Sequence record: PQ850608.1
DNA length: 64,000 bases
Strand: one strand, 5' to 3'
DNA from: Escherichia phage HermannAdler_Bas98
Shown piece after piece: positions 1-64,000 of the stretch (position 1 is its first letter; every line of letters begins with the position of its first letter). The position numbers and the translations under genes are program-made. The notes below the pieces were generated by a model that searched no databases, was not told where the DNA came from, and saw only the letters and a list, made by a program, of their open reading frames with translations.

Positions 1-240
1 TTCATCATTAACCAAAATGATAATTATTCTGGCGAATTTGATGAACACAAGTGTATGCTTGGATTTGATTCAGCAGAAGAAGCGAAAGAAGCTTATCAGG
101 CGTCATTTGGTAACGGTTGGAACGGATTTGACTCAATCCACGAATTGGATGTCAACTCATTCAAGGAGTGGTTGAAGGGTGATTGCTCTCAAGCATATGG
201 AGCACTCAACAATCCTACTAATTCACCGAAGCAAGGTTGA
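1..240 (+). CDS. 3' end of an upstream virion gene, possibly portal protein C-terminus
   Basis: Frame 1 is open from base 1 to TGA at 238-240. It lies directly upstream of a Mu F/SPP1 gp7-like gene, the usual portal position. No diagnostic motif seen. Confidence 0.3.
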   Translation, partial: FIINQNDNYSGEFDEHKCMLGFDSAEEAKEAYQASFGNGWNGFDSIHELDVNSFKEWLKGDCSQAYGALNNPTNSPKQG

Positions 241-241
241 T

Positions 242-1093
242 ATGGCTTTTAAAGCTTCGAAAAAACGTGAACGCCGCTTACCCGATAGAGTCGGGCGCGG
301 CAGTCCGATAATCCCATCCAACGCAATCGCGATGGCCTATCGTCGTGAGATGAAAGGTCTTTGCTATGCGATGATTGACGACTATCAAGAAGGAATTGCT
401 GAGTGGCTTGAAAAGAAGCAGGTAAAAAAATTCTTTGCGCAAGACTCTGCTGATTCAACTTTTCAAACCTTGATGAAGCGCCTTCAACTGAAATGGGCAA
501 AAGCATTCGCCCGTGTCGGGTCAAAGATTGCCGCAGATTTCATCAAGTCAGTTGAAAAGGGCGCGACTTCTGCTACATTTGCAAGTCTTAAATCTGCAGG
601 AATAGAAGCGCCAAAAGCCACATATAATAAATTCGTTGAGAACACTCTTAAAACAAGCGAGACGTTCAACACGACTTTAGTGACTAAGGTTGGCGAGGAT
701 ATTCACAACAGGGTGTACGAAGCGGTGATGCTTTCGCTGACTTCGCCAGACCCAGCGCAACAAGGCACGTCCGGCATTCAGGCGGCATTAAGGCATGTAA
801 AACACTTCTCTGCAAAACGCGTAGACCTTATCGCCAAAGACCAAACGAGCAAACTTTATTGCGTATTAAGTGATGAAAGAATGCGACAGAATGGCGTTGA
901 GGAATTTGAGTGGGCGCATTCAGGAGCAGGAAAAGAGCCGCGAATATCGCATGAGCATGTCGATGGGATGAGATTCAAGCTTGATGACAAACGCTTATGG
1001 GAAGTAGGTGGAGAACTTAAGTTCAAAAAGGGTGACATCGGTCCTCCTGGATGGGCGATACACTGCAAGTGCAGAAAAATACCAATTATCTGA
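242..1093 (+). CDS. head morphogenesis protein (phage Mu F / SPP1 gp7 family)
   Basis: 284 aa. C-terminal RISHEHVDGMRFKLDD ... GWAIHCKCR resembles the Mu F-like minor head protein signature. The ATG at 242 follows the upstream stop; the track ORF start at 179 would overlap it. Confidence 0.75.
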   Translation: MAFKASKKRERRLPDRVGRGSPIIPSNAIAMAYRREMKGLCYAMIDDYQEGIAEWLEKKQVKKFFAQDSADSTFQTLMKRLQLKWAKAFARVGSKIAADFIKSVEKGATSATFASLKSAGIEAPKATYNKFVENTLKTSETFNTTLVTKVGEDIHNRVYEAVMLSLTSPDPAQQGTSGIQAALRHVKHFSAKRVDLIAKDQTSKLYCVLSDERMRQNGVEEFEWAHSGAGKEPRISHEHVDGMRFKLDDKRLWEVGGELKFKKGDIGPPGWAIHCKCRKIPII

Positions 1094-1100
1094 GGTCATT

Positions 1101-2021
1101 ATGACGATACCAATCAACACATTCCCTCTATCTGGACAAACTCCAGTCTTGCCTGCGGTGTATGCTAATGGCTTGGCAATTGTCTCAGAATTCACTTCTG
1201 ATAAAAACTTGATTGTTCCACTGAGCCCGCCGCTTGCATCAGGGTATAACTCAGTAGGTCAATTCTTTATGATTGGAAATGATGGCGATTCGACCAGCAA
1301 GCCTAATCTGACATTGTCTGTACCTAAGATGGACATCACAGACGTTCAAACTGGCTTGACTGCATCAACAATCACCATTGCTTTTGGAGAAGCGGTGATT
1401 ATAGGAATGGAGTCTGGAGGGTCCAAGAATGCTGTCGCCGTTAAGGTAGTCAAATCCATCGACAACCAATACACGTTACCAGCTGCGACGGCTTCCGTTC
1501 TCGGCGGCGTCAAAATAGGAAGCGGAATAAGCGTCGCAGGTGACGGTACAATTAGCGTCACCCAATACTCATTGCCGATTGCGTCAGCATCTACTTTAGG
1601 CGGCGTAAAGGTCGGTACAACTCTATCAATTGATGGTTCCGGTGTGCTTAACGCAGCGGAAAGCACCGTCCAGAATGCCACGAACAGTGTTAGCAATCCT
1701 CCAACCACTTTGGTTAATCTGGCGACCTTAAACCTTCCTGCAGGAAAGTGGCTTGTGACGGCAAGTCAGTTGACTGTCGCGACAGCAGGAATTCAAGCGA
1801 ATACCGGAATTACATCCAAATTGTCAACAAGCGATTCAGATATTACGGATGATGCATTTACGATGTCAGCTGGCATTCGGGCTGCAGGTCGTTTCGGCGG
1901 CAATATTCCAACAAAGATAATTACTCTTGCCGCTCCTGGCGATGTGTATCTAAACTATCAATGCACAGATGCGTTGACATCTACCGTTTACGGACAGATC
2001 ACCGCAATCAAGCTGAACTAA
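1101..2021 (+). CDS. fibre-like virion protein with tandem LGGVK(I/V)G repeats
   Basis: GAGG SD precedes ATG 1101. Two adjacent repeats (YTLPAATASVLGGVKIGSGISVAGDGTISV and YSLPIASASTLGGVKVGTTLSIDGSGVLNA) resemble tail/head-fibre repeats. The rest is Ser/Thr/Ala/Gly-rich. Confidence 0.55.
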   Translation: MTIPINTFPLSGQTPVLPAVYANGLAIVSEFTSDKNLIVPLSPPLASGYNSVGQFFMIGNDGDSTSKPNLTLSVPKMDITDVQTGLTASTITIAFGEAVIIGMESGGSKNAVAVKVVKSIDNQYTLPAATASVLGGVKIGSGISVAGDGTISVTQYSLPIASASTLGGVKVGTTLSIDGSGVLNAAESTVQNATNSVSNPPTTLVNLATLNLPAGKWLVTASQLTVATAGIQANTGITSKLSTSDSDITDDAFTMSAGIRAAGRFGGNIPTKIITLAAPGDVYLNYQCTDALTSTVYGQITAIKLN

Positions 2022-2031
2022 AGAGGAAGTT

Positions 2032-2169
2032 ATGCAAAAGATTATTCAGTCACGTTATGTTAAAGTGCGAAATATTAATTGCAACTCTTTGCTTTCTTGG
2101 AAATGGGCCGTTTACGACTCGATGTTAATTGGCGTTTTAGTTGCAGGAGTGCTATTTAATATTCACTGA
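2032..2169 (+). CDS. small hypothetical membrane protein (45 aa)
   Basis: AGAGGAAG SD 4 nt before the ATG. Hydrophobic C-terminus MLIGVLVAGVLF. Below the ORF-track size cutoff, read by hand. Confidence 0.3.
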   Translation: MQKIIQSRYVKVRNINCNSLLSWKWAVYDSMLIGVLVAGVLFNIH

Positions 2170-2196
2170 ATTCATCGGCAAAGGATTGCCGCGAGT

Positions 2197-2480
2197 TTTA
2201 TACGTATAATGACGTATCATCCGTATCAAGTAAGTTATTGTTTTCAAAAGAATCTTACGGATGATACGGATGATACGCGTTGCCGCCGTACTATATAGGA
2301 ATTCAAATAAATTAATTTAAAATTATATATCTAATTTAATTTTATTTTTTTATAAACTCTTATATATGAAAAGTATCCGTATCATCCGTATCATCCGTAG
2401 CACACCAGTGATAGCGCGGCTTATACACCGATACGGATAAAAATACGCCTCATTTTATCCGTATCATCCGTATCACACTA
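2197..2480. repeat. iteron/AT-rich element, copy 1
   Basis: The 9-bp unit ATCATCCGT (reverse ACGGATGAT) occurs in tandem at 2212-2228, 2255-2279, 2373-2400 and 2455-2476, with a degenerate copy at 2431-2447. These flank an A/T core at 2296-2370. The element is homologous in order and orientation to 54530-54782. Confidence 0.8.
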
Positions 2481-2532
2481 ATAAAGGCGCGGCTATATTG
2501 GTTGTTATACATATTCAAACCATAATTATTGT

Positions 2533-2561
2533 TTGCCTAAGTTTTTTTCATTAGATATAAT
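2533..2561 (+). promoter_or_regulatory. sigma70-type promoter for the scaffold/capsid operon
   Basis: TTGCCT, 17-bp spacer, TATAAT, about 24 nt upstream of the 2585 start. Confidence 0.6.
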
Positions 2562-2584
2562 ACACAATACTTATTTGAGGGTGG

Positions 2585-4006
2585 ATGCGAATGCAAACGG
2601 CACGCGAAATTGACAAAAATGGATTCTTGACGATTATGGGTTGTCCAATTTCGTCATTTGGCATTTTTGATTATTCTGCTGGTCAAGTCGGTCTTGATGG
2701 TGATCCGAATCGCATCGTAAAAGTCTATCGCCCTGAGTCAGCGGTGAAAGACCCCGAAGCGATAGATTCATTCAAAAATATCCCTTTCATCGACAATCAC
2801 GAAATGCTTTCTGGATTTGAAGGTGATGAGGATAACACAGCACCCGAAGAGTATGGAGTTGATGGCGTTCTGACTGGCAATGTTTATTATGACAAGCCAT
2901 GGATGCGCGGCGACCTTAAAGTGTTTAGCCGTCGTCTGAAGAAGGCCATTGATTCTGGAAAGGTTGACTTGTCTTTGGGCTATGACTGTGAATTCATCAT
3001 ACAGTCTGGAGAGTTTGACGGGCAGCCGTATGAAGTGGTGCAGACAACTCTTCGCGGCAACCACATTGCTCTCGTGGACGTTGGTCGAGTACCAGGTGCA
3101 CGGGTGCTGGATGGTCGTTGCTTTGACCATCTTTGTTTGACGACTGTAACACCATCCAACGAGGATTTAGACATGCCAAAACCGTTAAAAGGTAAAGCGC
3201 GTGATAATGCTGTTGAACAGCTGAAATCACTGATCCCTGCGCTCGAACAATTTCTGAACGAAGAGAGTACTGAAGCTGCTCATCAGGACGAAGTTGAAGT
3301 GAAAGCAGAAGAGAAGGACTCAACCGAAAATCGTGAAGAAGTAATGGTTGATCCAGAAGTCAAGGCAGAAGCAGAAGAAACCCCAGAAGGTGAAGAGAAG
3401 TTTGAAGTTGAAACTGAATCTCACGCTGGCGGCGAACTTCCGCAATTGATCAGCCAAATCGAAGCACTTATTGCAAAACTGAAAGGTGGCGCGGTAGGTG
3501 ATGAAGAAGAAGTTGAAGCCGAAGTCAAAGACGAAGAAGAAGTTGAAGTCAAGGCTGAAGATGTATCACCTTGCGACAAAGCTGAAGATGTGGTTAGCGG
3601 CCTGCAAAACAGCAACGTAAAGGGGGCTTCGGTCGAAAAAGATGACAAACCGACAAAAGCGGCGAAAGCGTCGCCAGGTCCAGCAAAAGGGGAACACTCA
3701 ATGGCATCTGATTCAGCAGTTGCTGCTTTCTACGCTGATTCTGCTCGTAAGAATAGCCTCTACCAGCGCCTGTCTAAAGTTGTTGGTGCCTTTGATCATG
3801 CAACTATGGACTCCAAGTCCGTAGCGAAATATGGCGCTAAAAAGTTAGGCTTGAAGTGCGTTGATGGTGCTGAGTTTGACGTGGTGGATAATTATCTGCG
3901 CGGCGTTGAGCACGGTCAAAAACAGCGTGTAGTCGCAAAACAAAAGGCCGCTGCGGATTCTGCAGCAACTGACGAAGCATTTGAAGCTTGGTTGAAAGGG
4001 GAATAA
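2585..4006 (+). CDS. prohead scaffold / maturation protease-like protein
   Basis: 473 aa. The N-terminal half (LRGNHIALVDVGRVPGARV) resembles the DUF2213 phage prohead protein family. The C-terminal half is strongly acidic with EVKAE-type repeats. It lies just before the capsid gene. Confidence 0.55.
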   Translation: MRMQTAREIDKNGFLTIMGCPISSFGIFDYSAGQVGLDGDPNRIVKVYRPESAVKDPEAIDSFKNIPFIDNHEMLSGFEGDEDNTAPEEYGVDGVLTGNVYYDKPWMRGDLKVFSRRLKKAIDSGKVDLSLGYDCEFIIQSGEFDGQPYEVVQTTLRGNHIALVDVGRVPGARVLDGRCFDHLCLTTVTPSNEDLDMPKPLKGKARDNAVEQLKSLIPALEQFLNEESTEAAHQDEVEVKAEEKDSTENREEVMVDPEVKAEAEETPEGEEKFEVETESHAGGELPQLISQIEALIAKLKGGAVGDEEEVEAEVKDEEEVEVKAEDVSPCDKAEDVVSGLQNSNVKGASVEKDDKPTKAAKASPGPAKGEHSMASDSAVAAFYADSARKNSLYQRLSKVVGAFDHATMDSKSVAKYGAKKLGLKCVDGAEFDVVDNYLRGVEHGQKQRVVAKQKAAADSAATDEAFEAWLKGE

Positions 4007-4008
4007 AC

Positions 4009-4626
4009 ATGACTTTCCAAACTAGTGTAGGCCGTCAATATACAACTGGCTTTCCTGGCGACATCGTTCGCGACGGCCCACAGCGTGGGAAGCCAGGTCG
4101 AATCGTTAGCGCCAACGATGGTGCAAACGTAAACGCCATCAGCCGTGTGTTCGGTTTTAAAGATGACGTATCTTTAATGGGTACTGGTCAAACCAAAACC
4201 TTGGGCGCGCAGGACTTTGAAGTTGAACTGGGCGGCACCAATTACTATGGCATCCTTGGCAACAGCAAGCGTTACGCTCTGTATGGCAACTCTACTGGTC
4301 CTTTGGGCGCCAGCATGGTTCTGCCTCAATATAGCGAAGGCGAGTTCTATGATATGTGCACGGGCCTCGTAGTTGAAGTATTCAACCCAAGCACCAGTCC
4401 GCAGACGCTGAACTACGGCGACCTGCTCGCTTATGTACCTAAAGGCATTTCCAGCGGTAACAACCCGAACAACTTGCCTATCGGTGCAATTATCGCCTAC
4501 ACTGGCTCACTGCCAACTGGCATGGTTGCCATTCCAGGCGGTATCGTGATTGACCCGACTGCTATTGCCCTTTCCGGCCCAAGCGTCCAGTCTTCCACTT
4601 ATACCACTGTACAATTGACTCGTTAA
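4009..4626 (+). CDS. putative head decoration/cement protein
   Basis: 205 aa between the scaffold and major capsid genes. ATG 4009 is preferred over the track start 3988. Assigned by position only. Confidence 0.35.
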   Translation: MTFQTSVGRQYTTGFPGDIVRDGPQRGKPGRIVSANDGANVNAISRVFGFKDDVSLMGTGQTKTLGAQDFEVELGGTNYYGILGNSKRYALYGNSTGPLGASMVLPQYSEGEFYDMCTGLVVEVFNPSTSPQTLNYGDLLAYVPKGISSGNNPNNLPIGAIIAYTGSLPTGMVAIPGGIVIDPTAIALSGPSVQSSTYTTVQLTR

Positions 4627-4640
4627 TAGGCAGGTGAATA

Positions 4641-5780
4641 ATGACTCGCATTAGCCAAACACACTCTCGCCTCCCAGCGAGCAAGGTGCGCCCTTTTGAT
4701 ATGCAATCCGTCACCGACGCGGCTGTTTCCCAGCTTGCTCGTATCGGTATTGTGTTTGATTCCGCGATTGTGCGTGATCAGATTGAGCACTTAAACCGTG
4801 CAGGCGCTTTTCGCGTAGGTGACGCCGCGTTTACTGCGCCGCAGACTACTCCGTCAATCCCGACCCCGTTGCAGTTCCTGCAGCAGTGGTTGCCTGGCTT
4901 CGTCAAAATCATGACCGCTGCTCGTAAAATCGACGAGCTGGTTGGTATTGATACTGTTGGTCAGTGGGAAGATGCAGAAATCGTTCAGGGTATCGTTGAA
5001 CCAGCTGGCACCGCAGTTGAATATGGTGATTTCACCTCTATTCCTCTGGCAAGCTGGAACGTAAACTTTGAACGTCGTTCTATCGTTCGTGGCGAAATGG
5101 GCATGGCAGTTGGTATGCTGGAAGAAGGCCGCGCGTCTGCGATGCGTCTGAACTCCGCAGAAACCAAGCGCCAGCAGGCTGCTGTATCTCTGGAAATCAT
5201 GCGTAACGCAATCGGCTTCTATGGTTGGTACAACGGGAATAACCGCACGTTCGGATTCCTGAATGATCCAAACCTGCCAGCGGCGATGACTTCCAACACC
5301 ACTTCCGGCTGGGCTACTGCGACCTTCCAACAGGTTACTGCAGACATCCGTTTGATGGTTCGTCAAATTCGTGTGAACTCTCAGGACCAGATTGATCCAG
5401 AGAAGGTTGACATGACTCTTGCGCTGCCGACTAACTCTATCGATTGGCTGTCCAACACCACTGACTTCGGTATTTCTGTACGTGACTGGATCACCCAGAC
5501 TTATCCGAAGATGAAGATCAAATCTGCACCGGAACTCAACGGCGCACTTGGCAGTGACCCGACTTTCTTGAACGTGGCATACCTGTACGCTGATCACATT
5601 GATTCCTCAATCGATGGCTCAAGCGATGATGGTTCCGTATTCAGTCAGCTGGTTCAGACCAAGTTCATGACTCTGGGCGTTGAAAAGCGTGCTAAGAGCT
5701 ATGTCGAAGACTACGCAAACGCAACAGCAGGCGTTCTGCTCAAGCGTCCTTTCGCAGTCGTCCGTATGACTGGTATTTAA
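4641..5780 (+). CDS. major capsid protein
   Basis: 379 aa following scaffold and decoration genes. Codon choice looks highly biased (ctg, cgt, ggt). A stable hairpin follows at 5806-5835. Size and position fit an HK97-fold major capsid protein. Confidence 0.7.
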
Positions 5781-5805
5781 TTGCTGTGATTACACAGTAA
5801 AACAC

Positions 5806-5835
5806 ATGGGGCGTGGTCGAAAGGCTTCGCCCCAT
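5806..5835 (+). promoter_or_regulatory. stem-loop after the major capsid gene
   Basis: ATGGGGCG ... CGCCCCAT, an 8-bp stem. No U-tract, so it is more likely an mRNA stabiliser or partial terminator. Confidence 0.45.
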
Positions 5836-5895
5836 ATCAATAGACCTCAAGGGCTGTAGGGGCTTATCTGAGGCTTATATAAATAGGACTACAAA

Positions 5896-6360
5896 ATGTC
5901 AAAATACATCGTTTCAACTATGTCTATGTCAGTTAACTACACTTTCTATACGGAAGTGAAAGAAAACCCGAATGCAAAAGCTGGTTCAGGCGCTCTTCCA
6001 AATATTCGCAAACAGATTCTAATCAAGGGCGGCGCTGGTCTTACTTCAGCAACTTCCGGCTTTGGTGAAATGGCAAAAGGCGCTGACGGTGCACCTTTGT
6101 GGACTCCTGAAGGAATCGTCACCGTTGTAAGCGATGCAGATTTTGAGCATCTGAAAGATCATCACGTGTTTAAGCAGCATCTTGAAAAAGGTTTGGTGAA
6201 AGTCGTAAATCACGACATTGTTGGCAATCACAAGGCCGTCGCTAAAGAAGTTCGCGGCATGTCAGACGACCCGTTTGCGCCTATGACGCGCGAAACTGCT
6301 GACAAGCGCATCAAGGTCAAATTGAGCGGCGACCAAGAAGATGATTTATTCCGCGTTTAA
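5896..6360 (+). CDS. hypothetical virion-module protein
   Basis: 154-aa ORF in the head module. No recognisable motif. Confidence 0.45.
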   Translation: MSKYIVSTMSMSVNYTFYTEVKENPNAKAGSGALPNIRKQILIKGGAGLTSATSGFGEMAKGADGAPLWTPEGIVTVVSDADFEHLKDHHVFKQHLEKGLVKVVNHDIVGNHKAVAKEVRGMSDDPFAPMTRETADKRIKVKLSGDQEDDLFRV

Positions 6361-6374
6361 ATAAGGTGAATGCC

Positions 6375-6830
6375 ATGTCATTAGATTACGAAAAGTTCAG
6401 AATTAAATTTCCACAGTTTGCTGATCAGGTCAAATTCCCTGACGCAACACTTCAAGTATTCTATGACATGGCATGTGAATTTATTGAATCACAAGACAGT
6501 CCTTGTCGTGTTTTAAATGGCAGTAAATTGGAGCTGGCATTGGAATATATGACGGCTCATCTTTTATGCATAGCCGCAGACCAACAAGTGTCTGTGTCTT
6601 CTGGTGACGGAGTTGAACAAGGCGGCTTCGTGACTGGCGCAACAATTGGTGACATCACAGTGAACAAAGTCGCGCCGCCTGCGAGTGATGGCTGGGAATA
6701 CTGGCTATCAAGCACTCCATATGGCATGGCGCTGTGGGCGCTTCTTCAAGCACTGGCCGTTGGCGGCTTGTCATTCGGCGGTCTTCCAGAGCGTGAGGGA
6801 TTTCGTAAAATTGGTGGGGTGTTCTGGTGA
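6375..6830 (+). CDS. head-tail connector / head completion protein (DUF4054-like)
   Basis: N-terminus MSLDYEKFRIKFPQFAD resembles gp6-type connector proteins. Start may be ATG 6375 or GTG 6366. Confidence 0.4.
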   Translation: MSLDYEKFRIKFPQFADQVKFPDATLQVFYDMACEFIESQDSPCRVLNGSKLELALEYMTAHLLCIAADQQVSVSSGDGVEQGGFVTGATIGDITVNKVAPPASDGWEYWLSSTPYGMALWALLQALAVGGLSFGGLPEREGFRKIGGVFW

Positions 6831-7213
6831 GGATTCCTGGCGTAAACTTATATCGAGTTGCGACAAAGGTTATCGGTCGCCAACCGATTCAATATTACAT
6901 GTACAAGGGGCGCACCCTTGATAAGATGCGCAACTATGCCACTACATATGAAGAACCAATCACCTTACTTGCTTCGGTGCAGGCTGTACTTCGAAACCAA
7001 TACGTTGAGCTTGGCTTAGAGCTTCAAAAGAACTATGTCAAAATCTGGGTGGACAAAGACGTTGTTGACCTTGACCGCGACGCTTCCGGCGACTATTTTG
7101 TGTTTGGTGGCAAAACGTACAAGATGGAAGATGAAACGACATGGTTTGACCAAGATGGTTGGACGTCTTGCCTTGCCGTGGAAGTAAAACAAAGCTTTCC
7201 AGTGTCTACTTGA
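6827..7213 (+). CDS. hypothetical head-tail joining protein
   Basis: 128 aa. GTGA start/stop overlap with the upstream gene. Assigned by position only. Confidence 0.4.
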   Translation: MRIPGVNLYRVATKVIGRQPIQYYMYKGRTLDKMRNYATTYEEPITLLASVQAVLRNQYVELGLELQKNYVKIWVDKDVVDLDRDASGDYFVFGGKTYKMEDETTWFDQDGWTSCLAVEVKQSFPVST

Positions 7214-7220
7214 GGTGTAT

Positions 7221-7796
7221 ATGACAGATGTCGACCTGATTGACATGCTGGCAACGCGAATTGAAGAAGGTCTGGCGGCGTATAGTCGTGCAGACCTTTC
7301 TGCTGTTCCGGTCCAGAAAAAATACCAACCGACTCAACAGGGCATTCCGACTGGTGATCAGATTTGGTTTAACCTTTTATTCTCAGTCCCATTCGGTTGG
7401 TCAATGAGAAAGAATGAATTTGTCAATGATGAATCTCAATTCGTTAATGGCAAATTTAAAGATATTGAAGATCAGATATATGCAACACGTTTTCAAATTA
7501 GCGGCTTATTTCCAGAAGTTCCTGGCAATCCAGAAAAGCCTACGGCTAATGACGTTTTGACTTATTTAGCAAGATTCATAACCCACAAGGCTAATTTGAG
7601 GGATTGGTTTAAAAGGCATCAAGCTTCAGTATATAGAGTCGACATGAACAACAATGAAAAGTTCTATGACGACATGTCTCAGTTTGAATCGTTTCCTTCT
7701 TTTGATTTGGTAATCCTTCACAGAAACGCAATTTCAATTGACACGCCTGCTGTTGCAAGAGCTGTTAATAACGATTTAGGCGATATTCCGGTGTGA
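7221..7796 (+). CDS. hypothetical head-tail joining protein
   Basis: ATG 7221 lies 5 nt after a TGAGG SD. The track start GTG 7215 is less likely. Confidence 0.4.
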   Translation: MTDVDLIDMLATRIEEGLAAYSRADLSAVPVQKKYQPTQQGIPTGDQIWFNLLFSVPFGWSMRKNEFVNDESQFVNGKFKDIEDQIYATRFQISGLFPEVPGNPEKPTANDVLTYLARFITHKANLRDWFKRHQASVYRVDMNNNEKFYDDMSQFESFPSFDLVILHRNAISIDTPAVARAVNNDLGDIPV

Positions 7797-7797
7797 T

Positions 7798-8283
7798 ATG
7801 ACAAAATCAAAAATGATAGAAAAACAGATAAAGGCGCTTCAATCGATGAAGGGTCTTACTGTTGAAGCAGGATGGTTTGATTCTACCAGATACCCTTCAG
7901 AAACTGGTGGGGAAGGAATGTTGGTGTCAGAAGTCGCGCGGCTTAATGAATTTGGTCACATAGCCGTTTTGAACTTTGGGCAAGGGCCAGTCAGGGTAGA
8001 AGTGCCACCCAGACCATTCATGAGATATGCCTATGAATTATTCGTTAGTGAGCGCAGTGAAATAGAGAATAAAATTGCTAAAAAGATTTTTTCCGGTAAA
8101 ATAGACGCTAGACAGGCATTAGGTCAGATTGGGCTTGCGATGGAAGCAAAGATTGTCGAATCAATTAAAAACGGACCTTGGCAAAGAAACGCCAGATATA
8201 CCGTGCGTGTGAAAGGATTCGACAAACCTTTAATTCACAGCGGCCTTATGTGGCAATCTGTCAACAGCCAAGTCATTAAATAA
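7798..8283 (+). CDS. tail completion / virion morphogenesis protein (HK97 gp10-like)
   Basis: 161 aa. NEFGH ... VPPRPFMR is reminiscent of HK97 gp10 / Mu G-type proteins. It lies immediately before the sheath gene. Confidence 0.4.
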   Translation: MTKSKMIEKQIKALQSMKGLTVEAGWFDSTRYPSETGGEGMLVSEVARLNEFGHIAVLNFGQGPVRVEVPPRPFMRYAYELFVSERSEIENKIAKKIFSGKIDARQALGQIGLAMEAKIVESIKNGPWQRNARYTVRVKGFDKPLIHSGLMWQSVNSQVIK

Positions 8284-8295
8284 GAGGACACCGAC

Positions 8296-9834
8296 GTGAT
8301 CAGTCAATCTCGTTATATTAAAATTGTATCAGGGGTCGGAGCAGGCGCGGCTGTTGCAGTTCGCAAACTGTCGCTTCGCATCATGACTTCCAATACAGTT
8401 CTGCCGCCAGGCATTGTCGCAGAATTTTCAACTGCTGATGCCGTTGGATCATATTTCGGTTTTTCTTCCGAAGAATACAAGCGTGCAGCACTGTATTTCG
8501 GATTCATCAGCAAGCAAATCAACTCGCCTGATTCAATCAGCTTTTCTCGCGTTGTATCCACGGCGATTCCTGCAATGGTTATCGGCGACACTGAGCCTAA
8601 AACGCTTGCTACTTTCCAGGCATTCACTGGCGCTATCTTAAGCATCACTTATGACGGCACAGACTACCTGACTGACGCCATCAACCTTTCAGCGGCAACA
8701 AGTCTTGCCAACGTAGCGGAACTTTTGGAAACGGCAATCAACACTAAGTTTGCAGCAGAAGGTGGCACGTCGGTGCCTGCACTTGCTGATGCAGAAGTGT
8801 ATTGGAATGCCAACACCCAGCAGTTCACTTTGGAAGCCGCTACGTCGACCGCTGGCGCTGGAAACCTTTCGATTAACGTCACAGGTCAACCGACAGACCC
8901 ATCTCAGGCGCTTGGTTGGACGACTACTGGCACCGTTACGGTTGCTGGCCAGGGTGTAGCAAGTCCGGTAGAAGCCATCGCGGCATCTGTGGAGATTTCC
9001 AACAACTTTGGCTCATTCCTTTTCGCTGGAGCAGACCGAACGCTGGAAGAAATCACAGCCGTTGCAGCTTGGACTCACTCGCAGAACAACATGTACATGT
9101 ATCTGTTCTCGACTGCATTCGCCAACATCGGCTCATACTATACCGCGTTGAAAGGTTACTCAGGCGTTGGTATGATGATCCGTGCAACTAACCTCGCGAA
9201 TGATTACATCGACCAGGCACCTGCTGAAATTCTCGCGGCGACAAACTATAACACTGTAAATGCAACTCAAAACTACATGTATTATCAGTTTGAAACGCGA
9301 AATGTAACCGTATCGACTGATTCACGCGCAGATACTGCTGATCAAAACCGTGCAAACTATATCGGTGCGACTCAGCAAGCTGGTCAAACTCTCGCGTTCT
9401 TCCAGCGTGGTGTTCTGATGGGCGGGTCTACCGCAGCAGTTGATATGAACACTTATGCCAACGAGATGTGGCTTAAATCTGCTATCACTTCTCAGCTGTT
9501 CAGCATGTTCTTGAATCTTGGTCGCGTGCCTGCAAACGAAGAAGGCAAAGCAACTGTACAAGCAATGATTCAAGTTGCTGTTGACAATGCGAAGGTTAAC
9601 GGCACCATCTCTGTCGGTAAGGCGCTGACGGAAATCCAGAAACAGTACATCACGCAAACTTCCGGTGATAACACTGCTTGGCGGCAGGTTGAGACTATCG
9701 GTTATTGGTTGACTGTCGATTTTGACACTGAAACCACTTCCGATAACCGCACCGAATACTATGCAACATACACGCTAATCTACTCTAAAGATGATGCTGT
9801 GCGTCGCGTTGAAGGTCGTGACGTTCTTATTTAA
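8296..9834 (+). CDS. tail sheath protein
   Basis: 512 aa, GTG start. N-terminus SRYIKIVSGVGAGAAV resembles DUF3383-type sheath proteins. A tube gene follows. Confidence 0.7.
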   Translation: MISQSRYIKIVSGVGAGAAVAVRKLSLRIMTSNTVLPPGIVAEFSTADAVGSYFGFSSEEYKRAALYFGFISKQINSPDSISFSRVVSTAIPAMVIGDTEPKTLATFQAFTGAILSITYDGTDYLTDAINLSAATSLANVAELLETAINTKFAAEGGTSVPALADAEVYWNANTQQFTLEAATSTAGAGNLSINVTGQPTDPSQALGWTTTGTVTVAGQGVASPVEAIAASVEISNNFGSFLFAGADRTLEEITAVAAWTHSQNNMYMYLFSTAFANIGSYYTALKGYSGVGMMIRATNLANDYIDQAPAEILAATNYNTVNATQNYMYYQFETRNVTVSTDSRADTADQNRANYIGATQQAGQTLAFFQRGVLMGGSTAAVDMNTYANEMWLKSAITSQLFSMFLNLGRVPANEEGKATVQAMIQVAVDNAKVNGTISVGKALTEIQKQYITQTSGDNTAWRQVETIGYWLTVDFDTETTSDNRTEYYATYTLIYSKDDAVRRVEGRDVLI

Positions 9835-9840
9835 ATAATT

Positions 9841-9858
9841 GCCGCCGTAACTGGCGGC
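9841..9858 (+). promoter_or_regulatory. stem-loop between the sheath and tube genes
   Basis: GCCGCC-gtaact-GGCGGC. No U-tract. Confidence 0.35.
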
Positions 9859-9881
9859 CATCTCTCTGAGAGGAATCTGTA

Positions 9882-10349
9882 ATGATTAACGTTTCCGGTT
9901 TTGGCGCTTCGATTCGTTTGGTAGCATCAAACACTTTCCCTAATGGTGTGACCCTTTCTGATTTTGCAGATGATGCTGATCCGATTGACGCGCCGGACCT
10001 GCAAATCTCTGAGGCTGCAATGGGCCTTAACGGTGACTTAGTAGTGTGGAACCGTGCAAACCCGCTTGAAGTAGGTGTGAACATCATCCCTACTTCTGAA
10101 AGTGATGTCAACTTGGACGTTCTTGCAGCCGCAAACCGCGTAGGCAAGCGCAAGAACTCCGCAAAAGACGTGATCACACTTGTGCTGACTTATCCTTCTG
10201 GAATGGTTATCACGCTAAACAAAGGCACCTTGACAACTGGTTCAGTAATTCCTGGCATCCAGTCTCAAGGTCGTGTGAAAACACGTCAATATCGCTTCAA
10301 GTTTGAGAACGTAGTCAAAACTGGCGTGAGCAACCAAGAGATTTTATAA
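9882..10349 (+). CDS. tail tube protein
   Basis: 155 aa directly after the sheath gene. It has a paralog at 11300-11797. Confidence 0.65.
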   Translation: MINVSGFGASIRLVASNTFPNGVTLSDFADDADPIDAPDLQISEAAMGLNGDLVVWNRANPLEVGVNIIPTSESDVNLDVLAAANRVGKRKNSAKDVITLVLTYPSGMVITLNKGTLTTGSVIPGIQSQGRVKTRQYRFKFENVVKTGVSNQEIL

Positions 10350-10678
10350 TGTATCAAATACCACTTGACAGCGTACCTAACCAGAATATCAGCTTTAACG
10401 TTGACGGTGCATATTGGCAGTTGCACATTTTTGCCGCTATCGAGCATATGTGTGCCGACGTATATCGCAATGGTGAACTTTTGATTCAAGGGGTGCGCTG
10501 TTTTGGTGGTATCCCAATGGTGCCTTATAAGTATCTCATGATTGGGTACGGTAATTTCATTTTCGACAGCGTACCTGATTATGAAAGGTTTAACTCTGGC
10601 GGCTGTAATCTATATTACATGTCAGAATCTGAGTTGGCTGAATTCCAGGCCACTGCTGAAGCGGAGTTTGCAATTTGA
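10349..10678 (+). CDS. hypothetical tail protein
   Basis: 109 aa. TAATG overlap with the tube gene stop. Confidence 0.45.
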   Translation: MYQIPLDSVPNQNISFNVDGAYWQLHIFAAIEHMCADVYRNGELLIQGVRCFGGIPMVPYKYLMIGYGNFIFDSVPDYERFNSGGCNLYYMSESELAEFQATAEAEFAI

Positions 10679-11031
10679 CAACTCTAACCATTGAAGTGAA
10701 CGAAAATAATGACCTTTTTCTACCTGATGGAAGAAACTTAAATATTCTTTCAGGAGAAAAAGCGATGGTGCAAGTAATCAAGGCCGCGCATCAGATGCGA
10801 CTTGGTGAAGACTTGTACGATATAGAAAACGGGGTCGATTATTTGGGGACCGTTTTCAAGTCGCCCGTTGACGAAGACGGTGCGCGAAAGTCGATTGCAG
10901 ATGCTATTCTGAAGAAAGCAGACGTTGCCGGAATCGACTCATTGACTGTCACCATCCAAAACGGTATCCTTGGATTCACTGCAGAAGTGGTGACTATTTA
11001 TGGCGAACGTATAAAGGTGAGTAATCAATAA
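10675..11031 (+). CDS. hypothetical tail/baseplate protein
   Basis: 118 aa. TTG start in a TTGA overlap. ILSGEKAMVQVIKAAHQMRLGEDLYDIENG loosely resembles gp25/W-type baseplate proteins. Confidence 0.35.
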   Translation: MTTLTIEVNENNDLFLPDGRNLNILSGEKAMVQVIKAAHQMRLGEDLYDIENGVDYLGTVFKSPVDEDGARKSIADAILKKADVAGIDSLTVTIQNGILGFTAEVVTIYGERIKVSNQ

Positions 11032-11297
11032 TGGCACAAGTAATTCATTTTGCAAATGGCGTCATGAAATTTGGCGAAAAATTTGAAGACGCATCAGAGC
11101 TGTTTAATAAGAAGGTTGAGCCTGTTACAGAAATCAAAGAGCAGGTCGAAGAAAAGTCCGTTGAACAAAAACTCGATTTTGATTCCATGAGCGTTTCAGA
11201 ATTGAAGTCTTATGCCAAAGAAAATGGCATCGACATCAAGGGTCTTTCTTATAAGGATGAAATTCTTGCTGCAGTTAAATCTGCATCTGCGGAGTAA
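11031..11297 (+). CDS. hypothetical acidic protein
   Basis: 88 aa. TAATG coupling to the upstream gene. Confidence 0.45.
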   Translation: MAQVIHFANGVMKFGEKFEDASELFNKKVEPVTEIKEQVEEKSVEQKLDFDSMSVSELKSYAKENGIDIKGLSYKDEILAAVKSASAE

Positions 11298-11299
11298 AC

Positions 11300-11797
11300 A
11301 TGGTCAATATTAGTGGATTTGGCACAAGCATTAGAATTGTCGCTCTTCAATCTTTTCCTGTTGGGCTGAATATCAGTTCTTTGTCTGATGACCAGGATTC
11401 GCTAATTATTGAGGAAGTTGAATCAGTAGGTTATCAACTTACTTACGACGGCGGCATTTGCATATACGACAAAGCCGCCGTCGTTCGCGTATCCATTGCG
11501 GTCATTCCAAACACTGAAGATGACATAAATCTTAAGCTTTTATTATCTGCCCGTAAAGGTGGATTCAAGTGGTTGCCAATTCAGGATGTGACATCGATGC
11601 TCATTACATATCCTGACGGTGGAAGGGTGGCATTCTCTAACGGAACGATAATCAGCGGTCCGCTTGGTGACTCCATAGAGCAATCAGGCCGTCGCAAGAC
11701 AAACCGATACACATTTGTGTTTGCCAGCTACGGTGGCGCACAGAGCACGTCTCAAATTGCCAAGGGCGTGGTGCAAAGCATATTGGGGTCCATTTAA
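11300..11797 (+). CDS. tail tube-like paralog (possible tube initiator / baseplate tube)
   Basis: MVNISGFGTSIRIVALQSFPVGL... aligns by eye with MINVSGFGASIRLVASNTFPNGV... of 9882-10349. The later block IPNTEDDINLKLL matches IPTSESDVNLDVL. Confidence 0.6.
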   Translation: MVNISGFGTSIRIVALQSFPVGLNISSLSDDQDSLIIEEVESVGYQLTYDGGICIYDKAAVVRVSIAVIPNTEDDINLKLLLSARKGGFKWLPIQDVTSMLITYPDGGRVAFSNGTIISGPLGDSIEQSGRRKTNRYTFVFASYGGAQSTSQIAKGVVQSILGSI

Positions 11798-12330
11798 TGG
11801 CTATCGATTTACTGTCATATAGTCTATCAAACAGAAGCTTCACGATAAAGAGCTTCAACCTTGGAGAAGTATCCACGCTTGGATGGGCCATAGTCAACGT
11901 CAAAATAAGACTCCAAGCGAAGATATTCAAAAACCAAAGGGAAGACGGCAGCTATATTGTCGATGGCAGAGTAAAGATGCCGCGAATACTCACTGTCACC
12001 GTGATAGCTCAGACGAAAAGCGCATCAGATGCAATAGCTAAGATGTTGCAAAACAGGTCGACTATATACACAATTAATTCCCGTGGTCTAATATTCGAAC
12101 GTATGGTGCTGCAAAATAACAACTTCAGCCAGGACGCTGACAATATAACGTCTCAGCCCATACAATTGGTCTTCCATGAGATATTAACACAGCAGGATGT
12201 GTCTATTCAAACAGCGCAGGCAGGCGACTCAACAGTAATAGAGCGCGGCATTGCATACATAAAAGAAACTTCTGCCAGCGTCACTGGCGTCGCTACAAAG
12301 GTGATGAATGGTATCAAGGGGATGTTCTGA
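11797..12330 (+). CDS. hypothetical tail protein
   Basis: 177 aa, translationally coupled (TAATG). Weak similarity in pattern to the next gene. Confidence 0.45.
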   Translation: MAIDLLSYSLSNRSFTIKSFNLGEVSTLGWAIVNVKIRLQAKIFKNQREDGSYIVDGRVKMPRILTVTVIAQTKSASDAIAKMLQNRSTIYTINSRGLIFERMVLQNNNFSQDADNITSQPIQLVFHEILTQQDVSIQTAQAGDSTVIERGIAYIKETSASVTGVATKVMNGIKGMF

Positions 12331-12890
12331 TGGACTTCGTTTCGATTCTGCTTTCTGGTCAATCTTTGACCATAACGAATGAGTCAACAGGTCTTCCTGT
12401 CTGGACAAGGCTTTCACCTGTTTCTGCAGAAATAACATCCCCAGCAGAAACAACTCAATTCCCTCTTGCTGGTACAGCCATGCAGGTTGTCGAAGTATCA
12501 AGCACGTCATCAGTAAGCAATTTACAGGCGGCAAAGGTTGTAATGCCAGCCCATATGGCGTTAAACGTAATTTGCAATGACCAGTCTACAATTGAAAATA
12601 TCATAAATTCATTTGATGATGACGAAGTCACATTTTCAATAACTTCACGAAGCATCATTGCCAGTAAAATGTCGATGTCCGACGTTGAAATAACCCAGTC
12701 AGAAGAAAACTTGAATGGAGTCTCAATAGTAATAACTTTCGAGCAAACGTCATTTAGCATTCAAGGAAGCTTCGACCCTAAACAATCTGCAGACGAATCA
12801 TCAAATGGTGTTGCTATTAAAGAACCAGTCAGTTTGACTACAACTGTGAGTTCGTTATATAATAAAATAAAATCAACAGTAGGAATATAA
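12330..12890 (+). CDS. hypothetical tail protein
   Basis: 186 aa. ATGA-type overlap with the upstream gene. Confidence 0.45.
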   Translation: MDFVSILLSGQSLTITNESTGLPVWTRLSPVSAEITSPAETTQFPLAGTAMQVVEVSSTSSVSNLQAAKVVMPAHMALNVICNDQSTIENIINSFDDDEVTFSITSRSIIASKMSMSDVEITQSEENLNGVSIVITFEQTSFSIQGSFDPKQSADESSNGVAIKEPVSLTTTVSSLYNKIKSTVGI

Positions 12891-12891
12891 A

Positions 12892-13308
12892 ATGAAGATC
12901 ACCAACAAACAAACTGGTCGTACAGTAGAAATTAAAATCAGCAAAATGACTGCGATGGAAGGCTGGAATATTCAGCGTCGCTTTGTCGAATTTGCAATGT
13001 CGAAAGACCCTGCGTTTCGTTCAGAGTATACGATGGAAGTGTTGAGCTTCGCAAAAGTCGAGCTTGATGTGGGCCAAGAAATCCCATTAAGCACTGGTGC
13101 ACTAATTGACAACCATCTTGGTGACTGGGAAAACCTTAAAGAAGTCTTCGAAGCAGTCCTCATGGAGAACGGTATAAACCCAGATACTCACGCCGAGCGT
13201 GAAGGCTACTGGGAACAAGCTGGCGGCGAAATGGCTGCAGCATTCATCGGCGAATCGATGCGATTAATCGCGCCATTCCTCAGCGGCGAGACTCCAAACA
13301 AGGGGTAA
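12892..13308 (+). CDS. putative tail assembly chaperone
   Basis: 138 aa immediately upstream of the tape measure gene. Assigned by position only. Confidence 0.4.
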   Translation: MKITNKQTGRTVEIKISKMTAMEGWNIQRRFVEFAMSKDPAFRSEYTMEVLSFAKVELDVGQEIPLSTGALIDNHLGDWENLKEVFEAVLMENGINPDTHAEREGYWEQAGGEMAAAFIGESMRLIAPFLSGETPNKG

Positions 13309-13311
13309 ACT

Positions 13312-15492
13312 GTGTCTGACTCATTAGAAAAATTTGTGCTTCAATATACGGTGGACTTGAAAGAGTCCATCAATCGTCTTGAGCAATTGCAAGATAAGGT
13401 TGATCAGACAAACAAAAAGGCAAAATCCGCTGGCAAAGATTTCTCTGGAGCATTCAAAGATGTTTTTGGCGAGCTAAAGCCGCTTACTGGTGAGCTAGGG
13501 TCAATTGACGGAATACTTGCGCGGCTGACATATCGTTTTGCCGCGCTCGTTCCTGTTGTCGCAGGATTGGCAGTCGTCGTCAAATCCATCGTTGATGTTC
13601 GAAAAGAATACGAAGCGCAAAGAAAGCTTGGTTTTGAAGCCGGACTCTCTCCAATGGGTGTCGAACAACTACAACGACAGTTGAATGAAAGTTCAGGTGG
13701 CATCCTTGGCGCACAGGGGTCGCGAGACTTAATCAGCAAAGCTTCTAATCTGGCATTCAATGCATACACCAACCCCGATGTGATGAACAAGGACAACTTG
13801 TTGTTGAACAAGATGGGGACAAGTCCTTTCAACAGTAACGGCGGCATCAAAGACACGAATCAGCTGCTTGATGAAATTGGAACAAAGCTGAGAAGTGTGA
13901 ATGAGCAAACCGCTCGTGCTATTGGTGCTCTGGCAGGTTTTACCGCCGATGAAGTCCGCGCCCTTCGCGAGCGCAACCAGTCTGTGAAAGAAAGCACACG
14001 CATAAGCGATGAGGAAACGGCAAAGCTGCAGCGCCAACAAGCTGCTCTTGAGACTATACGAAATAGTATGGGGCAAATTCAAGAAGATTGGCGGCGTATT
14101 GAGCTGGTTATCGGTGAAAACGTCATGCCTGCATTCTCGACGCTTGTCAGCAAAACCGCCGATACAGTCGAAGGATTCCAGATGATGTTCCAAAGAATGT
14201 CTGACGGATGGAGCGAATTTGTCGACAATTTCATCGCTGACTTGAAACACCCGTTTGATAAACAGGCGGCTGTTAACGAGCGTCACGAGCGTGCCGTTGA
14301 TAGATGGATCACGCAGATGGCCGAAGGCGATGTGAAACGCCAGAGGAACCAGGAGCAAAACGCAGCTGAACAACGTTCTGCGCAAGCACTTTTCACTCGC
14401 GATATAAACCTGTTTTCAAGCGCCGTTTCAACATTTGCTGGCGTCATTGATGAGCGACAAGCATGGGCTGCATGGGCTGGTGAAATAGGACGAAGCGCAG
14501 GTCAATCTGCTATGCCTGGAACACCAGCACTAAGTACTGGCGCGACCGTAGGTAACAACTTGGGATCAGGCAATCCGACCGCTTACGACTCAATCTATGA
14601 GGAAGCATCCAAGCGTTATGGAATCCCTGTTGCGATGATGAAGGCCGTAACAGAAGTCGAATCTGGATTCAACCCAAATGCCGTAAGCGGAGCAGGTGCG
14701 ACCGGACTGATGCAAATCATGCCTTCCAACTTCAAGGGTCTTGGTATCACAGACGGCAACGACCCTAGACAAAACATTATGGGCGGCGCTCAACTGTTGA
14801 AAGAGTATTTAAACGCTGCCAACGGCGATTGGAATCTTGCGCTGACGATGTATCACGGTGGCTACGACCGCAGCGGCTGGGGCAAGAATACACGCGCTTA
14901 TCCTGGAAAGGTCATGGCCGCTCTCGACCGACAATCCAATGGTGAGTATGCCACGGCAGCGCCGCAAGGTGCACCAGTTACTCCAGTACTTAGCGGTAGC
15001 GGAGCGGAAGCACCAAAGGGAAGCTATGCACCAGTACAAGGCCAATCGCGCCAAACGGTGCAATACAGGCAATTGCAAGAAGCCATTGCAGGATACCTGA
15101 ACGTACCAGTTGAGCAGTTGATGCAGGGACAAGTCAACAAAGGTGATATTGACTTTGCTCAAACTTACCTTAAGCTTGGAACGCAAAGGGATTATATTAA
15201 AAATATGCAGCTGGCTTCAACTCCAGGTGTAAGACCGAACATTCAAGCCGAAGCGATGAAAAACGCTCGTCTTGCTGCATTCCAACTTGAAGCATTCCAG
15301 AAATACGGCGGCGACCTTTCCGCGAATAGTCGACCTGGTGGGCGTGATATTACTATGGGTCAGAAAAACGTTGTCATCAACGTCAACGGCGCTCAAGACC
15401 CACGCAGCACGGCATTCGAAACGAAACGGGTGCTTGAACAAGATGATATCAACGACATAAACAACCTTACTGCTACACCTTTGAAGTGGTGA
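13312..15492 (+). CDS. tail tape measure protein with lytic transglycosylase (SLT) domain
   Basis: 726 aa, GTG start, helical N-terminal part. SLT signature YGIPVAMMKAVTEVESGFNPNAVSGAGATGLMQIMP. Confidence 0.8.
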   Translation: MSDSLEKFVLQYTVDLKESINRLEQLQDKVDQTNKKAKSAGKDFSGAFKDVFGELKPLTGELGSIDGILARLTYRFAALVPVVAGLAVVVKSIVDVRKEYEAQRKLGFEAGLSPMGVEQLQRQLNESSGGILGAQGSRDLISKASNLAFNAYTNPDVMNKDNLLLNKMGTSPFNSNGGIKDTNQLLDEIGTKLRSVNEQTARAIGALAGFTADEVRALRERNQSVKESTRISDEETAKLQRQQAALETIRNSMGQIQEDWRRIELVIGENVMPAFSTLVSKTADTVEGFQMMFQRMSDGWSEFVDNFIADLKHPFDKQAAVNERHERAVDRWITQMAEGDVKRQRNQEQNAAEQRSAQALFTRDINLFSSAVSTFAGVIDERQAWAAWAGEIGRSAGQSAMPGTPALSTGATVGNNLGSGNPTAYDSIYEEASKRYGIPVAMMKAVTEVESGFNPNAVSGAGATGLMQIMPSNFKGLGITDGNDPRQNIMGGAQLLKEYLNAANGDWNLALTMYHGGYDRSGWGKNTRAYPGKVMAALDRQSNGEYATAAPQGAPVTPVLSGSGAEAPKGSYAPVQGQSRQTVQYRQLQEAIAGYLNVPVEQLMQGQVNKGDIDFAQTYLKLGTQRDYIKNMQLASTPGVRPNIQAEAMKNARLAAFQLEAFQKYGGDLSANSRPGGRDITMGQKNVVINVNGAQDPRSTAFETKRVLEQDDINDINNLTATPLKW

Positions 15493-15496
15493 TAAT

Positions 15497-16369
15497 TTGA
15501 AAAAGAGAATCCTTAAAGTCACCTTATCTATGCCGGATGGCACAAGCCAAGTGCTTGATGAAGGATTGATGCTTAGATGCCGAATCAAAAAGGCAGCACT
15601 TTCCGTGCAAAATAAGGCCACAATCGAAGTCGCAGGATTGACAGGGTACTTGAGAGAGTACCTGCTTTCCAACTTCACCGCATTCAACAAACGTCTGCGT
15701 GATCAAGGCCAATTGGCGGCGAATTACGTCAACGTAACAATTGAAGCTGGATATAGAGAAGGCAACGTTGTTAGCAGCAACTTGGTATACAAGGGACAGG
15801 TGACGACTGTCGAGATAACAGCGCCGCCGCCGAACATCGTCATACGCATCACTTGCTACACCAACCAGATAAACAGGACTAAGTTTATCACTCAAGCTGC
15901 ACCGTCAAACCCAACCTTCAAAGAGTTTGTGGAGTGGTCAGCAAAGCAAATGGATATTGATACTGTTATATGCGATACGTCGATTAACAATCAACGTCTT
16001 GTGAACCCAGGCCGAACAACATATGTTGCAGCAGCCTTGCTGCTTGAGATTCAGAACTATCAAAGGAACTCTATTGCGGCATATATCGATGATGATACGC
16101 TCATCGTCAAGGATAAAGACAAAATTCTGAATCCAGAACAGATAACGGTGATTGAGGAATTTGTCGGAATACCGATGTGGAACGAGTGGGGCGCTGACTT
16201 CACTTGCATGTATAACGCGGATTTGAAGCTTGCCCAAGGTGTGAAATTCAAATCAGTCTTAAACCCAAGCTTGAACGACACCACATTCGTCATCATGCAA
16301 CTTGAATATGATTTAGCAAGTCGTGATGACATATTTACGGTGACGGGCGGCGTTGCACCATCGGCCTAA
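15497..16369 (+). CDS. hypothetical baseplate/hub protein
   Basis: 290 aa, TTG start, directly after the tape measure gene. Assigned by position only. Confidence 0.35.
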   Translation: MKKRILKVTLSMPDGTSQVLDEGLMLRCRIKKAALSVQNKATIEVAGLTGYLREYLLSNFTAFNKRLRDQGQLAANYVNVTIEAGYREGNVVSSNLVYKGQVTTVEITAPPPNIVIRITCYTNQINRTKFITQAAPSNPTFKEFVEWSAKQMDIDTVICDTSINNQRLVNPGRTTYVAAALLLEIQNYQRNSIAAYIDDDTLIVKDKDKILNPEQITVIEEFVGIPMWNEWGADFTCMYNADLKLAQGVKFKSVLNPSLNDTTFVIMQLEYDLASRDDIFTVTGGVAPSA

Positions 16370-16371
16370 AT

Positions 16372-16893
16372 ATGAGAAAGAATAAAGTAATTGAGTTGTT
16401 TGGAGTTACTTATGAAATACATCAATTCAGCGCAATAGATGCGTTTGAAATGGTTGATGCGATAAGCATATTAACTCCACTTGAATTATTAAGTGAATGT
16501 CATGTTATTAAATATGACGGAACTAAAGTCAGGTTGAATTCTGAGAAGGCCATCAGTGAAGAAGTGAAAAGTGTGCCAAATCACTTGCCGCCCAACCTTG
16601 TATTGAAAGTTCTAATGGAAGCGGTAAAGAAGCACAATTTTGGATTCCTCAGTGATTGGAAAGGCACTAAGATTCCAAATAGATTCTTGGCTGATGTTCC
16701 GACCGTAGAGCCTAATTATCTTGAGCCGATGGTTGCAAGCCTAATAAACAATGGTCTTGCTTCGTTAAAAGAATTGGAAGAATATTATTCATTGCGTGAT
16801 GCATTCGCTATGTTTGATGGACTAATAGCAAAATCACTTAATGAAGCCTACTCAAACGAAGCTGCCATTAAAGAATCAAAGTCAAATCGCTAA
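16372..16893 (+). CDS. hypothetical baseplate-module protein
   Basis: 173-aa ORF with no motif. Confidence 0.4.
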   Translation: MRKNKVIELFGVTYEIHQFSAIDAFEMVDAISILTPLELLSECHVIKYDGTKVRLNSEKAISEEVKSVPNHLPPNLVLKVLMEAVKKHNFGFLSDWKGTKIPNRFLADVPTVEPNYLEPMVASLINNGLASLKELEEYYSLRDAFAMFDGLIAKSLNEAYSNEAAIKESKSNR

Positions 16894-16903
16894 AATATTG
16901 CTT

Positions 16904-16952
16904 ATAGACTCCTTATAGATTATAATTTGTTGATCAGATATAAGGAGTCTAT
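16904..16952 (+). promoter_or_regulatory. RBS-sequestering hairpin upstream of the spike gene
   Basis: A perfect 13-bp inverted repeat, ATAGACTCCTTAT (16904-16916) and ATAAGGAGTCTAT (16940-16952). The 3' arm contains the AAGGAG SD and the first two bases of ATG 16951. Confidence 0.6.
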
Positions 16953-17679
16953 GATGGCAGAAAAGTTAACCCAACTTACAAGCCCCAACCAAACTGACAA
17001 ATCAAGTATGTTTGCCGCGCTGCAGGGAATGCTGGACCGTGGCAAGTATACCACTGACGGCATGATTCCTGCACAAGTAATATCTTATGACCGCAAACAG
17101 AATTTAGCAGTCATAAAGCCTGTTATTCATTTCGTAAGTCTTGATGATAAACCAGTGGAGCGTCAACCACTGGTGTCAATTCCTGTATTGGCAATCGGCG
17201 GCGGCGGCTTCGTAATCAACTTTCCTCTGAAAGAGGGTGATTTGGGCTGGATATTCGCTGGCGACCGCGAGTTGTCGACATTCCTTGAAGAATTGAAGCC
17301 GACCGCGCCTACCAATGGCCGCGCGAAAACTTTCGCTGATGGACTGTTCATACCGGATGTATTTCGAAAATACACCATAAGCGGAGAGGATGCAGGCTCA
17401 ATGGTGATCCAGTCACTCAGCGGCGCTGTCCGCATTGCATTAAGTGATGACTCGATAAACATAACTGCATCGGCTGGAGTAAATGTGAAAACACCAATAA
17501 CCACTATCGACCAACAATTGATAGTTAATGGAAAGGCAACGTTCAATGGTGGTATAGAAGGGAAAGAAGGAACGACGGCAACGCTTCCGACTGGTACAAC
17601 AATCGGCGGCACAAATGTATCCACTCACGGTCACATAGGTAACGGACCTGGAAACAGAACTGGGGATATGATAGAATGA
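16951..17679 (+). CDS. baseplate central spike protein
   Basis: AAGGAG SD before ATG 16951. The N-terminal domain (IPAQVISYDRKQNLAVIKPV, GDLGWIFAGDRE) resembles gpV/gp138-type spikes. The C-terminus is Gly/Thr-rich and ends in STHGHIGNG. Confidence 0.55.
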   Translation: MMAEKLTQLTSPNQTDKSSMFAALQGMLDRGKYTTDGMIPAQVISYDRKQNLAVIKPVIHFVSLDDKPVERQPLVSIPVLAIGGGGFVINFPLKEGDLGWIFAGDRELSTFLEELKPTAPTNGRAKTFADGLFIPDVFRKYTISGEDAGSMVIQSLSGAVRIALSDDSINITASAGVNVKTPITTIDQQLIVNGKATFNGGIEGKEGTTATLPTGTTIGGTNVSTHGHIGNGPGNRTGDMIE

Positions 17680-18947
17680 GTGCACAATATTCTTACATAG
17701 TAAGCACTGGTGTAATAACCATCGACACAGCCGATTTGCTGGCTGACGTTCAAAGTGAATGGATTGAGTCATTAGGGGTCGGGCTTGACGTTGATGCCTC
17801 GACACCGCAAGGCACCCTAATCGCGACAGAGACTTTGGCAAGAACTTCAGTCATGAAGAACAACGCCGAGCTGGGAAGTCTCATCAACCCTAATTATTCA
17901 TATGGCGTATACCTTGATGCCATCGCGGCATTGCTTGGTATTGAGCGAACGAAAAACATCAGCACGATGTTGAAAGGAATTACCGCAGAAGGAACGCCGC
18001 TGTTGGAAATTCCTGCTGGAAGTTTGCTGACGGATTCAAACGGTACATACTGGTATGTTCTTGAAGACGTTCAAATCACTTCGACTGGCAAGACAAGCAA
18101 TATGACTCTTGCATCAAAAGAGTATGGCTCATTTACTGTTGCACCTGATGAAGAGTTTACCGTGGTGCAAGGATATGACGTCATCGGATGGTCAAGAACG
18201 TATTCAACATCAGCAACGACGACCGTACCAGGTACGCAATACATGGGCGACGGAGCGTTAAAGGCCGCTCGCGTTAAGCGCCTTTACCAGCAGGGAATTG
18301 CATCGCTTGGTGCTATTCGCGCTCGCGCCATGTCGGTCGACGGCGTGGAATCGGTGATGGTCGTAGAGAACGACACGGGATTGCCTGGAACGGTGCGCGG
18401 CATCACCTTTTCAACGCCTAACGGTGTCTGGGTGTGCGCAAGCGGAACGTTCGATAAGCAAGTCTTTGCTGAGACTATTTTCAAGGCAAAGATGGGTGGC
18501 CAGCCGTGGGACTTTGGTGCTACCAACCAGGGTGATCCAGTCAACTCGCCTGATGGAATAGAAGTTGTCGACGAAGAATCGCAACTGTCTTATTTCGTAA
18601 AGTTCAACACTGCTGTCATATATGACTTGTATGTCGATATTACTGTTGTAAGAGGCACCGCAACCGCCGATGCCGAATCTATTATTGCCGCTGTGTTGAA
18701 TTACGGTAATGGAAATTTTAACGGCGAGCAAGGATATGCAGTGGGCCAATCTCAATCTTCTTTTGAGATTGCTTCAGCAGTGTCTTGCGAGTATCCAGGT
18801 CTGTACATCAAAGATTGCAAAATTGCAGCAGTAAAAAGCGGACAGGCAGCGCCAAATTATCCATCCGATTACGGCAGCGAGTGGATTGCCAACCCTTGGG
18901 ATAAGGCGAATACTATGCGCGGCTTCATCAACGTTAAATTTGTGTGA
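17676..18947 (+). CDS. baseplate J-like wedge protein
   Basis: 423 aa. ATGA overlap with the spike gene. Size and position are typical of gpJ/gp47 homologs. Confidence 0.5.
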   Translation: MSAQYSYIVSTGVITIDTADLLADVQSEWIESLGVGLDVDASTPQGTLIATETLARTSVMKNNAELGSLINPNYSYGVYLDAIAALLGIERTKNISTMLKGITAEGTPLLEIPAGSLLTDSNGTYWYVLEDVQITSTGKTSNMTLASKEYGSFTVAPDEEFTVVQGYDVIGWSRTYSTSATTTVPGTQYMGDGALKAARVKRLYQQGIASLGAIRARAMSVDGVESVMVVENDTGLPGTVRGITFSTPNGVWVCASGTFDKQVFAETIFKAKMGGQPWDFGATNQGDPVNSPDGIEVVDEESQLSYFVKFNTAVIYDLYVDITVVRGTATADAESIIAAVLNYGNGNFNGEQGYAVGQSQSSFEIASAVSCEYPGLYIKDCKIAAVKSGQAAPNYPSDYGSEWIANPWDKANTMRGFINVKFV

Positions 18948-18953
18948 GGAACT

Positions 18954-21692
18954 ATGCAAAAGTTTGACACAAACCTGTTGCAAAACCTTAAGTGGATGCA
19001 GAACAATGCACCAAACATTACATCTTTGGTGCAAAAGAAAAGTGACTGGTATGAAAGATACCAAGATCAGTTTTGGACTGACTGGTACAATAACATTTTT
19101 AACATTGACACTTGTGATGCAATGGGCATTTATATTTGGTGCGACATTCTTTGCATACCAAGAGACTTTGTGGACTTAAGCAATTATGAGCACAACTGGG
19201 CGTTTGGACCGACGCGCGACAACTTTGAAGGTGCGGACAACATCGGCGGCAACTTCTTTGGTGCTGGCGGGAAGGTTGTAAAGAATATCGAAGAAGCGCG
19301 CATACTTCTTAAGCTTCGTTATCTGACGCTTACAAGTGATGGTCGCATCGAAAGTATCAACCGCATGCTTAAGTGGATTTTCAACCGTGGAGAGGCTTGG
19401 GATTACTCTTCATCACGCTACGCATACGTGACCGACAACACTCAAGGTGCGGTGTCTTCATCTGAATCAACAAATGGATCATTCCTTCTATACGACTGGC
19501 AGGGGTCGACTGAGATTCAGCACGATTATAAGCAGATACTTTTAAGCCATGGCAACAACGCCGGACTGACTATCAGCGGAGTGTCAGGCACCGTGTCACG
19601 GATGGCGCACCCAGATTGGTACTCATGGGGGAATGGTTCCGGCACAGGTCTTGTCGGCGGCGACACCAGACAGTATGGTGGGCCTGATTACTATGGGCAG
19701 TTGTGTGGTGATTACCCAGGCGAGGCCATAGAGAATTTTGCCAACGCAGTAAGGGTCATCAAGACGGCTTCAAGCGGTGATCCTGTGTATTCTTTGGCCA
19801 ATAATCCAAGTGCCAAATCAATTTCGCTTCCTTCGCAGGCTGGCGTCAACGTTTGCTATAGCTTCTACATAAAGGTGCTTTCTGAAAATGTCGCTTCTGT
19901 TTCTGTTACAGAGAATAGTGATGCATCGAGTAATGGAAAGCTGTTTGACCCCGTCACTGGCCAGTTCAACTTGGACCCGTCATTGAGTTATTTCATCAAA
20001 GGCAAATTCGATGGAGTAAGAAGGGAATCAAACCGTGGTGGCATAAAAGCAATTGGCGGCGATTGGTATCGAATCTGGATTGTAGAGCAGACGGCAACCG
20101 CTGCTTCTGGAGTAAGTACCAGCTTTTCAATAGAGTTGAAGGCGACTGCCGCTGGATCAACTCAAACTCGTGAATTGCCTGAAGGGTCTGATGCTCTTTT
20201 GTTTGGATACTCGATTTGCGTCTGCGACCCTGTTCAGAATCCAAATGGACCTGAGCCTTATTTTTATGGAACGCAAAACCCTCCTTCTGACGGAACAGCA
20301 ATCCTGTCTGTAACGGCGGGAACACTCAATAACATCTCCTGTGCAAACGGACCGCTGACGACAAGAAACGGTGTGGTTGGCGAGTCATTCATGCAACCTG
20401 GCTCATCACTTGCATACTCTGGCTCAATCGGTGGCTACCCGTACCCAGGGAACGCCACGCTGATTGCAGAGACTGATGGAATCAGACGCTCATGGAACGT
20501 TAGCAGGCTGGATGGAGTACCGCCGCCGCCGACCGCCGACTATTACATGGAATACGTCATCGGACCTTATTTCGCCAACAACCTGTCTGACAACTTTAAG
20601 ACGCTAGTTGGCGACAGGAATGAAGGATTCTTGCCAGCAAATGCCGGAATACGTTGGCAGCTTTACCAAGAAGTCGCAGACTTATCTGATATTGATTTGA
20701 CCGTCAGCAACATAACAGACACGCGAGTAGGATTCGAAACGGAAGGTGTCGCATGGATTAACACTGACGGCATCATCAGAGTTGGCGGCATTAACGAGTG
20801 GCCGCTGAACAACTTCAACGGTGTGATACGCCAGCTTGAATCTTTGAAAGGTGTAAACCAGGTCGTCGACGGCGCACTTGTCAACGACTATTCAATCTCA
20901 AAAGCATCAAGAGATGACTTTGGTCGTGAAATACCACGCGCGCCAATCACTAACTATTGGCGCTACACACAGCCAAATGACGGTACATCTTTTGGCAATA
21001 TCATTGAGGATGGCGCAAACACTGTCACAGCGACGCCAATCAGCGGTGCGCCCAACCAGTTCCCATCATTCAAGCTTTCCGCTACAATAGGGACTGTGCC
21101 AGCATCCGGTTATGCACGCGCTGTGCTTGCTACTAAATACACTGGCACCCTGACTGGCCCTTTGTCATTTATCGCAATAGTCAAAAACAACACGGTTAAC
21201 GGTCAAAAACTTTTTGTAACTGTACCGGATGGGATGGGTGGCTATATCCCTAAATTCTACAACATAGGCGCAGGTGATTTGCAACGTATCGAAATTGACC
21301 TTGCCGCTGAGATTGTTGAAGGCGCTACCTGGGATGGATCAACAGGCGGCATCAGCATCGGTTTGATATCAGGGAAAGACTTGCCGACCGAAGTTGGTAC
21401 GACTCTTGAACTTGATATTTTAAGCTTGATGCTTGTGTCTGGTAGTACGATGAATGCGCTTGCAATTTCAACAAGCGAAGATTTTGCAAAGAAAACTGCG
21501 ACTTCTATATACATCAAAAACCCAGGATCACTTGCCACTGGAGTTCAATTGATTGCTTCTAATGGTGATGTTGTAGCAACAGTAAACTTTCCGAGAAGTG
21601 CTGCTGGTGGTTATGTTTCAAGCATGAACATAACTGACTTAACTGGTGATTGGGCATCAACCCTTTTATCAAAAATTAAATACATCGTGTAG
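18954..21692 (+). CDS. baseplate-attached tail fibre/wedge protein (DUF2612-like N-terminus)
   Basis: 912 aa. N-terminus NLKWMQNNAPNITSLVQKKSDWYERYQDQFWTDWYNNIFNIDT resembles DUF2612 tail proteins. It has a long C-terminal extension. Confidence 0.5.
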   Translation: MQKFDTNLLQNLKWMQNNAPNITSLVQKKSDWYERYQDQFWTDWYNNIFNIDTCDAMGIYIWCDILCIPRDFVDLSNYEHNWAFGPTRDNFEGADNIGGNFFGAGGKVVKNIEEARILLKLRYLTLTSDGRIESINRMLKWIFNRGEAWDYSSSRYAYVTDNTQGAVSSSESTNGSFLLYDWQGSTEIQHDYKQILLSHGNNAGLTISGVSGTVSRMAHPDWYSWGNGSGTGLVGGDTRQYGGPDYYGQLCGDYPGEAIENFANAVRVIKTASSGDPVYSLANNPSAKSISLPSQAGVNVCYSFYIKVLSENVASVSVTENSDASSNGKLFDPVTGQFNLDPSLSYFIKGKFDGVRRESNRGGIKAIGGDWYRIWIVEQTATAASGVSTSFSIELKATAAGSTQTRELPEGSDALLFGYSICVCDPVQNPNGPEPYFYGTQNPPSDGTAILSVTAGTLNNISCANGPLTTRNGVVGESFMQPGSSLAYSGSIGGYPYPGNATLIAETDGIRRSWNVSRLDGVPPPPTADYYMEYVIGPYFANNLSDNFKTLVGDRNEGFLPANAGIRWQLYQEVADLSDIDLTVSNITDTRVGFETEGVAWINTDGIIRVGGINEWPLNNFNGVIRQLESLKGVNQVVDGALVNDYSISKASRDDFGREIPRAPITNYWRYTQPNDGTSFGNIIEDGANTVTATPISGAPNQFPSFKLSATIGTVPASGYARAVLATKYTGTLTGPLSFIAIVKNNTVNGQKLFVTVPDGMGGYIPKFYNIGAGDLQRIEIDLAAEIVEGATWDGSTGGISIGLISGKDLPTEVGTTLELDILSLMLVSGSTMNALAISTSEDFAKKTATSIYIKNPGSLATGVQLIASNGDVVATVNFPRSAAGGYVSSMNITDLTGDWASTLLSKIKYIV

Positions 21693-21702
21693 AGGAACGG
21701 CA

Positions 21703-23490
21703 ATGCCAACACTTATTAACAGACCTTTCGCGCAAAGCGGTGATGTATCCGTGGTGCCGGATGCAAGCCCAAGCGGTTATGTGAACTTCCAGCGCGGCTA
21801 CACCCCTGACTATGCACTTGCGCTGGAAGCCGGAAACGTCGCTGCGAAAGCAGTTGAACGTGAGTCGATGAACTGGTTGCTGAATCTGATCACCGACAAC
21901 CTTATGTTCATCCAGGACCACGGCGCTCAACAGTATTTCTCGTCTGACTTGAAGCCAGATGGATACCCGAAAAATGCCATCGTTGTCAGCAACTCTGGCA
22001 CCCCTTCAGCGCCTGAATGGCGCATTTTCCAGAGCGTGGTTGACGGCAACACCAGCGCAGTACCAGCTAACGGCGAAACGGAATCTTGGCAAGAATTGAC
22101 GCTGCCTAGCGAAGCGCGAAAATATATTCCTATGCCTGCTGGCGGCGATGCGCAAAACCCGTATTTTGTTCGCGGACTGATTTCAAACTTTGTGGACTTT
22201 GATAATATCACGACTTCCACAACTATTGTTATTCAATCTGACGCAGTCGCCGCTCTATGCTCTAACATCCCGAACGCGGTTGGTGCGACGAAGGTTGCAG
22301 GTCGTCTACAGGTTTGCGCTTGGCAGGTTGATGCGCAGACTTTCGCCCTGCAACAATACACGTCAATGAACGGATATGTTTTCACCCGCTCTTATACGTC
22401 TGGTGCTTGGAGTGCTTGGATTCAAAATGCAACTGTTCAAGACGTGCAAATCGGCACGCCGAATCTTGCATCAGGTAAAGGCGCACAAGATATAATCCTT
22501 ACCGTTCCGGCAGGTTATGCATGGCCGCCGTCAGCAGGTAGTCGCCTGACAATTGTCAATGATGTAACGACTACCGGACCTGTTACCGTGACCATTGGTG
22601 CAAACAAAGTTGCAGTCCTTGGATTCGACGGCGGCGAGCTGCCAGCAGGGTCCATCGTCGGCCTTCTTCCTTTTACTATTATTTATGACGGCACCGTTTG
22701 GCGTCTTCTTCAAGCATTCGGCGCGGCGCAAATCGGTGTCGATGCTAGTGAGCCGCAACAGTTTGTTACAAAGCGCCAACTCGATGCTCTGGCCGCGAAG
22801 TTGATCACTATGGGTGATGTGTTCGAAGTCGGTGAGACTCGATTCTTGACTAATGGCACCAACCCAAATACTAAACTGGGCGCTTACGGTCAGGTATGGA
22901 CCAGATTGCCTGATAACATGGTCATCAGGACGTCTGGCACGGCAAGAAACGGTCTTGACACTGGAGGTGCAGACTCTGTTACTCTTACTGCCGCCATGCT
23001 TCCTCTGCACAATCACAGCGTGAACATAACTACGCGACAAAGTGGTCCATGGTCCAATACCACTGGAGACGCAGGCAACCATAACCACACAGGCGATACC
23101 AGTCAAAACGGTGCTCACGTGCACGGAATGGATTCAGCAGGTAACCACCACCATGACAGTAGCTGGGGTGAAGCAAATACGAATGATGCGCGGTATGGCG
23201 TGTATGATGGGACGCACAACAACTTCGGAAGTCGAAAGGGCGGCGACTGGGACAACTATAAATACAACACCTCAACTAACGGCAACCACGTTCACAATAT
23301 TCAATCTTCTGGGTCACACACTCATGGGTTGAATATAAATTACGCTGGCAATCACAGCCATGGATATACCCTCCCCGCTCACACTCACGATGTGGTCGGT
23401 AACACTGGCGATGCAGGGCAGTCCGTCCCAACGGCTGTTTCAACTCTGCCGCGATATGTCGTCTTGAACGGCTGGTACAGAAGCGCATAA
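21703..23490 (+). CDS. tail fibre protein with His-x-His repeat tip
   Basis: GAGG SD before ATG 21703. The C-terminal ~130 aa contain at least 7 HxH motifs (HNHS, NHNHT, AHVHG, NHHHD, NHVHN, SHTHG, NHSHG, AHTHD), as in metal-binding fibre tips. Confidence 0.65.
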   Translation: MPTLINRPFAQSGDVSVVPDASPSGYVNFQRGYTPDYALALEAGNVAAKAVERESMNWLLNLITDNLMFIQDHGAQQYFSSDLKPDGYPKNAIVVSNSGTPSAPEWRIFQSVVDGNTSAVPANGETESWQELTLPSEARKYIPMPAGGDAQNPYFVRGLISNFVDFDNITTSTTIVIQSDAVAALCSNIPNAVGATKVAGRLQVCAWQVDAQTFALQQYTSMNGYVFTRSYTSGAWSAWIQNATVQDVQIGTPNLASGKGAQDIILTVPAGYAWPPSAGSRLTIVNDVTTTGPVTVTIGANKVAVLGFDGGELPAGSIVGLLPFTIIYDGTVWRLLQAFGAAQIGVDASEPQQFVTKRQLDALAAKLITMGDVFEVGETRFLTNGTNPNTKLGAYGQVWTRLPDNMVIRTSGTARNGLDTGGADSVTLTAAMLPLHNHSVNITTRQSGPWSNTTGDAGNHNHTGDTSQNGAHVHGMDSAGNHHHDSSWGEANTNDARYGVYDGTHNNFGSRKGGDWDNYKYNTSTNGNHVHNIQSSGSHTHGLNINYAGNHSHGYTLPAHTHDVVGNTGDAGQSVPTAVSTLPRYVVLNGWYRSA

Positions 23491-23498
23491 GGTGATTT

Positions 23499-24143
23499 AT
23501 GATTAATGCAAACGTAATATCTAAAGGGACCGGATGCAGCATGGATGTTGCTGAAAAATGGGTCGACCCCTTCAAGCAGGCTTGTGAGCACTACGGAATC
23601 AAAAGCAAGAATGCCATCGCTGCGCTGCTTGCAAACGTAGGAGTGGAAACAGGCAGTCTGAAGACCTTTGTGGAAAACCTGAATTATTCCGCTCAAGGTC
23701 TTGCTAATACGTGGCCTAGCCGTTACAGCGCCAGCGGTCGTTTCGGTGGCGCACCAAACTCCTTGGCATTGTCGATTGCCCGTAAACCAATGGAAATCGC
23801 CAATAATACATATGCAAACCGAATGGGAAATGGTTCGGTAGCATCTGGCGACGGTTGGAAGTACCGTGGCCGTGGTGCCATTCAGCTGACTGGAAAGGAT
23901 AACTATGCAGAGTATTCAAAGCAATCAGGGTATGACGCATTGAATAACCCTGACATTTTGACTGAGCCGAAATACATTGCTGACAGCGCGGCATGGTTCT
24001 TCAAGAACAGCGGTTGCATTCCACTTGCCGATGCGGGCGCATTTGATTCGACCGTGAAGCGGATTAACGGGGCCGCGCCAAATACGGCTAACCATGGGGA
24101 TTTGCGACGGAAGCGTTACAAGGAAGCACTAGCAGTTATGTAA
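23499..24143 (+). CDS. endolysin, glycoside hydrolase family 19 (chitinase-like)
   Basis: KYRGRGAIQLTGKDNY matches the GH19 signature. Last gene of the rightward late cluster, followed by a terminator. Confidence 0.85.
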   Translation: MINANVISKGTGCSMDVAEKWVDPFKQACEHYGIKSKNAIAALLANVGVETGSLKTFVENLNYSAQGLANTWPSRYSASGRFGGAPNSLALSIARKPMEIANNTYANRMGNGSVASGDGWKYRGRGAIQLTGKDNYAEYSKQSGYDALNNPDILTEPKYIADSAAWFFKNSGCIPLADAGAFDSTVKRINGAAPNTANHGDLRRKRYKEALAVM

Positions 24144-24144
24144 G

Positions 24145-24174
24145 AAAAGGCCCATATGGGCCTTTGTTTATTTT
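24145..24174. terminator. bidirectional intrinsic terminator
   Basis: AAAAGGCCCATATGGGCCTTTGTTTATTTT lies between the converging endolysin gene and the minus-strand cassette. Confidence 0.75.
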
Positions 24175-24398
24175 ACGGCTTCAACCTGGACGGGCGGCGC
24201 GGAACTTGTATCGATGTCTGGCAAGTCGAAGTAATACCCCGCCATGCCAATCACGCCAACAATCGCGGCCCGTGCCACCTTGTTGCTAATTGACTCCCCA
24301 ATAAGCTTTACCAACAGGGACAAGATTTGAGACGTCAAAGCCTTTTTCAGCCTTTTGTTTTCTTCCAAATCTTTCTGCATAACTACCACCCATGTCAA
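24168..24398 (-). CDS. small membrane protein (76 aa), function unknown
   Basis: One hydrophobic segment, AAIVGVIGMAGYYF. ATGA overlap with the upstream gene. Part of a self-contained cassette. Confidence 0.5.
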   Translation of the reverse strand: MTWVVVMQKDLEENKRLKKALTSQILSLLVKLIGESISNKVARAAIVGVIGMAGYYFDLPDIDTSSAPPVQVEAVK

Positions 24399-24937
24399 CG
24401 CACATCCTGTGTCTTAACATTACCTGAAGCATCTCTTAATGGCAGTGGATAGTAGGCCATTTGGTAGTCTGATACGCCTTCAACATGATAAAACACGATT
24501 ACGTCTTTGCTGTTGATGAGCATGTTAACGACATCTGATTTATCTTCTGGAGTGAGTATGAGTGCGCCGCCTGTCCTGCTGTCTACTGCAACAGGGTATG
24601 TCTTATCGACAAGGCCGCTGTCCAATGTATTATACCTGACAACGATTTCAGGGGCATCAACTTTTGCAATTGACATTCCGAACACAAACGACACGACTTG
24701 GCGACCGCGATCATTCATTACGCACATCTTTTCCTTGTCAAACCTTTCCTTTATCACATCGTATTTATTCCAGCAAAATTCGAACGATTGGCCGTTGTTA
24801 AAATATCTCGTTAACACTTTGGCATTACTATTTGGCGGCGTAAACATACTTTCAGCCGCTGCACTTTTGGTGAAGAACAAAACTGTCAGCATAGCCATGA
24901 TGATGATCAAAACAATCTTTAAGTTTTTCGATTTCAT
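24395..24937 (-). CDS. secreted or membrane-anchored protein (180 aa), function unknown
   Basis: N-terminal signal/anchor MKSKNLKIVLIIIMAMLTVLFFTKSAAAES. Own promoter upstream at 24969-24996. Confidence 0.55.
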   Translation of the reverse strand: MKSKNLKIVLIIIMAMLTVLFFTKSAAAESMFTPPNSNAKVLTRYFNNGQSFEFCWNKYDVIKERFDKEKMCVMNDRGRQVVSFVFGMSIAKVDAPEIVVRYNTLDSGLVDKTYPVAVDSRTGGALILTPEDKSDVVNMLINSKDVIVFYHVEGVSDYQMAYYPLPLRDASGNVKTQDVR

Positions 24938-24968
24938 TATAATTCACCTTTTGATTACGAATATTAAT

Positions 24969-24996
24969 AGTATAGGCCGAAGGTTTTGAAAGTAAA
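24969..24996 (-). promoter_or_regulatory. sigma70-type promoter for the 24937-24168 cassette
   Basis: Minus strand: TTTACT, 16-bp spacer, TATACT. Confidence 0.5.
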
Positions 24997-25007
24997 TAAG
25001 GCGAAAG

Positions 25008-25040
25008 GTAAATAAAAGAAAAGCCGGAGATTTCCGGCTT
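25008..25040 (-). terminator. intrinsic terminator after the ligase gene
   Basis: Minus strand: AGCCGGA-aatc-TCCGGCT followed by TTTTCTTTTATTT. Confidence 0.7.
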
Positions 25041-25113
25041 TATGTATACACTGTATATTAAATTCTATAAAACGACGCGATAGATTATCCGCACCAATTA
25101 CTTATCTAGTGTC

Positions 25114-26091
25114 TTAAAAATACTCCATATCGGTAATATCACGGAAGCATTTATACAAAGCAGAGCGCGGCACGTCGACGATGCCAAAGTTAAAGAATTT
25201 ATACGTTAGGTATTTATCGCGATAGTTCTCGCGATTCTCCCAAAGCATTTTACGCTCTGCCATAGGCATTGAACCAGCGGAGACGCGGAAAGGAATCATT
25301 TCACCTTTCTCATCCACATATTTTGGATTGACGACTACGAATGAGCCAAGGTATCCTTTCGCAACTAAACCTTCAGCCTCTTTTGAACGCTTGGTGCGAC
25401 CCAATTCGTCAATGAATGCTTCGTTGTTGTTCTCCATCATCTCAACGAAGTCTATGATCAACCCTTCTTCATCGGTCCACGGCTTGTCCTTCCACACATC
25501 ACGTGACTTCGGCGTCGCGCGGCCATGCTTATATTTGCCCGTCCAAGACTTGCCATACAAGCCTTCATAGCCAAGCTGGTCTGCTTCGATTTGCATTGCC
25601 GCGTACTGGTCCATATTTTCGATGTTGCGATATTCGAGAGCGCGAAGGAATGGACGTCGGCCATGGTCAATGAGATGTTGATTGACCTCAGCAACACGTC
25701 GATTGTACTTCTCATAACGGGCCGAGAATGGCAAATCAGGTTCGCTAAAGTCATCAAACACCCACCATGTAAAGTTAGTGATTGCATCAGTGTTCATGCA
25801 TGCAGTATAGGCCTGTTGCATGACGTTCTTGTCATTTGGATTGCCGTCGATTAGCTCTCCATCAAGTCCGTGAATTAATTCACCCAAGAAGAGGAACTCT
25901 TTTTTGATTTGAATGTTGCGCAGCGCCATGCCGGACGTGCCCATTGGCAAGTTGTCATACGCCATTGCGCGTATGCCATCGACCTTGAATGACAATCCGC
26001 AAGGCAGCGGCACGTCTTCGCCGCGCTCGATTATTTGCTTACGCTGGCAACCCTTCATTGGTTTTAATGCTTTGATTTCTCCTGCCATCAC
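25114..26091 (-). CDS. ATP-dependent DNA ligase
   Basis: Motif I SFKVDGIRA (KxDG), plus LDGELI, EGLYGK and DVWKDKPW motifs in the canonical order. Confidence 0.85.
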   Translation of the reverse strand: MMAGEIKALKPMKGCQRKQIIERGEDVPLPCGLSFKVDGIRAMAYDNLPMGTSGMALRNIQIKKEFLFLGELIHGLDGELIDGNPNDKNVMQQAYTACMNTDAITNFTWWVFDDFSEPDLPFSARYEKYNRRVAEVNQHLIDHGRRPFLRALEYRNIENMDQYAAMQIEADQLGYEGLYGKSWTGKYKHGRATPKSRDVWKDKPWTDEEGLIIDFVEMMENNNEAFIDELGRTKRSKEAEGLVAKGYLGSFVVVNPKYVDEKGEMIPFRVSAGSMPMAERKMLWENRENYRDKYLTYKFFNFGIVDVPRSALYKCFRDITDMEYF

Positions 26092-26681
26092 TCAAACTCC
26101 TTATTCATCACTTGTTCCAGCGCATAGGCGTAATCCTGATCAGTCGATTTGATAAACGTGCCGTTGTACATGACGCCTTTGCGGTCTTTGATGTCTTCGT
26201 AGGCAGCTTGCGCACAGTCGGATAAGCGAAGGCCATAATCATGAGCTACGCCGGAAAGGTAATCGACTGCGGCCATGATGGTGACGTCAATATCCATGGT
26301 TTGATTCTTGGCAATAGCATCACCAAGTCGTCCAAGGGTCTTTGCCAGGCGAAGGATAAATGAATGAGGGTGAGCGCCTTTATCAGCGCAACCGCCGCCA
26401 TTAATGTTTTCGATTTCAGCACCGTTTTGCGCTGCCAGGATGGTCAACACAACAAGGCAATCGCCAATGTCGTCCTTAATTGCAGCTTGCAAGTCACAGA
26501 TGGCCTGCTCTGTATATCCAATTTCAGGGTCGAAGAACACAAGGTCATGGAGTTGATCAACGTGGTCGGTTAACTCCCCAAACTCGCTGATAAGCTTCGG
26601 GTATTGGTCCTTAAGGTCGCAACCTTGGATGATGTTACGGTCAGAAGCCCACTGGCGAATGTTTGCATAAATCTGTTTCAT
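26088..26681 (-). CDS. MazG-like nucleotide pyrophosphohydrolase
   Basis: All-alpha pattern with LISEFGELTDHV and DDIGDCLVVLTILA, typical of MazG/HisE-type NTP-PPases. Confidence 0.6.
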   Translation of the reverse strand: MKQIYANIRQWASDRNIIQGCDLKDQYPKLISEFGELTDHVDQLHDLVFFDPEIGYTEQAICDLQAAIKDDIGDCLVVLTILAAQNGAEIENINGGGCADKGAHPHSFILRLAKTLGRLGDAIAKNQTMDIDVTIMAAVDYLSGVAHDYGLRLSDCAQAAYEDIKDRKGVMYNGTFIKSTDQDYAYALEQVMNKEFE

Positions 26682-27196
26682 TTATTTTCCTTTGATGCAT
26701 TGAATTGATCGATTTTTATTTTAGCCTGATTATAAGTATCAATCAAGCCATTAACTTTCTCTTTTAATCGATTTGTTTCTGCGGCGAACTGAACAAGAAA
26801 TCTGACATCTTCTTCTGATAGTCCACAGTTTCCTTCTGGGATAGAGAGGCGTCCAGTGGTCGCAGAGTCGGGCACACTCCTGAGTAACTCACGGGAGCAG
26901 CTGAGTTGCTCGCGCAGCTTGATATTCCCAGACTTGTAACGAGCAATAGTGTCATCAGCAACCAGTTGCGCTTCCTGGCGACCTTTCTCATATGCCGATG
27001 CCGATTCAACCTGTAAAGATGCAATTTGCTCTTCGAGTGCATTTATCTTGTCCTTACGCTCATTAAGCGATGTCAGATATTGATTATCCTTGGCCAGTGA
27101 TGCGTTGGTTTGCTGCAGGTCTTCAACGTATGATCCAGCGGCAAACGCGCCAACAAGGGCCAGAATCTTCAGGAGCGGTACAATTCTTTCTATCAT
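26678..27196 (-). CDS. i-spanin (Rz-like)
   Basis: N-terminal TMD IVPLLKILALVGAFAAGSY followed by long coiled-coil-like sequence. A lipoprotein ORF is embedded in the +1 frame. Confidence 0.6.
   Translation of the reverse strand: MIERIVPLLKILALVGAFAAGSYVEDLQQTNASLAKDNQYLTSLNERKDKINALEEQIASLQVESASAYEKGRQEAQLVADDTIARYKSGNIKLREQLSCSRELLRSVPDSATTGRLSIPEGNCGLSEEDVRFLVQFAAETNRLKEKVNGLIDTYNQAKIKIDQFNASKENK
26764..26955 (-). CDS. o-spanin (Rz1-like lipoprotein) embedded in the i-spanin gene
   Basis: MTLLLVTSLGISSC gives a lipobox-like ISSC. 63 aa, lying entirely inside 26678-27196 in another frame. Confidence 0.5.
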   Translation of the reverse strand: MTLLLVTSLGISSCASNSAAPVSYSGVCPTLRPLDASLSQKETVDYQKKMSDFLFSSPQKQID

Positions 27197-27205
27197 GATG
27201 CACCA

Positions 27206-27236
27206 GATAAATAAAAGGCCGCCAATCGGCAGCCTT
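27206..27236 (-). terminator. intrinsic terminator after the SSB-like gene
   Basis: Minus-strand 9-bp stem with one G-U pair (AAGGCUGCC/GGCGGCCUU), then UUUAUUUAU. Confidence 0.6.
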
Positions 27237-27253
27237 GTTGATTTGATTGTCGA

Positions 27254-28114
27254 TTAAAACTCTTCTGCGTCGGTCGGAGTTTCATTGACAGGACCAGCGG
27301 CACCGCTTGCTTCTTCCTGCTTGCTGCGGTCGATGTTGACGTTGCCGCCCACTACGTCATTGTGGAATGCCTTGGCGACTTCGTACAGACCTTTGTCCTG
27401 CACCAGACCTTCCAACTCAAACTTCAGAACGGACCAGGTGTTGCCGTCTTTGGACTGAGATGCAGTGCCCATGCGAACAATGTTCATAAAGGTCGGCGGC
27501 GTTTTCAGGCCCTGCGGAGTCTGAACTTTCTTCTGCTGCAGAGCGGTCATCAGCATGCGAGACGGCTTGATCATGGAAGAAGTCAGGGACAGCATTGCGC
27601 TACCAAATTCACCCGTTTCTTCGTTCAACAGAATCACGAAGTGGTTACGTGTATCTGCATAGTAAGGAGATTTCTTCTCGTGCACTTTGCCGTTTTCGTC
27701 CGGCACAAATACCTTACCGTTGATCTCAACAGCGCGGCCTGCCGCGACTTCTGCATCAACGTGCTCTTTGGTGAATTCACCTTTAAAGCCTTTATCGTCG
27801 GACTCGCGACCGCCCCAAAGGATGAAGGTGCGTTTGAATGCGCAAGGGATGATCTGCACGCCTTTCTTGCCGTCATACAACTCACCAGTGACGGTGTTGT
27901 ACAGCATGCCAGCTTTTGCGCCAGGAACGTGTTTAGGATCATCTTCGTCGACCATAGGTGACATCTTCTGCAGGACGACGATAAAAGGAATGGCATACGC
28001 ATCGGCATCGGCACCTTCAAAACCAGCGCCAAAATCGGTCATGTCGACAAAATCAGCCATAGCGGACATCTGGGTGTTTTTCACTGCAACTTCGGTGGTT
28101 TCTTTCTTAGACAT
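27254..28114 (-). CDS. putative ssDNA-binding/annealing protein with acidic C-terminal tail
   Basis: 286 aa ending ...ETPTDAEEF. An acidic tail with a terminal Phe occurs in T7 gp2.5-type SSBs. The gene sits in the replication module. No fold-level evidence. Confidence 0.3.
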   Translation of the reverse strand: MSKKETTEVAVKNTQMSAMADFVDMTDFGAGFEGADADAYAIPFIVVLQKMSPMVDEDDPKHVPGAKAGMLYNTVTGELYDGKKGVQIIPCAFKRTFILWGGRESDDKGFKGEFTKEHVDAEVAAGRAVEINGKVFVPDENGKVHEKKSPYYADTRNHFVILLNEETGEFGSAMLSLTSSMIKPSRMLMTALQQKKVQTPQGLKTPPTFMNIVRMGTASQSKDGNTWSVLKFELEGLVQDKGLYEVAKAFHNDVVGGNVNIDRSKQEEASGAAGPVNETPTDAEEF

Positions 28115-28173
28115 TTGATATTTTCCTATAGTATCAAGTTTCGTGGCAACCTGATTTCAAGATAAAGGTTAAA

Positions 28174-28731
28174 TTACTTTTTGCTTTTAGGCAAGGTTAT
28201 TTTAGCTTCTTTGTATTCAAAAACGCTAATATCTTCACTAACTGGATTGCCTGCTTCCAGCTGTTCTTTTACAAACGACTTCAGTGTAGCAGAATGAACG
28301 CCTTGTTTCAATGTGGCTTCAACACCATCTTCACGCAGCGCGGCAACAATCTCTTGCGCCTGTTCGATTTCTTCGCGACCGAACTCAGCCGTGACGCTGG
28401 ACTTGATCAGGCCGCCGTAACCGTTGTTGACAAGCCAATCGAAAACTTTTAATTCGTTTTCTTTCTTGATCGAAGCATTCACCTTGGACTCGACCTTGAT
28501 TTTGGTCTTGTCCTCAAGCTTGATCTCAGACACGCCAAGCTCCTCCATAACGCCAGGAAGCAGAACAGTTTTGATTTCACTGATGCGCTGCTTTTGCATA
28601 TCAGCTTCATCTTCAAGCTCTGTCAAAGCCTCTTGGCGTTCTGCCAGTTCAGATACTAAGCGCGCAAGGCGCTCTTGAATGCTCTCAGGAGCGACCTGCG
28701 GCAAATCATCTTCCCAATTAATATTGCTCAT
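28174..28731 (-). CDS. hypothetical coiled-coil protein
   Basis: 185 aa. N-terminus is heptad-like (ERLARLVSELAERQEALTELEDEADMQKQRISEIK). Confidence 0.45.
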   Translation of the reverse strand: MSNINWEDDLPQVAPESIQERLARLVSELAERQEALTELEDEADMQKQRISEIKTVLLPGVMEELGVSEIKLEDKTKIKVESKVNASIKKENELKVFDWLVNNGYGGLIKSSVTAEFGREEIEQAQEIVAALREDGVEATLKQGVHSATLKSFVKEQLEAGNPVSEDISVFEYKEAKITLPKSKK

Positions 28732-28991
28732 ATTTTACCTTCTTGCATTAACCCTTCAACACGGGTCATTTGATAACGTTCAGGTTTCCAAGCAGCCAAA
28801 GCCTTCTCAGCGCCTTTTAAGGTTTTATACGCCTTGATGCCAGGCATAATAACGGTATTCACCCCAGCACCGTTGCCATGATCAAACTCTTTAACAACGC
28901 GAAACATTCCGTCAATTTCTTTGACCAAAAGACGTTTGAAAGCGATTGCGCCAGTAGCTTCATTTTTGTAACGTTCAAGGATGCGTACCAT
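28728..28991 (-). CDS. hypothetical protein
   Basis: 87 aa. ATGA overlap with the downstream gene. First gene after promoter 29024-29052. Confidence 0.5.
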   Translation of the reverse strand: MVRILERYKNEATGAIAFKRLLVKEIDGMFRVVKEFDHGNGAGVNTVIMPGIKAYKTLKGAEKALAAWKPERYQMTRVEGLMQEGKI

Positions 28992-29023
28992 TTTGTATTC
29001 CTCTGTTTCGTTTCGATGAAGTA

Positions 29024-29052
29024 ATTATGACTCATCTTCCGTGACAAGTCAA
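29024..29052 (-). promoter_or_regulatory. sigma70-type promoter
   Basis: Minus strand: TTGACT, 17-bp spacer, CATAAT. The downstream box TTCATCGAAACGAA is shared with the promoter at 36170-36198. Confidence 0.55.
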
Positions 29053-29065
29053 ATTATTTTTGATA

Positions 29066-30589
29066 TTAATTCATCTTTTTGCCGTCGAGGATGTGATCAG
29101 CAAGCATAGATTTCATGCTCAGTGAACGCTGAATTTCTTCGTCGATGGTATCAACACCAATAAAATCAACATACAACACGCTTGATTTGGTGCCGATGCG
29201 GTGATTTCGGTCTTCGGATTGCTTGCGCAACTCGTTGTCATAGTTGCAAGAATAATAGATTGCCAAGTCAGCGGCGGTAAGCGTGATTCCGATGCCTGCC
29301 GCAGCTGCGTGACACACCAACACTTGCGTTCCACCGTTCTCGACTGTGTTTTTCTGGAAGTCATCAATCAAGAACTCGCGCTGCTCTTTTGATGTTTCAC
29401 CGTTGTACGCACCAGTGACCACGCCTTCAGACTCAAGCCAATCCTTAATCTGGTTCATCTCTTCCTTAAAGATGGCCCACACGATGAATTTGCGCTCTGG
29501 GTCGTCTTCCAGCACCCCTTCCACATAGTCCTTAAAGGCCGTGAATCGTGGGTTGTCTTCCATGTAGACCATCTCATCATACACCTTAACAAAGCCTGAT
29601 GTCACCTGCTTCATCTTGGTGCGAGATGCGATCATCTCAAACTTAACGTTTTCTTCTTCGCCTTTGTACTCCATCAAATAGTTGTACTCATTCTTGAGTT
29701 CATCGTAGACATCGCGCTGCTTAGGCGACAACTCGAAGTCGATAAACTTGTACACCTTCTCTGGAAGGTCCGGCAAGTATTCCGCTTTTGTCGCGCGGAA
29801 ATAGTGCGGCTCCATCAGCCGGATAAGCTTGTCAAGGTTTTTGTACATCGGTCGACCAAACTGGTCTTTGCGCGGCACTTGCGGAATGCCATAACCGTTG
29901 CCGCCGATTTTCTTGAGAATGGCCTGCATCTCTGGGTCGTGCGCTTCAAGTAGAACTGTGAATTCAGAGTTGAATGCACGGAACGATTTGGTGCCAAGCA
30001 AGCCAGCTTCAAGGAAGTGATATTGCATGTAAATATCAGCAGGCGAGCGTGGCAGCGGCGTACCAGAAAGGATTCGACGGGCCTTTGCCAGCCGTCCCAA
30101 TTCCACAACCTTGATGGAGCGTTTGGCTGTGTTATTTTTGATACGCGTCGATTCATCAATGATCATCAAACAGCGGTATTTCTTCAAGACCGACTCAATG
30201 TGTTGATAACCGACTGGTGTGTTGACGGTGTCAATGTTGAATGAGAAGATGCGCGCAGGCACTTCGCCTTCAGGGTAGTGATCAGCAAACATCTTCTCCC
30301 AAAGCGCCTTGCCCTTTTTAGTCTTCATCTTGTCATTGCCGCGCCAGTAATGCCCAATCCACTTGATGGAAAGGTGCTCTGGCGCTTCACGACGAATCCA
30401 GTTTGAGTGGACACCGTTTGGAGCAATAACAACCATGGCATCAAACGCGCCAGCAGTGAAGTGCTTTTCAAACTCTGCCAAAGCAGTCCAGGTTTTGCCA
30501 AGACCCTGCTCCATAAAATAAGCAAAGTATTTTCTGCGGCCTGCTTTATCAAGCGCCAATAATTGGTGGCGCATTCCTTGTGTTTTCAT
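29066..30589 (-). CDS. SNF2-family helicase / DNA translocase
   Basis: Motif I EQGLGKTWTA, motif II IIDESTRIKN, motif VI QSEDRNHRIG. Confidence 0.85.
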   Translation of the reverse strand: MKTQGMRHQLLALDKAGRRKYFAYFMEQGLGKTWTALAEFEKHFTAGAFDAMVVIAPNGVHSNWIRREAPEHLSIKWIGHYWRGNDKMKTKKGKALWEKMFADHYPEGEVPARIFSFNIDTVNTPVGYQHIESVLKKYRCLMIIDESTRIKNNTAKRSIKVVELGRLAKARRILSGTPLPRSPADIYMQYHFLEAGLLGTKSFRAFNSEFTVLLEAHDPEMQAILKKIGGNGYGIPQVPRKDQFGRPMYKNLDKLIRLMEPHYFRATKAEYLPDLPEKVYKFIDFELSPKQRDVYDELKNEYNYLMEYKGEEENVKFEMIASRTKMKQVTSGFVKVYDEMVYMEDNPRFTAFKDYVEGVLEDDPERKFIVWAIFKEEMNQIKDWLESEGVVTGAYNGETSKEQREFLIDDFQKNTVENGGTQVLVCHAAAAGIGITLTAADLAIYYSCNYDNELRKQSEDRNHRIGTKSSVLYVDFIGVDTIDEEIQRSLSMKSMLADHILDGKKMN

Positions 30590-31008
30590 GACAATTCCTC
30601 TAAATACTTGATGATGTGATGAATAGTTCCCTTCACGATTATCTCACGTTGAACGTCTGCAGTATTATAACGCTTTAATTCAATAGAAGGGTGGACTAAA
30701 TAAAACATCTTCTCAGAATCAACCTTAAGCAAAACGAATGATGGGTATCGCCAATCATTCCACGAAGAAAGGAAGCTGCACTGTCCTTTCTCAAATGCAT
30801 TTCTGAAAGGTGCAGTGGTGGCCCTTGCAGGCCACGATTCAAAGAACTTCATTTCAAGCCAAAAGCCGCGCCCTTTCCGGTTGGTGCCGATTACGTCCGG
30901 CACGCCATCACCAGTCATTGACTCGATTCGTTGAAGCTTCAATACTGATTCTGAATGCTTCTTCAAAGGTACGAATATGTATTTCTGCTCACGGTTATTT
31001 GTTGCCAT
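30586..31008 (-). CDS. VRR-NUC domain nuclease
   Basis: PD-(D/E)xK core GVPDVIG ... GFWLEMKF. ATGA overlap with the SNF2 gene, a common pairing. Confidence 0.7.
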   Translation of the reverse strand: MATNNREQKYIFVPLKKHSESVLKLQRIESMTGDGVPDVIGTNRKGRGFWLEMKFFESWPARATTAPFRNAFEKGQCSFLSSWNDWRYPSFVLLKVDSEKMFYLVHPSIELKRYNTADVQREIIVKGTIHHIIKYLEELS

Positions 31009-33892
31009 CTGGATACACCTGTTTGATCACGTCAACGATGAACATGTCAATGCCTTCAAGCTTACGACCTTTCATCAGGAAGAATGCGCCGTTCCCGACG
31101 TTTTCAGCAATGTACTTCCCGTACTTCTGGAACTTCTCTGGACGAATCCTGAAGCGCATTGGCGAGTCGGTCGAGTCGTCTTTGCACATAAGGTCAATGA
31201 ACTGAGTCTCAAGCTTGTTTCCATACTGGTCAAACTCTGCGTAGCGGCCATCAGCTTGAAGACCCTTTTTAAGTTTGCCGTGCTTTGTATAAATGCCGCG
31301 CTCAAGACGTTTACGGATGCGTGTTGCTTCGTTCTCGTCCGCAAGCACTTTCTTTGTCAACTTGCCGATTACTATTGCGCGCTCGTCATCACCGACTTCC
31401 TTCATCTGGCGTATTGAAGCGCCGGACGTCACACCAATCAGATACGGGTCATTATACGCCCAGCCAAACTTTGTGTGCATCTCTGTAAGGTCGCCGTATT
31501 TGACTTCAGCATTGGCCAATGCGTCCTTTTGCTTCTGCGTTAAGGTTCCGGCTTCACGCGCTTCGATGTACTTCATCGCCTTCACCATTCCGTACCCTTT
31601 CGCGTTCATAATGCCGCCGATTAGCTTTCCGTTCGCGATTGTCCAGTTCATTGAAGAGTGATCAGGGTCGATTGGAACGTAATCCACGCCTTCCTTCGCA
31701 AGTTCACGTAATATCGCAATCGTCTGGTCTTCGTCCTTAGCAGCGCGTAAGCAGGCTGCGGCAAATTCCAACGGGTAGTGTCGCTTAAGCCACAATGTCC
31801 AGTAGGTCACGACCGCGTATGACACGGAGTGTGACTTGTTAAAGCCCCATGACCCGAACGTAGCCATCGCTTGCCAAAGCTTTCTTGCATCCGCTTCCGG
31901 TACTCCGTTATTGATTGCGCCTGCAACAAAGTCCTCGCCAAGCTTGTTAAAGTATTCTTCACCCTTACGGCCTGACATCGCCTTACGCACAGCTGACGTT
32001 TTCGCCCAGTCAAATGAACCAATCTCTTTAACCACGGCCATGATTTGCTCTTGGTAAAGAAACACGCCGTAAGTCTCTTTCAAGTACGGCTCAAGCTGCG
32101 GCACGTCGTACTCAATCGGCGCACGTCCTGCCGCGCGTTCAATGTATTTCTGGGCCATACCGGATGACAACGGGCCAGGTCGACCCAAAGCTGTCAGGTT
32201 GTCGATTTTGTTAAAGTTGTCGACGTGCACAAAGTTTGTTACTGAGCGTACAGCGTCACCTTCAAACTGGAAGATGCCTGACATCTTGTTTTCGTTAAGA
32301 ATGTCAAGTACGCTTTGATCATCAAGCTTGATTCCGTAGAGCGTTTCAGCATCAATAACGCCTGTATCAGAAATAATGCCGAGAGTACGAAGGCCCAGCG
32401 CATCAAGCTTCAAAAGGTTAAGGTATTCGCTGTCAGGCTTATCGATTTGTGCAATCCCTTCCGCAGTTACAGTACAGTAATCAGAGATTGGGTCATTACA
32501 CACAATGATTCCCGCTGCGTGAACACCTGTGTGAGACGGGTGAATCTCAAGGTCACCCATGCAACGCGCGGCGTCAGGATATTTCGCCACGAACTCTTGG
32601 CCCGTGGTCGTTGTTGCAAAGGTATCCTCCAGGCCGTGGCCATAACGGGCGTCACCTGACGAGTATTCAAGCAGTGCGTTTTTAATGTTGGCCGTTTCGT
32701 GGTATCCAATGTTGAACTTCTTACCAACCTGCGCCATTACTGAGTTGGCCTTAAGCGTGTTGATGTTGCCAAGCTTTGCAACATTCATTTCGCCGTATTT
32801 CTCTTTAAGATAATCAAACACCATATAGCGTTTGGTATCTTCAAAGTCGATGTCGATGTCAGGGAGGTCGGCGCGGCTTACGTCGATGAATCGGGCAAAC
32901 AGCAGCTTATACGGGATTGGGTCCACTTCCGTGATGCCGAGGCAATAGCAAACAAGTGAACCAGCCGATGAGCCGCGAGCAGGACCGACGAGCATTTTTG
33001 TTTTTGCGAATCGTACAAGGTCCGCTACTACCAGAAAGTATGAGTCGAAATCTTTCAGCTGAATCTGGTGAATTTCTTCGTTGAAGCGGTCCTCATATTC
33101 CTGAGTCCATTCTTTGATGTGACCTGCTTTGAGACGGTACTCCATCCCCTCACGCGCAAGCTTTACCATATCACCAGCAAGGTGGATAATCGGTGCCTTG
33201 CGTAATTTCAGGTCAAGTCCGACTATGCCGTTTGCTATGTCAACAGCATTGGCCGTTGCCTGATTCAGCTCATCTTCCGTCAAGATGCCTTTAAGCTGTT
33301 TGCGCAAGTCTTCCGCGTCAACGATGCAGTGCGGCTTGACCGTGTCGCGCACTTCCCAAGCATAAGCAAAGTCAACGTGCTCAGGTGAAGGCATGTGGTT
33401 GTATCCGGTTAAAACCAGCGGCCTTCCACCGCTACGATGAGCCAATGCCTGGCGCTTTGCCAAAAGGAACGATGATGGGTTGACGTCTATATAGTCGTAG
33501 TCCTCTGGCCGCAGCAACTCCACGGCACCGCCACAGAATTTAACGACGCCATCGAGCGCCCCGAACTCTGCACGGGTAAGTCCACCGCGCTGCGTTGCAA
33601 GTGTTGTAGCGTTGTAAAAAGATTTTAAGTCAAGGGCCAATATCCAAGCCTTCGGTTTGAATCCCTTTTTCGGGTCCGCATCAGGGTCGATGATTGGAAT
33701 CTCCATTCCAAACATAGGCTTAATATCATTTTTCTGGCATTCCTTTTCCCAGCGAACGTGACCCCATGTATTGTTATCAACTAATGCCGCGACTTCGCAG
33801 CCCAACTCTTTGAGCCGTGCTATAATTTCAGGATGCCGTCCATATACTTCTTTGAACGTGTAACCGCTGCGAACTCTCAATTGTGGAAACAT
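30995..33892 (-). CDS. dnaE: DNA polymerase III alpha subunit (DnaE-type)
   Basis: 965 aa. N-terminal PHP-like region. Signature GPARGSSAGSLVCYCLGITEVDP and DIDIDFE. Confidence 0.9.
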   Translation of the reverse strand: MFPQLRVRSGYTFKEVYGRHPEIIARLKELGCEVAALVDNNTWGHVRWEKECQKNDIKPMFGMEIPIIDPDADPKKGFKPKAWILALDLKSFYNATTLATQRGGLTRAEFGALDGVVKFCGGAVELLRPEDYDYIDVNPSSFLLAKRQALAHRSGGRPLVLTGYNHMPSPEHVDFAYAWEVRDTVKPHCIVDAEDLRKQLKGILTEDELNQATANAVDIANGIVGLDLKLRKAPIIHLAGDMVKLAREGMEYRLKAGHIKEWTQEYEDRFNEEIHQIQLKDFDSYFLVVADLVRFAKTKMLVGPARGSSAGSLVCYCLGITEVDPIPYKLLFARFIDVSRADLPDIDIDFEDTKRYMVFDYLKEKYGEMNVAKLGNINTLKANSVMAQVGKKFNIGYHETANIKNALLEYSSGDARYGHGLEDTFATTTTGQEFVAKYPDAARCMGDLEIHPSHTGVHAAGIIVCNDPISDYCTVTAEGIAQIDKPDSEYLNLLKLDALGLRTLGIISDTGVIDAETLYGIKLDDQSVLDILNENKMSGIFQFEGDAVRSVTNFVHVDNFNKIDNLTALGRPGPLSSGMAQKYIERAAGRAPIEYDVPQLEPYLKETYGVFLYQEQIMAVVKEIGSFDWAKTSAVRKAMSGRKGEEYFNKLGEDFVAGAINNGVPEADARKLWQAMATFGSWGFNKSHSVSYAVVTYWTLWLKRHYPLEFAAACLRAAKDEDQTIAILRELAKEGVDYVPIDPDHSSMNWTIANGKLIGGIMNAKGYGMVKAMKYIEAREAGTLTQKQKDALANAEVKYGDLTEMHTKFGWAYNDPYLIGVTSGASIRQMKEVGDDERAIVIGKLTKKVLADENEATRIRKRLERGIYTKHGKLKKGLQADGRYAEFDQYGNKLETQFIDLMCKDDSTDSPMRFRIRPEKFQKYGKYIAENVGNGAFFLMKGRKLEGIDMFIVDVIKQVYPDGNK

Positions 33893-34434
33893 TATTTACT
33901 CCAGATGTCATATACGCCAATTTGTTGGCAGACTTTGTGCAGTAATATTACGTCGTCTAATGCACGGTGCTTCTGTTCATATTTTCCGAAATATAATTCA
34001 TACAGCTCTTGAAGCTTAACTCTTCGGCCAAAAATAGGCAAGGTTTGCTCGACCGTACAAACGTTTATTTCTGGGAAATTAACATCATCAAGTGTAAGTC
34101 CTTCGCGCTGTAATGCATAATCAAGAATGTTTTTATCGAACGCATGGTTGTGCGCGATAGTGGCATCAGTTTTCTTGAAGATTTCTTTTAGCTGTGGAAC
34201 GAAGTTGATGAATGGTGGATTGCACTCAAGGTCTTCATTGGTTAATCCGGTAATCTTTGTAATGATTTCTTCAATCACAATTTCAGGATTAATTATGAAT
34301 TCAAACGTTTCAAGAATCTCTTTGCCGTCCGTCAACAGGCCTGCAAATTCAATAGGGCGCGGCTGCATTCCAAGCGGCGCTTTCGGGTGCACGGTCAGTC
34401 CGGTTGTTTCGAAGTCATAAGGGAGAAATAACAC
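33892..34434 (-). CDS. DnaQ-like 3'-5' exonuclease (proofreading subunit)
   Basis: Exo I YDFETTGL, Exo II AHNHAFDKNIL, Exo III HRALDDV. Overlaps the polymerase start by 1 nt. Confidence 0.85.
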   Translation of the reverse strand: MLFLPYDFETTGLTVHPKAPLGMQPRPIEFAGLLTDGKEILETFEFIINPEIVIEEIITKITGLTNEDLECNPPFINFVPQLKEIFKKTDATIAHNHAFDKNILDYALQREGLTLDDVNFPEINVCTVEQTLPIFGRRVKLQELYELYFGKYEQKHRALDDVILLHKVCQQIGVYDIWSK

Positions 34435-34445
34435 ATTAGCCTCCT

Positions 34446-34472
34446 ACAAAAAGGCCGCCCATTAGGACGGCC
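34446..34472 (-). terminator. intrinsic terminator after the VOC gene
   Basis: Minus strand: GGCCGUCC-UAAU-GGGCGGCC followed by UUUUUG. Confidence 0.65.
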
Positions 34473-34488
34473 ACAGATTCACGATTCG

Positions 34489-35040
34489 TTATACAGTGTA
34501 CGGAGTACCTTCTTGATTCAAGCGCACGATAAACTTCAAATCAACGCCGATGATTTCACGCGTATCAAAGATCACATAGTTGTAACGACGTTGGCCAGCG
34601 ATGTTTGGGTTGGTGTGAGAATCAGTTACGACTTCCTGTGCAACCTGAATGCCTTCTTCGCTAAAGAACTTACGCCATTCAGCAAGTTCAGCAGCAGTCA
34701 CGTGCATACCAAGGTGGCTGACCTGATTATCGTGCGCATCGAGCATGTCGATGTTTTCATTAATCCAGTTGCAACCTTTTGTGTAGTCAAGGATTTCAAG
34801 CTCAAGAGGCTTACCAGCGCCGCCATCAGTACCGTTGCCAGCCTGATAGTTGAAGCGCAAGTCAGCTTCATTGGTGCAATCGCCGCGCTGACCTTTAAAG
34901 TCATCAGCTTCAAATACGCGACCAGTAGCAACAACGTGATCATGGAACCACTCTGTCAGGCCGATTTTAGCCAGGAAGTCCTGAGCGCGTTGAGCATCTG
35001 GAATGGACAGGGCGATTTGTTCAATTTTAAAATGTGGCAT
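34489..35040 (-). CDS. VOC/glyoxalase-fold protein
   Basis: Two beta-alpha-beta-like halves (IEQIALSIPDAQRAQDFLAKIGL and VSHLGMHVTAAELAEWRKFF) with ELEIL and DLKFIV, as in the glyoxalase/bleomycin-resistance/dioxygenase superfamily. Confidence 0.5.
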   Translation of the reverse strand: MPHFKIEQIALSIPDAQRAQDFLAKIGLTEWFHDHVVATGRVFEADDFKGQRGDCTNEADLRFNYQAGNGTDGGAGKPLELEILDYTKGCNWINENIDMLDAHDNQVSHLGMHVTAAELAEWRKFFSEEGIQVAQEVVTDSHTNPNIAGQRRYNYVIFDTREIIGVDLKFIVRLNQEGTPYTV

Positions 35041-35060
35041 TTTGTTTCCTTAATTAAATA

Positions 35061-35276
35061 TTATTGATTAATTACTGTGTTGTCTTCGTCCTGTTTCTTT
35101 TCAGGAGCGGGTGTGACAACTTCAAATTTAGGTTTGGGTAATTCACCTTTAGCGCCTGGGACTTCAACGACAATCTTTTTGTCAGGCTCAACAGGATTTG
35201 GAACTTCAAATTTGATTGTGTATCCTAATACAACAAGAAGCACTAAACCGATTACCGCTACCCAGGCTTTGTTCAT
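35061..35276 (-). CDS. small membrane-anchored protein (71 aa)
   Basis: N-terminal TMD WVAVIGLVLLVVLGY followed by a Pro/Lys/Glu-rich tail. Confidence 0.5.
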   Translation of the reverse strand: MNKAWVAVIGLVLLVVLGYTIKFEVPNPVEPDKKIVVEVPGAKGELPKPKFEVVTPAPEKKQDEDNTVINQ

Positions 35277-35278
35277 GG

Positions 35279-35446
35279 TTATTCGCCCTTATCTTTGCCT
35301 TCTATGGAATAAGTCTCAATGGAACCGACGCGCTCGTGGTTAACCTTTGCGTTTTCGATTCTTATTACTTCAAATCCAACGCCTTCTTGATCAATCTTCA
35401 CTTCTGCCACGTCGCCAATCACTTCTACAACAACTTTGATAGTCAT
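35279..35446 (-). CDS. small hypothetical protein (55 aa)
   Basis: Read by hand: MTIKVVVEVIGDVAEVKIDQEG.... It exactly fills the gap between the SDR stop and the next start (TAACCATG junction). Confidence 0.35.
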   Translation of the reverse strand: MTIKVVVEVIGDVAEVKIDQEGVGFEVIRIENAKVNHERVGSIETYSIEGKDKGE

Positions 35447-35449
35447 GAT

Positions 35450-36133
35450 TTATTTCCCAAATGGAATATCAGTACCAGACATAAAGCGCCATGCGCCCGT
35501 AATTAAGATATGGCGAATGAAGTCAGCAATTACTTGCGGCTCAGTCTCCAATCCATTCATCAATGCCTTTTTCTGGTATTCAGCGGCGTATTCAGGAGTC
35601 CATCCGCGAGTCGCGCAAACAGCATCTTCAATCTGTTTAGACATACCAGTGCCGCGCAACTTGTTAGGACTAATAGAGAATACCGTGATGCCGTATTTAG
35701 GCGTAAGCTCGTGAGCCATCTGCTTGCTAATCATAAGCGCAGCAGCCTTGGATGCATTATAACACAAGCTGGACGTCATAGGAATATGCGCAGCGTTAGA
35801 AACGATATTGATCACAAAACCTTTGTTGTCGATAAGACTTTTCAGCGCGGCCTGAGTCGTGTTGACGAAAGAGAAGGCGTTGGTGTGCATAACGCGATTG
35901 AACTCTTCGTAGTTAACATCTTCGAACCAGTTGTTGGAGTTGACGCCAGCGCAGTTGATCAAGCCTTCTACATCATATGGGCTTAAAATTTCTTTCATCT
36001 GTTTAGCGTCGCGGACGTCATATCCGTATGCTGAATCGATTCCAAGCACGTTATGACCGTAAGCGCCAAGGGTGTCAAAAATAGATTTACCAAGACCGGA
36101 ATTGGAACCTGTTACAACAATTACTTTTTTCAT
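35450..36133 (-). CDS. short-chain dehydrogenase/reductase (SDR)
   Basis: Cofactor motif VTGSNSGLGKS (TGxxxGxG) and catalytic YNASKAA (YxxxK). Confidence 0.85.
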   Translation of the reverse strand: MKKVIVVTGSNSGLGKSIFDTLGAYGHNVLGIDSAYGYDVRDAKQMKEILSPYDVEGLINCAGVNSNNWFEDVNYEEFNRVMHTNAFSFVNTTQAALKSLIDNKGFVINIVSNAAHIPMTSSLCYNASKAAALMISKQMAHELTPKYGITVFSISPNKLRGTGMSKQIEDAVCATRGWTPEYAAEYQKKALMNGLETEPQVIADFIRHILITGAWRFMSGTDIPFGK

Positions 36134-36154
36134 TTATTTATCCTTTTTGGACTT

Positions 36155-36198
36155 CGTTTCGATGAGGTAAATATAACTCATCGAAACGCACAAGTAAA
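36155..36198 (-). promoter_or_regulatory. sigma70-type promoter with its -10 nested in a perfect 12-bp inverted repeat
   Basis: Minus strand: TTTACT (36198-36193), 17-bp spacer, TATATT (36175-36170). The inverted repeat CGTTTCGATGAG (36155-36166) and CTCATCGAAACG (36177-36188) brackets the -10. Confidence 0.55.
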
Positions 36199-37074
36199 CT
36201 ATTTATTGAAATTAATATTATGGGTGTTAACAAGACGTTCACACATGGCGCTATAAACACCATCGTCGTGTATTGAGTCTTCGTGCTTCAGGCCGCTGAT
36301 TGCGAAGCGTGTAAGCTTGACAATCTTAAGCTCGAACAGATGCCACATGTGGTAGTCTTCCGGTGTCTTCAAAGTTACGCCATTAGGGAACAACACCTGC
36401 ATAACCTGACCTACCATCACAGCGTTATCGCCATAAACGGCATTGCGCTCACGGAAGGTCGCGGCCATCGCATCAAGAATATCAGCAGCGGTTGCTGGGG
36501 CTTGTTGTTCAACTTCAACAAGTTTAGTCTCTTCTTTCCCTGTTGCACTTGGATCAACTGCTAATTGTTGCACCACTTCACCTGCCTTGCAAAGATTAAA
36601 TGTAAAGGCGATTTTATTTTGCGCCATGGAATTATAGTGCAAAGCTTCTTCTTGCATCCGCGCGAGTACGTCTTGTCGGTCGTCGAATACATTGATGATT
36701 CGATAATCGCCGTGCCGCAAAGCGTGCGATAGCCATGCAGATTTCATAATAGTTGATGGACGTTTGTCGCCATAGTCTCTCATCTTGATTGTAAATTCAT
36801 CAAAAGGGAAAACATTGTCCAGACGTTCAAAAGTCACTTGTCTGTATTTTTCTGGCCTTGCAGTCCAATATTCAACCGCCTCACCGCGAAGAGATGCCGA
36901 CTCTACTGCTGATGCAATGTGAGGATAGAACTGATCATAACCAATACCGCTGTGATAGTCATCATAGTCTGACAACGGACCTGCCACCTTGATGCGGTCT
37001 AAGCGCCAACGGTCATCAAACAGCGTTCCGTCAAGGTCGAATACGTTTAAGATTTCGCTGTTTTTAATGCTCAT
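36199..37074 (-). CDS. HAD-family phosphatase fused to an all-alpha NTP-pyrophosphohydrolase-like domain
   Basis: N-terminal half has HAD motif I VFDLDGTLF and motif IV NVFDDRQDV. C-terminal half (FRERNAVYGDN ... KIVKLTRF ... HEDSIHDDGVYSAM) has the pattern of phage MazG-like/DUF1599-type domains. Confidence 0.55.
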   Translation of the reverse strand: MSIKNSEILNVFDLDGTLFDDRWRLDRIKVAGPLSDYDDYHSGIGYDQFYPHIASAVESASLRGEAVEYWTARPEKYRQVTFERLDNVFPFDEFTIKMRDYGDKRPSTIMKSAWLSHALRHGDYRIINVFDDRQDVLARMQEEALHYNSMAQNKIAFTFNLCKAGEVVQQLAVDPSATGKEETKLVEVEQQAPATAADILDAMAATFRERNAVYGDNAVMVGQVMQVLFPNGVTLKTPEDYHMWHLFELKIVKLTRFAISGLKHEDSIHDDGVYSAMCERLVNTHNINFNK

Positions 37075-37880
37075 CCTTTTGATACTCCATCTTTAGCAAC
37101 TGGATTGTTGGTGATTGGCATTGCACTCCAAAACTGGATGCGCAACTCTTCTTGCTGTGCCGTGGTATCCATCCAATCACGATACCAAGGGCAATGGGCT
37201 TTGCCATGACGAGGAAACGCGCATTTACCCATACCGATGCATTGCGGCTGTAATAGTGGATTTGCCCACGGGTGCACCTTGAGGACTTCCGCAACCATTG
37301 CGCGGAATACTTCTTGATACTCGCCTTGGGTGCGCGTGCACAAGCGGTTTGACGCCATCTGCTGCAGCGTGCGCAAGTTGAACTTTGCCATGATATGCGT
37401 TTGCATATTAGAAGGCAACACGGCACGTGCATCTTGAATCTCTGCGCCAGCCGCGCGAAGCTCTTGGTATAGAGCGTCAATCGTGGCCATCGCATCATCC
37501 CACTTCTCTGCCAATGAGTGATTTCTTATGTGCACATCATCAAATGCATTTTCATCATTGCAGTCAAAAGGGTGCTCGAATGCCTTCGGACGAATCGCAT
37601 CAAATGCAGACGACTCCTGAGCGCGGCTGGTGCGTTCTTGATATGCGCCTGTGCGTGTGCGTACCATCTGATGGGTCATGTTCTTTGATACAGCTGTGAT
37701 ATCAAAGATATAGTCCACAAAGTCAAAAGGAGACCTGATTGTATCAAGCATGTAGCGCCAGTGCTCTTGCTTCTCTGATTCTGTCATCTCAGAGACTGGC
37801 TTACCAGTCATGCGCGTGTTCTTTGTTTCCAGCAAAAGGTCAAGTGCATCTTGGGTGTATCGAATTAATTCAACTTTCAT
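37071..37880 (-). CDS. thyX: flavin-dependent thymidylate synthase-like protein (divergent ThyX)
   Basis: Alignable by eye to ThyX: QMVRTRTGAYQERTSRA against the canonical QWFRHRIASYNELSGRY, and ARAVLPSNMQTHIMAKFNLRTLQQMASNRL against [29 protein letters not shown]. Extra Cys/His-rich C-terminus. Confidence 0.7.
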   Translation of the reverse strand: MKVELIRYTQDALDLLLETKNTRMTGKPVSEMTESEKQEHWRYMLDTIRSPFDFVDYIFDITAVSKNMTHQMVRTRTGAYQERTSRAQESSAFDAIRPKAFEHPFDCNDENAFDDVHIRNHSLAEKWDDAMATIDALYQELRAAGAEIQDARAVLPSNMQTHIMAKFNLRTLQQMASNRLCTRTQGEYQEVFRAMVAEVLKVHPWANPLLQPQCIGMGKCAFPRHGKAHCPWYRDWMDTTAQQEELRIQFWSAMPITNNPVAKDGVSKG

Positions 37881-37893
37881 TTTAATTATCCTA

Positions 37894-38340
37894 TTAACGG
37901 TAATTCACTAGTTGCTGATCACCAGAGAAGGTGCAATGATAAACGAATTGTGCGTTATAAAGCAACTGAAAACTTTTCTTTGGTTCATTATTAGAACTCA
38001 TTGATGTAAAGATTTCTGCACCAGAACGGTTTTCACCAATCAGGTTAATAAAGTCGCCAGTTGAACGAGGCTGAACGAAAGTGAAACGCTGCATCCACGG
38101 AGTCCGGTTGGCACCTTTTCCGGTGAATCCCTGAATCTGAATATTCAGACCTTCTTGCTCGTTCACACCGATGTAAGTGGTAATTGTTGCGCCAGTCGTC
38201 GCTGCAGTCTTGCCGTCCATCGCTTCGCAATCGTAAACAGCGATTGAATCGGAAGTACGGACAGCGGCTTCAGTCGCTTCCATATACATGGTTCCGAGAA
38301 TAGCAGTTGCGGCAAGCGCGATTCCAGTGATGCGTTTCAT
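37894..38340 (-). CDS. secreted protein, function unknown
   Basis: Signal-peptide-like N-terminus MKRITGIALAATAILGTMYMEATEA. 148 aa. Confidence 0.5.
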   Translation of the reverse strand: MKRITGIALAATAILGTMYMEATEAAVRTSDSIAVYDCEAMDGKTAATTGATITTYIGVNEQEGLNIQIQGFTGKGANRTPWMQRFTFVQPRSTGDFINLIGENRSGAEIFTSMSSNNEPKKSFQLLYNAQFVYHCTFSGDQQLVNYR

Positions 38341-38358
38341 TTTCGTTTCCTCTATGAG

Positions 38359-38404
38359 TTCTGCTTCAATGATTAAAGTATACGCCCATTGAAGCAGAAA
38401 GCAA
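38359..38404 (-). promoter_or_regulatory. sigma70-type promoter with its -10 nested in a perfect 13-bp inverted repeat
   Basis: Minus strand: TTGCTT (38404-38399), 16-bp spacer, TATACT (38382-38377). The inverted repeat TTCTGCTTCAATG (38359-38371) and CATTGAAGCAGAA (38387-38399) brackets the -10. Confidence 0.55.
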
Positions 38405-38405
38405 A

Positions 38406-39401
38406 TTATTTATTAGCAATATAAGCAAATTTTTGATAGTTATTTGCTTTGATGAGTTTTTCAACTTCAGCAAGGTCATGAGCGACGTCATCAAGCAAAA
38501 TGTTTCGCCAAGTAGCGAATCGACCGACACTAAATACGTTCAAATCCATGGTCAGTTGCAGGAGTAGAGCGTGTCGCAAGTCTTTCGGAATGTCGACAAT
38601 CTTGCCATACTTCTGGTCGACCTTTTCAACTTCTTCGAGAGCGATGTCACTCCATGATAGGCCAAAGGCTGTCAATACTTCGTCAACTTCTGCACGCAAC
38701 TTAATGTCACGGTAACGAGTAATGCCGCCAGCGGCTTCAACTGCGGCTTCACTTACGCTAACCAAAGGAATTGTTTCGATGATCAGCGTGTCACCAGTGA
38801 TTGATGCGCGGTAAGTTCTGACGGAGTAGTCAGGGAAGTAAATTGTCTGATACAACTCACACTTACGTTTAATCTTAAAGCGGTAAACACGAATGTTTGC
38901 TTTATCAAATGAAAAATCAAGCTTTTGATCAATCCCAGCCAGCTTCATCATAACTGGCAGCGGCGACGTGTTGATGATTGGCGTCTCGCTATAGCCGCAA
39001 AGAGTATCAACAGGAGTATTAAAGAATATGCGGTCGCCCAGTTTGTCGACAAGCTGATCATAAAAGTCATCAGGCGCAATATAACGCGTTGCAGTTTTAA
39101 GCTTCATGATTGAACGGCTGCCAAACTGATTGGTGACCTTCATGGAATACATATTGGCAAGGTTGATTGGACAATGGTCGTGGTAGTAGTTGCCGCGAAA
39201 ATACACAGCCTTGTCAACTGTCACGGCCTTAAAAGGGATTCCGGTAATACGGCTTACTTCTTCGCCGCGAAAGCGTAGCAGTGCCTTGTGCTGTGGCGCT
39301 CGCTCCCCTGCTTCGTACACAATAGAGTTCGGGAAGTGACACGCGGTGATAAGTCCTGCCAAACCGCCGCCGATAATCATTACAGGTTGTTTCATGTTCA
39401 T
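38406..39401 (-). CDS. FAD/NAD(P)-binding oxidoreductase
   Basis: N-terminal Rossmann motif VMIIGGGLAGLITA. C-terminal VGRFATWRNILLDDV resembles the tail of UDP-galactopyranose mutase/amine-oxidase-type flavoproteins. Confidence 0.55.
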   Translation of the reverse strand: MNMKQPVMIIGGGLAGLITACHFPNSIVYEAGERAPQHKALLRFRGEEVSRITGIPFKAVTVDKAVYFRGNYYHDHCPINLANMYSMKVTNQFGSRSIMKLKTATRYIAPDDFYDQLVDKLGDRIFFNTPVDTLCGYSETPIINTSPLPVMMKLAGIDQKLDFSFDKANIRVYRFKIKRKCELYQTIYFPDYSVRTYRASITGDTLIIETIPLVSVSEAAVEAAGGITRYRDIKLRAEVDEVLTAFGLSWSDIALEEVEKVDQKYGKIVDIPKDLRHALLLQLTMDLNVFSVGRFATWRNILLDDVAHDLAEVEKLIKANNYQKFAYIANK

Positions 39402-39425
39402 TTGTCCTTTGTGGGTGATATGAGA

Positions 39426-39454
39426 AGTATAATAGCTAAATTATTTTACAGCAA
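39426..39454 (-). promoter_or_regulatory. sigma70-type promoter for the oxidoreductase operon
   Basis: Minus strand: TTGCTG, 17-bp spacer, TATACT. Confidence 0.55.
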
Positions 39455-39480
39455 CAAGTCATTTCTATTTAGTACAGACG

Positions 39481-39507
39481 AAAAAAGACCCACAACAAGT
39501 GTGGGTC
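39481..39507 (-). terminator. intrinsic terminator after the K/A/E-rich protein gene
   Basis: Minus strand: GACCCACA-cttgt-TGTGGGTC followed by TTTTTT. Confidence 0.75.
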
Positions 39508-39535
39508 AATTACCGCTATATAACCGTCCTACAGG

Positions 39536-40381
39536 TTATTCCGCTTGATCACCGTCTTCGGCATCGTCGTTGGATTCAACATCGACAAACTCGATGTGGC
39601 CCATCTCTTCCAGCTTGCTCAGGTAGGAGCGAACGGAAGCGCCAAACAGCTGATCTTTAACTTTCTCGCCCAGCTCATCGATAGACTGCGCCACGCCAAC
39701 TTCGCCTTCTTTGATCGCCGCCAGAACGCGCCCACGGGTGGAGTGCTCCTGCGGCTGGCTCAGGCCGTTGCCAGTGTAGATGAAGTGAGTAGCTTTTGCA
39801 CGGCGCTGACCGTTTGCCTTTTTGGCAGCCTTGCGCTCTGCGATGGCTTTGCGACGTTCTTCAGCTTCTTTCTTACGCTGTTCTTTTTGCTGTTCTGCAG
39901 CTTCTTTCGCCGCGATCTTAGCAGCTTCACGCTCTGCCTTGCGTTTCGCTTTCGCTTCTTCTTTAGCCTTCTCTTTTTCGGCCTTTGCTGCAGCACGGGC
40001 TTGATCACGCTCTGCTTTCTTAGCAGCAGCTTGTTCAGCTTTCAGGCGCTTGGCTTCTTCTTTGGCCTTTGCCTTTTCGATTTCTTTTGCTGCTTTAGCG
40101 GCTTCACGCTCTGCTTTCTTAGCAGCAGCCTTTTCTGCACGCTCTTTAGCTTTCTTAGCTGCTTCTTCAGCACGCTTCTGAGCCTTCTCATCAGCAGCCT
40201 GTTTGCGCTTCAGCGCGGCTTCTTCACGCTTGGCTTGTTTTTCCTGCTCACGCTTCTGGCGTTTTTCTTCGGCTTCTTTCTTTTTAGCCAGGCGTTTTTC
40301 TTCAGCCACGCGACGACGTTCTGCTGCGGCTGCTTGTTTTTCTTCTTTAGATAATACTTTGATTGCTTCGGCCATATTCAC
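39536..40381 (-). CDS. K/A/E/R-rich charged-helix protein with globular C-terminal domain and acidic tail
   Basis: About 190 aa of near-continuous KAAEK/EEAKR low-complexity sequence, then about 80 aa of ordinary sequence ending DDAEDGDQAE. Own promoter and terminator. Confidence 0.6.
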   Translation of the reverse strand: MNMAEAIKVLSKEEKQAAAAERRRVAEEKRLAKKKEAEEKRQKREQEKQAKREEAALKRKQAADEKAQKRAEEAAKKAKERAEKAAAKKAEREAAKAAKEIEKAKAKEEAKRLKAEQAAAKKAERDQARAAAKAEKEKAKEEAKAKRKAEREAAKIAAKEAAEQQKEQRKKEAEERRKAIAERKAAKKANGQRRAKATHFIYTGNGLSQPQEHSTRGRVLAAIKEGEVGVAQSIDELGEKVKDQLFGASVRSYLSKLEEMGHIEFVDVESNDDAEDGDQAE

Positions 40382-40534
40382 AGTCCTTAAATAAATTAGT
40401 TTATTTTATATTCCCCGTTTGGGATAACTTAATTATGCCTTCAGTCGCCGCCAGTAGCAACTAAAAACTATGGCGGCAATGCCACTTTAATTAAACTGAT
40501 TTTCAGTTTTATTTTTCGTAAATTTACGTCAACA

Positions 40535-41719
40535 TTAACGCGCTTTCAAATCACGGTACACGGTCAGATTCTTCTTAGCACGGGTGATAGCGGTGTACAT
40601 CATCTTGGAGTACGGAACGCCGCGCAGGATTTCTTCCAGCACGCACACATTGTCCCACTCGCTGCCTTGCGATTTGTGCACCGTGATGACATAGCCATAG
40701 TCCATGCCTCCAACAGCGCGTTGCGCTTCTTTGCGCACTTCCTGATCAGTAGAGAAGGAAAGAGGATTGATCTTCACCTTTATATCTTTACCATCAGTTA
40801 ATGAACGTAAGTTGACATACATTATTTCATTCGACTCATCTTCATCCCTTTCGAAGTCCGGCACTGGCTCATAGCTAATAACAATCCCTTGCTCGCCATT
40901 ACAGAATCCTGGCCCGTGTTGGTTGAAGGTGCAAATAACCTTCTCACCGATTCCTGGCATTGGCGTTATACGTCCGCTCACTTGCCGTAATAATGAATTC
41001 CATTTATCTTTTGTGCTATTATAGGAGCAAATAATTTGATCATCTTCGCCCATGAATTTCTTCAATGCAGTAACGCGCGGCGATTCTGCCAATACTTTGA
41101 CGTCATCGTATTCACGCGGAGGAAGGCGGTTGCCTTGGCGCACGAAGAAGGAGGCGCGGATTATATTGGACTCTTTCCCTTGCCGCATGATTTCTGTTAA
41201 CAGTACGTCAACGGCATCTTCAGTAAAGTAGGCGGCGGCTTTTACCGGAGGGACTTGTCCAATGTCGCCTAATGCCAGGACAGGGATGCGGTGATCAAGA
41301 AGGCGCTCTGTGTCCCACTCGCCAACCATCGACGCTTCATCGAGTACAACAAGATGCGGCCTTTCATCCAGCTTTGACTTTCTCGAAAAGATTGGCTCAT
41401 TGTCGTCATTTACGCCGCGCACGTTATAGATGAACTGGTGAAGGGTCTTAGCGCCACGACAGCCTTTTTGCTTTAATCGGCTTGCAGCCTTTCCGGTCGG
41501 CGCAATATAGATAGCTCCATACTCACCGACACAACGGCGCACAATCTCGCGAGCAATAGAGGTTTTACCAGTCCCTGCATAGCCAGCAATGAAAAACACG
41601 CGCTTCGTCGTTTTACCGTCCTGCAATCGCTTGTACCATGCAACGGCTTTCTCGATGGCGTCGATTTGTTGCGCGTTAAACTGAATCACTGGCTCATCAT
41701 TAAATTCTGGAATGTTCAT
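40535..41719 (-). CDS. RecD-like / SF1 DNA helicase
   Basis: Walker A GYAGTGKTS, Walker B VVLDEASMV, C-terminal ITVHKSQGSEWDNV. Confidence 0.8.
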   Translation of the reverse strand: MNIPEFNDEPVIQFNAQQIDAIEKAVAWYKRLQDGKTTKRVFFIAGYAGTGKTSIAREIVRRCVGEYGAIYIAPTGKAASRLKQKGCRGAKTLHQFIYNVRGVNDDNEPIFSRKSKLDERPHLVVLDEASMVGEWDTERLLDHRIPVLALGDIGQVPPVKAAAYFTEDAVDVLLTEIMRQGKESNIIRASFFVRQGNRLPPREYDDVKVLAESPRVTALKKFMGEDDQIICSYNSTKDKWNSLLRQVSGRITPMPGIGEKVICTFNQHGPGFCNGEQGIVISYEPVPDFERDEDESNEIMYVNLRSLTDGKDIKVKINPLSFSTDQEVRKEAQRAVGGMDYGYVITVHKSQGSEWDNVCVLEEILRGVPYSKMMYTAITRAKKNLTVYRDLKAR

Positions 41720-42045
41720 TATAACTCCACTACGCTGTCAAGGTCCAGATATACTGGAATAAAATGGCAATCTTCTTTTCGTTCAAACATCTCACCATCA
41801 ACATGGCTGAAGAAAACAGTTGTGTTTGGTATCTTCCATCCTTTCTCGTCGCGCACTAAGTACGCCATGGATTCAACAGGGATGTACAGCGATACCGGAT
41901 TTGCGGCAAAAATAAATTTGATTCTGTCTGGTTGACCCAGAAATCGCATGATTGTTAGGCTTGAATTCAATCTTGTATTAAGGAAGGACTCAACGATTCC
42001 GACGTGTGTTGCACGTTCGCGTTGCTTCGTCTCTTTTTCGTTCAT
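41719..42045 (-). CDS. hypothetical protein
   Basis: 108 aa. First gene of the leftward operon from promoter 42084-42112. 1-nt overlap with the helicase start. Confidence 0.5.
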   Translation of the reverse strand: MNEKETKQRERATHVGIVESFLNTRLNSSLTIMRFLGQPDRIKFIFAANPVSLYIPVESMAYLVRDEKGWKIPNTTVFFSHVDGEMFERKEDCHFIPVYLDLDSVVEL

Positions 42046-42083
42046 TTCAGGCGACCTTTGTTAGTGCGGAAATATTTTCTGAT

Positions 42084-42112
42084 AGTATAATTGCAGATAT
42101 AGTATAAAGCAA
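42084..42112 (-). promoter_or_regulatory. leftward promoter of a divergent pair
   Basis: Minus strand: TTGCTT, 17-bp spacer, TATACT. Confidence 0.55.
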
Positions 42113-42148
42113 AGTAAATCGAAATTGTGAACTAAATGGTAAATATTG

Positions 42149-42176
42149 TTGACTTTGTATCACTCAATATTATACT
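42149..42176 (+). promoter_or_regulatory. rightward promoter of a divergent pair
   Basis: TTGACT, 16-bp spacer, TATACT, about 30 nt before the primase start. Confidence 0.6.
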
Positions 42177-42205
42177 GCAGGTATTGATCACCGAAGGAAA
42201 GAAAG

Positions 42206-43288
42206 ATGGCTAGTTTAAGAGAAGAAGCAAAAATAATCGAAGAGTTTTTGACGGAACTCCAAAGAGGCATTCCAGAAGACGAACGCGTCATGACCGTGTT
42301 TGCGCCTGAAGCGACAGTGCAGACTGACGAGCGCGGCAAGAAGATCAACAGCAGCTTCTGGCCTAAGCCTTGGAAGTTGGGCAAGTCGCTCATGCAGCAC
42401 CAAAACGGCTATGCGTGCATCAGTTCAATGCGTAAGTCTCCCAACCCAAAGACGGGTGAGATGCGATACTGGCGTACAGAGTCGGCCTTTGGTCACGGCA
42501 TGGCGATGATGGTCGACGACATCGGTCACGGTAAAGGGTCCAAAGGCGATTTAGATTTGGAATTCTTTTTTGAGCGACTGAAGCCGACTGTCATCGTCGA
42601 GACTTCACCGAACAACCACCAGCTTTGGTACTTCTTTAAAGAACCGATTGACCATCTTATTCAGTTCAAAGCGTTCCTTGGGTCTTTCGTTAACATGGTA
42701 CTCAAGAAGGGCGGCGACAACACGATTAAAGACGTAACGCGCGTGGGCCGTGTTCCTGGGTGCATCAACAACAAGCGTGTGACTCACGACGGCCCCTATA
42801 AATATGTCGATGAGAACGGCGACCCGTTCCGCTGCCGACTTGTCCATGCAGACTACTCATTGCGCTACACCATCGAAGACATTTGTCAGGCATTTGGCTT
42901 TCACGTCGTCATGCCGCAAAAGCGTGAGATTCAAATTGACGTCGATGAATACAAGTATGATGCTGTTTGGTATAAAATAGCCCAGCAGATTCTATCGCGC
43001 AACAAAATGGGTGAAGGGTCTGATGGCGACGTCATCGAGAACATGTCAGGCAAGTGCCGCATAATCTGTCCTTGGGGTGAAGAACACACCAACGGCGACC
43101 CGTATGGCGCTTACTTTCGCGGCCCTATTCCTGGTGCAGAACATGAGTTTGTGTTCGGTTGCGCCCACGACTGTCACCGGAAAGGGGAAGGCAAGAAAGG
43201 TTGGACTGCTTTTGTTGAAGCAATCGTCATGCCTTATATTGAGAATCAACTTGACATGATAAATCGTCGTGCAGGTGGCATAAAATAG
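42206..43288 (+). CDS. RepB'-like / archaeo-eukaryotic-type primase with C-terminal Cys/His cluster
   Basis: MMVDDIGHG and IVETSPNNHQLWYFF resemble the catalytic DxD and ETSPGN motifs of RSF1010 RepB'-type primases. C-terminus has CPWGEEH ... CAHDCH. Confidence 0.5.
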   Translation: MASLREEAKIIEEFLTELQRGIPEDERVMTVFAPEATVQTDERGKKINSSFWPKPWKLGKSLMQHQNGYACISSMRKSPNPKTGEMRYWRTESAFGHGMAMMVDDIGHGKGSKGDLDLEFFFERLKPTVIVETSPNNHQLWYFFKEPIDHLIQFKAFLGSFVNMVLKKGGDNTIKDVTRVGRVPGCINNKRVTHDGPYKYVDENGDPFRCRLVHADYSLRYTIEDICQAFGFHVVMPQKREIQIDVDEYKYDAVWYKIAQQILSRNKMGEGSDGDVIENMSGKCRIICPWGEEHTNGDPYGAYFRGPIPGAEHEFVFGCAHDCHRKGEGKKGWTAFVEAIVMPYIENQLDMINRRAGGIK

Positions 43289-43289
43289 T

Positions 43290-43317
43290 TTGCTTTTATT
43301 TTCATAGCAACTATAAT
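43290..43317 (+). promoter_or_regulatory. sigma70-type promoter
   Basis: TTGCTT, 16-bp spacer, TATAAT. Confidence 0.5.
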
Positions 43318-43346
43318 CATTTTATGAACTGAAGCAGAGGTGATTC

Positions 43347-43493
43347 ATGCAAAGCGAAGAATTGAACATCGAGGTTGAATGTCTGTTAAAGTCGTTAGAA
43401 CCTAAACCAGCAGAGCTTCCGACCCTTCAAGGAGTCATGGCTCACCATCAAGCGGCTGCGGCCCAACACTACTCTGAATTTGTTAAGGAATAA
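43347..43493 (+). CDS. small hypothetical protein (48 aa)
   Basis: Read by hand. AGAGGTG SD 5 nt upstream. Downstream of promoter 43290-43317. Confidence 0.35.
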   Translation: MQSEELNIEVECLLKSLEPKPAELPTLQGVMAHHQAAAAQHYSEFVKE

Positions 43494-43495
43494 AA

Positions 43496-43786
43496 ATGAA
43501 CGAACCAAAAATGATGACCGTTGAAGAAGCACAAAATCTTCGTGTTGAAAACGAGCTTAAGCTTGTCAACCAGATTCTTCCCTTGTTTGCAGGCTACGCA
43601 GTGGAGGAAGTTGTTGGTGCAATCCTTAACGTATCCACGCATGTCGCTATGAATCTTCAGGCCGAACGATTCAACACGCTGCTGACTATTAAAAACCTTA
43701 CGGTCAGTGCAACGTTCACCGTTGAGCCAGTCAATTTTGACGAAGCTTCAGCCGCGATTCAACAGCAAAGAGATCAAGAGGTGTAG
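43496..43786 (+). CDS. hypothetical protein
   Basis: 96-aa ORF, tightly packed with its neighbours. Confidence 0.5.
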   Translation: MNEPKMMTVEEAQNLRVENELKLVNQILPLFAGYAVEEVVGAILNVSTHVAMNLQAERFNTLLTIKNLTVSATFTVEPVNFDEASAAIQQQRDQEV

Positions 43787-43787
43787 C

Positions 43788-44051
43788 ATGGGCGCTTTCC
43801 GTAACGAGTTCATCTGGAACGTTACCAGCAATCTCTCGACCTGCCCTAACTGTGCAAGCGATGTTATCAAGGTGCGGCAACATCGCAACGCGGAGGAAGG
43901 TGCCTGGGAAGATGGCGACCTTGTAGAGTGCCAGTGCTGCTCTCATGAAGGAGTTGTTGAGCTTCAAGCTGGTGAAGGTTGCCCACCAGCAGAGCGCACA
44001 GCACGCGTTGAATGGGATGCGACAGACTCCATTGGTGATCCTCAACAGTAA
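43788..44051 (+). CDS. hypothetical zinc-ribbon protein
   Basis: CPNC ... CQCC pairs. ATG 43788 is preferred over the overlapping track start 43707. Confidence 0.45.
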   Translation: MGAFRNEFIWNVTSNLSTCPNCASDVIKVRQHRNAEEGAWEDGDLVECQCCSHEGVVELQAGEGCPPAERTARVEWDATDSIGDPQQ

Positions 44052-44069
44052 ATTTAGGTATAGATACTT

Positions 44070-44174
44070 ATGAAAGCCGTAAAGAAATACACATTAATCA
44101 TTTCCCTTGTTATCATCCTGGGGCTATTATATGTATTGGATATGGCATATTATTTGGCAGGGGTGAGTAAATGA
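44070..44174 (+). CDS. small hypothetical membrane peptide (34 aa)
   Basis: Read by hand. Hydrophobic core LIISLVIILGLLYVL. ATGA overlap with the next gene. Confidence 0.3.
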   Translation: MKAVKKYTLIISLVIILGLLYVLDMAYYLAGVSK

Positions 44175-44461
44175 ATATTGTAATTCTTTATGGTGAAAAT
44201 ATCAGCGATGACGACATCGAAGTTGCCGTTGATGTTTACGGTATCGATGAGGTGAAACGTGTTGAAGAAATTAGTGGCGCAAATCTCAATGAGATTGTCA
44301 AAGAAGCTGGCTGTCCTTCGGAAGAGATTCTGGTGGTTACTAACGATGACCTGTCTTCTATGGATCATTTGCGCCGCATCTTCACCGATTGCCAATACCT
44401 TCATGCTGTTCAATCAGTAAACAAATTGAGAAAGGCATACGCTGACCAATTTCCTTGCTGA
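44171..44461 (+). CDS. hypothetical protein
   Basis: 96 aa. Followed by terminator 44513-44537. Confidence 0.5.
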   Translation: MNIVILYGENISDDDIEVAVDVYGIDEVKRVEEISGANLNEIVKEAGCPSEEILVVTNDDLSSMDHLRRIFTDCQYLHAVQSVNKLRKAYADQFPC

Positions 44462-44512
44462 TAGTTCACCAGTTATATTGCTTTAAATTGAGTTTTACTA
44501 TATTAATATACA

Positions 44513-44537
44513 ACGCCAGATTTCTGGCGTTTATTTA
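44513..44537 (+). terminator. intrinsic terminator
   Basis: ACGCCAG-attt-CTGGCGT followed by TTATTT. Confidence 0.65.
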
Positions 44538-44597
44538 CCGCACCCTGAAAGGATATATCCATGCAACAATATAACAAAGCCGTATCAGGAGGATTAA

Positions 44598-46268
44598 ATG
44601 TCAATTAATAATGACAATCTTCCAGAGGATACAGGTGATGAATTTGGTGCAATCTTTGACGAAATTCAAGATGCAGGCGTTTCGGAAGAAATGCAGGCAG
44701 CAGAGCAGCAAGGCACCAGAGCTAAAATCAGCCTTCAACACAAAGCCGTTGAAAAAGATTCAGAGCGCATGGAATGCTACGGTGAAGAAGACTTGGTTGA
44801 AAGAGCACGCTTGCTCGCCTCACTTCAGGTAATCAAGTTCCCTCACTACAAGCCTACCAAAGATGACTTCGTTCTACAGGCAGACCGGACGAGTGACATG
44901 AACCGTTATGCGGTTTTCGACGCGTTGTTTGATAAGGGAAGTGGCGTTGTTCCATTCCCTCACAAAGATACTTTTCGTGGGCGCTTAGTCGACCATCGCG
45001 GCGAAACTTTCACCGACCGGACGTTGGAAGTCACAGAGATAGTTGCCGCTGTCGACGCAGCAGGTCTGTCCAACCCAAACTCACGTCAGGTAGCTCAATC
45101 CTATAAGGAATGGGCTATGCGTTATCAGCGTGACGACCTGATGGACTTCTTCTACAAGAAGCTGCCTGAATGGGACGGTACTGCGCGCATTGAGAAATAC
45201 CTTATCGAGCTATTCCGACCGTTCGATACAGAGTTAAACCGACAAATCGGTGTGTATTTTTGGCTATCGCTCTACAACCGACTGACCAACCCTGGCTGTC
45301 AAGCGCCAATCTCCATCGCGCTCATCGGCGGCCAGAACGCAGGGAAGAGTTATTTTAGCAAGCTACTTTGCGAAGCTATTATGAACGACCGCCACGCAAC
45401 ACCGATTCCGTTGAACTTAGCCGCGCAGAACTTCAACCCGTTCTTGCGAGCTATTACGGGTCGCTCAATTATCGCGAACGTCGGCGAGATGACAGGCTTT
45501 AAAAAGGCCGACATCGAAAACATGAAAGCATTCCTGACTAAGACGGAAGATGACCTGGACTTCAAATTTGAAGATACTCAGGTTAAACCACGCCAGTGGA
45601 TTGCTATCATGGACGGCAACGAATACGCAGGCATGCAGCGTGATGACACGGGCAACCGTCGTGTGTATCCTATCTTTGTTGGCCAACTCGCTGACAAGGA
45701 CGGGCAACCGAACTGGTCGAAAGATTTCCAAGCTGACCTTTCCACTTTGAAAGAAGACGTTTGGCAGTTGATGGCTGAGTGCGCTGCATGGATGGAGAAG
45801 CACGGCGAAGCAGGCTATAACGCGTTTGTTGGTGAAACATCTCGCATGCTTACTGAGTTCAGTAAAAACGAAATGGAACGTGCACGCGGCGTTATTCGTG
45901 ATGAGATGGTTGACAACGACCTTGTTGAAGTCGTCATCACCGCGCCTTATGACCGACATCACAGCGGACGCTGGCACATCACCAGTGGTGCTATTGCTAT
46001 GGGATTCAGAGCGAAGTGCGGCAAGTCGCCTTTCTCTCGTACCCTTGCGCCGCACATGTCGAAGCTTGGTTTTGAGCCTGCGACCTATCGCAACCAGCGC
46101 GGTTACTTTACGCCGCTGATTAAGAATGAAGCAGGGGAATACATTTCCGACTTGATGACCATCTTAGCGTATCTTATCCGTGATGAGTCTGACCCTGAAG
46201 ATATTGAATTCTTGAAGAAGGTTATCGAGCGTAAACGTTCTTTGGGAAGAGATAAGGATGAATTCTGA
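44598..46268 (+). CDS. VirE-like P-loop NTPase (primase-associated helicase candidate)
   Basis: AGGAGG SD. Walker A GGQNAGKSYF and DDTGNRRVYPIFV resemble the virulence-associated protein E / D5-type family. Confidence 0.65.
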   Translation: MSINNDNLPEDTGDEFGAIFDEIQDAGVSEEMQAAEQQGTRAKISLQHKAVEKDSERMECYGEEDLVERARLLASLQVIKFPHYKPTKDDFVLQADRTSDMNRYAVFDALFDKGSGVVPFPHKDTFRGRLVDHRGETFTDRTLEVTEIVAAVDAAGLSNPNSRQVAQSYKEWAMRYQRDDLMDFFYKKLPEWDGTARIEKYLIELFRPFDTELNRQIGVYFWLSLYNRLTNPGCQAPISIALIGGQNAGKSYFSKLLCEAIMNDRHATPIPLNLAAQNFNPFLRAITGRSIIANVGEMTGFKKADIENMKAFLTKTEDDLDFKFEDTQVKPRQWIAIMDGNEYAGMQRDDTGNRRVYPIFVGQLADKDGQPNWSKDFQADLSTLKEDVWQLMAECAAWMEKHGEAGYNAFVGETSRMLTEFSKNEMERARGVIRDEMVDNDLVEVVITAPYDRHHSGRWHITSGAIAMGFRAKCGKSPFSRTLAPHMSKLGFEPATYRNQRGYFTPLIKNEAGEYISDLMTILAYLIRDESDPEDIEFLKKVIERKRSLGRDKDEF

Positions 46269-46915
46269 TGAATAAAGCAATCAACATCGCTAAATTCTTT
46301 CAACATCTTGGTGAACTGAACAAAGAAAGTGACGTTCACGGCGAAGAAATGAACCGGATGATCTCAACCGTGTTGCGTGGCTTTGGTTATGATAAGGACT
46401 CAATCACTTGCAAGCGTACAAAGCTTGTTGATGAGTCTTATCTTTACTACGTAGAGCTGCGCATCGGGAAAGATGTGATGATCATTGACCCTAAACTGGA
46501 AGGGGCGCACTGTTTTGGCGCTCACCCTCGTGCGAGTGAATTCAAGGGGCGCGGTCGCAACCGAATCCAGAAGCTTGATGACGCAGGCGACTTGAACATT
46601 GCAATGTTCCTTAAAGAGTTCCTTGCGCTACCGAAGGTTGCATCATCCACTGGCCGTGATGACCCTTGCAAGATTGGATTCAGAACTAAAGATTTGCGCA
46701 ATGCGCTACGCAAGAAGGGATTTGTGCCTTCTTATGACAACGTCGCCGCGCTGATGGCTTCAATGGAGGAAGCTGAAGCAATGGATAAAGTGCGCGGCTA
46801 TTTCCTGAATACAGGCTTCACCATGTATGAATGGCACACGAAGGGATTGACTGTCGCCGACTTCATCTATTCATTAGAGCAGAAGTATGTACGCAATATG
46901 CAGGCCACAGGATAA
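46268..46915 (+). CDS. hypothetical protein
   Basis: 215 aa. TGATG overlap with the upstream gene. Confidence 0.5.
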   Translation: MNKAINIAKFFQHLGELNKESDVHGEEMNRMISTVLRGFGYDKDSITCKRTKLVDESYLYYVELRIGKDVMIIDPKLEGAHCFGAHPRASEFKGRGRNRIQKLDDAGDLNIAMFLKEFLALPKVASSTGRDDPCKIGFRTKDLRNALRKKGFVPSYDNVAALMASMEEAEAMDKVRGYFLNTGFTMYEWHTKGLTVADFIYSLEQKYVRNMQATG

Positions 46916-46954
46916 TTATCATCAAAATATTTGCTTTTCTGACGAGGTGATATT

Positions 46955-47179
46955 ATGATTAATTTAGACAGGATTGAGTTAGCACTTAGTACCTTAATCA
47001 AATATTACCAGTTTGCTTTTAAGGCTAGTTTGTTTGGCTTGTTCAATCCTCATCAAGCAGCAAAGGCGCGAAGCAATGCCAACCGCCTGCGCTGCACTGG
47101 TATAGTTATCCACGACCGGATATTGACAGAGGGTAGATTCAGCCATGAATACACAAGGGAGAATAACAAAGCAACGTAG
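46955..47179 (+). CDS. hypothetical protein
   Basis: 74 aa. GAGGTG SD. Confidence 0.4.
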   Translation: MINLDRIELALSTLIKYYQFAFKASLFGLFNPHQAAKARSNANRLRCTGIVIHDRILTEGRFSHEYTRENNKAT

Positions 47180-47354
47180 GGCTTTACAAGTCCTCATCCA
47201 CTACCTGTCACGCCTTTATCCAACGGCGCACGAGCAGAATCCAGCAACTGGTCATCTGTTTAAGCGCCGTAACCTTTCGCTAAAAACATTCGCTTTAATC
47301 CAACATGACCGCTACCTGGACGGGCGCTATTGCGGCCCGAAGGATTCTCTATGA
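47145..47354 (+). CDS. hypothetical basic protein
   Basis: 69 aa. Overlaps both neighbours. Confidence 0.35.
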   Translation: MNTQGRITKQRRALQVLIHYLSRLYPTAHEQNPATGHLFKRRNLSLKTFALIQHDRYLDGRYCGPKDSL

Positions 47355-47629
47355 TTACTACATACAAAGTATTCTTCGTCAAGTGCACATCATCTATTGA
47401 TGACCAATTTACTGCTGGCAAGAATTATCCCGTGATTTCTGAGTCAAAGCTAGATATAATCTTGAACGATCATGAAATCTATGAGCCGATGCCAGCGACT
47501 GCGTTTGATGTTATCGGTCACGTTCGGATTAAGACGAATGTTGAAACGATGCATGATCCGTTGTTCAAGAAGCAAATTAAGAATGCCATGCAAGACTTTT
47601 GCGCGGCTATGTTTAAATATTATAAGTGA
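47351..47629 (+). CDS. hypothetical protein
   Basis: ATGA overlap start at 47351, preferred over the track start 47330. Confidence 0.45.
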   Translation: MITTYKVFFVKCTSSIDDQFTAGKNYPVISESKLDIILNDHEIYEPMPATAFDVIGHVRIKTNVETMHDPLFKKQIKNAMQDFCAAMFKYYK

Positions 47630-47636
47630 GTTGAAG

Positions 47637-47858
47637 ATGAGCAAGAAAACCCTTAAGGCTGGCGACCGTATCCGTTGGGTATCAGGACAGCACATGCGTG
47701 CAGGCACCATCCTTGAGCTGGACGAATACCTTACCGATTCGCGCGGTCGTAATCACTACCGTGTAAGAATCGATACAGTAAAAGAAGATGACAAGTCGCT
47801 GGTTGGTGAAGTCGTCATTGTAACTCCACGTCAAATAAAGGCGGCTTGTGAAGCATGA
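47637..47858 (+). CDS. hypothetical protein
   Basis: 73 aa starting MSKKTLKAGDRIRW. The track ORF's upstream extension overlaps the previous gene. Confidence 0.45.
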   Translation: MSKKTLKAGDRIRWVSGQHMRAGTILELDEYLTDSRGRNHYRVRIDTVKEDDKSLVGEVVIVTPRQIKAACEA

Positions 47859-48010
47859 ATAAATATCAATTTAACGATAATAAAATCAGTAAGGCAGACG
47901 CAATCAAGCAGCTTCGCCGCGTACTTGAAGCCAGCGGCCATACGAAAGAGCGCGCACGCGTCCTAGCCAAAGAACATTATAAACGTTTTGTGTCACAAAT
48001 CAGAGGTTAA
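47855..48010 (+). CDS. small hypothetical protein (51 aa)
   Basis: Read by hand. ATGA overlap. Fills the gap before 48013. Confidence 0.35.
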   Translation: MNKYQFNDNKISKADAIKQLRRVLEASGHTKERARVLAKEHYKRFVSQIRG

Positions 48011-48012
48011 TT

Positions 48013-48507
48013 ATGATCATCCATCGCCCTTTAATGTTAAACAAAGAAGAGTGTGAAGAAATTTTACACGCATTGAGACGTGCAGAAGCAGATGTTAACC
48101 TTCGTGTAAGGGTAAGAGACTTCATCATGAAGGAGTTTGAAAGTGATGATGTTGACTATGCCATTGATGAATTGCTGAAGCGCAACGTCAAGGGTGCAAC
48201 AAGACCTATTCACCATCAATCACGTTGCGTACAAGTTCCTATTCAAACTTATGTTGATAAAAAGCCGCGCCTTAAGCCTGTTCCGGCTGATAAGATAGAA
48301 GTTGGTGACGTTATTGTTTGCGTATATTACGGCAGTCAGATTTTCAATGCTGTTGTGGTAAGGCGATACAGCATAAACGGTTGCCAATACATGGAAGTGA
48401 CAAACACAAAGAAAGAACCTGGCAGCTTGAACGTGGCTTACGCATTAAGTGAATGCAGCAGTCCTTCTTGCACTCTTTATAAGGTACTCGACCATGGCTC
48501 ATGTTAA
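48013..48507 (+). CDS. hypothetical protein
   Basis: 164-aa ORF. Confidence 0.5.
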   Translation: MIIHRPLMLNKEECEEILHALRRAEADVNLRVRVRDFIMKEFESDDVDYAIDELLKRNVKGATRPIHHQSRCVQVPIQTYVDKKPRLKPVPADKIEVGDVIVCVYYGSQIFNAVVVRRYSINGCQYMEVTNTKKEPGSLNVAYALSECSSPSCTLYKVLDHGSC

Positions 48508-48841
48508 AGACGAAGTGCTTTTTGGCGCAGAGATTAAGAAACGTGTCAGAGAAATGGCAGGAGAAGAAAGAATGAAGCCGTTGCGAAAAGGTTTTGATCA
48601 CATCAATGGCGTATCCGGCACGAAGGAGATGGGCGTGTTGGTAAAAGACATTCGCATTGGCGATGTCATGGTCATCGACCGACAAGCGCGCGTCGTTATC
48701 CAGGTGCAACCGAACGATGATGAAGGTTGTGTTCTATTGAAGCTGAAGAAGCTTTCATCCAGCCCAGCGAAGGCCGTCATCAAGAAGGTATGGCCCGAAG
48801 GATTACGCAAACTCATTCGTCGACCCGTGGAGAATGTTTAA
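48494..48841 (+). CDS. hypothetical protein
   Basis: ATG 48494 (MAHVKDEV...) is preferred over the track start 48449. Confidence 0.45.
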   Translation: MAHVKDEVLFGAEIKKRVREMAGEERMKPLRKGFDHINGVSGTKEMGVLVKDIRIGDVMVIDRQARVVIQVQPNDDEGCVLLKLKKLSSSPAKAVIKKVWPEGLRKLIRRPVENV

Positions 48842-49077
48842 TGGAAGATTATATTAACGCGATGTATATGGCATTCTATGTCGTGCAAATTCCCAATGGC
48901 GCGGTATTCTATGGCGAGTATACCTTTGACGTTCAATATGACGTTTCAGAGCGTACAGTGTTAACAAGGGAGCTAATCGCGGACCTTAAGGACGACATCA
49001 AGCGCGTCGCGCGGCAGCAGTTCAATTTAGATGACACCGTAATCGTTCGCATTACCGGAATAACAGAGGTGCAGTGA
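48841..49077 (+). CDS. hypothetical protein
   Basis: TAATG junction at 48841. 78 aa. Confidence 0.45.
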   Translation: MEDYINAMYMAFYVVQIPNGAVFYGEYTFDVQYDVSERTVLTRELIADLKDDIKRVARQQFNLDDTVIVRITGITEVQ

Positions 49078-49406
49078 TGACCCGTGATCAGATACTCGCC
49101 GCGCATGAGCGTGGGTTGATAAAGGAAGTGTGGAAGAAGGCCAATGCCTTTGCTGATTCTTATTACTTCTTAAAGAAGTGCATAAAAGAAAATGCAAGAA
49201 TGGGCAATACAGTATTGACTTTTAATCTTCTTTCTTATGGCGAAAAGCTTAATGCAATATATGCTTGTCGACTAGCCAGCATGAAGTTCGATAGAGGAAA
49301 TGACGGAGAGTTGACCATCTATCGATTCTCCCACAGGACGGGAGATACAAAGATAACAAGGACGCGTGACCAGATAGAGATTGACTTACTCCACTATGCA
49401 AAATGA
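49074..49406 (+). CDS. hypothetical protein
   Basis: 110 aa. ATGA overlap. Followed by the terminator-promoter cassette. Confidence 0.5.
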   Translation: MMTRDQILAAHERGLIKEVWKKANAFADSYYFLKKCIKENARMGNTVLTFNLLSYGEKLNAIYACRLASMKFDRGNDGELTIYRFSHRTGDTKITRTRDQIEIDLLHYAK

Positions 49407-49413
49407 ATATCAA

Positions 49414-49459
49414 AAAGGTGAGCTAAATGCTTGCCTTTTCTTTTATCAATACTTATACT
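49414..49459 (+). promoter_or_regulatory. terminator-promoter cassette, copy 1
   Basis: Hairpin AAAGGUGAGC-UAAAU-GCUUGCCUUU (two G-U pairs) plus a U-run. Its 3' arm supplies the -35 TTGCCT (49431-49436), then a 17-bp spacer and TATACT (49454-49459). Confidence 0.6.
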
Positions 49460-49491
49460 CTTTTCATCAAGACGAACAAGTGAGGTGAATT

Positions 49492-49809
49492 ATGATTTAC
49501 TTAGGAATGGACGAAGATGCGCACAAAGACCTTTCAAGGGTGCCAAACGTTAAGTTAGACACAGCCGTACACATCAAGCCTTGGCCAATCGTCCACCCAA
49601 ACGTAGTTGTACCAGTCGCGCCTGGCACGCGTTACGTGGCCATTGATGACGACGGAGTCATTCACTGTTATTCGGAAAAACCAAAGTACATAGAGCAATA
49701 TCACGGTTGGTTCTTGGATGAGCGTGCAATGGCGCGTTACTGCGGCGAAGTCGGTCTGGAAGGCTGGGGATTCAAGGCTAGTGAATCGTGTGTCGAGGTG
49801 CAATTATGA
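49492..49809 (+). CDS. hypothetical protein
   Basis: 105 aa. GAGGTG SD. First gene after promoter 49431-49459. Confidence 0.5.
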   Translation: MIYLGMDEDAHKDLSRVPNVKLDTAVHIKPWPIVHPNVVVPVAPGTRYVAIDDDGVIHCYSEKPKYIEQYHGWFLDERAMARYCGEVGLEGWGFKASESCVEVQL

Positions 49810-50024
49810 ATGCCGCGCTGGGTAAGCTGTCTTTCAACAAGCGTAATGAGCTGAGAATGGTGTCGCGCTTTCAACAAACATATTCATCACTAATAAAGAT
49901 TACAAATAAGGCCGACTCTCGTGTTTGCTCTAAAGAAGAATGGGAAGAATTGAACGAGCGTCGTAAACAATTACAACATGCCGCATTCAAGCTGCAGCAA
50001 TATGCTATGGAGTATGCAAAATGA
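49806..50024 (+). CDS. hypothetical protein
   Basis: 72 aa. ATGA overlap. Confidence 0.45.
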   Translation: MNAALGKLSFNKRNELRMVSRFQQTYSSLIKITNKADSRVCSKEEWEELNERRKQLQHAAFKLQQYAMEYAK

Positions 50025-50305
50025 AGATGCAAAGATGTCCCCATTGCTTGTCCACGATGCAGCTTACTGCTGAAGAATATTTACATCACGTTAACGTTTG
50101 TGAGGCTAATCCTGAAAACTCGACGCGTTACTATTATCATTATCACGCAGAAGCGGAAGATGGATCAGGCGCAACAGGCATCGTCACCACTAAAGAAATG
50201 GTGATAACTAAAAAGGCATATGAAAGCTTGCTGGAGACGATTAAAGAAGTTTCTGGCAAAGAAATCACCTGTATTAAATCTTTATCTTTCTTGCACGAGG
50301 TATAA
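50021..50305 (+). CDS. CCHC zinc-finger protein, paralog A
   Basis: MKMQRCPHCLSTMQLTAEEYLHHVNVCEANPENS parallels the N-terminus of the next gene. Confidence 0.5.
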   Translation: MKMQRCPHCLSTMQLTAEEYLHHVNVCEANPENSTRYYYHYHAEAEDGSGATGIVTTKEMVITKKAYESLLETIKEVSGKEITCIKSLSFLHEV

Positions 50306-50306
50306 A

Positions 50307-50690
50307 ATGAGAATGAAGCGTTGCCCTTACTGCCACGATGTGATGCATCTTCCACACGAAGAGTTTGTGCAGCACATGACTAACTGTGATAAGAATCCTA
50401 ATAGCGAAAGCCAACTTGAAGAAAGAATGTTTCTTGTGTCATTCAAAGCTTCTGCTTATGAAGTGCAACGGGCTTACGGCGCACCAAGTACGATTTACTG
50501 TCCAACAACATTGAGAAGCGACATCGACTCAATTCAGCTTGCGGCCTGGATTAACGTTAAGGAAGGCATCACGCCGCACTTTATTGCGCGCATCCAATCT
50601 CAGATTCTACAAATGAAGCGCGAATACAACCGTGACATCACTGAAGTGAAGGTGCTGTCTATCACGCCGATGAATAAGGAGTTGCCGTGA
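50307..50690 (+). CDS. CCHC zinc-finger protein, paralog B
   Basis: MRMKRCPYCHDVMHLPHEEFVQHMTNCDKNPNSE. ATG 50307 is preferred over the track start 50220. Confidence 0.5.
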   Translation: MRMKRCPYCHDVMHLPHEEFVQHMTNCDKNPNSESQLEERMFLVSFKASAYEVQRAYGAPSTIYCPTTLRSDIDSIQLAAWINVKEGITPHFIARIQSQILQMKREYNRDITEVKVLSITPMNKELP

Positions 50691-50947
50691 ACAAGGGTCC
50701 GATGACTAAGTTAGCCGTTGCCGCGCGGAAGCTTCGACAAGCCGTTAATGGGTCGCGGCCCGTGGCGTTAACACTCGACGATGCAAAGGCACTGGTAGAG
50801 CTACTCGACGAGCACAACCGACGCAAGAATCTGGAGAACACATTACGCTGGCGCGTTACTCCGAAAGGGCGGGAGAGCGAAAAGAAAGCTTACTTGCGGC
50901 GCAAACTAAGGTCGGTCGGCCTTCACGAAGAGGCGAAGAATATTTAA
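50687..50947 (+). CDS. hypothetical basic protein
   Basis: 86 aa. GTG start in a GTGA overlap, with an alternative ATG at 50702. Confidence 0.4.
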   Translation: MNKGPMTKLAVAARKLRQAVNGSRPVALTLDDAKALVELLDEHNRRKNLENTLRWRVTPKGRESEKKAYLRRKLRSVGLHEEAKNI

Positions 50948-50952
50948 TTCAA

Positions 50953-50997
50953 AAAGGTGAGCTAAATGCTTGCCTTTTTATTTGCCTGTATTATACT
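50953..50997 (+). promoter_or_regulatory. terminator-promoter cassette, copy 2
   Basis: The 29-nt block TCAAAAAGGTGAGCTAAATGCTTGCCTTT is the same as at 49410. -35 TTGCCT at 50970-50975, 16-bp spacer, TATACT at 50992-50997. Confidence 0.6.
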
Positions 50998-51025
50998 TAG
51001 TTCATCAAGCAAAGGAGAAATGATT

Positions 51026-51328
51026 ATGAGTTACGACGAAAGGTTTGGCAGAAGCGGATTATTTCATGACGCTGTACACAAAGACAGCAAAGATGTTGTC
51101 TGCGCATTCAAGGTTGATTCTTACGGTACGCTGAAACCATTTAAGGTCGGCGAAACATACAAGCTGTTTCACGGATGGTTGACGCGTCGCAACAACTTGC
51201 CTGACATGGAAGTCTGGTGGATAGAATACAAGGGTCAGGCTCATCGTTGCAAGGTTGTAGAGGTGCGCGGCGTGGAATACTATCAATCTGTTATCAGCGG
51301 CTTTGTTTTTAAAGAGGGTGAGCTATGA
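51026..51328 (+). CDS. hypothetical protein
   Basis: AAAGGAG SD at 51011-51017. ATG 51026 has better spacing than ATG 51020. The track start 50966 lies inside a terminator hairpin. Confidence 0.45.
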   Translation: MSYDERFGRSGLFHDAVHKDSKDVVCAFKVDSYGTLKPFKVGETYKLFHGWLTRRNNLPDMEVWWIEYKGQAHRCKVVEVRGVEYYQSVISGFVFKEGEL

Positions 51329-51510
51329 GTACCGAAGTCCACAACGCATCAGCCTTGGTCAGCTTTTACCGTAACAAAGGCGTGTCACTCGTTAAAACGC
51401 CGCAAGGCATGCTGTTCTTTGGCACGCGCTTCCTTAAGGCTTCGGAGCGTGAAACGCTGTCCAAGTTCGACCAGAAAACATTACACGCAGTTTGGAGAAG
51501 ACAACCATGA
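51325..51510 (+). CDS. hypothetical protein
   Basis: 61 aa. ATGA overlap. Confidence 0.4.
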   Translation: MSTEVHNASALVSFYRNKGVSLVKTPQGMLFFGTRFLKASERETLSKFDQKTLHAVWRRQP

Positions 51511-51743
51511 CATCCAACCTTAAGGCCCGTTTATTATTCATCAAGCCGCATGTGCCGTATAAGATTAGTAAGCGCACCTGGCTTAACATTTACAACCGCA
51601 GCGGCGACCGTTGTTTGTACAAGGCGAAGCGGCGCAAGAAGGTATATTTAAAGGCTGTGATGTCGCAGCCAGTCGATGCATTCATCGTCGGCGAAAATGA
51701 ATTATCAATCGGCTATCAAATTGAACTCGGAGTAAAGAAATGA
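51507..51743 (+). CDS. hypothetical basic protein
   Basis: ATGA overlap start at 51507. Confidence 0.4.
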   Translation: MTSNLKARLLFIKPHVPYKISKRTWLNIYNRSGDRCLYKAKRRKKVYLKAVMSQPVDAFIVGENELSIGYQIELGVKK

Positions 51744-52243
51744 AAATCGAACAACTCGAAGCAGTATTGGAAATGGCTGTTAAAGCAGGCGCAATCAAAA
51801 GCTGGCATCGCGAGAAGTCGGATGACGCCGCGCACTTTTGTCGCAACTTCTATATCGTTGGCAACCTTAATGACCACTACACCATCGAGTGGTATACTAA
51901 TATGATGACGCTTAAGTCGCGCACCATGGAGCTTTGGTGCAATGACATTTGCTTATCCAACACTCATCCATCCTACGACGTGGCATTGGCATTCTATTAC
52001 GGAAGTCATCAACCAGTAGCCCACATTGGTGAGAAGCACGAACACCTGAAGGCGGGACCAGAAGATTCAATGGAAGGTTGGATTGAATGGTCTGGCGGCA
52101 AGAATCCGGTGCCTGGTAAAAAGGTCATGTTGATGTGGAGGAATGGCGCAAAGTCATCATACGCTTTCAATTCAAAAGGATACATATGGACTCACGACGG
52201 AAGCACCCATGACATCATTGCTTATCGCGTCGTGGAGGAATAA
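51740..52243 (+). CDS. hypothetical protein with C-terminal GGxNPVPGK...AYRVV domain
   Basis: C-terminus WIEWSGGKNPVPGKKVMLMW ... DIIAYRVVEE is paralogous to the C-terminus of 53125-53550. Confidence 0.5.
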   Translation: MKIEQLEAVLEMAVKAGAIKSWHREKSDDAAHFCRNFYIVGNLNDHYTIEWYTNMMTLKSRTMELWCNDICLSNTHPSYDVALAFYYGSHQPVAHIGEKHEHLKAGPEDSMEGWIEWSGGKNPVPGKKVMLMWRNGAKSSYAFNSKGYIWTHDGSTHDIIAYRVVEE

Positions 52244-52584
52244 TGGAAGAGCAAGAAGGCCGTGAGCTAACGTTCGATGAACAGATGGCCGAACTTCAGC
52301 GCACATCGCCGCTGCGCGGTAAGGTTGTTGACATCGAGGCAAGCGAATCCAACCTCACCCAGTGGCGGCTCATGTGCACCAGCGCAGGCAAAGAGTTGTC
52401 AAGCTTCAAAGTCGGTCAGTCTTATTTGCTTTATGAGGCAAAAGGACTTATTATTGATGGAAGGCAAATCGTCTTCACTGTAGTCAGCGGAATGCGTTGG
52501 TTCGTGAAGCGTGATGTCGAGGGTCGTGACATGTTTGTCGCAGGCTTTCCAGAAACAAGATTCCAATTGGAGAAGGTTAAATGA
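52243..52584 (+). CDS. hypothetical protein
   Basis: 113 aa. TAATG junction. Confidence 0.45.
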   Translation: MEEQEGRELTFDEQMAELQRTSPLRGKVVDIEASESNLTQWRLMCTSAGKELSSFKVGQSYLLYEAKGLIIDGRQIVFTVVSGMRWFVKRDVEGRDMFVAGFPETRFQLEKVK

Positions 52585-52913
52585 AATTGAAATGGTATGT
52601 GGACCCTGAGCCGACAGGCTCATACAGGTCATTCCAACGTCGCGGCTGGCCGATTTGTTACAGCGGCAATCCCGATAAAGAAGACTGCGAGGTGCTTGCC
52701 GCGATAGTAAGTCTTAATCATGACGGCTATGAAGGCCACTACGCGAGAGCAACCAACCTTCGTCTCAAGGTGCGCATCCATTTCAAGGTCGCAGGCGAGG
52801 ACCGCACCGGACTCTCCAAGGAAGAGTTCAGCAGCATTGCCGAAGCAAAGGCATGGCTCAAGGCGTTCTACAAGAACAATCCTAAATTTTATCCAACTAA
52901 GGGTGCATTATGA
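52581..52913 (+). CDS. hypothetical protein
   Basis: 110 aa. ATGA overlap. Confidence 0.45.
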   Translation: MKLKWYVDPEPTGSYRSFQRRGWPICYSGNPDKEDCEVLAAIVSLNHDGYEGHYARATNLRLKVRIHFKVAGEDRTGLSKEEFSSIAEAKAWLKAFYKNNPKFYPTKGAL

Positions 52914-53128
52914 CCGATAATCAATACGCAGTCGGGCAACGTGACATCGAGCAACTCGACGAGGGCGGCTATTATACGCGCCACATCTATGCCATGACTC
53001 ATGAAGGACTTTACAGCAAGTCGGACATCGCCGCTGAACTGGCCCATCGTGACTTGCAAATTGACCTTCTCAAGATAGAAATTCAAAACTTACGCAACAC
53101 CCTGTTAAACACCTGGAGCTTAAAATGA
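52910..53128 (+). CDS. hypothetical protein
   Basis: 72 aa. ATGA overlap. Confidence 0.4.
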   Translation: MTDNQYAVGQRDIEQLDEGGYYTRHIYAMTHEGLYSKSDIAAELAHRDLQIDLLKIEIQNLRNTLLNTWSLK

Positions 53129-53550
53129 TACAGCGTTACGACCTGACATATGACGTGGCATCAGACGATTTCGCCGTCACTCCCGTTCCAGAAAGTCATG
53201 AAGGACGTTTTGTTGCATATGAGGACTATGAATCACTACTCAAGCTTAATGAGTCGCTAACAAAAGAGATTGAGCAATACCGCGAGCGCATCAAAGCCGC
53301 TGAAGATGTTATCAAGCTTTTTAGCGAGGCTGTTGAGAAATACAAGGAGCGCAACGTGCCGATTAAGGAGGAAGCGTGGACCGTGTGGTTTGGTGGCGTG
53401 AATCCGGTGCCTGGGAAGATGGTTGAGTTTGAATTACTCAACGGTTATAAATCAAAAGGTGCTGTTCCTTCGGATAGTTTGACATGGGATAAAGTCACAA
53501 GCCCGACTGGTGCAAAGATTGTTGCTTATCGGGTCGTTAAGGAGGGGTGA
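53125..53550 (+). CDS. hypothetical protein with C-terminal GGxNPVPGK...AYRVV domain
   Basis: C-terminus WTVWFGGVNPVPGKMVEFEL ... KIVAYRVVKEG. Shares the DNA block gaatccggtgcctgg with 51740-52243. Confidence 0.5.
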   Translation: MIQRYDLTYDVASDDFAVTPVPESHEGRFVAYEDYESLLKLNESLTKEIEQYRERIKAAEDVIKLFSEAVEKYKERNVPIKEEAWTVWFGGVNPVPGKMVEFELLNGYKSKGAVPSDSLTWDKVTSPTGAKIVAYRVVKEG

Positions 53551-53999
53551 TGGGTAACAAGCTTATCGCCGCTGGTTGGGCCATACCGAAGTGGGCTCAT
53601 CGTGCGCACTACTTTGATGAAGGAGAAGTGCAAAGCCTTTGCGGTCGCGCAACATACTTTGGTGATGAGCGCGTCAGCGGCGATTACATCGACTCGCTTT
53701 TAGGCAAAGGTGATTGCAAGAAATGTCAGGATATATTAAGAGATATTCTAACGCAAAAAGGACTGCTTGAGCTTGATGAGTCGGAGGAAGTAATAGAGCT
53801 TAAGCTTGAAGCCAATCACCTTATTAATATGTTCAAGAATTATTACTCAACGAATATGCGCTCAAAGATGCGTGAGGAAGTAATAAAAGAGGTGCTCACT
53901 TACAATCCGTTAAGGATGAATAAAACTAAACTGAAGAAGTTTAATGCAATAGTAAGAAAGGAATTTAGACGGCTTGGAGTGAAGAATTTTATATTTTAA
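53547..53999 (+). CDS. hypothetical protein (possible zinc ribbon)
   Basis: 150 aa. SLCGR ... CKKC. Last gene before terminator 54016-54040. Confidence 0.45.
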   Translation: MMGNKLIAAGWAIPKWAHRAHYFDEGEVQSLCGRATYFGDERVSGDYIDSLLGKGDCKKCQDILRDILTQKGLLELDESEEVIELKLEANHLINMFKNYYSTNMRSKMREEVIKEVLTYNPLRMNKTKLKKFNAIVRKEFRRLGVKNFIF

Positions 54000-54015
54000 T
54001 TATGATTAATGTTAA

Positions 54016-54040
54016 GAGGGCCGATTGGCCCTTTTTATTT
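54016..54040 (+). terminator. intrinsic terminator ending the small-gene array
   Basis: GGGCC-gatt-GGCCC followed by TTTTTATTT. Confidence 0.7.
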
Positions 54041-54151
54041 GCCTGTGTAATGGGAGGCTTTTGTGGTTATTTACGATTCAAGGCTGTAATTTAAGAGAGC
54101 GAAAATATTATAATAATTTATCAAGATTATTGCATATTGTGGCAATCAACG

Positions 54152-54782
54152 TTTATACGTATTTATGACAGTTTAATCCACTAAATAATACGGATAGAAC
54201 AGTGAGGAAAATACAGCGGTGTATTTTAGTGTAAATATTGAATCAAAAATAAATAATTATGGTGCTATTATATACGCAGATTGTTTGTAATTTATAGGAT
54301 ATTTTATCGTGGAGTATTGGCTAACGGTGCGTTAGCCGTGGGTCTTGGTGCTTGTGGTGTTGATGCTCAGAATTTTAATAATGTTTTTAGTTTTAGTAAT
54401 CGTAGTCAATGATGATACGTATAAGAAAATGAGAGTCACCCCTTCACAGGATATTGTACCGTGGCCCTGTGGTGCGCCGCGCCTGGGATTGCTGGTATAC
54501 ACTGGTGCTATTTTGCCGCGAAGGCAGTCATTCATACGTATCATGACGTATCATTGGGCTATTGATTTATAAGGAAAAATACGCTGATACGGATGATACG
54601 GGTGCAAACATAATATATATAGAATTCCAGAAAATTAATTAACTCCATTTTGAATTAATTTAAATTAATTTTTTTCTACATCCTCATACTTATACTAAAC
54701 TTATATTCATACGTATCATCCGTAAGATATAAGTAAAAACAAGGACTTGCGGCAATACGGATGATACGTCATGATACGCTTC
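54152..54782. repeat. iteron/AT-rich element, copy 2, with outlying half-sites
   Basis: ATACGTATCATGACGTATCAT at 54533-54554, GATACGGATGATACGG at 54586-54602, an A/T core at 54605-54677, CATACGTATCATCCGT at 54708-54724, ATACGGATGATACGTCATGATACG at 54755-54778. Outliers are TTTATACGTATTTATGAC at 54152-54169 and AATACGGATA at 54187-54196. Confidence 0.8.
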
Positions 54783-54943
54783 GACCAGCCAGCAGCGGCT
54801 AAGTCATTGATTTGCATAGCAAGCGGCGAAAGGGATGGATTTCTTTTATACGTATCAAACAGTACACCACGCACCACGGTCCGCAATCCTATTTGCAATA
54901 TGATTTGTGTACGTTTATAGCCATAATGAACATCAATCTGCAC

Positions 54944-54972
54944 TTGAATATAATGTCCATCCATTGTATAAT
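54944..54972 (+). promoter_or_regulatory. sigma70-type promoter upstream of the TerS-like gene
   Basis: TTGAAT, 17-bp spacer, TATAAT. The predicted start site lies just before the first ATTTGCACTAT pair. Confidence 0.5.
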
Positions 54973-54992
54973 TCACACTATTAATTTGCACT

Positions 54993-55481
54993 ATGGGATT
55001 TTGCACTATGAGTCAAGATTATGTAGCGATGCCTGAAGACTTTGAAGACCCGCGATTCGCAGAGCACAATCAGGCTTTATTCGATGAGTTCATTGACCTT
55101 GTTATTCAGGGTCATGACATGCGCGCAGCTTTTGCACTAGTATTTGGAATGGAAGTTGCAACGGATAACTACACTGGCCAGCGAATCCTTTGCACGCAAC
55201 GCAATCCATACTACAAGATGCGCTTCAAAAAGCGTATGGAAGAGATGCCACTCAAGGATTTGTGGAGCGTAAAAGGTGCAATTCACAATTTGGTCAAGCT
55301 TGTGCGTGATCCAGAAGTCGCGGCGTCAGCCAAGCTTAATGCTATTCGTGAACTGAATATCATCTACGGCATCACGATGATTGATGAAAACGGCAATAGT
55401 AAAATGGGCCGTTCTATGGACGATTTCTACAAGGATTTTGGAGAGGCTGCCAAAGAAGGAGAGCAATTCTCCCGCCACTAG
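54993..55481 (+). CDS. small-terminase-like protein (tentative)
   Basis: HDMRAAFALVFGM ... QRNPYYKMRFKKRMEE ... DLWSVKGAIHNLVKLVRD ... AKLNAIRELNIIYGI has the HTH plus oligomerisation-helix pattern of TerS proteins. The start may instead be ATG 55008. No adjacent large terminase. Confidence 0.4.
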   Translation: MGFCTMSQDYVAMPEDFEDPRFAEHNQALFDEFIDLVIQGHDMRAAFALVFGMEVATDNYTGQRILCTQRNPYYKMRFKKRMEEMPLKDLWSVKGAIHNLVKLVRDPEVAASAKLNAIRELNIIYGITMIDENGNSKMGRSMDDFYKDFGEAAKEGEQFSRH

Positions 55482-55500
55482 CCAATTTGCACTATAAAAC

Positions 55501-55534
55501 GGCCCTAGAACACATGTTCTCCACTTCTAGGGCC
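55501..55534. terminator. 10-bp-stem hairpin (minus-strand terminator, possibly bidirectional)
   Basis: GGCCCTAGAA, 14-nt loop, TTCTAGGGCC. On the minus strand it is followed by GUUUUAUAG. Confidence 0.5.
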
Positions 55535-55595
55535 ATCGGTAATACGACGGGGAAGGTCGCACCCATAAACGCGTTAGAAAGTGTATTATTATAAG

Positions 55596-55859
55596 TCATC
55601 TTTTAGTCGCTTTACGTAACAATTTACGACCTTCAACCGTCCAATCGAACGACTCCACCAGCAGATTCGCACTATAACCTAAGACGATGCGCCCTTTCTC
55701 GTTATCGACCCGCCAACAAGTCTCGAATAGCATTCGATTTGCACTATTAACTATTGCCGCAACGCGCGTAGGGTAAGCGCAATTTGCACTATGGTCGTAA
55801 AGGGATAAGGTGCGACCACTTCCGATGGACAATGTAGCGATGAGAATAAGCGTATTCAT
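55596..55859 (-). CDS. hypothetical protein with hydrophobic N-terminus
   Basis: 87 aa starting MNTLILIATLSIGSG. Carries three copies of the ATTTGCACTAT motif on the opposite strand, each read as SAN. Confidence 0.4.
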   Translation of the reverse strand: MNTLILIATLSIGSGRTLSLYDHSANCAYPTRVAAIVNSANRMLFETCWRVDNEKGRIVLGYSANLLVESFDWTVEGRKLLRKATKR

Positions 55860-55880
55860 AAGCCACCAATTTGCACTATG

Positions 55881-55902
55881 AAAAGCGACCCCGAAGGGCC
55901 GC
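55881..55902 (-). terminator. intrinsic terminator after 55910-56536
   Basis: Minus strand: GCGGCCC-UUCG-GGGUCGC (one G-U pair) followed by UUUUCAU. Confidence 0.6.
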
Positions 55903-55909
55903 CATTCGA

Positions 55910-56536
55910 TTAGATAATCTGGAAGGTGTAGGACTTGTTGCCGAACTCGAAGTTCAAGCGTCCAGCTTCTTTAAGCTTCATGCGGAAGCGAATGTGCTTG
56001 CTATCCGGTAATCCCAGCGCGGCGAAGGCTACGCGGACCGATTTGAACTCGCCTACACCCTCGACCATAACGCCGTTACGGGTGAGACGCTTTTGCGCCA
56101 CTTCCTTATTATCCCAACTTTTTGCAATACCTTCGCTATTCGAACGGCGATGGGAAGGAGTTCCATTTTGCACTACGCAATTTGCACTATCGTTTAAGCC
56201 GCTCTTAACGAAGGCTTCATACTCTTCATCGCTCATCGCGTCGAGTTCTTCCTGGGTCGGCTCAGCCTTTTTAACGACCGCACGCGCCTTATGCGTTTTT
56301 ACATCACTGGACACTTCCTCACGCGGCTTCGCGTCGGGAATGGGCGATTCGTTGGACGGCTCATCGAGCGCGTTTAAGGACTCGATTAACGCGATTACGC
56401 GAGTCTCGGCGGTCCGGCGGTCCGCAAATTTCTTAATCGGCTTCGAACCGGAATTTGCATTATAAAATGCAACGAGGTCGGCGGTCTTAGTTGCGATAAC
56501 GTCGCCGCTAGTAGAAAAGCGATTTAAGCTAACCAT
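55910..56536 (-). CDS. hypothetical protein
   Basis: 208 aa. RBS context TAGGAGTTTATTATGG is shared with 56617-56931. CpG-rich codon usage. Confidence 0.5.
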   Translation of the reverse strand: MVSLNRFSTSGDVIATKTADLVAFYNANSGSKPIKKFADRRTAETRVIALIESLNALDEPSNESPIPDAKPREEVSSDVKTHKARAVVKKAEPTQEELDAMSDEEYEAFVKSGLNDSANCVVQNGTPSHRRSNSEGIAKSWDNKEVAQKRLTRNGVMVEGVGEFKSVRVAFAALGLPDSKHIRFRMKLKEAGRLNFEFGNKSYTFQII

Positions 56537-56616
56537 AATAAACTCCTATTTGTTAGGGCGCTAGGCGCGAAAGAATTTTATTAAAGCGCCGCGCACGACG
56601 CTCTAAAAATCCTCTC

Positions 56617-56931
56617 TTACTCTTCGTCGTCTTCGATTAATTCGAGGGCGAAGGCGTAAGCTTTGCTATCGTAATTAACTAAAACGGCGAGTTCGAACTC
56701 GTTAATAAACGCCGTTTTACCGCATAAATTTAATTCCGCATCGACTTCGAAGAATCCGTTTTCGTCGCGCTCTAAGCGAGAAGCAGCGAGTTGCTCGATT
56801 ACCGTCGCGTCGTTAATTTCTTCGCCTAAGCGAACGCCGGAGAATTTCGCGAGAATTTCGCCGTAAGTAAGCGTAACGCCCTGGACTTCGGCGGCGGCGT
56901 TTTCGAGGGTAAAGCGGGTAACGATAGCCAT
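56617..56931 (-). CDS. small acidic protein (104 aa)
   Basis: Ends LIEDDEE. Driven by the minus-strand copy of the promoter-leader cassette. SD is AGGAG. Confidence 0.55.
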   Translation of the reverse strand: MAIVTRFTLENAAAEVQGVTLTYGEILAKFSGVRLGEEINDATVIEQLAASRLERDENGFFEVDAELNLCGKTAFINEFELAVLVNYDSKAYAFALELIEDDEE

Positions 56932-56955
56932 AATAAACTCCTAGTTGGGAGAGGC

Positions 56956-57038
56956 GTTAACGACCTATTCGTTAACTCATCCCGTCCCGATATGAGTACA
57001 TTATAATATAGTGTAGAAAAAAGTAAAGCACTTTTTCG
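56956..57038 (-). promoter_or_regulatory. promoter-leader cassette P3 (minus strand)
   Basis: Minus strand: AAAAAGTGCTTTACT, 16-bp spacer, TATAAT, then CATATCGGGACGGGATGAG, then hairpin GTTAACG-AATAGGT-CGTTAAC (56976-56956), then AACTAGGAG SD. Confidence 0.65.
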
Positions 57039-57071
57039 ATAAAAATGCGATAAATTATTTTATCTTTTTTC

Positions 57072-57117
57072 TTTACTTCTTCGTACACTCGCGTATACTT
57101 GTTTATATCGAGACGGG
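57072..57117 (+). promoter_or_regulatory. promoter-leader cassette P1
   Basis: TTTACT (57072-57077), 16-bp spacer, TATACT (57094-57099), then TATATCGAGACGGG (57104-57117). Confidence 0.65.
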
Positions 57118-57155
57118 CGATGGCCCTTTCTTCTACTAGCATCGGGAGCTTTATT

Positions 57156-57458
57156 ATGACTACTTTAATCTCTTCCATCCTTACTTACGACGAAGACCGC
57201 TTAACCGTTCGCTCTCTTATCGCCGCCGTTAACGCGGAACTAGAATCTAGCGCCATTAAGGTCCGCGCGGTCGCCTTCATCGGCCTTTCCTTCGACGATA
57301 TGAAGTATGCCGAACGTAGCGCCATCCGCTTCGCGAAGACCGACGACGAAGCCGTTACCCTTATCGAGACGGTTACGCCGCGCGGCGAAGCGTTAATTAT
57401 CGTCGAGTATATCGACGTAGAAGGCGATAAATCTTATAAACATTTTATCGCAGAATAA
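57156..57458 (+). CDS. small acidic protein (100 aa)
   Basis: GGGAG SD before ATG 57156. Downstream of cassette copy P1. The track start 57099 lies inside the promoter. Confidence 0.55.
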   Translation: MTTLISSILTYDEDRLTVRSLIAAVNAELESSAIKVRAVAFIGLSFDDMKYAERSAIRFAKTDDEAVTLIETVTPRGEALIIVEYIDVEGDKSYKHFIAE

Positions 57459-57459
57459 C

Positions 57460-57542
57460 GAAAAAAGTGCTTTACTTCTTCGTACACTAAGACTATAATG
57501 TTTTATATCGAGAGGGGATGAGGTAGCGAATAGGTCACTACC
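57460..57542 (+). promoter_or_regulatory. promoter-leader cassette P2
   Basis: AAAAAAGTGCTTTACT, 17-bp spacer, TATAAT (57494-57499), then TATATCGAGAGGGGATGAG, then hairpin GGTAGCG-AATAGGT-CACTACC (57522-57542), then AACTAGGAG SD. Confidence 0.65.
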
Positions 57543-57566
57543 CTCCCGACTAACTAGGAGAATATT

Positions 57567-57857
57567 ATGATTACTTTAGCCGCTATCCGTTCCGCTCGCG
57601 TCGAAACTTCCGAAAACTCTAACGTATTTGGCGAAAAACTTAAAAACGTTTATCTCTTTAACGTAGATGCGACTATCGAGGAGCTTCACAGTCCTATCGA
57701 TTTTAGCGAATTTACGGAACTCGAAGAGGAAGATATTTCTACCTTCCGCGTTACTATCGAAGGCAAGGTTTATTTTGCTACGGAGTTCGGCGGCGAATAT
57801 CTCGCGGTATCCGAAGGCGAAGGCCGTTACTCTTTCTTTAAAATCGTTTCCTTATAA
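57567..57857 (+). CDS. small acidic protein (96 aa)
   Basis: TAGGAG SD. Downstream of cassette copy P2. Followed by terminator 57877-57902. Confidence 0.55.
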   Translation: MITLAAIRSARVETSENSNVFGEKLKNVYLFNVDATIEELHSPIDFSEFTELEEEDISTFRVTIEGKVYFATEFGGEYLAVSEGEGRYSFFKIVSL

Positions 57858-57876
57858 TACCCTTCCGTTACTAATA

Positions 57877-57902
57877 GGCCGCGCTTAGTCGCGGCTTTTC
57901 TT
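57877..57902 (+). terminator. intrinsic terminator
   Basis: GCCGCG-cttagt-CGCGGC followed by TTTTCTT. Confidence 0.65.
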
Positions 57903-58021
57903 CGTCCCTATCTCGATGCGCTCCTACGCGAAAACTCCTTTATCCTTCCCTTCGTCGTCGCATAATCTTCTTCGAGATGCGTCTTAGTTCGCATAACAGG
58001 TATTACGTTAAATGGAGAACA

Positions 58022-58102
58022 TCGCGTAAGTCCTTGTTTTATATAGACACCTATATCGGACCGTTAGGGCGGGTCGCGTAAGTCGTTGTTTTATAAAGGC
58101 AC
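58022..58102 (+). repeat. 29-bp direct repeat pair
   Basis: TCGCGTAAGTCCTTGTTTTATATAGACAC (58022-58050) against TCGCGTAAGTCGTTGTTTTATAAAGGCAC (58074-58102). Confidence 0.8.
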
Positions 58103-58220
58103 AAAACTTTCCCTTCGTTCCGAACTAAAACGAGAAATATGCCGACCCTTCGCCCGAAAATAGTACGTATGCGAAATTACATTCATCTCGAATAATCCCT
58201 CCCGATATTATCCTACACGC

Positions 58221-58283
58221 AATCATTCGCTTTCGAATCATTATGCTTCATATTATTATGCGTCGAATCATTCGCTTTCGAAT
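58221..58283 (+). repeat. 18-bp direct repeat pair, internally palindromic
   Basis: AATCATTCGCTTTCGAAT at 58221-58238 and 58266-58283. Each contains ATTCG-CTTT-CGAAT. Confidence 0.8.
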
Positions 58284-58498
58284 TGTAACGCTGGAAACTG
58301 TAACGTCGATTGATTATTGCGTTCGTGTGGTTTTTATGGCATGGGTCTTTTGGTGCGTTTTGCTACTTGATGGAATTTGCGGTACACTAATCAAAATACG
58401 ACACATTTGGTCCACTAACTTTTCAAAGAAAAAGTCCTAGACAGTACCGTACTATTTTGTACCCACAGGAAATTTGCAGTACACTCCTGAGCGGCAGG

Positions 58499-58526
58499 CA
58501 AAATAAAGGGCCGCACTAAGCGACCC
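58499..58526 (-). terminator. intrinsic terminator after 58556-58936
   Basis: Minus strand: GGGUCGC-UUAGU-GCGGCCC (one U-G pair) followed by UUUAUUUU. Confidence 0.6.
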
Positions 58527-58555
58527 ACGATTCACGGTTAAATCAGCAACACCCA

Positions 58556-58936
58556 CTATTCGCTCTTATGGGCATCACCAAAGCCATCCGCAATCTGGCT
58601 GATCAATGATTCAATGGACACAGTTTTACCAATTGATCGAGCGGTAATAGCAAGCATATTATCAATCAAACCATGATTGGATGCATATGGTCCAGGTTTT
58701 GAATCATCTTCAGGACAACCAAAAAGCTGGTCGCGCAAACTTTCGAGAGAACGCTCAATATTTTCCAGCTTCTCTTCTAAATCAGATTGGCGACGTAAAA
58801 CCCATGTTAAGTCTCGGTTGCCGACTTCCAATCCATCGAAATCGCAAGCTGGAACGTCAATTTTAATACTTGGATTAAAAGCAGTACCGCTGCCTTTAGT
58901 ATATTTGTGGTGATTGCGATCAATAGTTTGTGACAT
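58556..58936 (-). CDS. hypothetical protein
   Basis: ATG 58936 (MSQTIDRN...) is preferred over the track start 59002. Followed by terminator 58499-58526. Confidence 0.5.
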   Translation of the reverse strand: MSQTIDRNHHKYTKGSGTAFNPSIKIDVPACDFDGLEVGNRDLTWVLRRQSDLEEKLENIERSLESLRDQLFGCPEDDSKPGPYASNHGLIDNMLAITARSIGKTVSIESLISQIADGFGDAHKSE

Positions 58937-59030
58937 ATCATTACCTTTAATATTTGGGTGATTAACAATAACTATAATAAAGCCGCATAGCGCGGCATTC
59001 AAATCGGTTTGTTAATTGTAACGATTGAAT

Positions 59031-59126
59031 TTACTTATCCAACCAATCAATAAGCGCAATCATAGCAACAACAAATACTGCGCTGATTGCTAATATGATC
59101 AAGAACATCACAAAATCAACATTCAT
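59031..59126 (-). CDS. small hydrophobic peptide (31 aa)
   Basis: MNVDFVMFLIILAISAVFVVAMIALIDWLDK, the distal part of track ORF 59031-59309. Overlaps the end of the upstream gene by 11 nt. Confidence 0.3.
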   Translation of the reverse strand: MNVDFVMFLIILAISAVFVVAMIALIDWLDK

Positions 59127-59352
59127 CAATCGATACCAATTGTGCAGGGTCGCCGGATACAGTTGCGCCGATGATACCCATATGAGAGAAAAATTCTGAA
59201 TAAACTTCTTTCCAGTACTTGCGCGCAGCTTTCTGGGCTTGCCCTTTGCGCTTGTAGCTTTTACCTTGGAAGATGAAGCGGTCGTTTGCTGCGTTATATT
59301 CCACCACACCTTCCAGCCATTGTAAGAAAGCTACTGATTCATTTTGATTCAT
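59116..59352 (-). CDS. hypothetical protein
   Basis: 78 aa. Preferred over the overlapping frame 59031-59309 on amino-acid composition. Confidence 0.45.
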   Translation of the reverse strand: MNQNESVAFLQWLEGVVEYNAANDRFIFQGKSYKRKGQAQKAARKYWKEVYSEFFSHMGIIGATVSGDPAQLVSIDEC

Positions 59353-59359
59353 GTTAACC

Positions 59360-59755
59360 TCAACAATCTAATAAGAAAATTTTTAACCAGCTTTCTGCAA
59401 CCTCGCGGCCCGTAGCCAATCGGTCGGTATTTTCCATTGGTCTGGATTTACCGCATGGCAATCCTTTCTGTAGTTGTGTCCCACTGCCAATTCTTATCCA
59501 AATTTCCCCATCCTTGTCGACGTAGGCTTGGCAACCCATAATATCAAGTCTACTCATTAGGGTGTTAAAAACCTTGAGCCTTTCTTTGGCGATGTTGGCT
59601 GTTCCTCCATTTCTTGGACCACGGCGATTAACAGTCCGCTTCACAACCGGAATATCATTGGTGCGTCGCGGCTTGGGGCGGTAGTAGGCTTCTTCACCAG
59701 GAGTGACACCTGGCGTCAGTTCGCGCTTAAGCGCCTTTTCAATATCAATGATCAT
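59360..59755 (-). CDS. hypothetical basic protein
   Basis: 131-aa ORF. Confidence 0.45.
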   Translation of the reverse strand: MIIDIEKALKRELTPGVTPGEEAYYRPKPRRTNDIPVVKRTVNRRGPRNGGTANIAKERLKVFNTLMSRLDIMGCQAYVDKDGEIWIRIGSGTQLQKGLPCGKSRPMENTDRLATGREVAESWLKIFLLDC

Positions 59756-59758
59756 GAT

Positions 59759-59857
59759 TTATGCCGCAGCAGCGTGGATGATTGCGTAAACTATGCCAAA
59801 CAGGGCAACAACACAAACTGTGCCCCAAAATGCAAAGCGTCGTGCCTCTTTATCCAT
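59759..59857 (-). CDS. small hydrophobic peptide (32 aa)
   Basis: Read by hand: MDKEARRFAFWGTVCVVALFGIVYAIIHAAAA. Fills the gap between flanking genes. Confidence 0.3.
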   Translation of the reverse strand: MDKEARRFAFWGTVCVVALFGIVYAIIHAAAA

Positions 59858-60146
59858 TAGAGCCTTCTCCGCTGTTAATGTTGTCCAGAATCAAGGTTGG
59901 AATTTCATCTTGAGTCCTGACTTTGTAATGCGAAGGCATTTTGCTTTCTAACAATGCTTGTTCAGCTTCTCCCTTTGTCTCAAAGAGCGGGATGCACCAA
60001 TCAACTGCATTGCCGTGTTCATCACCCTTGACGGCTTTCAAAAAGACAAGGCGCTTGTCTTCAGGGTCGATGCCGCAAATTAAGTATTTTGGAAGAGCTT
60101 TTGCTTTTTGAGCTTTATCAATATCTTCAAATTTCATTTCATTCAC
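59850..60146 (-). CDS. hypothetical protein
   Basis: 98 aa. First gene after promoter 60168-60195. Confidence 0.5.
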   Translation of the reverse strand: MNEMKFEDIDKAQKAKALPKYLICGIDPEDKRLVFLKAVKGDEHGNAVDWCIPLFETKGEAEQALLESKMPSHYKVRTQDEIPTLILDNINSGEGSNG

Positions 60147-60167
60147 CTCACTTGTTAACGTATAATG

Positions 60168-60213
60168 AGTATAACTTAATAGTGAATAAAGTAAAGGCGC
60201 TTTTCAGCGCCTT
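60168..60213 (-). promoter_or_regulatory. terminator-promoter junction after the fibre gene
   Basis: Minus-strand hairpin AAGGCGC-tgaaaa-GCGCCTT. Its T-tract runs into -35 TTTACT (60195-60190), then a 16-bp spacer and TATACT (60173-60168). Confidence 0.55.
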
Positions 60214-60220
60214 GAGTGAA

Positions 60221-62554
60221 TTATTTCGCTGCTTTCAGCGCGGCTATCTCTGCCTCTAGTGACTCGACCTTTTTCATCAACTCCTGCACCACGTGCATCG
60301 TATCCAAAAGCATAGGTGTGGTGTCAAGTTGCTTTTGCTCGACCTCTACACCTTCACTCGGATAAAACTTCACCGTTTTTACATACAACGGGTCGATTAT
60401 CTCTGCTTTTTGAGCGATGATGCCCCTTCTTACCCTTTCCTTTTCATCATTGTTGTAGATGAACGTTACATACTCCAGCGATGAAAGGTTGCTCCATGCT
60501 TTTTCAACCGTTCCTGGTTGTATGTCATGCTTCAAATTCTCATCAGAGATGGCATTCTTCTGAAGAGTGTAAAAGCTATCTGATCCAAGAATTGACACAG
60601 AGAAAAATACATCATGAGAGTTAGGCTGTATGTTCATCCTTGTCTGGTACTGAGCGTTGTCATCACCAACAACAAGCCAAGTCCCCTGCGCAAAACTTCC
60701 GTTATTATTATGGATCAAACCGTGATGAAGAGTGGTTGCATAGCCTGTATCTACTTGTTGACCGCCGCTGAAAAGGCTGTTGAATGCATAGTTTTGACCT
60801 ATTGACTGTCTCACCGTTGCATAAGTGCCGATTCTTGTGCCAGTCTCGCTCCAAGACATGAGACTTCCATATCTCGCAGCAAATCTGTCACTGCTAAGGG
60901 TGCCCGCATCGTCAAATGCAAGGTCTTTAGTCACCCCTTTTGTTTTATTGTACACAGACAGGATTGCATAATAAAACCCATCCATGTATGCATCACACCG
61001 CAATCCAGCATCCGCTTCAACAACAGCACCAATTTTGTATTGTGCTCTTACCTGCCCTGAAGATGCCTTGACTCCTGAACCTGGGCGAACAGCATCAGCA
61101 TTGATTACTTGCCATTGCGTATTCGCGGCAACAAATCCACCCGATGCACGAATCACCCAAACGCCGACAAAGTTGCGCGGAACGATTTCCGCTGCTGAAC
61201 GACCATAAACAGGACTGCAGCGAGAAGCGTCAAAGTTTGTTTGTATGAATCTTGACCCAGAGCCTGCTGCCGCAGGAGAGTCACCCGAAGTTATTGACTG
61301 AAAAGCACCATTAGTTGCCACCTGGCTTGGTGCAGAAGCCAGCGTCACCATTGTGTGCGGCGCTGCGTAAGTTATATTTGGCGCGCCTGATTCAGACACG
61401 ATACCGTTGGCTGATGAATTACCGCCATCACCTCTTCCAAACAAGGCCTGTATGGAACCAGTTTGAACACCGTTCCTGTCAGGCACTCGAAACGTCGTCG
61501 TTCCGTTACCCAGAGAATACTTGCCGCGTTTCGCTGGGTCCGCTAACCAATCTGCATCTGCAATAGGTGAAAGCATTTGCGCATACGCCCAAAGCTCAGG
61601 CCAATCCGCTCGATTCAGCAATTGCCCATCAGCAACGACTTCATACGGTTGAATATATGCACGACTGTCGCGTAAGTGGAAGTCGCCGACGCCATAGTTC
61701 ATAACACCGTTCATGCTTGGGCCAACGGTGCCTGTGTTTACTAAGTTCTCAACCCAACGCTTGGTCGCGGCATCATAATCGTTAACTGGGTCACCAGCCA
61801 GTGGCGTTGAACCTTGTGGGCGAATATTTAACCATGCTTGCGCATTATCTGCTGAGCCTGTGCCGCCCATGGAAGTTGGAACGATGTCTTGATCAGCAAC
61901 AGTCCCGAATCCAAAAGCAGACTTCATCCCTTGGATTGTCGTTTGGCCTGTGCCGCCATTAGCTACTGGGATTATGCTTGACTCGGAATAAATCATGACC
62001 CAAGGAGACCATGATTGAGTTTCCATGGTGAATCTTCTTTGATATGTATTGTTGGAATCGAATGTCGTATATCGCTGAATGCAACTTTCTGATATAACGC
62101 CTGTCTGCAATACTTCTAATACTCCTGCTTGCTGCGCAGGGTAATTCAAAGCTGAAGATGCACCACCGTTTGAATTTTGGAAGTACTGCCCAAACCAAGT
62201 CCCTGTAAGCGCATTAAGATTCATGCCGGATGGAACAATCCCAAAGTTTCGGACAGTACCCGTCAAAGTCGCGGCAGTTGTTCGAATGGAAAGCATATCG
62301 CCAGCCTCCCATGCACGCGCTGCAGTTCCTTCCTGTGCACGCTGTACTGTCAGCACGTTTCCAACCACGGCTGTTACTGTGACGATTTCGAATTGGAGGC
62401 CTGTTGCAGCGTCGACGATTGTCGCCACTACACGCTCATTTGCACTCAAGGTCGGAAAGCCCGACCCTGAGCGAATTGTGATTGTGGTGTCTGAAGTCGT
62501 CATTGGTTGGGCAAGCGCGACCTCAAAGTTGTTTTTGAATATTAGCCTTGGCAT
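60221..62554 (-). CDS. tail fibre/spike protein with C-terminal intramolecular chaperone (peptidase S74-type) domain
   Basis: 777 aa. N-terminus TTITIRSGSGFPTL ... VQRAQEGTAARAW is typical of fibre anchor domains. Also PVANGGTGQTT and MGGTGSA. The C-terminus has SDENLKHDI (Ser-Lys dyad context) and a terminal coiled coil. Confidence 0.7.
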   Translation of the reverse strand: MPRLIFKNNFEVALAQPMTTSDTTITIRSGSGFPTLSANERVVATIVDAATGLQFEIVTVTAVVGNVLTVQRAQEGTAARAWEAGDMLSIRTTAATLTGTVRNFGIVPSGMNLNALTGTWFGQYFQNSNGGASSALNYPAQQAGVLEVLQTGVISESCIQRYTTFDSNNTYQRRFTMETQSWSPWVMIYSESSIIPVANGGTGQTTIQGMKSAFGFGTVADQDIVPTSMGGTGSADNAQAWLNIRPQGSTPLAGDPVNDYDAATKRWVENLVNTGTVGPSMNGVMNYGVGDFHLRDSRAYIQPYEVVADGQLLNRADWPELWAYAQMLSPIADADWLADPAKRGKYSLGNGTTTFRVPDRNGVQTGSIQALFGRGDGGNSSANGIVSESGAPNITYAAPHTMVTLASAPSQVATNGAFQSITSGDSPAAAGSGSRFIQTNFDASRCSPVYGRSAAEIVPRNFVGVWVIRASGGFVAANTQWQVINADAVRPGSGVKASSGQVRAQYKIGAVVEADAGLRCDAYMDGFYYAILSVYNKTKGVTKDLAFDDAGTLSSDRFAARYGSLMSWSETGTRIGTYATVRQSIGQNYAFNSLFSGGQQVDTGYATTLHHGLIHNNNGSFAQGTWLVVGDDNAQYQTRMNIQPNSHDVFFSVSILGSDSFYTLQKNAISDENLKHDIQPGTVEKAWSNLSSLEYVTFIYNNDEKERVRRGIIAQKAEIIDPLYVKTVKFYPSEGVEVEQKQLDTTPMLLDTMHVVQELMKKVESLEAEIAALKAAK

Positions 62555-62592
62555 TTTACGGTCCTCGTTTTGTCGACAACCGTATTATAACC

Positions 62593-62934
62593 TTAATTTC
62601 TTTTGAGAGGAATATGACGGTGGCCGCCATTATTTGGTTTAATAATGAGCATAAAAACGATTAGAAAGATGATGGCTGATATACTTAATTCAATCAGCGC
62701 GGCTTGAGATATAGATTGATCTTCATGATACTGCTTTTGCATTTCCGCTTTCTTCTGAGCGCAAACTTCAGGTGATATGTAATCTCCTTTTGAGTTGCCA
62801 TAATAAATTTCGCCGTTTTCAGAAATCAGTCTGCCGCAAATATCCGTTTCAGCCTTTGCACTTGACATCATAATAACGGTGCCGATAATAGCGGCGATGG
62901 TCCAAATTAACAGTTGTGATAAAGTGTTGTTCAT
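62593..62934 (-). CDS. membrane protein with signal peptide and C-terminal TMD
   Basis: AGAGG SD before ATG 62934. N-terminus LLIWTIAAIIGTVIMMSSAKAE. C-terminal TMD LSISAIIFLIVFMLII. Confidence 0.5.
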   Translation of the reverse strand: MNNTLSQLLIWTIAAIIGTVIMMSSAKAETDICGRLISENGEIYYGNSKGDYISPEVCAQKKAEMQKQYHEDQSISQAALIELSISAIIFLIVFMLIIKPNNGGHRHIPLKRN

Positions 62935-63130
62935 GATAACCTCTTTAAATTCCCTTCCCATTTCGGGAAGGGTGATAATCATTTTACGCGAAAGAATAGG
63001 CGCGTGCCACACAGCGAGTCCCAACGGCCCTCACCATCCCATATCGACCCAACACCAGCAGTGATTGGGCCAGCAGAATTGGCGGCATTGGCCCAGGCGA
63101 GACGTTTCAACTTCCAACTGCACCAACGAT

Positions 63131-63364
63131 TCACAGTTCGCCTCCAGACTGCAAAATCAGACCCGCATAGAGGATTGCCAGAGCTAAAGGCGCACCGCTT
63201 CCAGCCTCTCTATTCTCTTTAATTTGAAGCGTGTCCTTAAGGAATTGCAATTGAACGTTGAATTCATTTTCAATCCCAAGCACCACGGCCAATTCTTTTA
63301 CAGAATCTGCATATGCCTTATCTAGCACTTCTTTTGGTACTTTTAAAGTTAATTCACTTGCCAT
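63131..63364 (-). CDS. hypothetical protein
   Basis: ATG 63364 (MASELTLKV...) is preferred over the track start 63382. Confidence 0.4.
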   Translation of the reverse strand: MASELTLKVPKEVLDKAYADSVKELAVVLGIENEFNVQLQFLKDTLQIKENREAGSGAPLALAILYAGLILQSGGEL

Positions 63365-63575
63365 TTTCTTTCCACTCCACAAATGTGCTGCCGCTTGTTT
63401 CTCTGTTTAGCAGGTATCTGCCGCGCATCCCATGAAGGCTGAACTCAACCGTCGATGGATTAGATTTTGAAAGCCATATAGGTTGCCCGTCGAATGGACC
63501 GCCTACGCATGTATATTTCGCTTTTGGCTCACTCCTTTTGGGACGTTTTGCCCGCTCTTTGATTGATAGTCTCAT
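63354..63575 (-). CDS. hypothetical basic protein
   Basis: 73 aa. 1-nt overlap with the upstream gene. Confidence 0.45.
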   Translation of the reverse strand: MRLSIKERAKRPKRSEPKAKYTCVGGPFDGQPIWLSKSNPSTVEFSLHGMRGRYLLNRETSGSTFVEWKENGK

Positions 63576-63790
63576 CAGTCTTCACCTTGAGATTCCAGAC
63601 AAGTAAGGACAAGCCACGTCATCGGAAGAATCAAAACCAGAGAAATGAGGGACCAGATAGACCAGCACAAGATGACAGACTTAAATGTGTGAACGTCGCC
63701 AAACGCAGCAGTAAAACAGAATCCCATTACGAATGCAATAGCTGTGGAATGGTTATCTATGGCTTTGATGGCACGGTCGATGAGTTTCAT
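63575..63790 (-). CDS. two-TMD small membrane protein (holin-like topology)
   Basis: 71 aa with hydrophobic stretches AIAFVMGFCFTAAFG and VILCWSIWSLISLVLILPMTWLVL and a charged C-terminus. First gene after promoter 63817-63844. Confidence 0.4.
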   Translation of the reverse strand: MKLIDRAIKAIDNHSTAIAFVMGFCFTAAFGDVHTFKSVILCWSIWSLISLVLILPMTWLVLTCLESQGED

Positions 63791-63816
63791 ATTACCTCCG
63801 GTTTTGAGTTAATATG

Positions 63817-63844
63817 ATTATAACGCAGACTTTCAGAAAGGCAA
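63817..63844 (-). promoter_or_regulatory. sigma70-type promoter for the leftward operon 63790-58556
   Basis: Minus strand: TTGCCT, 16-bp spacer, TATAAT. Confidence 0.55.
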
Positions 63845-63863
63845 ACTTTTTGTGAATTTTAAT

Positions 63864-63892
63864 CAAAAAAATGGCCAGAAAAAATCTGGCCG
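63864..63892 (-). terminator. intrinsic terminator for a gene beyond the window end
   Basis: Minus strand: GGCCAG-atttttt-CTGGCC followed by ATTTTTTTGA. Confidence 0.6.
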
Positions 63893-64000
63893 AAAGATCA
63901 CCCTTTATCCACTACTAAGCTGGAATCATAATTTTACTTGATATAGCTTGTACAAGCAAACTATAATATGAATAAAATATTAACACATAATTGGAAATTC

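Follow-up and report, generated by a model that had tools for sequence, protein, structure and literature searches.

A T7 A1-like promoter–leader cassette, present in three copies in the terminal repeat of a Wifcevirus, as a candidate immediate-early expression module

The stretch of DNA analysed here (the window) comprises 64,000 nucleotides of Escherichia phage HermannAdler_Bas98 (PQ850608.1), a Wifcevirus (E. coli myovirus) whose 3.8-kb direct terminal repeat (DTR, 54648..58431) holds an entire cluster of promoter–leader cassettes. Window positions 55900-58300 correspond to 1253-3653 of vB_EcoM_WFC with a 97.7% match, the Mansfield annotation gives the DTR as 1-3673, and the ends of WFC have in common an exact 3784-bp repeat, the last 25 bases of which map to window position 58431; the start at 54648 was calculated from this repeat length. 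Gene A (56617..56931, minus strand; 104 aa, pI 4.07), the first gene after the promoter P3, is followed by a conserved 208-aa gene (55910-56536, minus strand). On the plus strand lie gene B (57156..57458; 100 aa, acidic, pI about 4.65), present as the same 303-nt CDS in the WFC annotation, and gene C (57567..57857; 96 aa, pI 4.40). The products of the three genes are acidic (pI 4.1-4.7), as a first-pass annotation had claimed. Gene A gave no Pfam, PHROG or PDB match, gene B no family match and gene C no family or PDB match. In other Wifcevirus genomes gene A is swapped for a 94-aa allele or missing, the leader remaining constant while the gene behind P3 is exchanged or lost; on genome comparison, the cassette is a portable front end ahead of unrelated small acidic cargo genes. 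The rightward unit ends at an intrinsic terminator (57876..57907, plus strand), detected by scanning (8-bp stem with 6 GC pairs, T-rich tail) and also annotated in WFC and Mansfield, and neither the ORF list nor the Mansfield annotation has a coding sequence beyond it inside the DTR.

Three promoter–leader copies, P3 on the minus strand and P1 and P2 on the plus strand, are located where the first-pass annotation had placed them, and its main statements about them hold. P3 (57000..57038) contains an A-tract/AAAAAGTG, a −35 hexamer TTTACT (57027-57022), a 16-bp spacer with TACACT and a −10 hexamer TATAAT (57005-57000), and is the same in nearly all Wifcevirus genomes. P1 (57072..57099) consists of TTTACT (57072-57077), a 16-bp spacer with TACACT and TATACT (57094-57099), and stands back to back with P3, as described earlier, with 44 bp between their −35 hexamers. 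P2 (57460..57499) contains GAAAAAAGTG, TTTACT (57471-57476), a 17-bp spacer with TACACT and TATAAT (57494-57499). All three resemble sigma70-dependent promoters, with hexamers near TTGACA/TATAAT and spacers within 16-18 bp; a sigma70 scan of 55000-60000 returned P2 and P3 as the two best sites (10/12 matches each), with P1 at 9/12. Three exact copies of the 19-mer CTTTACTTNTTNNTACACT are found in the 64-kb window, all at P1, P2 and P3 (4 matches with ≤3 mismatches, against 0.46 expected), and TATATCGRGANGGG has 6 matches against 1.3 expected, including a relic at 58196-58209 (minus strand). The −10 spacing and the annotated +1 of T7 A1 predict transcription starts at A57507 (or A57505) for P2, A57107 for P1 and A56991/A56993 for P3.

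The spacing of the P1/P2 repeat is 399-400 bp, in line with the 400 bp given previously. However, the proposal of tandem ~400-bp cassettes is not borne out, given that only the promoter, leader and translation-start region are repeated and that genes B and C show no homology. Further downstream, two tandem 29-nt copies of a decayed P1-like −10/start region lie 52 bp apart at 58022..58102 (plus strand; TCGCGTAAGTCCTTGTTTTATATAGACAC, plus CTATATCGGACCG at ~58051), forming a direct repeat of 90% identity that was compared by eye with CGCGTATACTTGTTTATATCGAGAC of P1; these are probably relics, because an upstream −35 is absent. Sigma70 and motif scans also point to a degenerate fourth cassette at 58196..58236 (minus strand), in which a weak promoter-like TCGAAA-18-GATAAT precedes AATATCGGGAGGGA. 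The matches at ~58051 (plus) and 58196-58209 (minus) agree with the degenerate box relics noted in the first pass. The pattern GTGCTTTACTT-N15/16-TATAAT was rejected as a specific signature: more than 120 unrelated phage contigs match it, so that the first half of the unit has the form of strong phage early promoters in general.

The P3 leader (56938..56993, minus strand), with a predicted start at A56993 or A56991 (AUAUCGGGACGGG), was folded by RNAfold into a two-tier structure of −17.1 kcal/mol (45-nt leader, −15.9 kcal/mol, z = −2.05). In the lower helix GGGA (56988-56985) pairs with UCCC (56950-56947) and GGG (56983-56981) with CUC (56953-56951), with an internal loop AUGA, and an upper 8-bp helix (56976-56969/56963-56956) carries the pentaloop AUAGG (56968-56964); the hairpin at 56976-56956 reads GTTAACG AATAGGT CGTTAAC. 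The P2 leader (57505..57560, plus strand), predicted to start at A57507 (AUCGAGAGGGG, as T7 A1) or A57505, folds similarly, with an outer AG (57511-57512)/CU (57550-57551), a lower helix GGGA (57515-57518)/UCCC (57544-57547), the pair G57520-C57543 and an upper helix (57522-57529/57535-57542) around the pentaloop AUAGG (57530-57534). The P2 hairpin (57522-57542) reads GGTAGCG AATAGGT CACTACC. Its 7-bp arms had been taken as fully paired; the hairpin itself stands, with 6 of 7 pairs in the window and a C57527·A57537 mismatch (G->A at 57537) that is unique to the window, the 3' arm being CGCTACC in every other genome or contig. The loop letters AAUAGGU are likewise as described, but RNAfold adds an A-U closing pair, giving an 8-bp stem and an AUAGG pentaloop rather than a 7-nt loop. 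Fold z-scores stay modest for the leaders of the window itself (−0.4 to −2.1), with the P2 leader at −15.9 kcal/mol (64-nt, z = −0.98) and −15.2 kcal/mol (45-nt, z = −1.56); the genus-consensus P2 leader reaches −21.3 and −20.6 kcal/mol, respectively (z = −2.9 and −3.1).

The SD UAGGAG (56943-56938 in P3, 57555-57560 in P2) follows 12-13 nt downstream of the hairpin. With the predicted starts, RNAfold leaves 3-4 unpaired 5' nucleotides if the transcript begins with AUCG and 5-6 if it begins with AUAUCG. SD sequestration by CCUCC in the 3' strand was rejected, since relatives have CUUC or CGCC and RNAfold never pairs them. An intrinsic terminator or attenuator was also discarded: what comes directly after the hairpins is CCUCCCGAC (P2) and GCCUCUCCC (P3) and not a U-tract, and the terminator scan is silent there. 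A promoter of the phage N4 virion RNA polymerase type was rejected as well: there, a DNA hairpin whose loop has 3 nt precedes the start and sigma70 hexamers are missing, whereas the present hairpins come 15-35 nt after canonical sigma70 promoters and their loops have 5-7 nt. Both leaders contain a 2-codon mini-ORF (AUG AGG UAG in P2, AUG AGU UAA in P3) without usable SD spacing, which is absent from T7 and P1.

The P1 leader (57105..57155, plus strand; predicted start A57107, AUCGAGACGGG; SD GGGAG at 57144-57148) had been described as lacking the hairpin. RNAfold instead revealed a shorter one at the same position, GGGC (57115-57118)/GAUG/GCCC (57123-57126), stacked on GAGA/UUUC. This position is occupied by different hairpin versions in relatives, GGGC-GAUG-GCCC in the window, GAGGC-GAUGG-GCCUC in Mansfield and GGGAG-GCGUU-CUCCC in ECO71P1.

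Comparison of about 21 Wifcevirus genomes and contigs confirmed the compensatory double changes at arm positions 2 and 5 between P2 and P3 around an identical loop. The P2/P3 helix has 8 pairs, and 98.8% of its alignment cells are paired, against 15-56% with slid partners. One-sided changes to G·U occur independently in two relatives, the ECML-117 group and Eco4M-7; in the lower helix a C->U change to G·U is tolerated (Mansfield), and this helix is rebuilt in another register, GACGGG/CCCGUC, in TH35/IMGVR_152943 (z = −2.9). In total 2 double and 3-4 single stem events were counted. Pairing is kept across the aligned leaders of related phages, with G·U intermediates, but independent double changes are not found, as all of them trace to the single P2/P3 split. 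Similarly, the loop is invariant as claimed, yet this carries little weight when the whole promoter–leader from −45 to +40 is almost invariant in the set: with just 4 differences between P2 and P3 over the first 32 leader positions, finding 0 among the 7 loop bases is unremarkable. These comparisons support a stem-loop under selection at the RNA level, placed in the 5' UTR shortly before the SD, in keeping with the functional RNA element proposed in the first pass, while the specific regulator role attached to it appears weaker than claimed.

A metagenome scan anchored on the promoter and start sequence yielded 5 extra Wifcevirus contigs, none of which had new stem or loop variants. The pattern GGGATGAG-N6-AATAGGT has 66 loci in IMG/VR, with complementary arms in the Wifcevirus loci only; the remainder were judged chance matches in coding DNA. 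Nothing similar was found in 5,426 E. coli genomes, and the leaders have no match in Rfam 15, where a single sub-threshold chance match (NsiR4, E = 1.8) fell at the terminator. A hairpin ACGUAGCU-AAUA-GGCUACGU at +6 in one group of the unrelated contigs that match the general promoter form (L077 and others) was regarded as coincidence, having a different fold and no phage-collection match.

Alternatively, the conserved arms could reflect DNA rather than RNA, as a palindromic operator or roadblock for a protein of early shut-off, an initial-transcribed region with a nascent hairpin selected solely for rapid promoter escape, or a functionless palindrome maintained by template-switch (quasi-palindrome) correction, which we consider rather improbable. 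The P3 arms form a perfect palindrome with GTTAAC, the start AUCGAGAGGG is common to P2 and T7 A1, the region just downstream of +1 affects the strength of strong phage promoters, and quasi-palindrome correction yields symmetric two-arm changes. However, the asymmetric 5-7-nt centre keeps its orientation relative to transcription in both copies, and a protein operator would be expected to preserve arm sequence, not complementarity. Three of the four single stem changes are transitions that keep pairing in the sense RNA only (A-U to G·U twice, G-C to G·U once), a bias that is not significant (chance 50%).

The closest described relative of the cassette is T7 A1 (NC_001604, +1 at 498) together with the first ~36 nt of its transcript. 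Both are strong host-polymerase promoters near a genome end with an A-rich upstream element (TTTATC.AAAAAG.GT..TT.ACTT), and the T7 A1 start AUCGAGAGGG is matched 10/10 by P2 at the annotated T7 +1, 9/10 by P1 (AUCGAGACGG) and 8/10 by P3 (AUCGGGACGG). RNAfold predicted a tiered 5' hairpin with a GGGA/UCCC helix for T7 A1, P2 and P3; in P2 and P3, as in a T7 A1-type leader, it spans the first ~36-45 nt and has GAAUA in its apical part. T7 A1 and P2 agree 8/8 in the apical GCGAAUAG, but in a different pairing register: the T7 A1 apical helix has 3 bp and a GAAUA loop closed by C-G, whereas P2 and P3 have 8 bp and an AUAGG loop closed by A-U. The hexamers also differ (TTGACT/GATACT in T7 A1, TTTACT/TATAAT in the cassette), and T7 has a ~430-nt untranslated leader with RNase III processing ahead of its first gene, in contrast to the SD within 12-13 nt in Wifcevirus. 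The first T7 cargo is the acidic anti-restriction protein Ocr, comparable to the small acidic proteins here. In local alignment of the P2 and T7 A1 leaders, 1-17 of 3000 dinucleotide shuffles reached the observed score, depending on gap costs, compared to 224-807 of 3000 for P3, P1 and Kylevirus leader c, so P3 and P1 alone are not significant. A search of IMG/VR with TCGAGAGGG-N3-14-CGAATAG gave promoter-located matches in T7 and Wifcevirus only. The likeness of the P2 leader to T7 A1 may reflect common descent or convergence.

The nearest other genus with the cassette is Kylevirus (Pantoea phages Kyle and PA1), which has four promoters with the Wifcevirus layout CTTTACT...TACAC...TATAATGT(T)TAT-ATCG, the same divergent arrangement and the conserved gene of 208-221 aa. 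Leader c is the P3 orthologue (GTATCTCATAGGG vs GTACTCATATCGGG). Hairpins are present in leaders c and d, though their stems and loops differ from those of Wifcevirus: c has a 3+3-bp stem, a tandem GA/AA mismatch and the loop AAUAGA (CGG-AAUAGA-CCG), and d has the loops AAAUGAA and GAAGUGA, while leaders a and b have no hairpin. MAFFT pairs the Kylevirus AAUAG with Wifcevirus GGGAUGAG and not with the loop, leaving loop conservation across the genera ambiguous. Among Myosmarvirus and other distant PB1-like relatives, whose loci were retrieved via the 208-aa protein (Pbunavirus left out), the cassette is absent.

The recurrence of these apical letters raises the question of whether the hairpin is a sequence-specific operator, bound by a phage or host RNA-binding protein that shuts off, times or boosts immediate-early translation behind P2 and P3, as do the T4 gp43 and RegA operators or coat-protein hairpins. 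We regard this as unlikely. The loop and its closing pairs GCGAAUAGGUCGC are identical in P2, P3 and all genomes and contigs while stem positions 2 and 5 have changed on both sides, GAAUAG recurs in the apical hairpin of T7 A1 and perhaps once more in leader c of Kylevirus, and, as in the T4 gene 43/RegA operators and lambda boxB, a small 5' UTR hairpin lies near the SD (12-13 nt upstream) of early phage genes. On the other hand, loop invariance is within expectation at a near-zero cassette diversity (the 4/32 differences above), the motif is missing from P1 and from two to three of the four Kylevirus leaders, where the MAFFT alignment does not support loop identity, and the T7 A1 letters occupy another structural register. 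Unlike the T4 operators, the motif has no other copies in the genome: no further such hairpins were found in the 64 kb, where other AAUAG-loop hairpins are at chance level (14 weak matches vs 10.5 expected), so that nothing points to a regulon under a dedicated repressor. Two AAUAG-loop matches near 48.2 kb are antisense to an ORF. Family searches (Pfam, PHROG) returned no candidate binding protein.

The two-tier helix might also serve as a site for RNase III or another endonuclease, trimming the leader or, much as the R sites of T7 early RNA do, splitting the P1 read-through transcript between genes B and C. Its ~13-15 bp of stacked helices with the asymmetric internal loop AUGA recall the T7 RNase III site layout of stacked helices with an asymmetric internal loop, and P1 transcripts should carry the P2 hairpin internally, since gene B and P2 are not separated by a terminator. 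However, RNase III substrates typically have about two helical turns, about 20 bp coaxial and often with an internal loop, and the helix here falls short of this; the P1 and Kylevirus hairpins have just 4-8 bp, P3 has no upstream cistron to split off, there is no sequence likeness to T7 R sites, and Rfam has no match. Such processing is in our judgement very unlikely.

A nut/boxB-like antitermination site had been suggested too; a lambda-type nut site (boxB) or a put-like RNA would let RNA polymerase pass the terminator at 57876-57907 or the leftward terminators. The hairpin does lie near the beginning of a transcript with a terminator at its end, and the T7 A1 loop GAAUA fits G-N-R-N-A, but the defining features fail. 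No boxA (CGCUCUUUA-like) was found in 56900-57600 (window-wide, 36 YGCTCTTTA-like matches vs 31.7 expected), the loop AUAGG/AAUAGGU lies outside the GNRA-like boxB pentaloop rule, the stem has 8 bp (or 7) and not 5, nothing is coded past the rightward terminator within the DTR, and Rfam gave no match. We consider antitermination by this element extremely improbable.

Taken with the above, the most likely explanation is an ordinary, if as yet undescribed, cassette for expressing a gene first and strongly, and not a new kind of regulatory RNA. More specifically, we put at about an even chance that it is a T7-A1-type immediate-early cassette whose 5'-proximal stem-loop protects or insulates the mRNA. 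Host sigma70 RNA polymerase would read the three cassettes once the terminal repeat enters the cell. Four parts make up each cassette. The promoter is close to consensus and has an A-rich element upstream; the start sequence AUCGRGASGGG is conserved; an imperfect stem-loop near the 5' end, in which this start sequence forms the 5' strand, has a GGGA/UCCC lower helix topped by 4 bp (P1) or 8 bp (P2, P3) of apical helix; and a short single-stranded linker supplies a strong SD (UAGGAG or GGGAG), then a U/A-rich spacer and the AUG. The stem-loop most likely acts by physical means: by pairing the 5' end (~3-4 unpaired nucleotides with a T7 A1-like start), it would slow RppH/RNase E 5'-end-dependent decay, and, by locking the upstream leader into its own fold, it would keep the SD free whatever gene follows; the nascent hairpin may add to promoter clearance. 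What P1, P2 and P3 have in common with the Kylevirus leaders and T7 A1-A3 is a hairpin near the 5' end; its sequence and loop vary, which speaks more for a general structural function than for a specific operator.

A base-paired 5' end shields E. coli mRNA from RNase E (Emory/Bouvet/Belasco 1992, cited through PMC3997798). The ompA 5' UTR hp1 and papA stabilisers resemble the predicted cassette leaders in being hairpins near the 5' end of highly expressed mRNA, with structure kept, sequence free and a single-stranded ribosome-binding region next. The predicted single-stranded 5' tail of the cassette, 3-6 nt, is at or past the length reported to permit protection. The apical sequence is also more conserved than a pure stabiliser needs. 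A start at the upstream A would leave 5-6 nt unpaired, and such a tail reportedly weakens 5'-hairpin protection (Emory et al. 1992). Furthermore, quasi-palindrome correction at the DNA level could keep the arms complementary, and a generic role would leave unexplained the two hairpin-free Kylevirus promoters (a and b) and the apical GAAUAG that is common to P2/P3, T7 A1 and perhaps Kylevirus c. The apical GAAUAG(G) hairpin of these leaders might be a recognition element on the first transcripts for a host or phage factor, an idea that we hold to be quite doubtful; such a factor might time shut-off, selectively protect immediate-early mRNAs or couple transcription to genome entry. If so, unrelated fast-lysing coliphages would have an early-RNA signal in common, and the much-used T7 A1 leader would gain a biological function.

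Wifceviruses have been reported to finish infection in 3-5 minutes, faster than T7 (PMC11990801), and our analysis assigns their predicted immediate-early promoters to the terminal repeat. The findings fall short of establishing a new class of RNA regulator. The immediate-early cassette would be a compact portable module of promoter, 5' hairpin and SD, linked to the classic T7 A1 promoter–leader and set ahead of interchangeable acidic cargo genes, which are candidates for host-takeover or anti-defence proteins. It may be of use in early-gene annotation in Wifcevirus and Kylevirus and as a natural strong expression cassette.

The likeness also raises the question of why T7 A1-type transcripts start with such a hairpin. 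Literature searches on the T7 A1 leader sequence returned uses as a transcription template only, with no function assigned to the hairpin. In T7, RNase III processing separates the A1 5' end from gene 0.3, so that the hairpin cannot stabilise gene 0.3 mRNA. RNAfold predicted that the T7 A1, A2 and A3 transcripts all start with hairpins, that of A2 flush with +1 and that of A1 with 1 unpaired 5' nucleotide at −15.9 kcal/mol (z = −5.0 for the 40-nt leader, −2.4 for 45 nt). The tiers are kept in T7 relatives, including 13a, in which GGC/GCC has become GGU/ACC by a compensatory change.

A sigma70 scan of 55000-60000 placed P2 (TTTACT-17-TATAAT) and P3 (TTTACT-16-TATAAT) at the top ranks and also called P1 (TTTACT-16-TATACT), and together with motif counts and hairpin positions this confirmed the three promoter-leader units (56956-57542) described in the first-pass annotation. 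CTTTACTTNTTNNTACACT occurs at exactly three sites in the 64 kb, with four matches against 0.46 expected when up to three mismatches are allowed, and TATATCGRGANGGG gave six matches against 1.3 expected, among them 58196-58209 (minus strand), which accounts for the minus-strand ATATCGG relic claimed at about 58199-58212. As also reported there, P1 and P3 are arranged back to back and the products behind P3, P1 and P2 are acidic; the distance from P1 to P2 is 399-400 bp, and the pI values are 4.07 (gene A), 4.65 (gene B, 57156-57458, plus strand) and 4.40 (gene C, 57567-57857, plus strand). While the repeat spacing of the suggested tandem ~400-bp cassettes stands, the repetition of genes does not, since no similarity was found between genes B and C; the repeated part is the promoter, leader and translation-start region only. 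GTGCTTTACTT-N15/16-TATAAT is present in more than 120 unrelated viral contigs, so the A-tract and -35 part represent a common form of strong phage early promoter. TACACT (or ACAC) is kept as a spacer motif around -22 to -17 (57084-57089, 57483-57488 and, on the minus strand, 57015-57010) in each of the three Wifcevirus promoters and in most promoters of Kylevirus (L069, the locus of Pantoea phage PA1, and L187), is missing from the T7 early promoter A1, and is unusual for a sigma70 spacer. No host counterpart of the cassette was found in 5,426 E. coli genomes.

In a sequence search, 55900-58300 shared 97.7% identity with Escherichia phage vB_EcoM_WFC (WFC) and 90-97% with 27 further records, nearly all Wifcevirus, of which PB1-like Pseudomonas phages are distant kin. 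The homologous stretch of phage Mansfield lies within its annotated direct terminal repeat (DTR, 1-3673), and the WFC record carries an exact 3784-bp repeat common to both ends, the end of which corresponds to 58431, placing the cassette cluster in the middle of a DTR of about 54648-58431. We found no promoter analysis of Wifcevirus in the literature, and the word 'promoter' is absent from the BASEL paper.

The motif GGGATGAG-N6-AATAGGT has exact matches at 57515-57535 (plus strand) and 56983-56963 (minus strand), in the P2 and P3 leaders. Arms of 7 bp had been assigned to both hairpins, which holds for P3 but not for P2 in the window, where a C·A mismatch results from the 3' arm CACTACC; this arm reads CGCTACC in every other genome and contig. 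The responsible change (57537 G->A) costs about 5 kcal/mol. Of about 21 genomes and contigs, this genome is the only one to have it, and it may reflect either true variation or an error in sequencing. In P2 and P3, RNAfold extends the pairing by one A-U pair to an 8-bp helix with an AUAGG pentaloop, stacked across an AUGA internal loop on a lower helix, GGGA/UCCC. The evidence speaks neither for nor against an RNase III processing site in this leader helix, a reading to which we give a low probability.

In an alignment of ten distinct P2/P3 leaders out of 16 sequences (the window, 13 phage records and two IMG/VR contigs), to which five metagenome contigs contributed no additional variants, 98.8% of the cells of the 8-bp helix are paired, compared to 15-56% with slid partners. 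The only pair-breaking change is that in P2 of the window, and two single A->G changes lead to G·U pairs, one affecting the 5' arm in the ECML-117/Ro157lw/RCIP0319 group, the other the 3' arm in Eco4M-7. In the lower helix, C->U is tolerated in Mansfield, and TH35 and several contigs have remade it in another register (GACGGG/CCCGUC). Both compensatory double changes noticed at first pass (G-C/U-A and G-C/A-U) are real and lie between P2 and P3. Aligning homologous leaders, the check that had been proposed, showed that pairing is kept, but the covariation base is narrow because both double changes represent a single P2/P3 split, and the pairing-compatible single changes (3/4) are not significant given a chance expectation of 50%. 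Variation among the leader sequences supports a putative RNA helix on this narrow base.

The loop is indeed identical, as first noted, but says little about function, since the whole leader is nearly invariant. Among distinct sequences, variable sites are rare from -45 to the hairpin end, most of them being concentrated on the 3' side of the lower helix, and among the first 32 transcribed positions P2 and P3 differ at only four, so that zero changes in a 7-nt loop are expected. Two results make a role of the hairpin as a dedicated operator less likely: further sites are lacking in the window, where AAUAG-loop hairpins elsewhere show no excess (14 weak candidates, compared to 10.5 in shuffles), and loops are diverse among paralogous and orthologous leaders. 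A boxB/nut site was rejected on the boxA requirement and loop rules, and a terminator or attenuator on the lack of a U-tract after the leader hairpins; a search of Rfam returned nothing. A mini-ORF of two codons is present in both leaders, AUG AGG UAG in P2 (57518-57526) and AUG AGU UAA in P3 (56980-56972, minus strand; UAG in ECML-117), whose stop codon lies within the 5' arm and survives the compensatory change; it is probably incidental because no properly spaced Shine-Dalgarno sequence (SD) precedes it.

P1 had been thought to lack the hairpin, but RNAfold gives it a shorter one in the same place, GGGC-GAUG-GCCC in the window, GAGGC-GAUGG-GCCUC in Mansfield and GGGAG-GCGUU-CUCCC in ECO71P1; the recurring feature is the hairpin rather than its sequence. 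Kylevirus (Pantoea phages Kyle and PA1) is the only other genus found with promoters of this type, having four in a divergent layout like that of Wifcevirus. Leader c, the P3 orthologue judging by its GTATCTCATA start, forms GGC-GA-CGG AAUAGA CCG-AA-GCC, and leader d forms GAAGGGG-AAAUGAA-CCUCUUC in Kyle and AAAGC-GAAGUGA-GCUUU in PA1; no hairpin was found in leaders a and b. The cassette is absent from the fetched loci of Myosmarvirus and other distant relatives. An unrelated environmental phage group (IMG/VR contigs L077, L082, L102, L121, L139, L151, L156 and L180, 30-67 kb; unmatched in the phage collection) has a promoter of the generic form, after which come a highly stable hairpin at +6, ACGUAGCU-AAUA-GGCUACGU, a second hairpin and a strong SD (whole leader z = -3.95); the letters GUAGC.AAUAGG that it has in common with Wifcevirus P2 are probably a coincidence.

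The cassette is best grouped with strong sigma70 early promoters that have a stem-loop in the 5' leader, T7 A1 being its closest parallel. From the annotated +1, T7 A1 reads AUCGAGAGGGACACGGCGAAUAGCCAUCCCAAUCGAC, and the genus consensus of the P2 transcript reads AUCGAGAGGGGAUGAGGUAGCGAAUAGGUCGCUACCCUCCCGAC; the two agree over the initial 10 nt and in the octamer GCGAAUAG, have a GGGA/UCCC helix and a CGAC tail in common, and 7 nt separate the -10 hexamer from the start A in both (the P2 start being predicted). The predicted fold of T7 A1 is a hairpin of three tiers (UCGA/UCGA, GGGA/UCCC and GGC-GAAUA-GCC; -15.9 kcal/mol, z = -5.0 over 40 nt). Depending on gap costs, between 1 and 17 of 3000 shuffles scored at least as high as the P2/T7 A1 leader alignment, and none of P3, P1 and Kylevirus c was individually significant against T7 A1 in shuffle tests. 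Why the apical GAAUAG(G) hairpin is common to the cassette and T7 A1 is a mildly interesting question. The letters GAAUAG pair in different registers in T7 A1 and in Wifcevirus. T7 relatives retain the tiered architecture, with a compensatory GGU/ACC in phage 13a and a different loop, CUUAAA, in the group to which Pila, C5 and Yep15 belong, and hairpins also begin the T7 A2 and A3 transcripts. The comparison does not discriminate between common descent and convergence. We found no paper on a function of the T7 A1 hairpin, whose sequence appears solely as a transcription template.

We propose that the cassette is a portable immediate-early front end of four parts: a strong promoter, a start sequence like that of T7 A1 which doubles as the 5' strand of the stem-loop, a single-stranded linker with the SD, and an AUG in a conserved context. 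Wifcevirus lysis has been reported in 3-5 min (PMC11990801). Most plausibly, the stem-loop would shield the 5' end against decay that depends on RppH/RNase E, since RNase E acts poorly on base-paired 5' ends (PMC3997798 and the Belasco-laboratory papers cited therein). It would also keep the SD unpaired whatever the cargo. The 5' tail of 3-6 nt, from predicted start sites, is of borderline length for protection. The T7 A1 5' end is cut off from gene 0.3 mRNA, and it is therefore possible that the hairpin acts at the transcription level or via a specific factor.

The gene behind P3 (56617-56931, minus strand; homologous loci L001, L195, L260, L263 and L265) encodes a 104-aa protein in the window and WFC, is replaced by a 94-aa allele with 31% identity to it in Mansfield, AV128 and TH35, and is missing from ECML-117, Eco4M-7, Ro157lw and RCIP0319, in which P3 directly drives a conserved 208-aa gene. 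This position is a swap hot-spot, and as the P3 leader stays unchanged while its cargo varies, modular use of the cassette is visible. In AV128, ECO71P1 and RCIP0363, gene B and P2 are separated by an additional gene of about 50 aa.

Other repeats were observed in the DTR. The 11-mer ATAGTGCAAAT (11 matches window-wide against 1.9 expected) has 10 copies with at most one mismatch at 54891-56463, on the minus strand only, clustering in the left DTR half in and between the TerS-like, 87-aa and 208-aa genes; these may be terminase/packaging repeats or a phage-specific promoter/operator motif. About five repeats of TAGTGCAAA lie directly 3' of the homologous gene in PA1 (L069 5085-5400). The right end (57900-58431, ~530 bp) is repeat-rich and has no convincing genes. 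It contains a tandem pair at 52-bp spacing (58022-58050/58074-58102) resembling the -10/start region of P1 with the -10 destroyed, an inverted repeat (57968-57995/58168-58195), CATTCGCTTTCGAAT at 58224 and 58269, and a weak promoter-like site (58236-58207, minus strand) followed by AATATCGGGAGGGA. Just beyond the DTR, directly after a terminator-like hairpin, GCGCTGAAAAGCGC, a fourth promoter of the P1-P3 family, CTTTACTTTATTCACTATTAAGTTATACT (60143-60209, minus strand), with a short leader free of a hairpin, drives a 98-aa gene (59850-60146).
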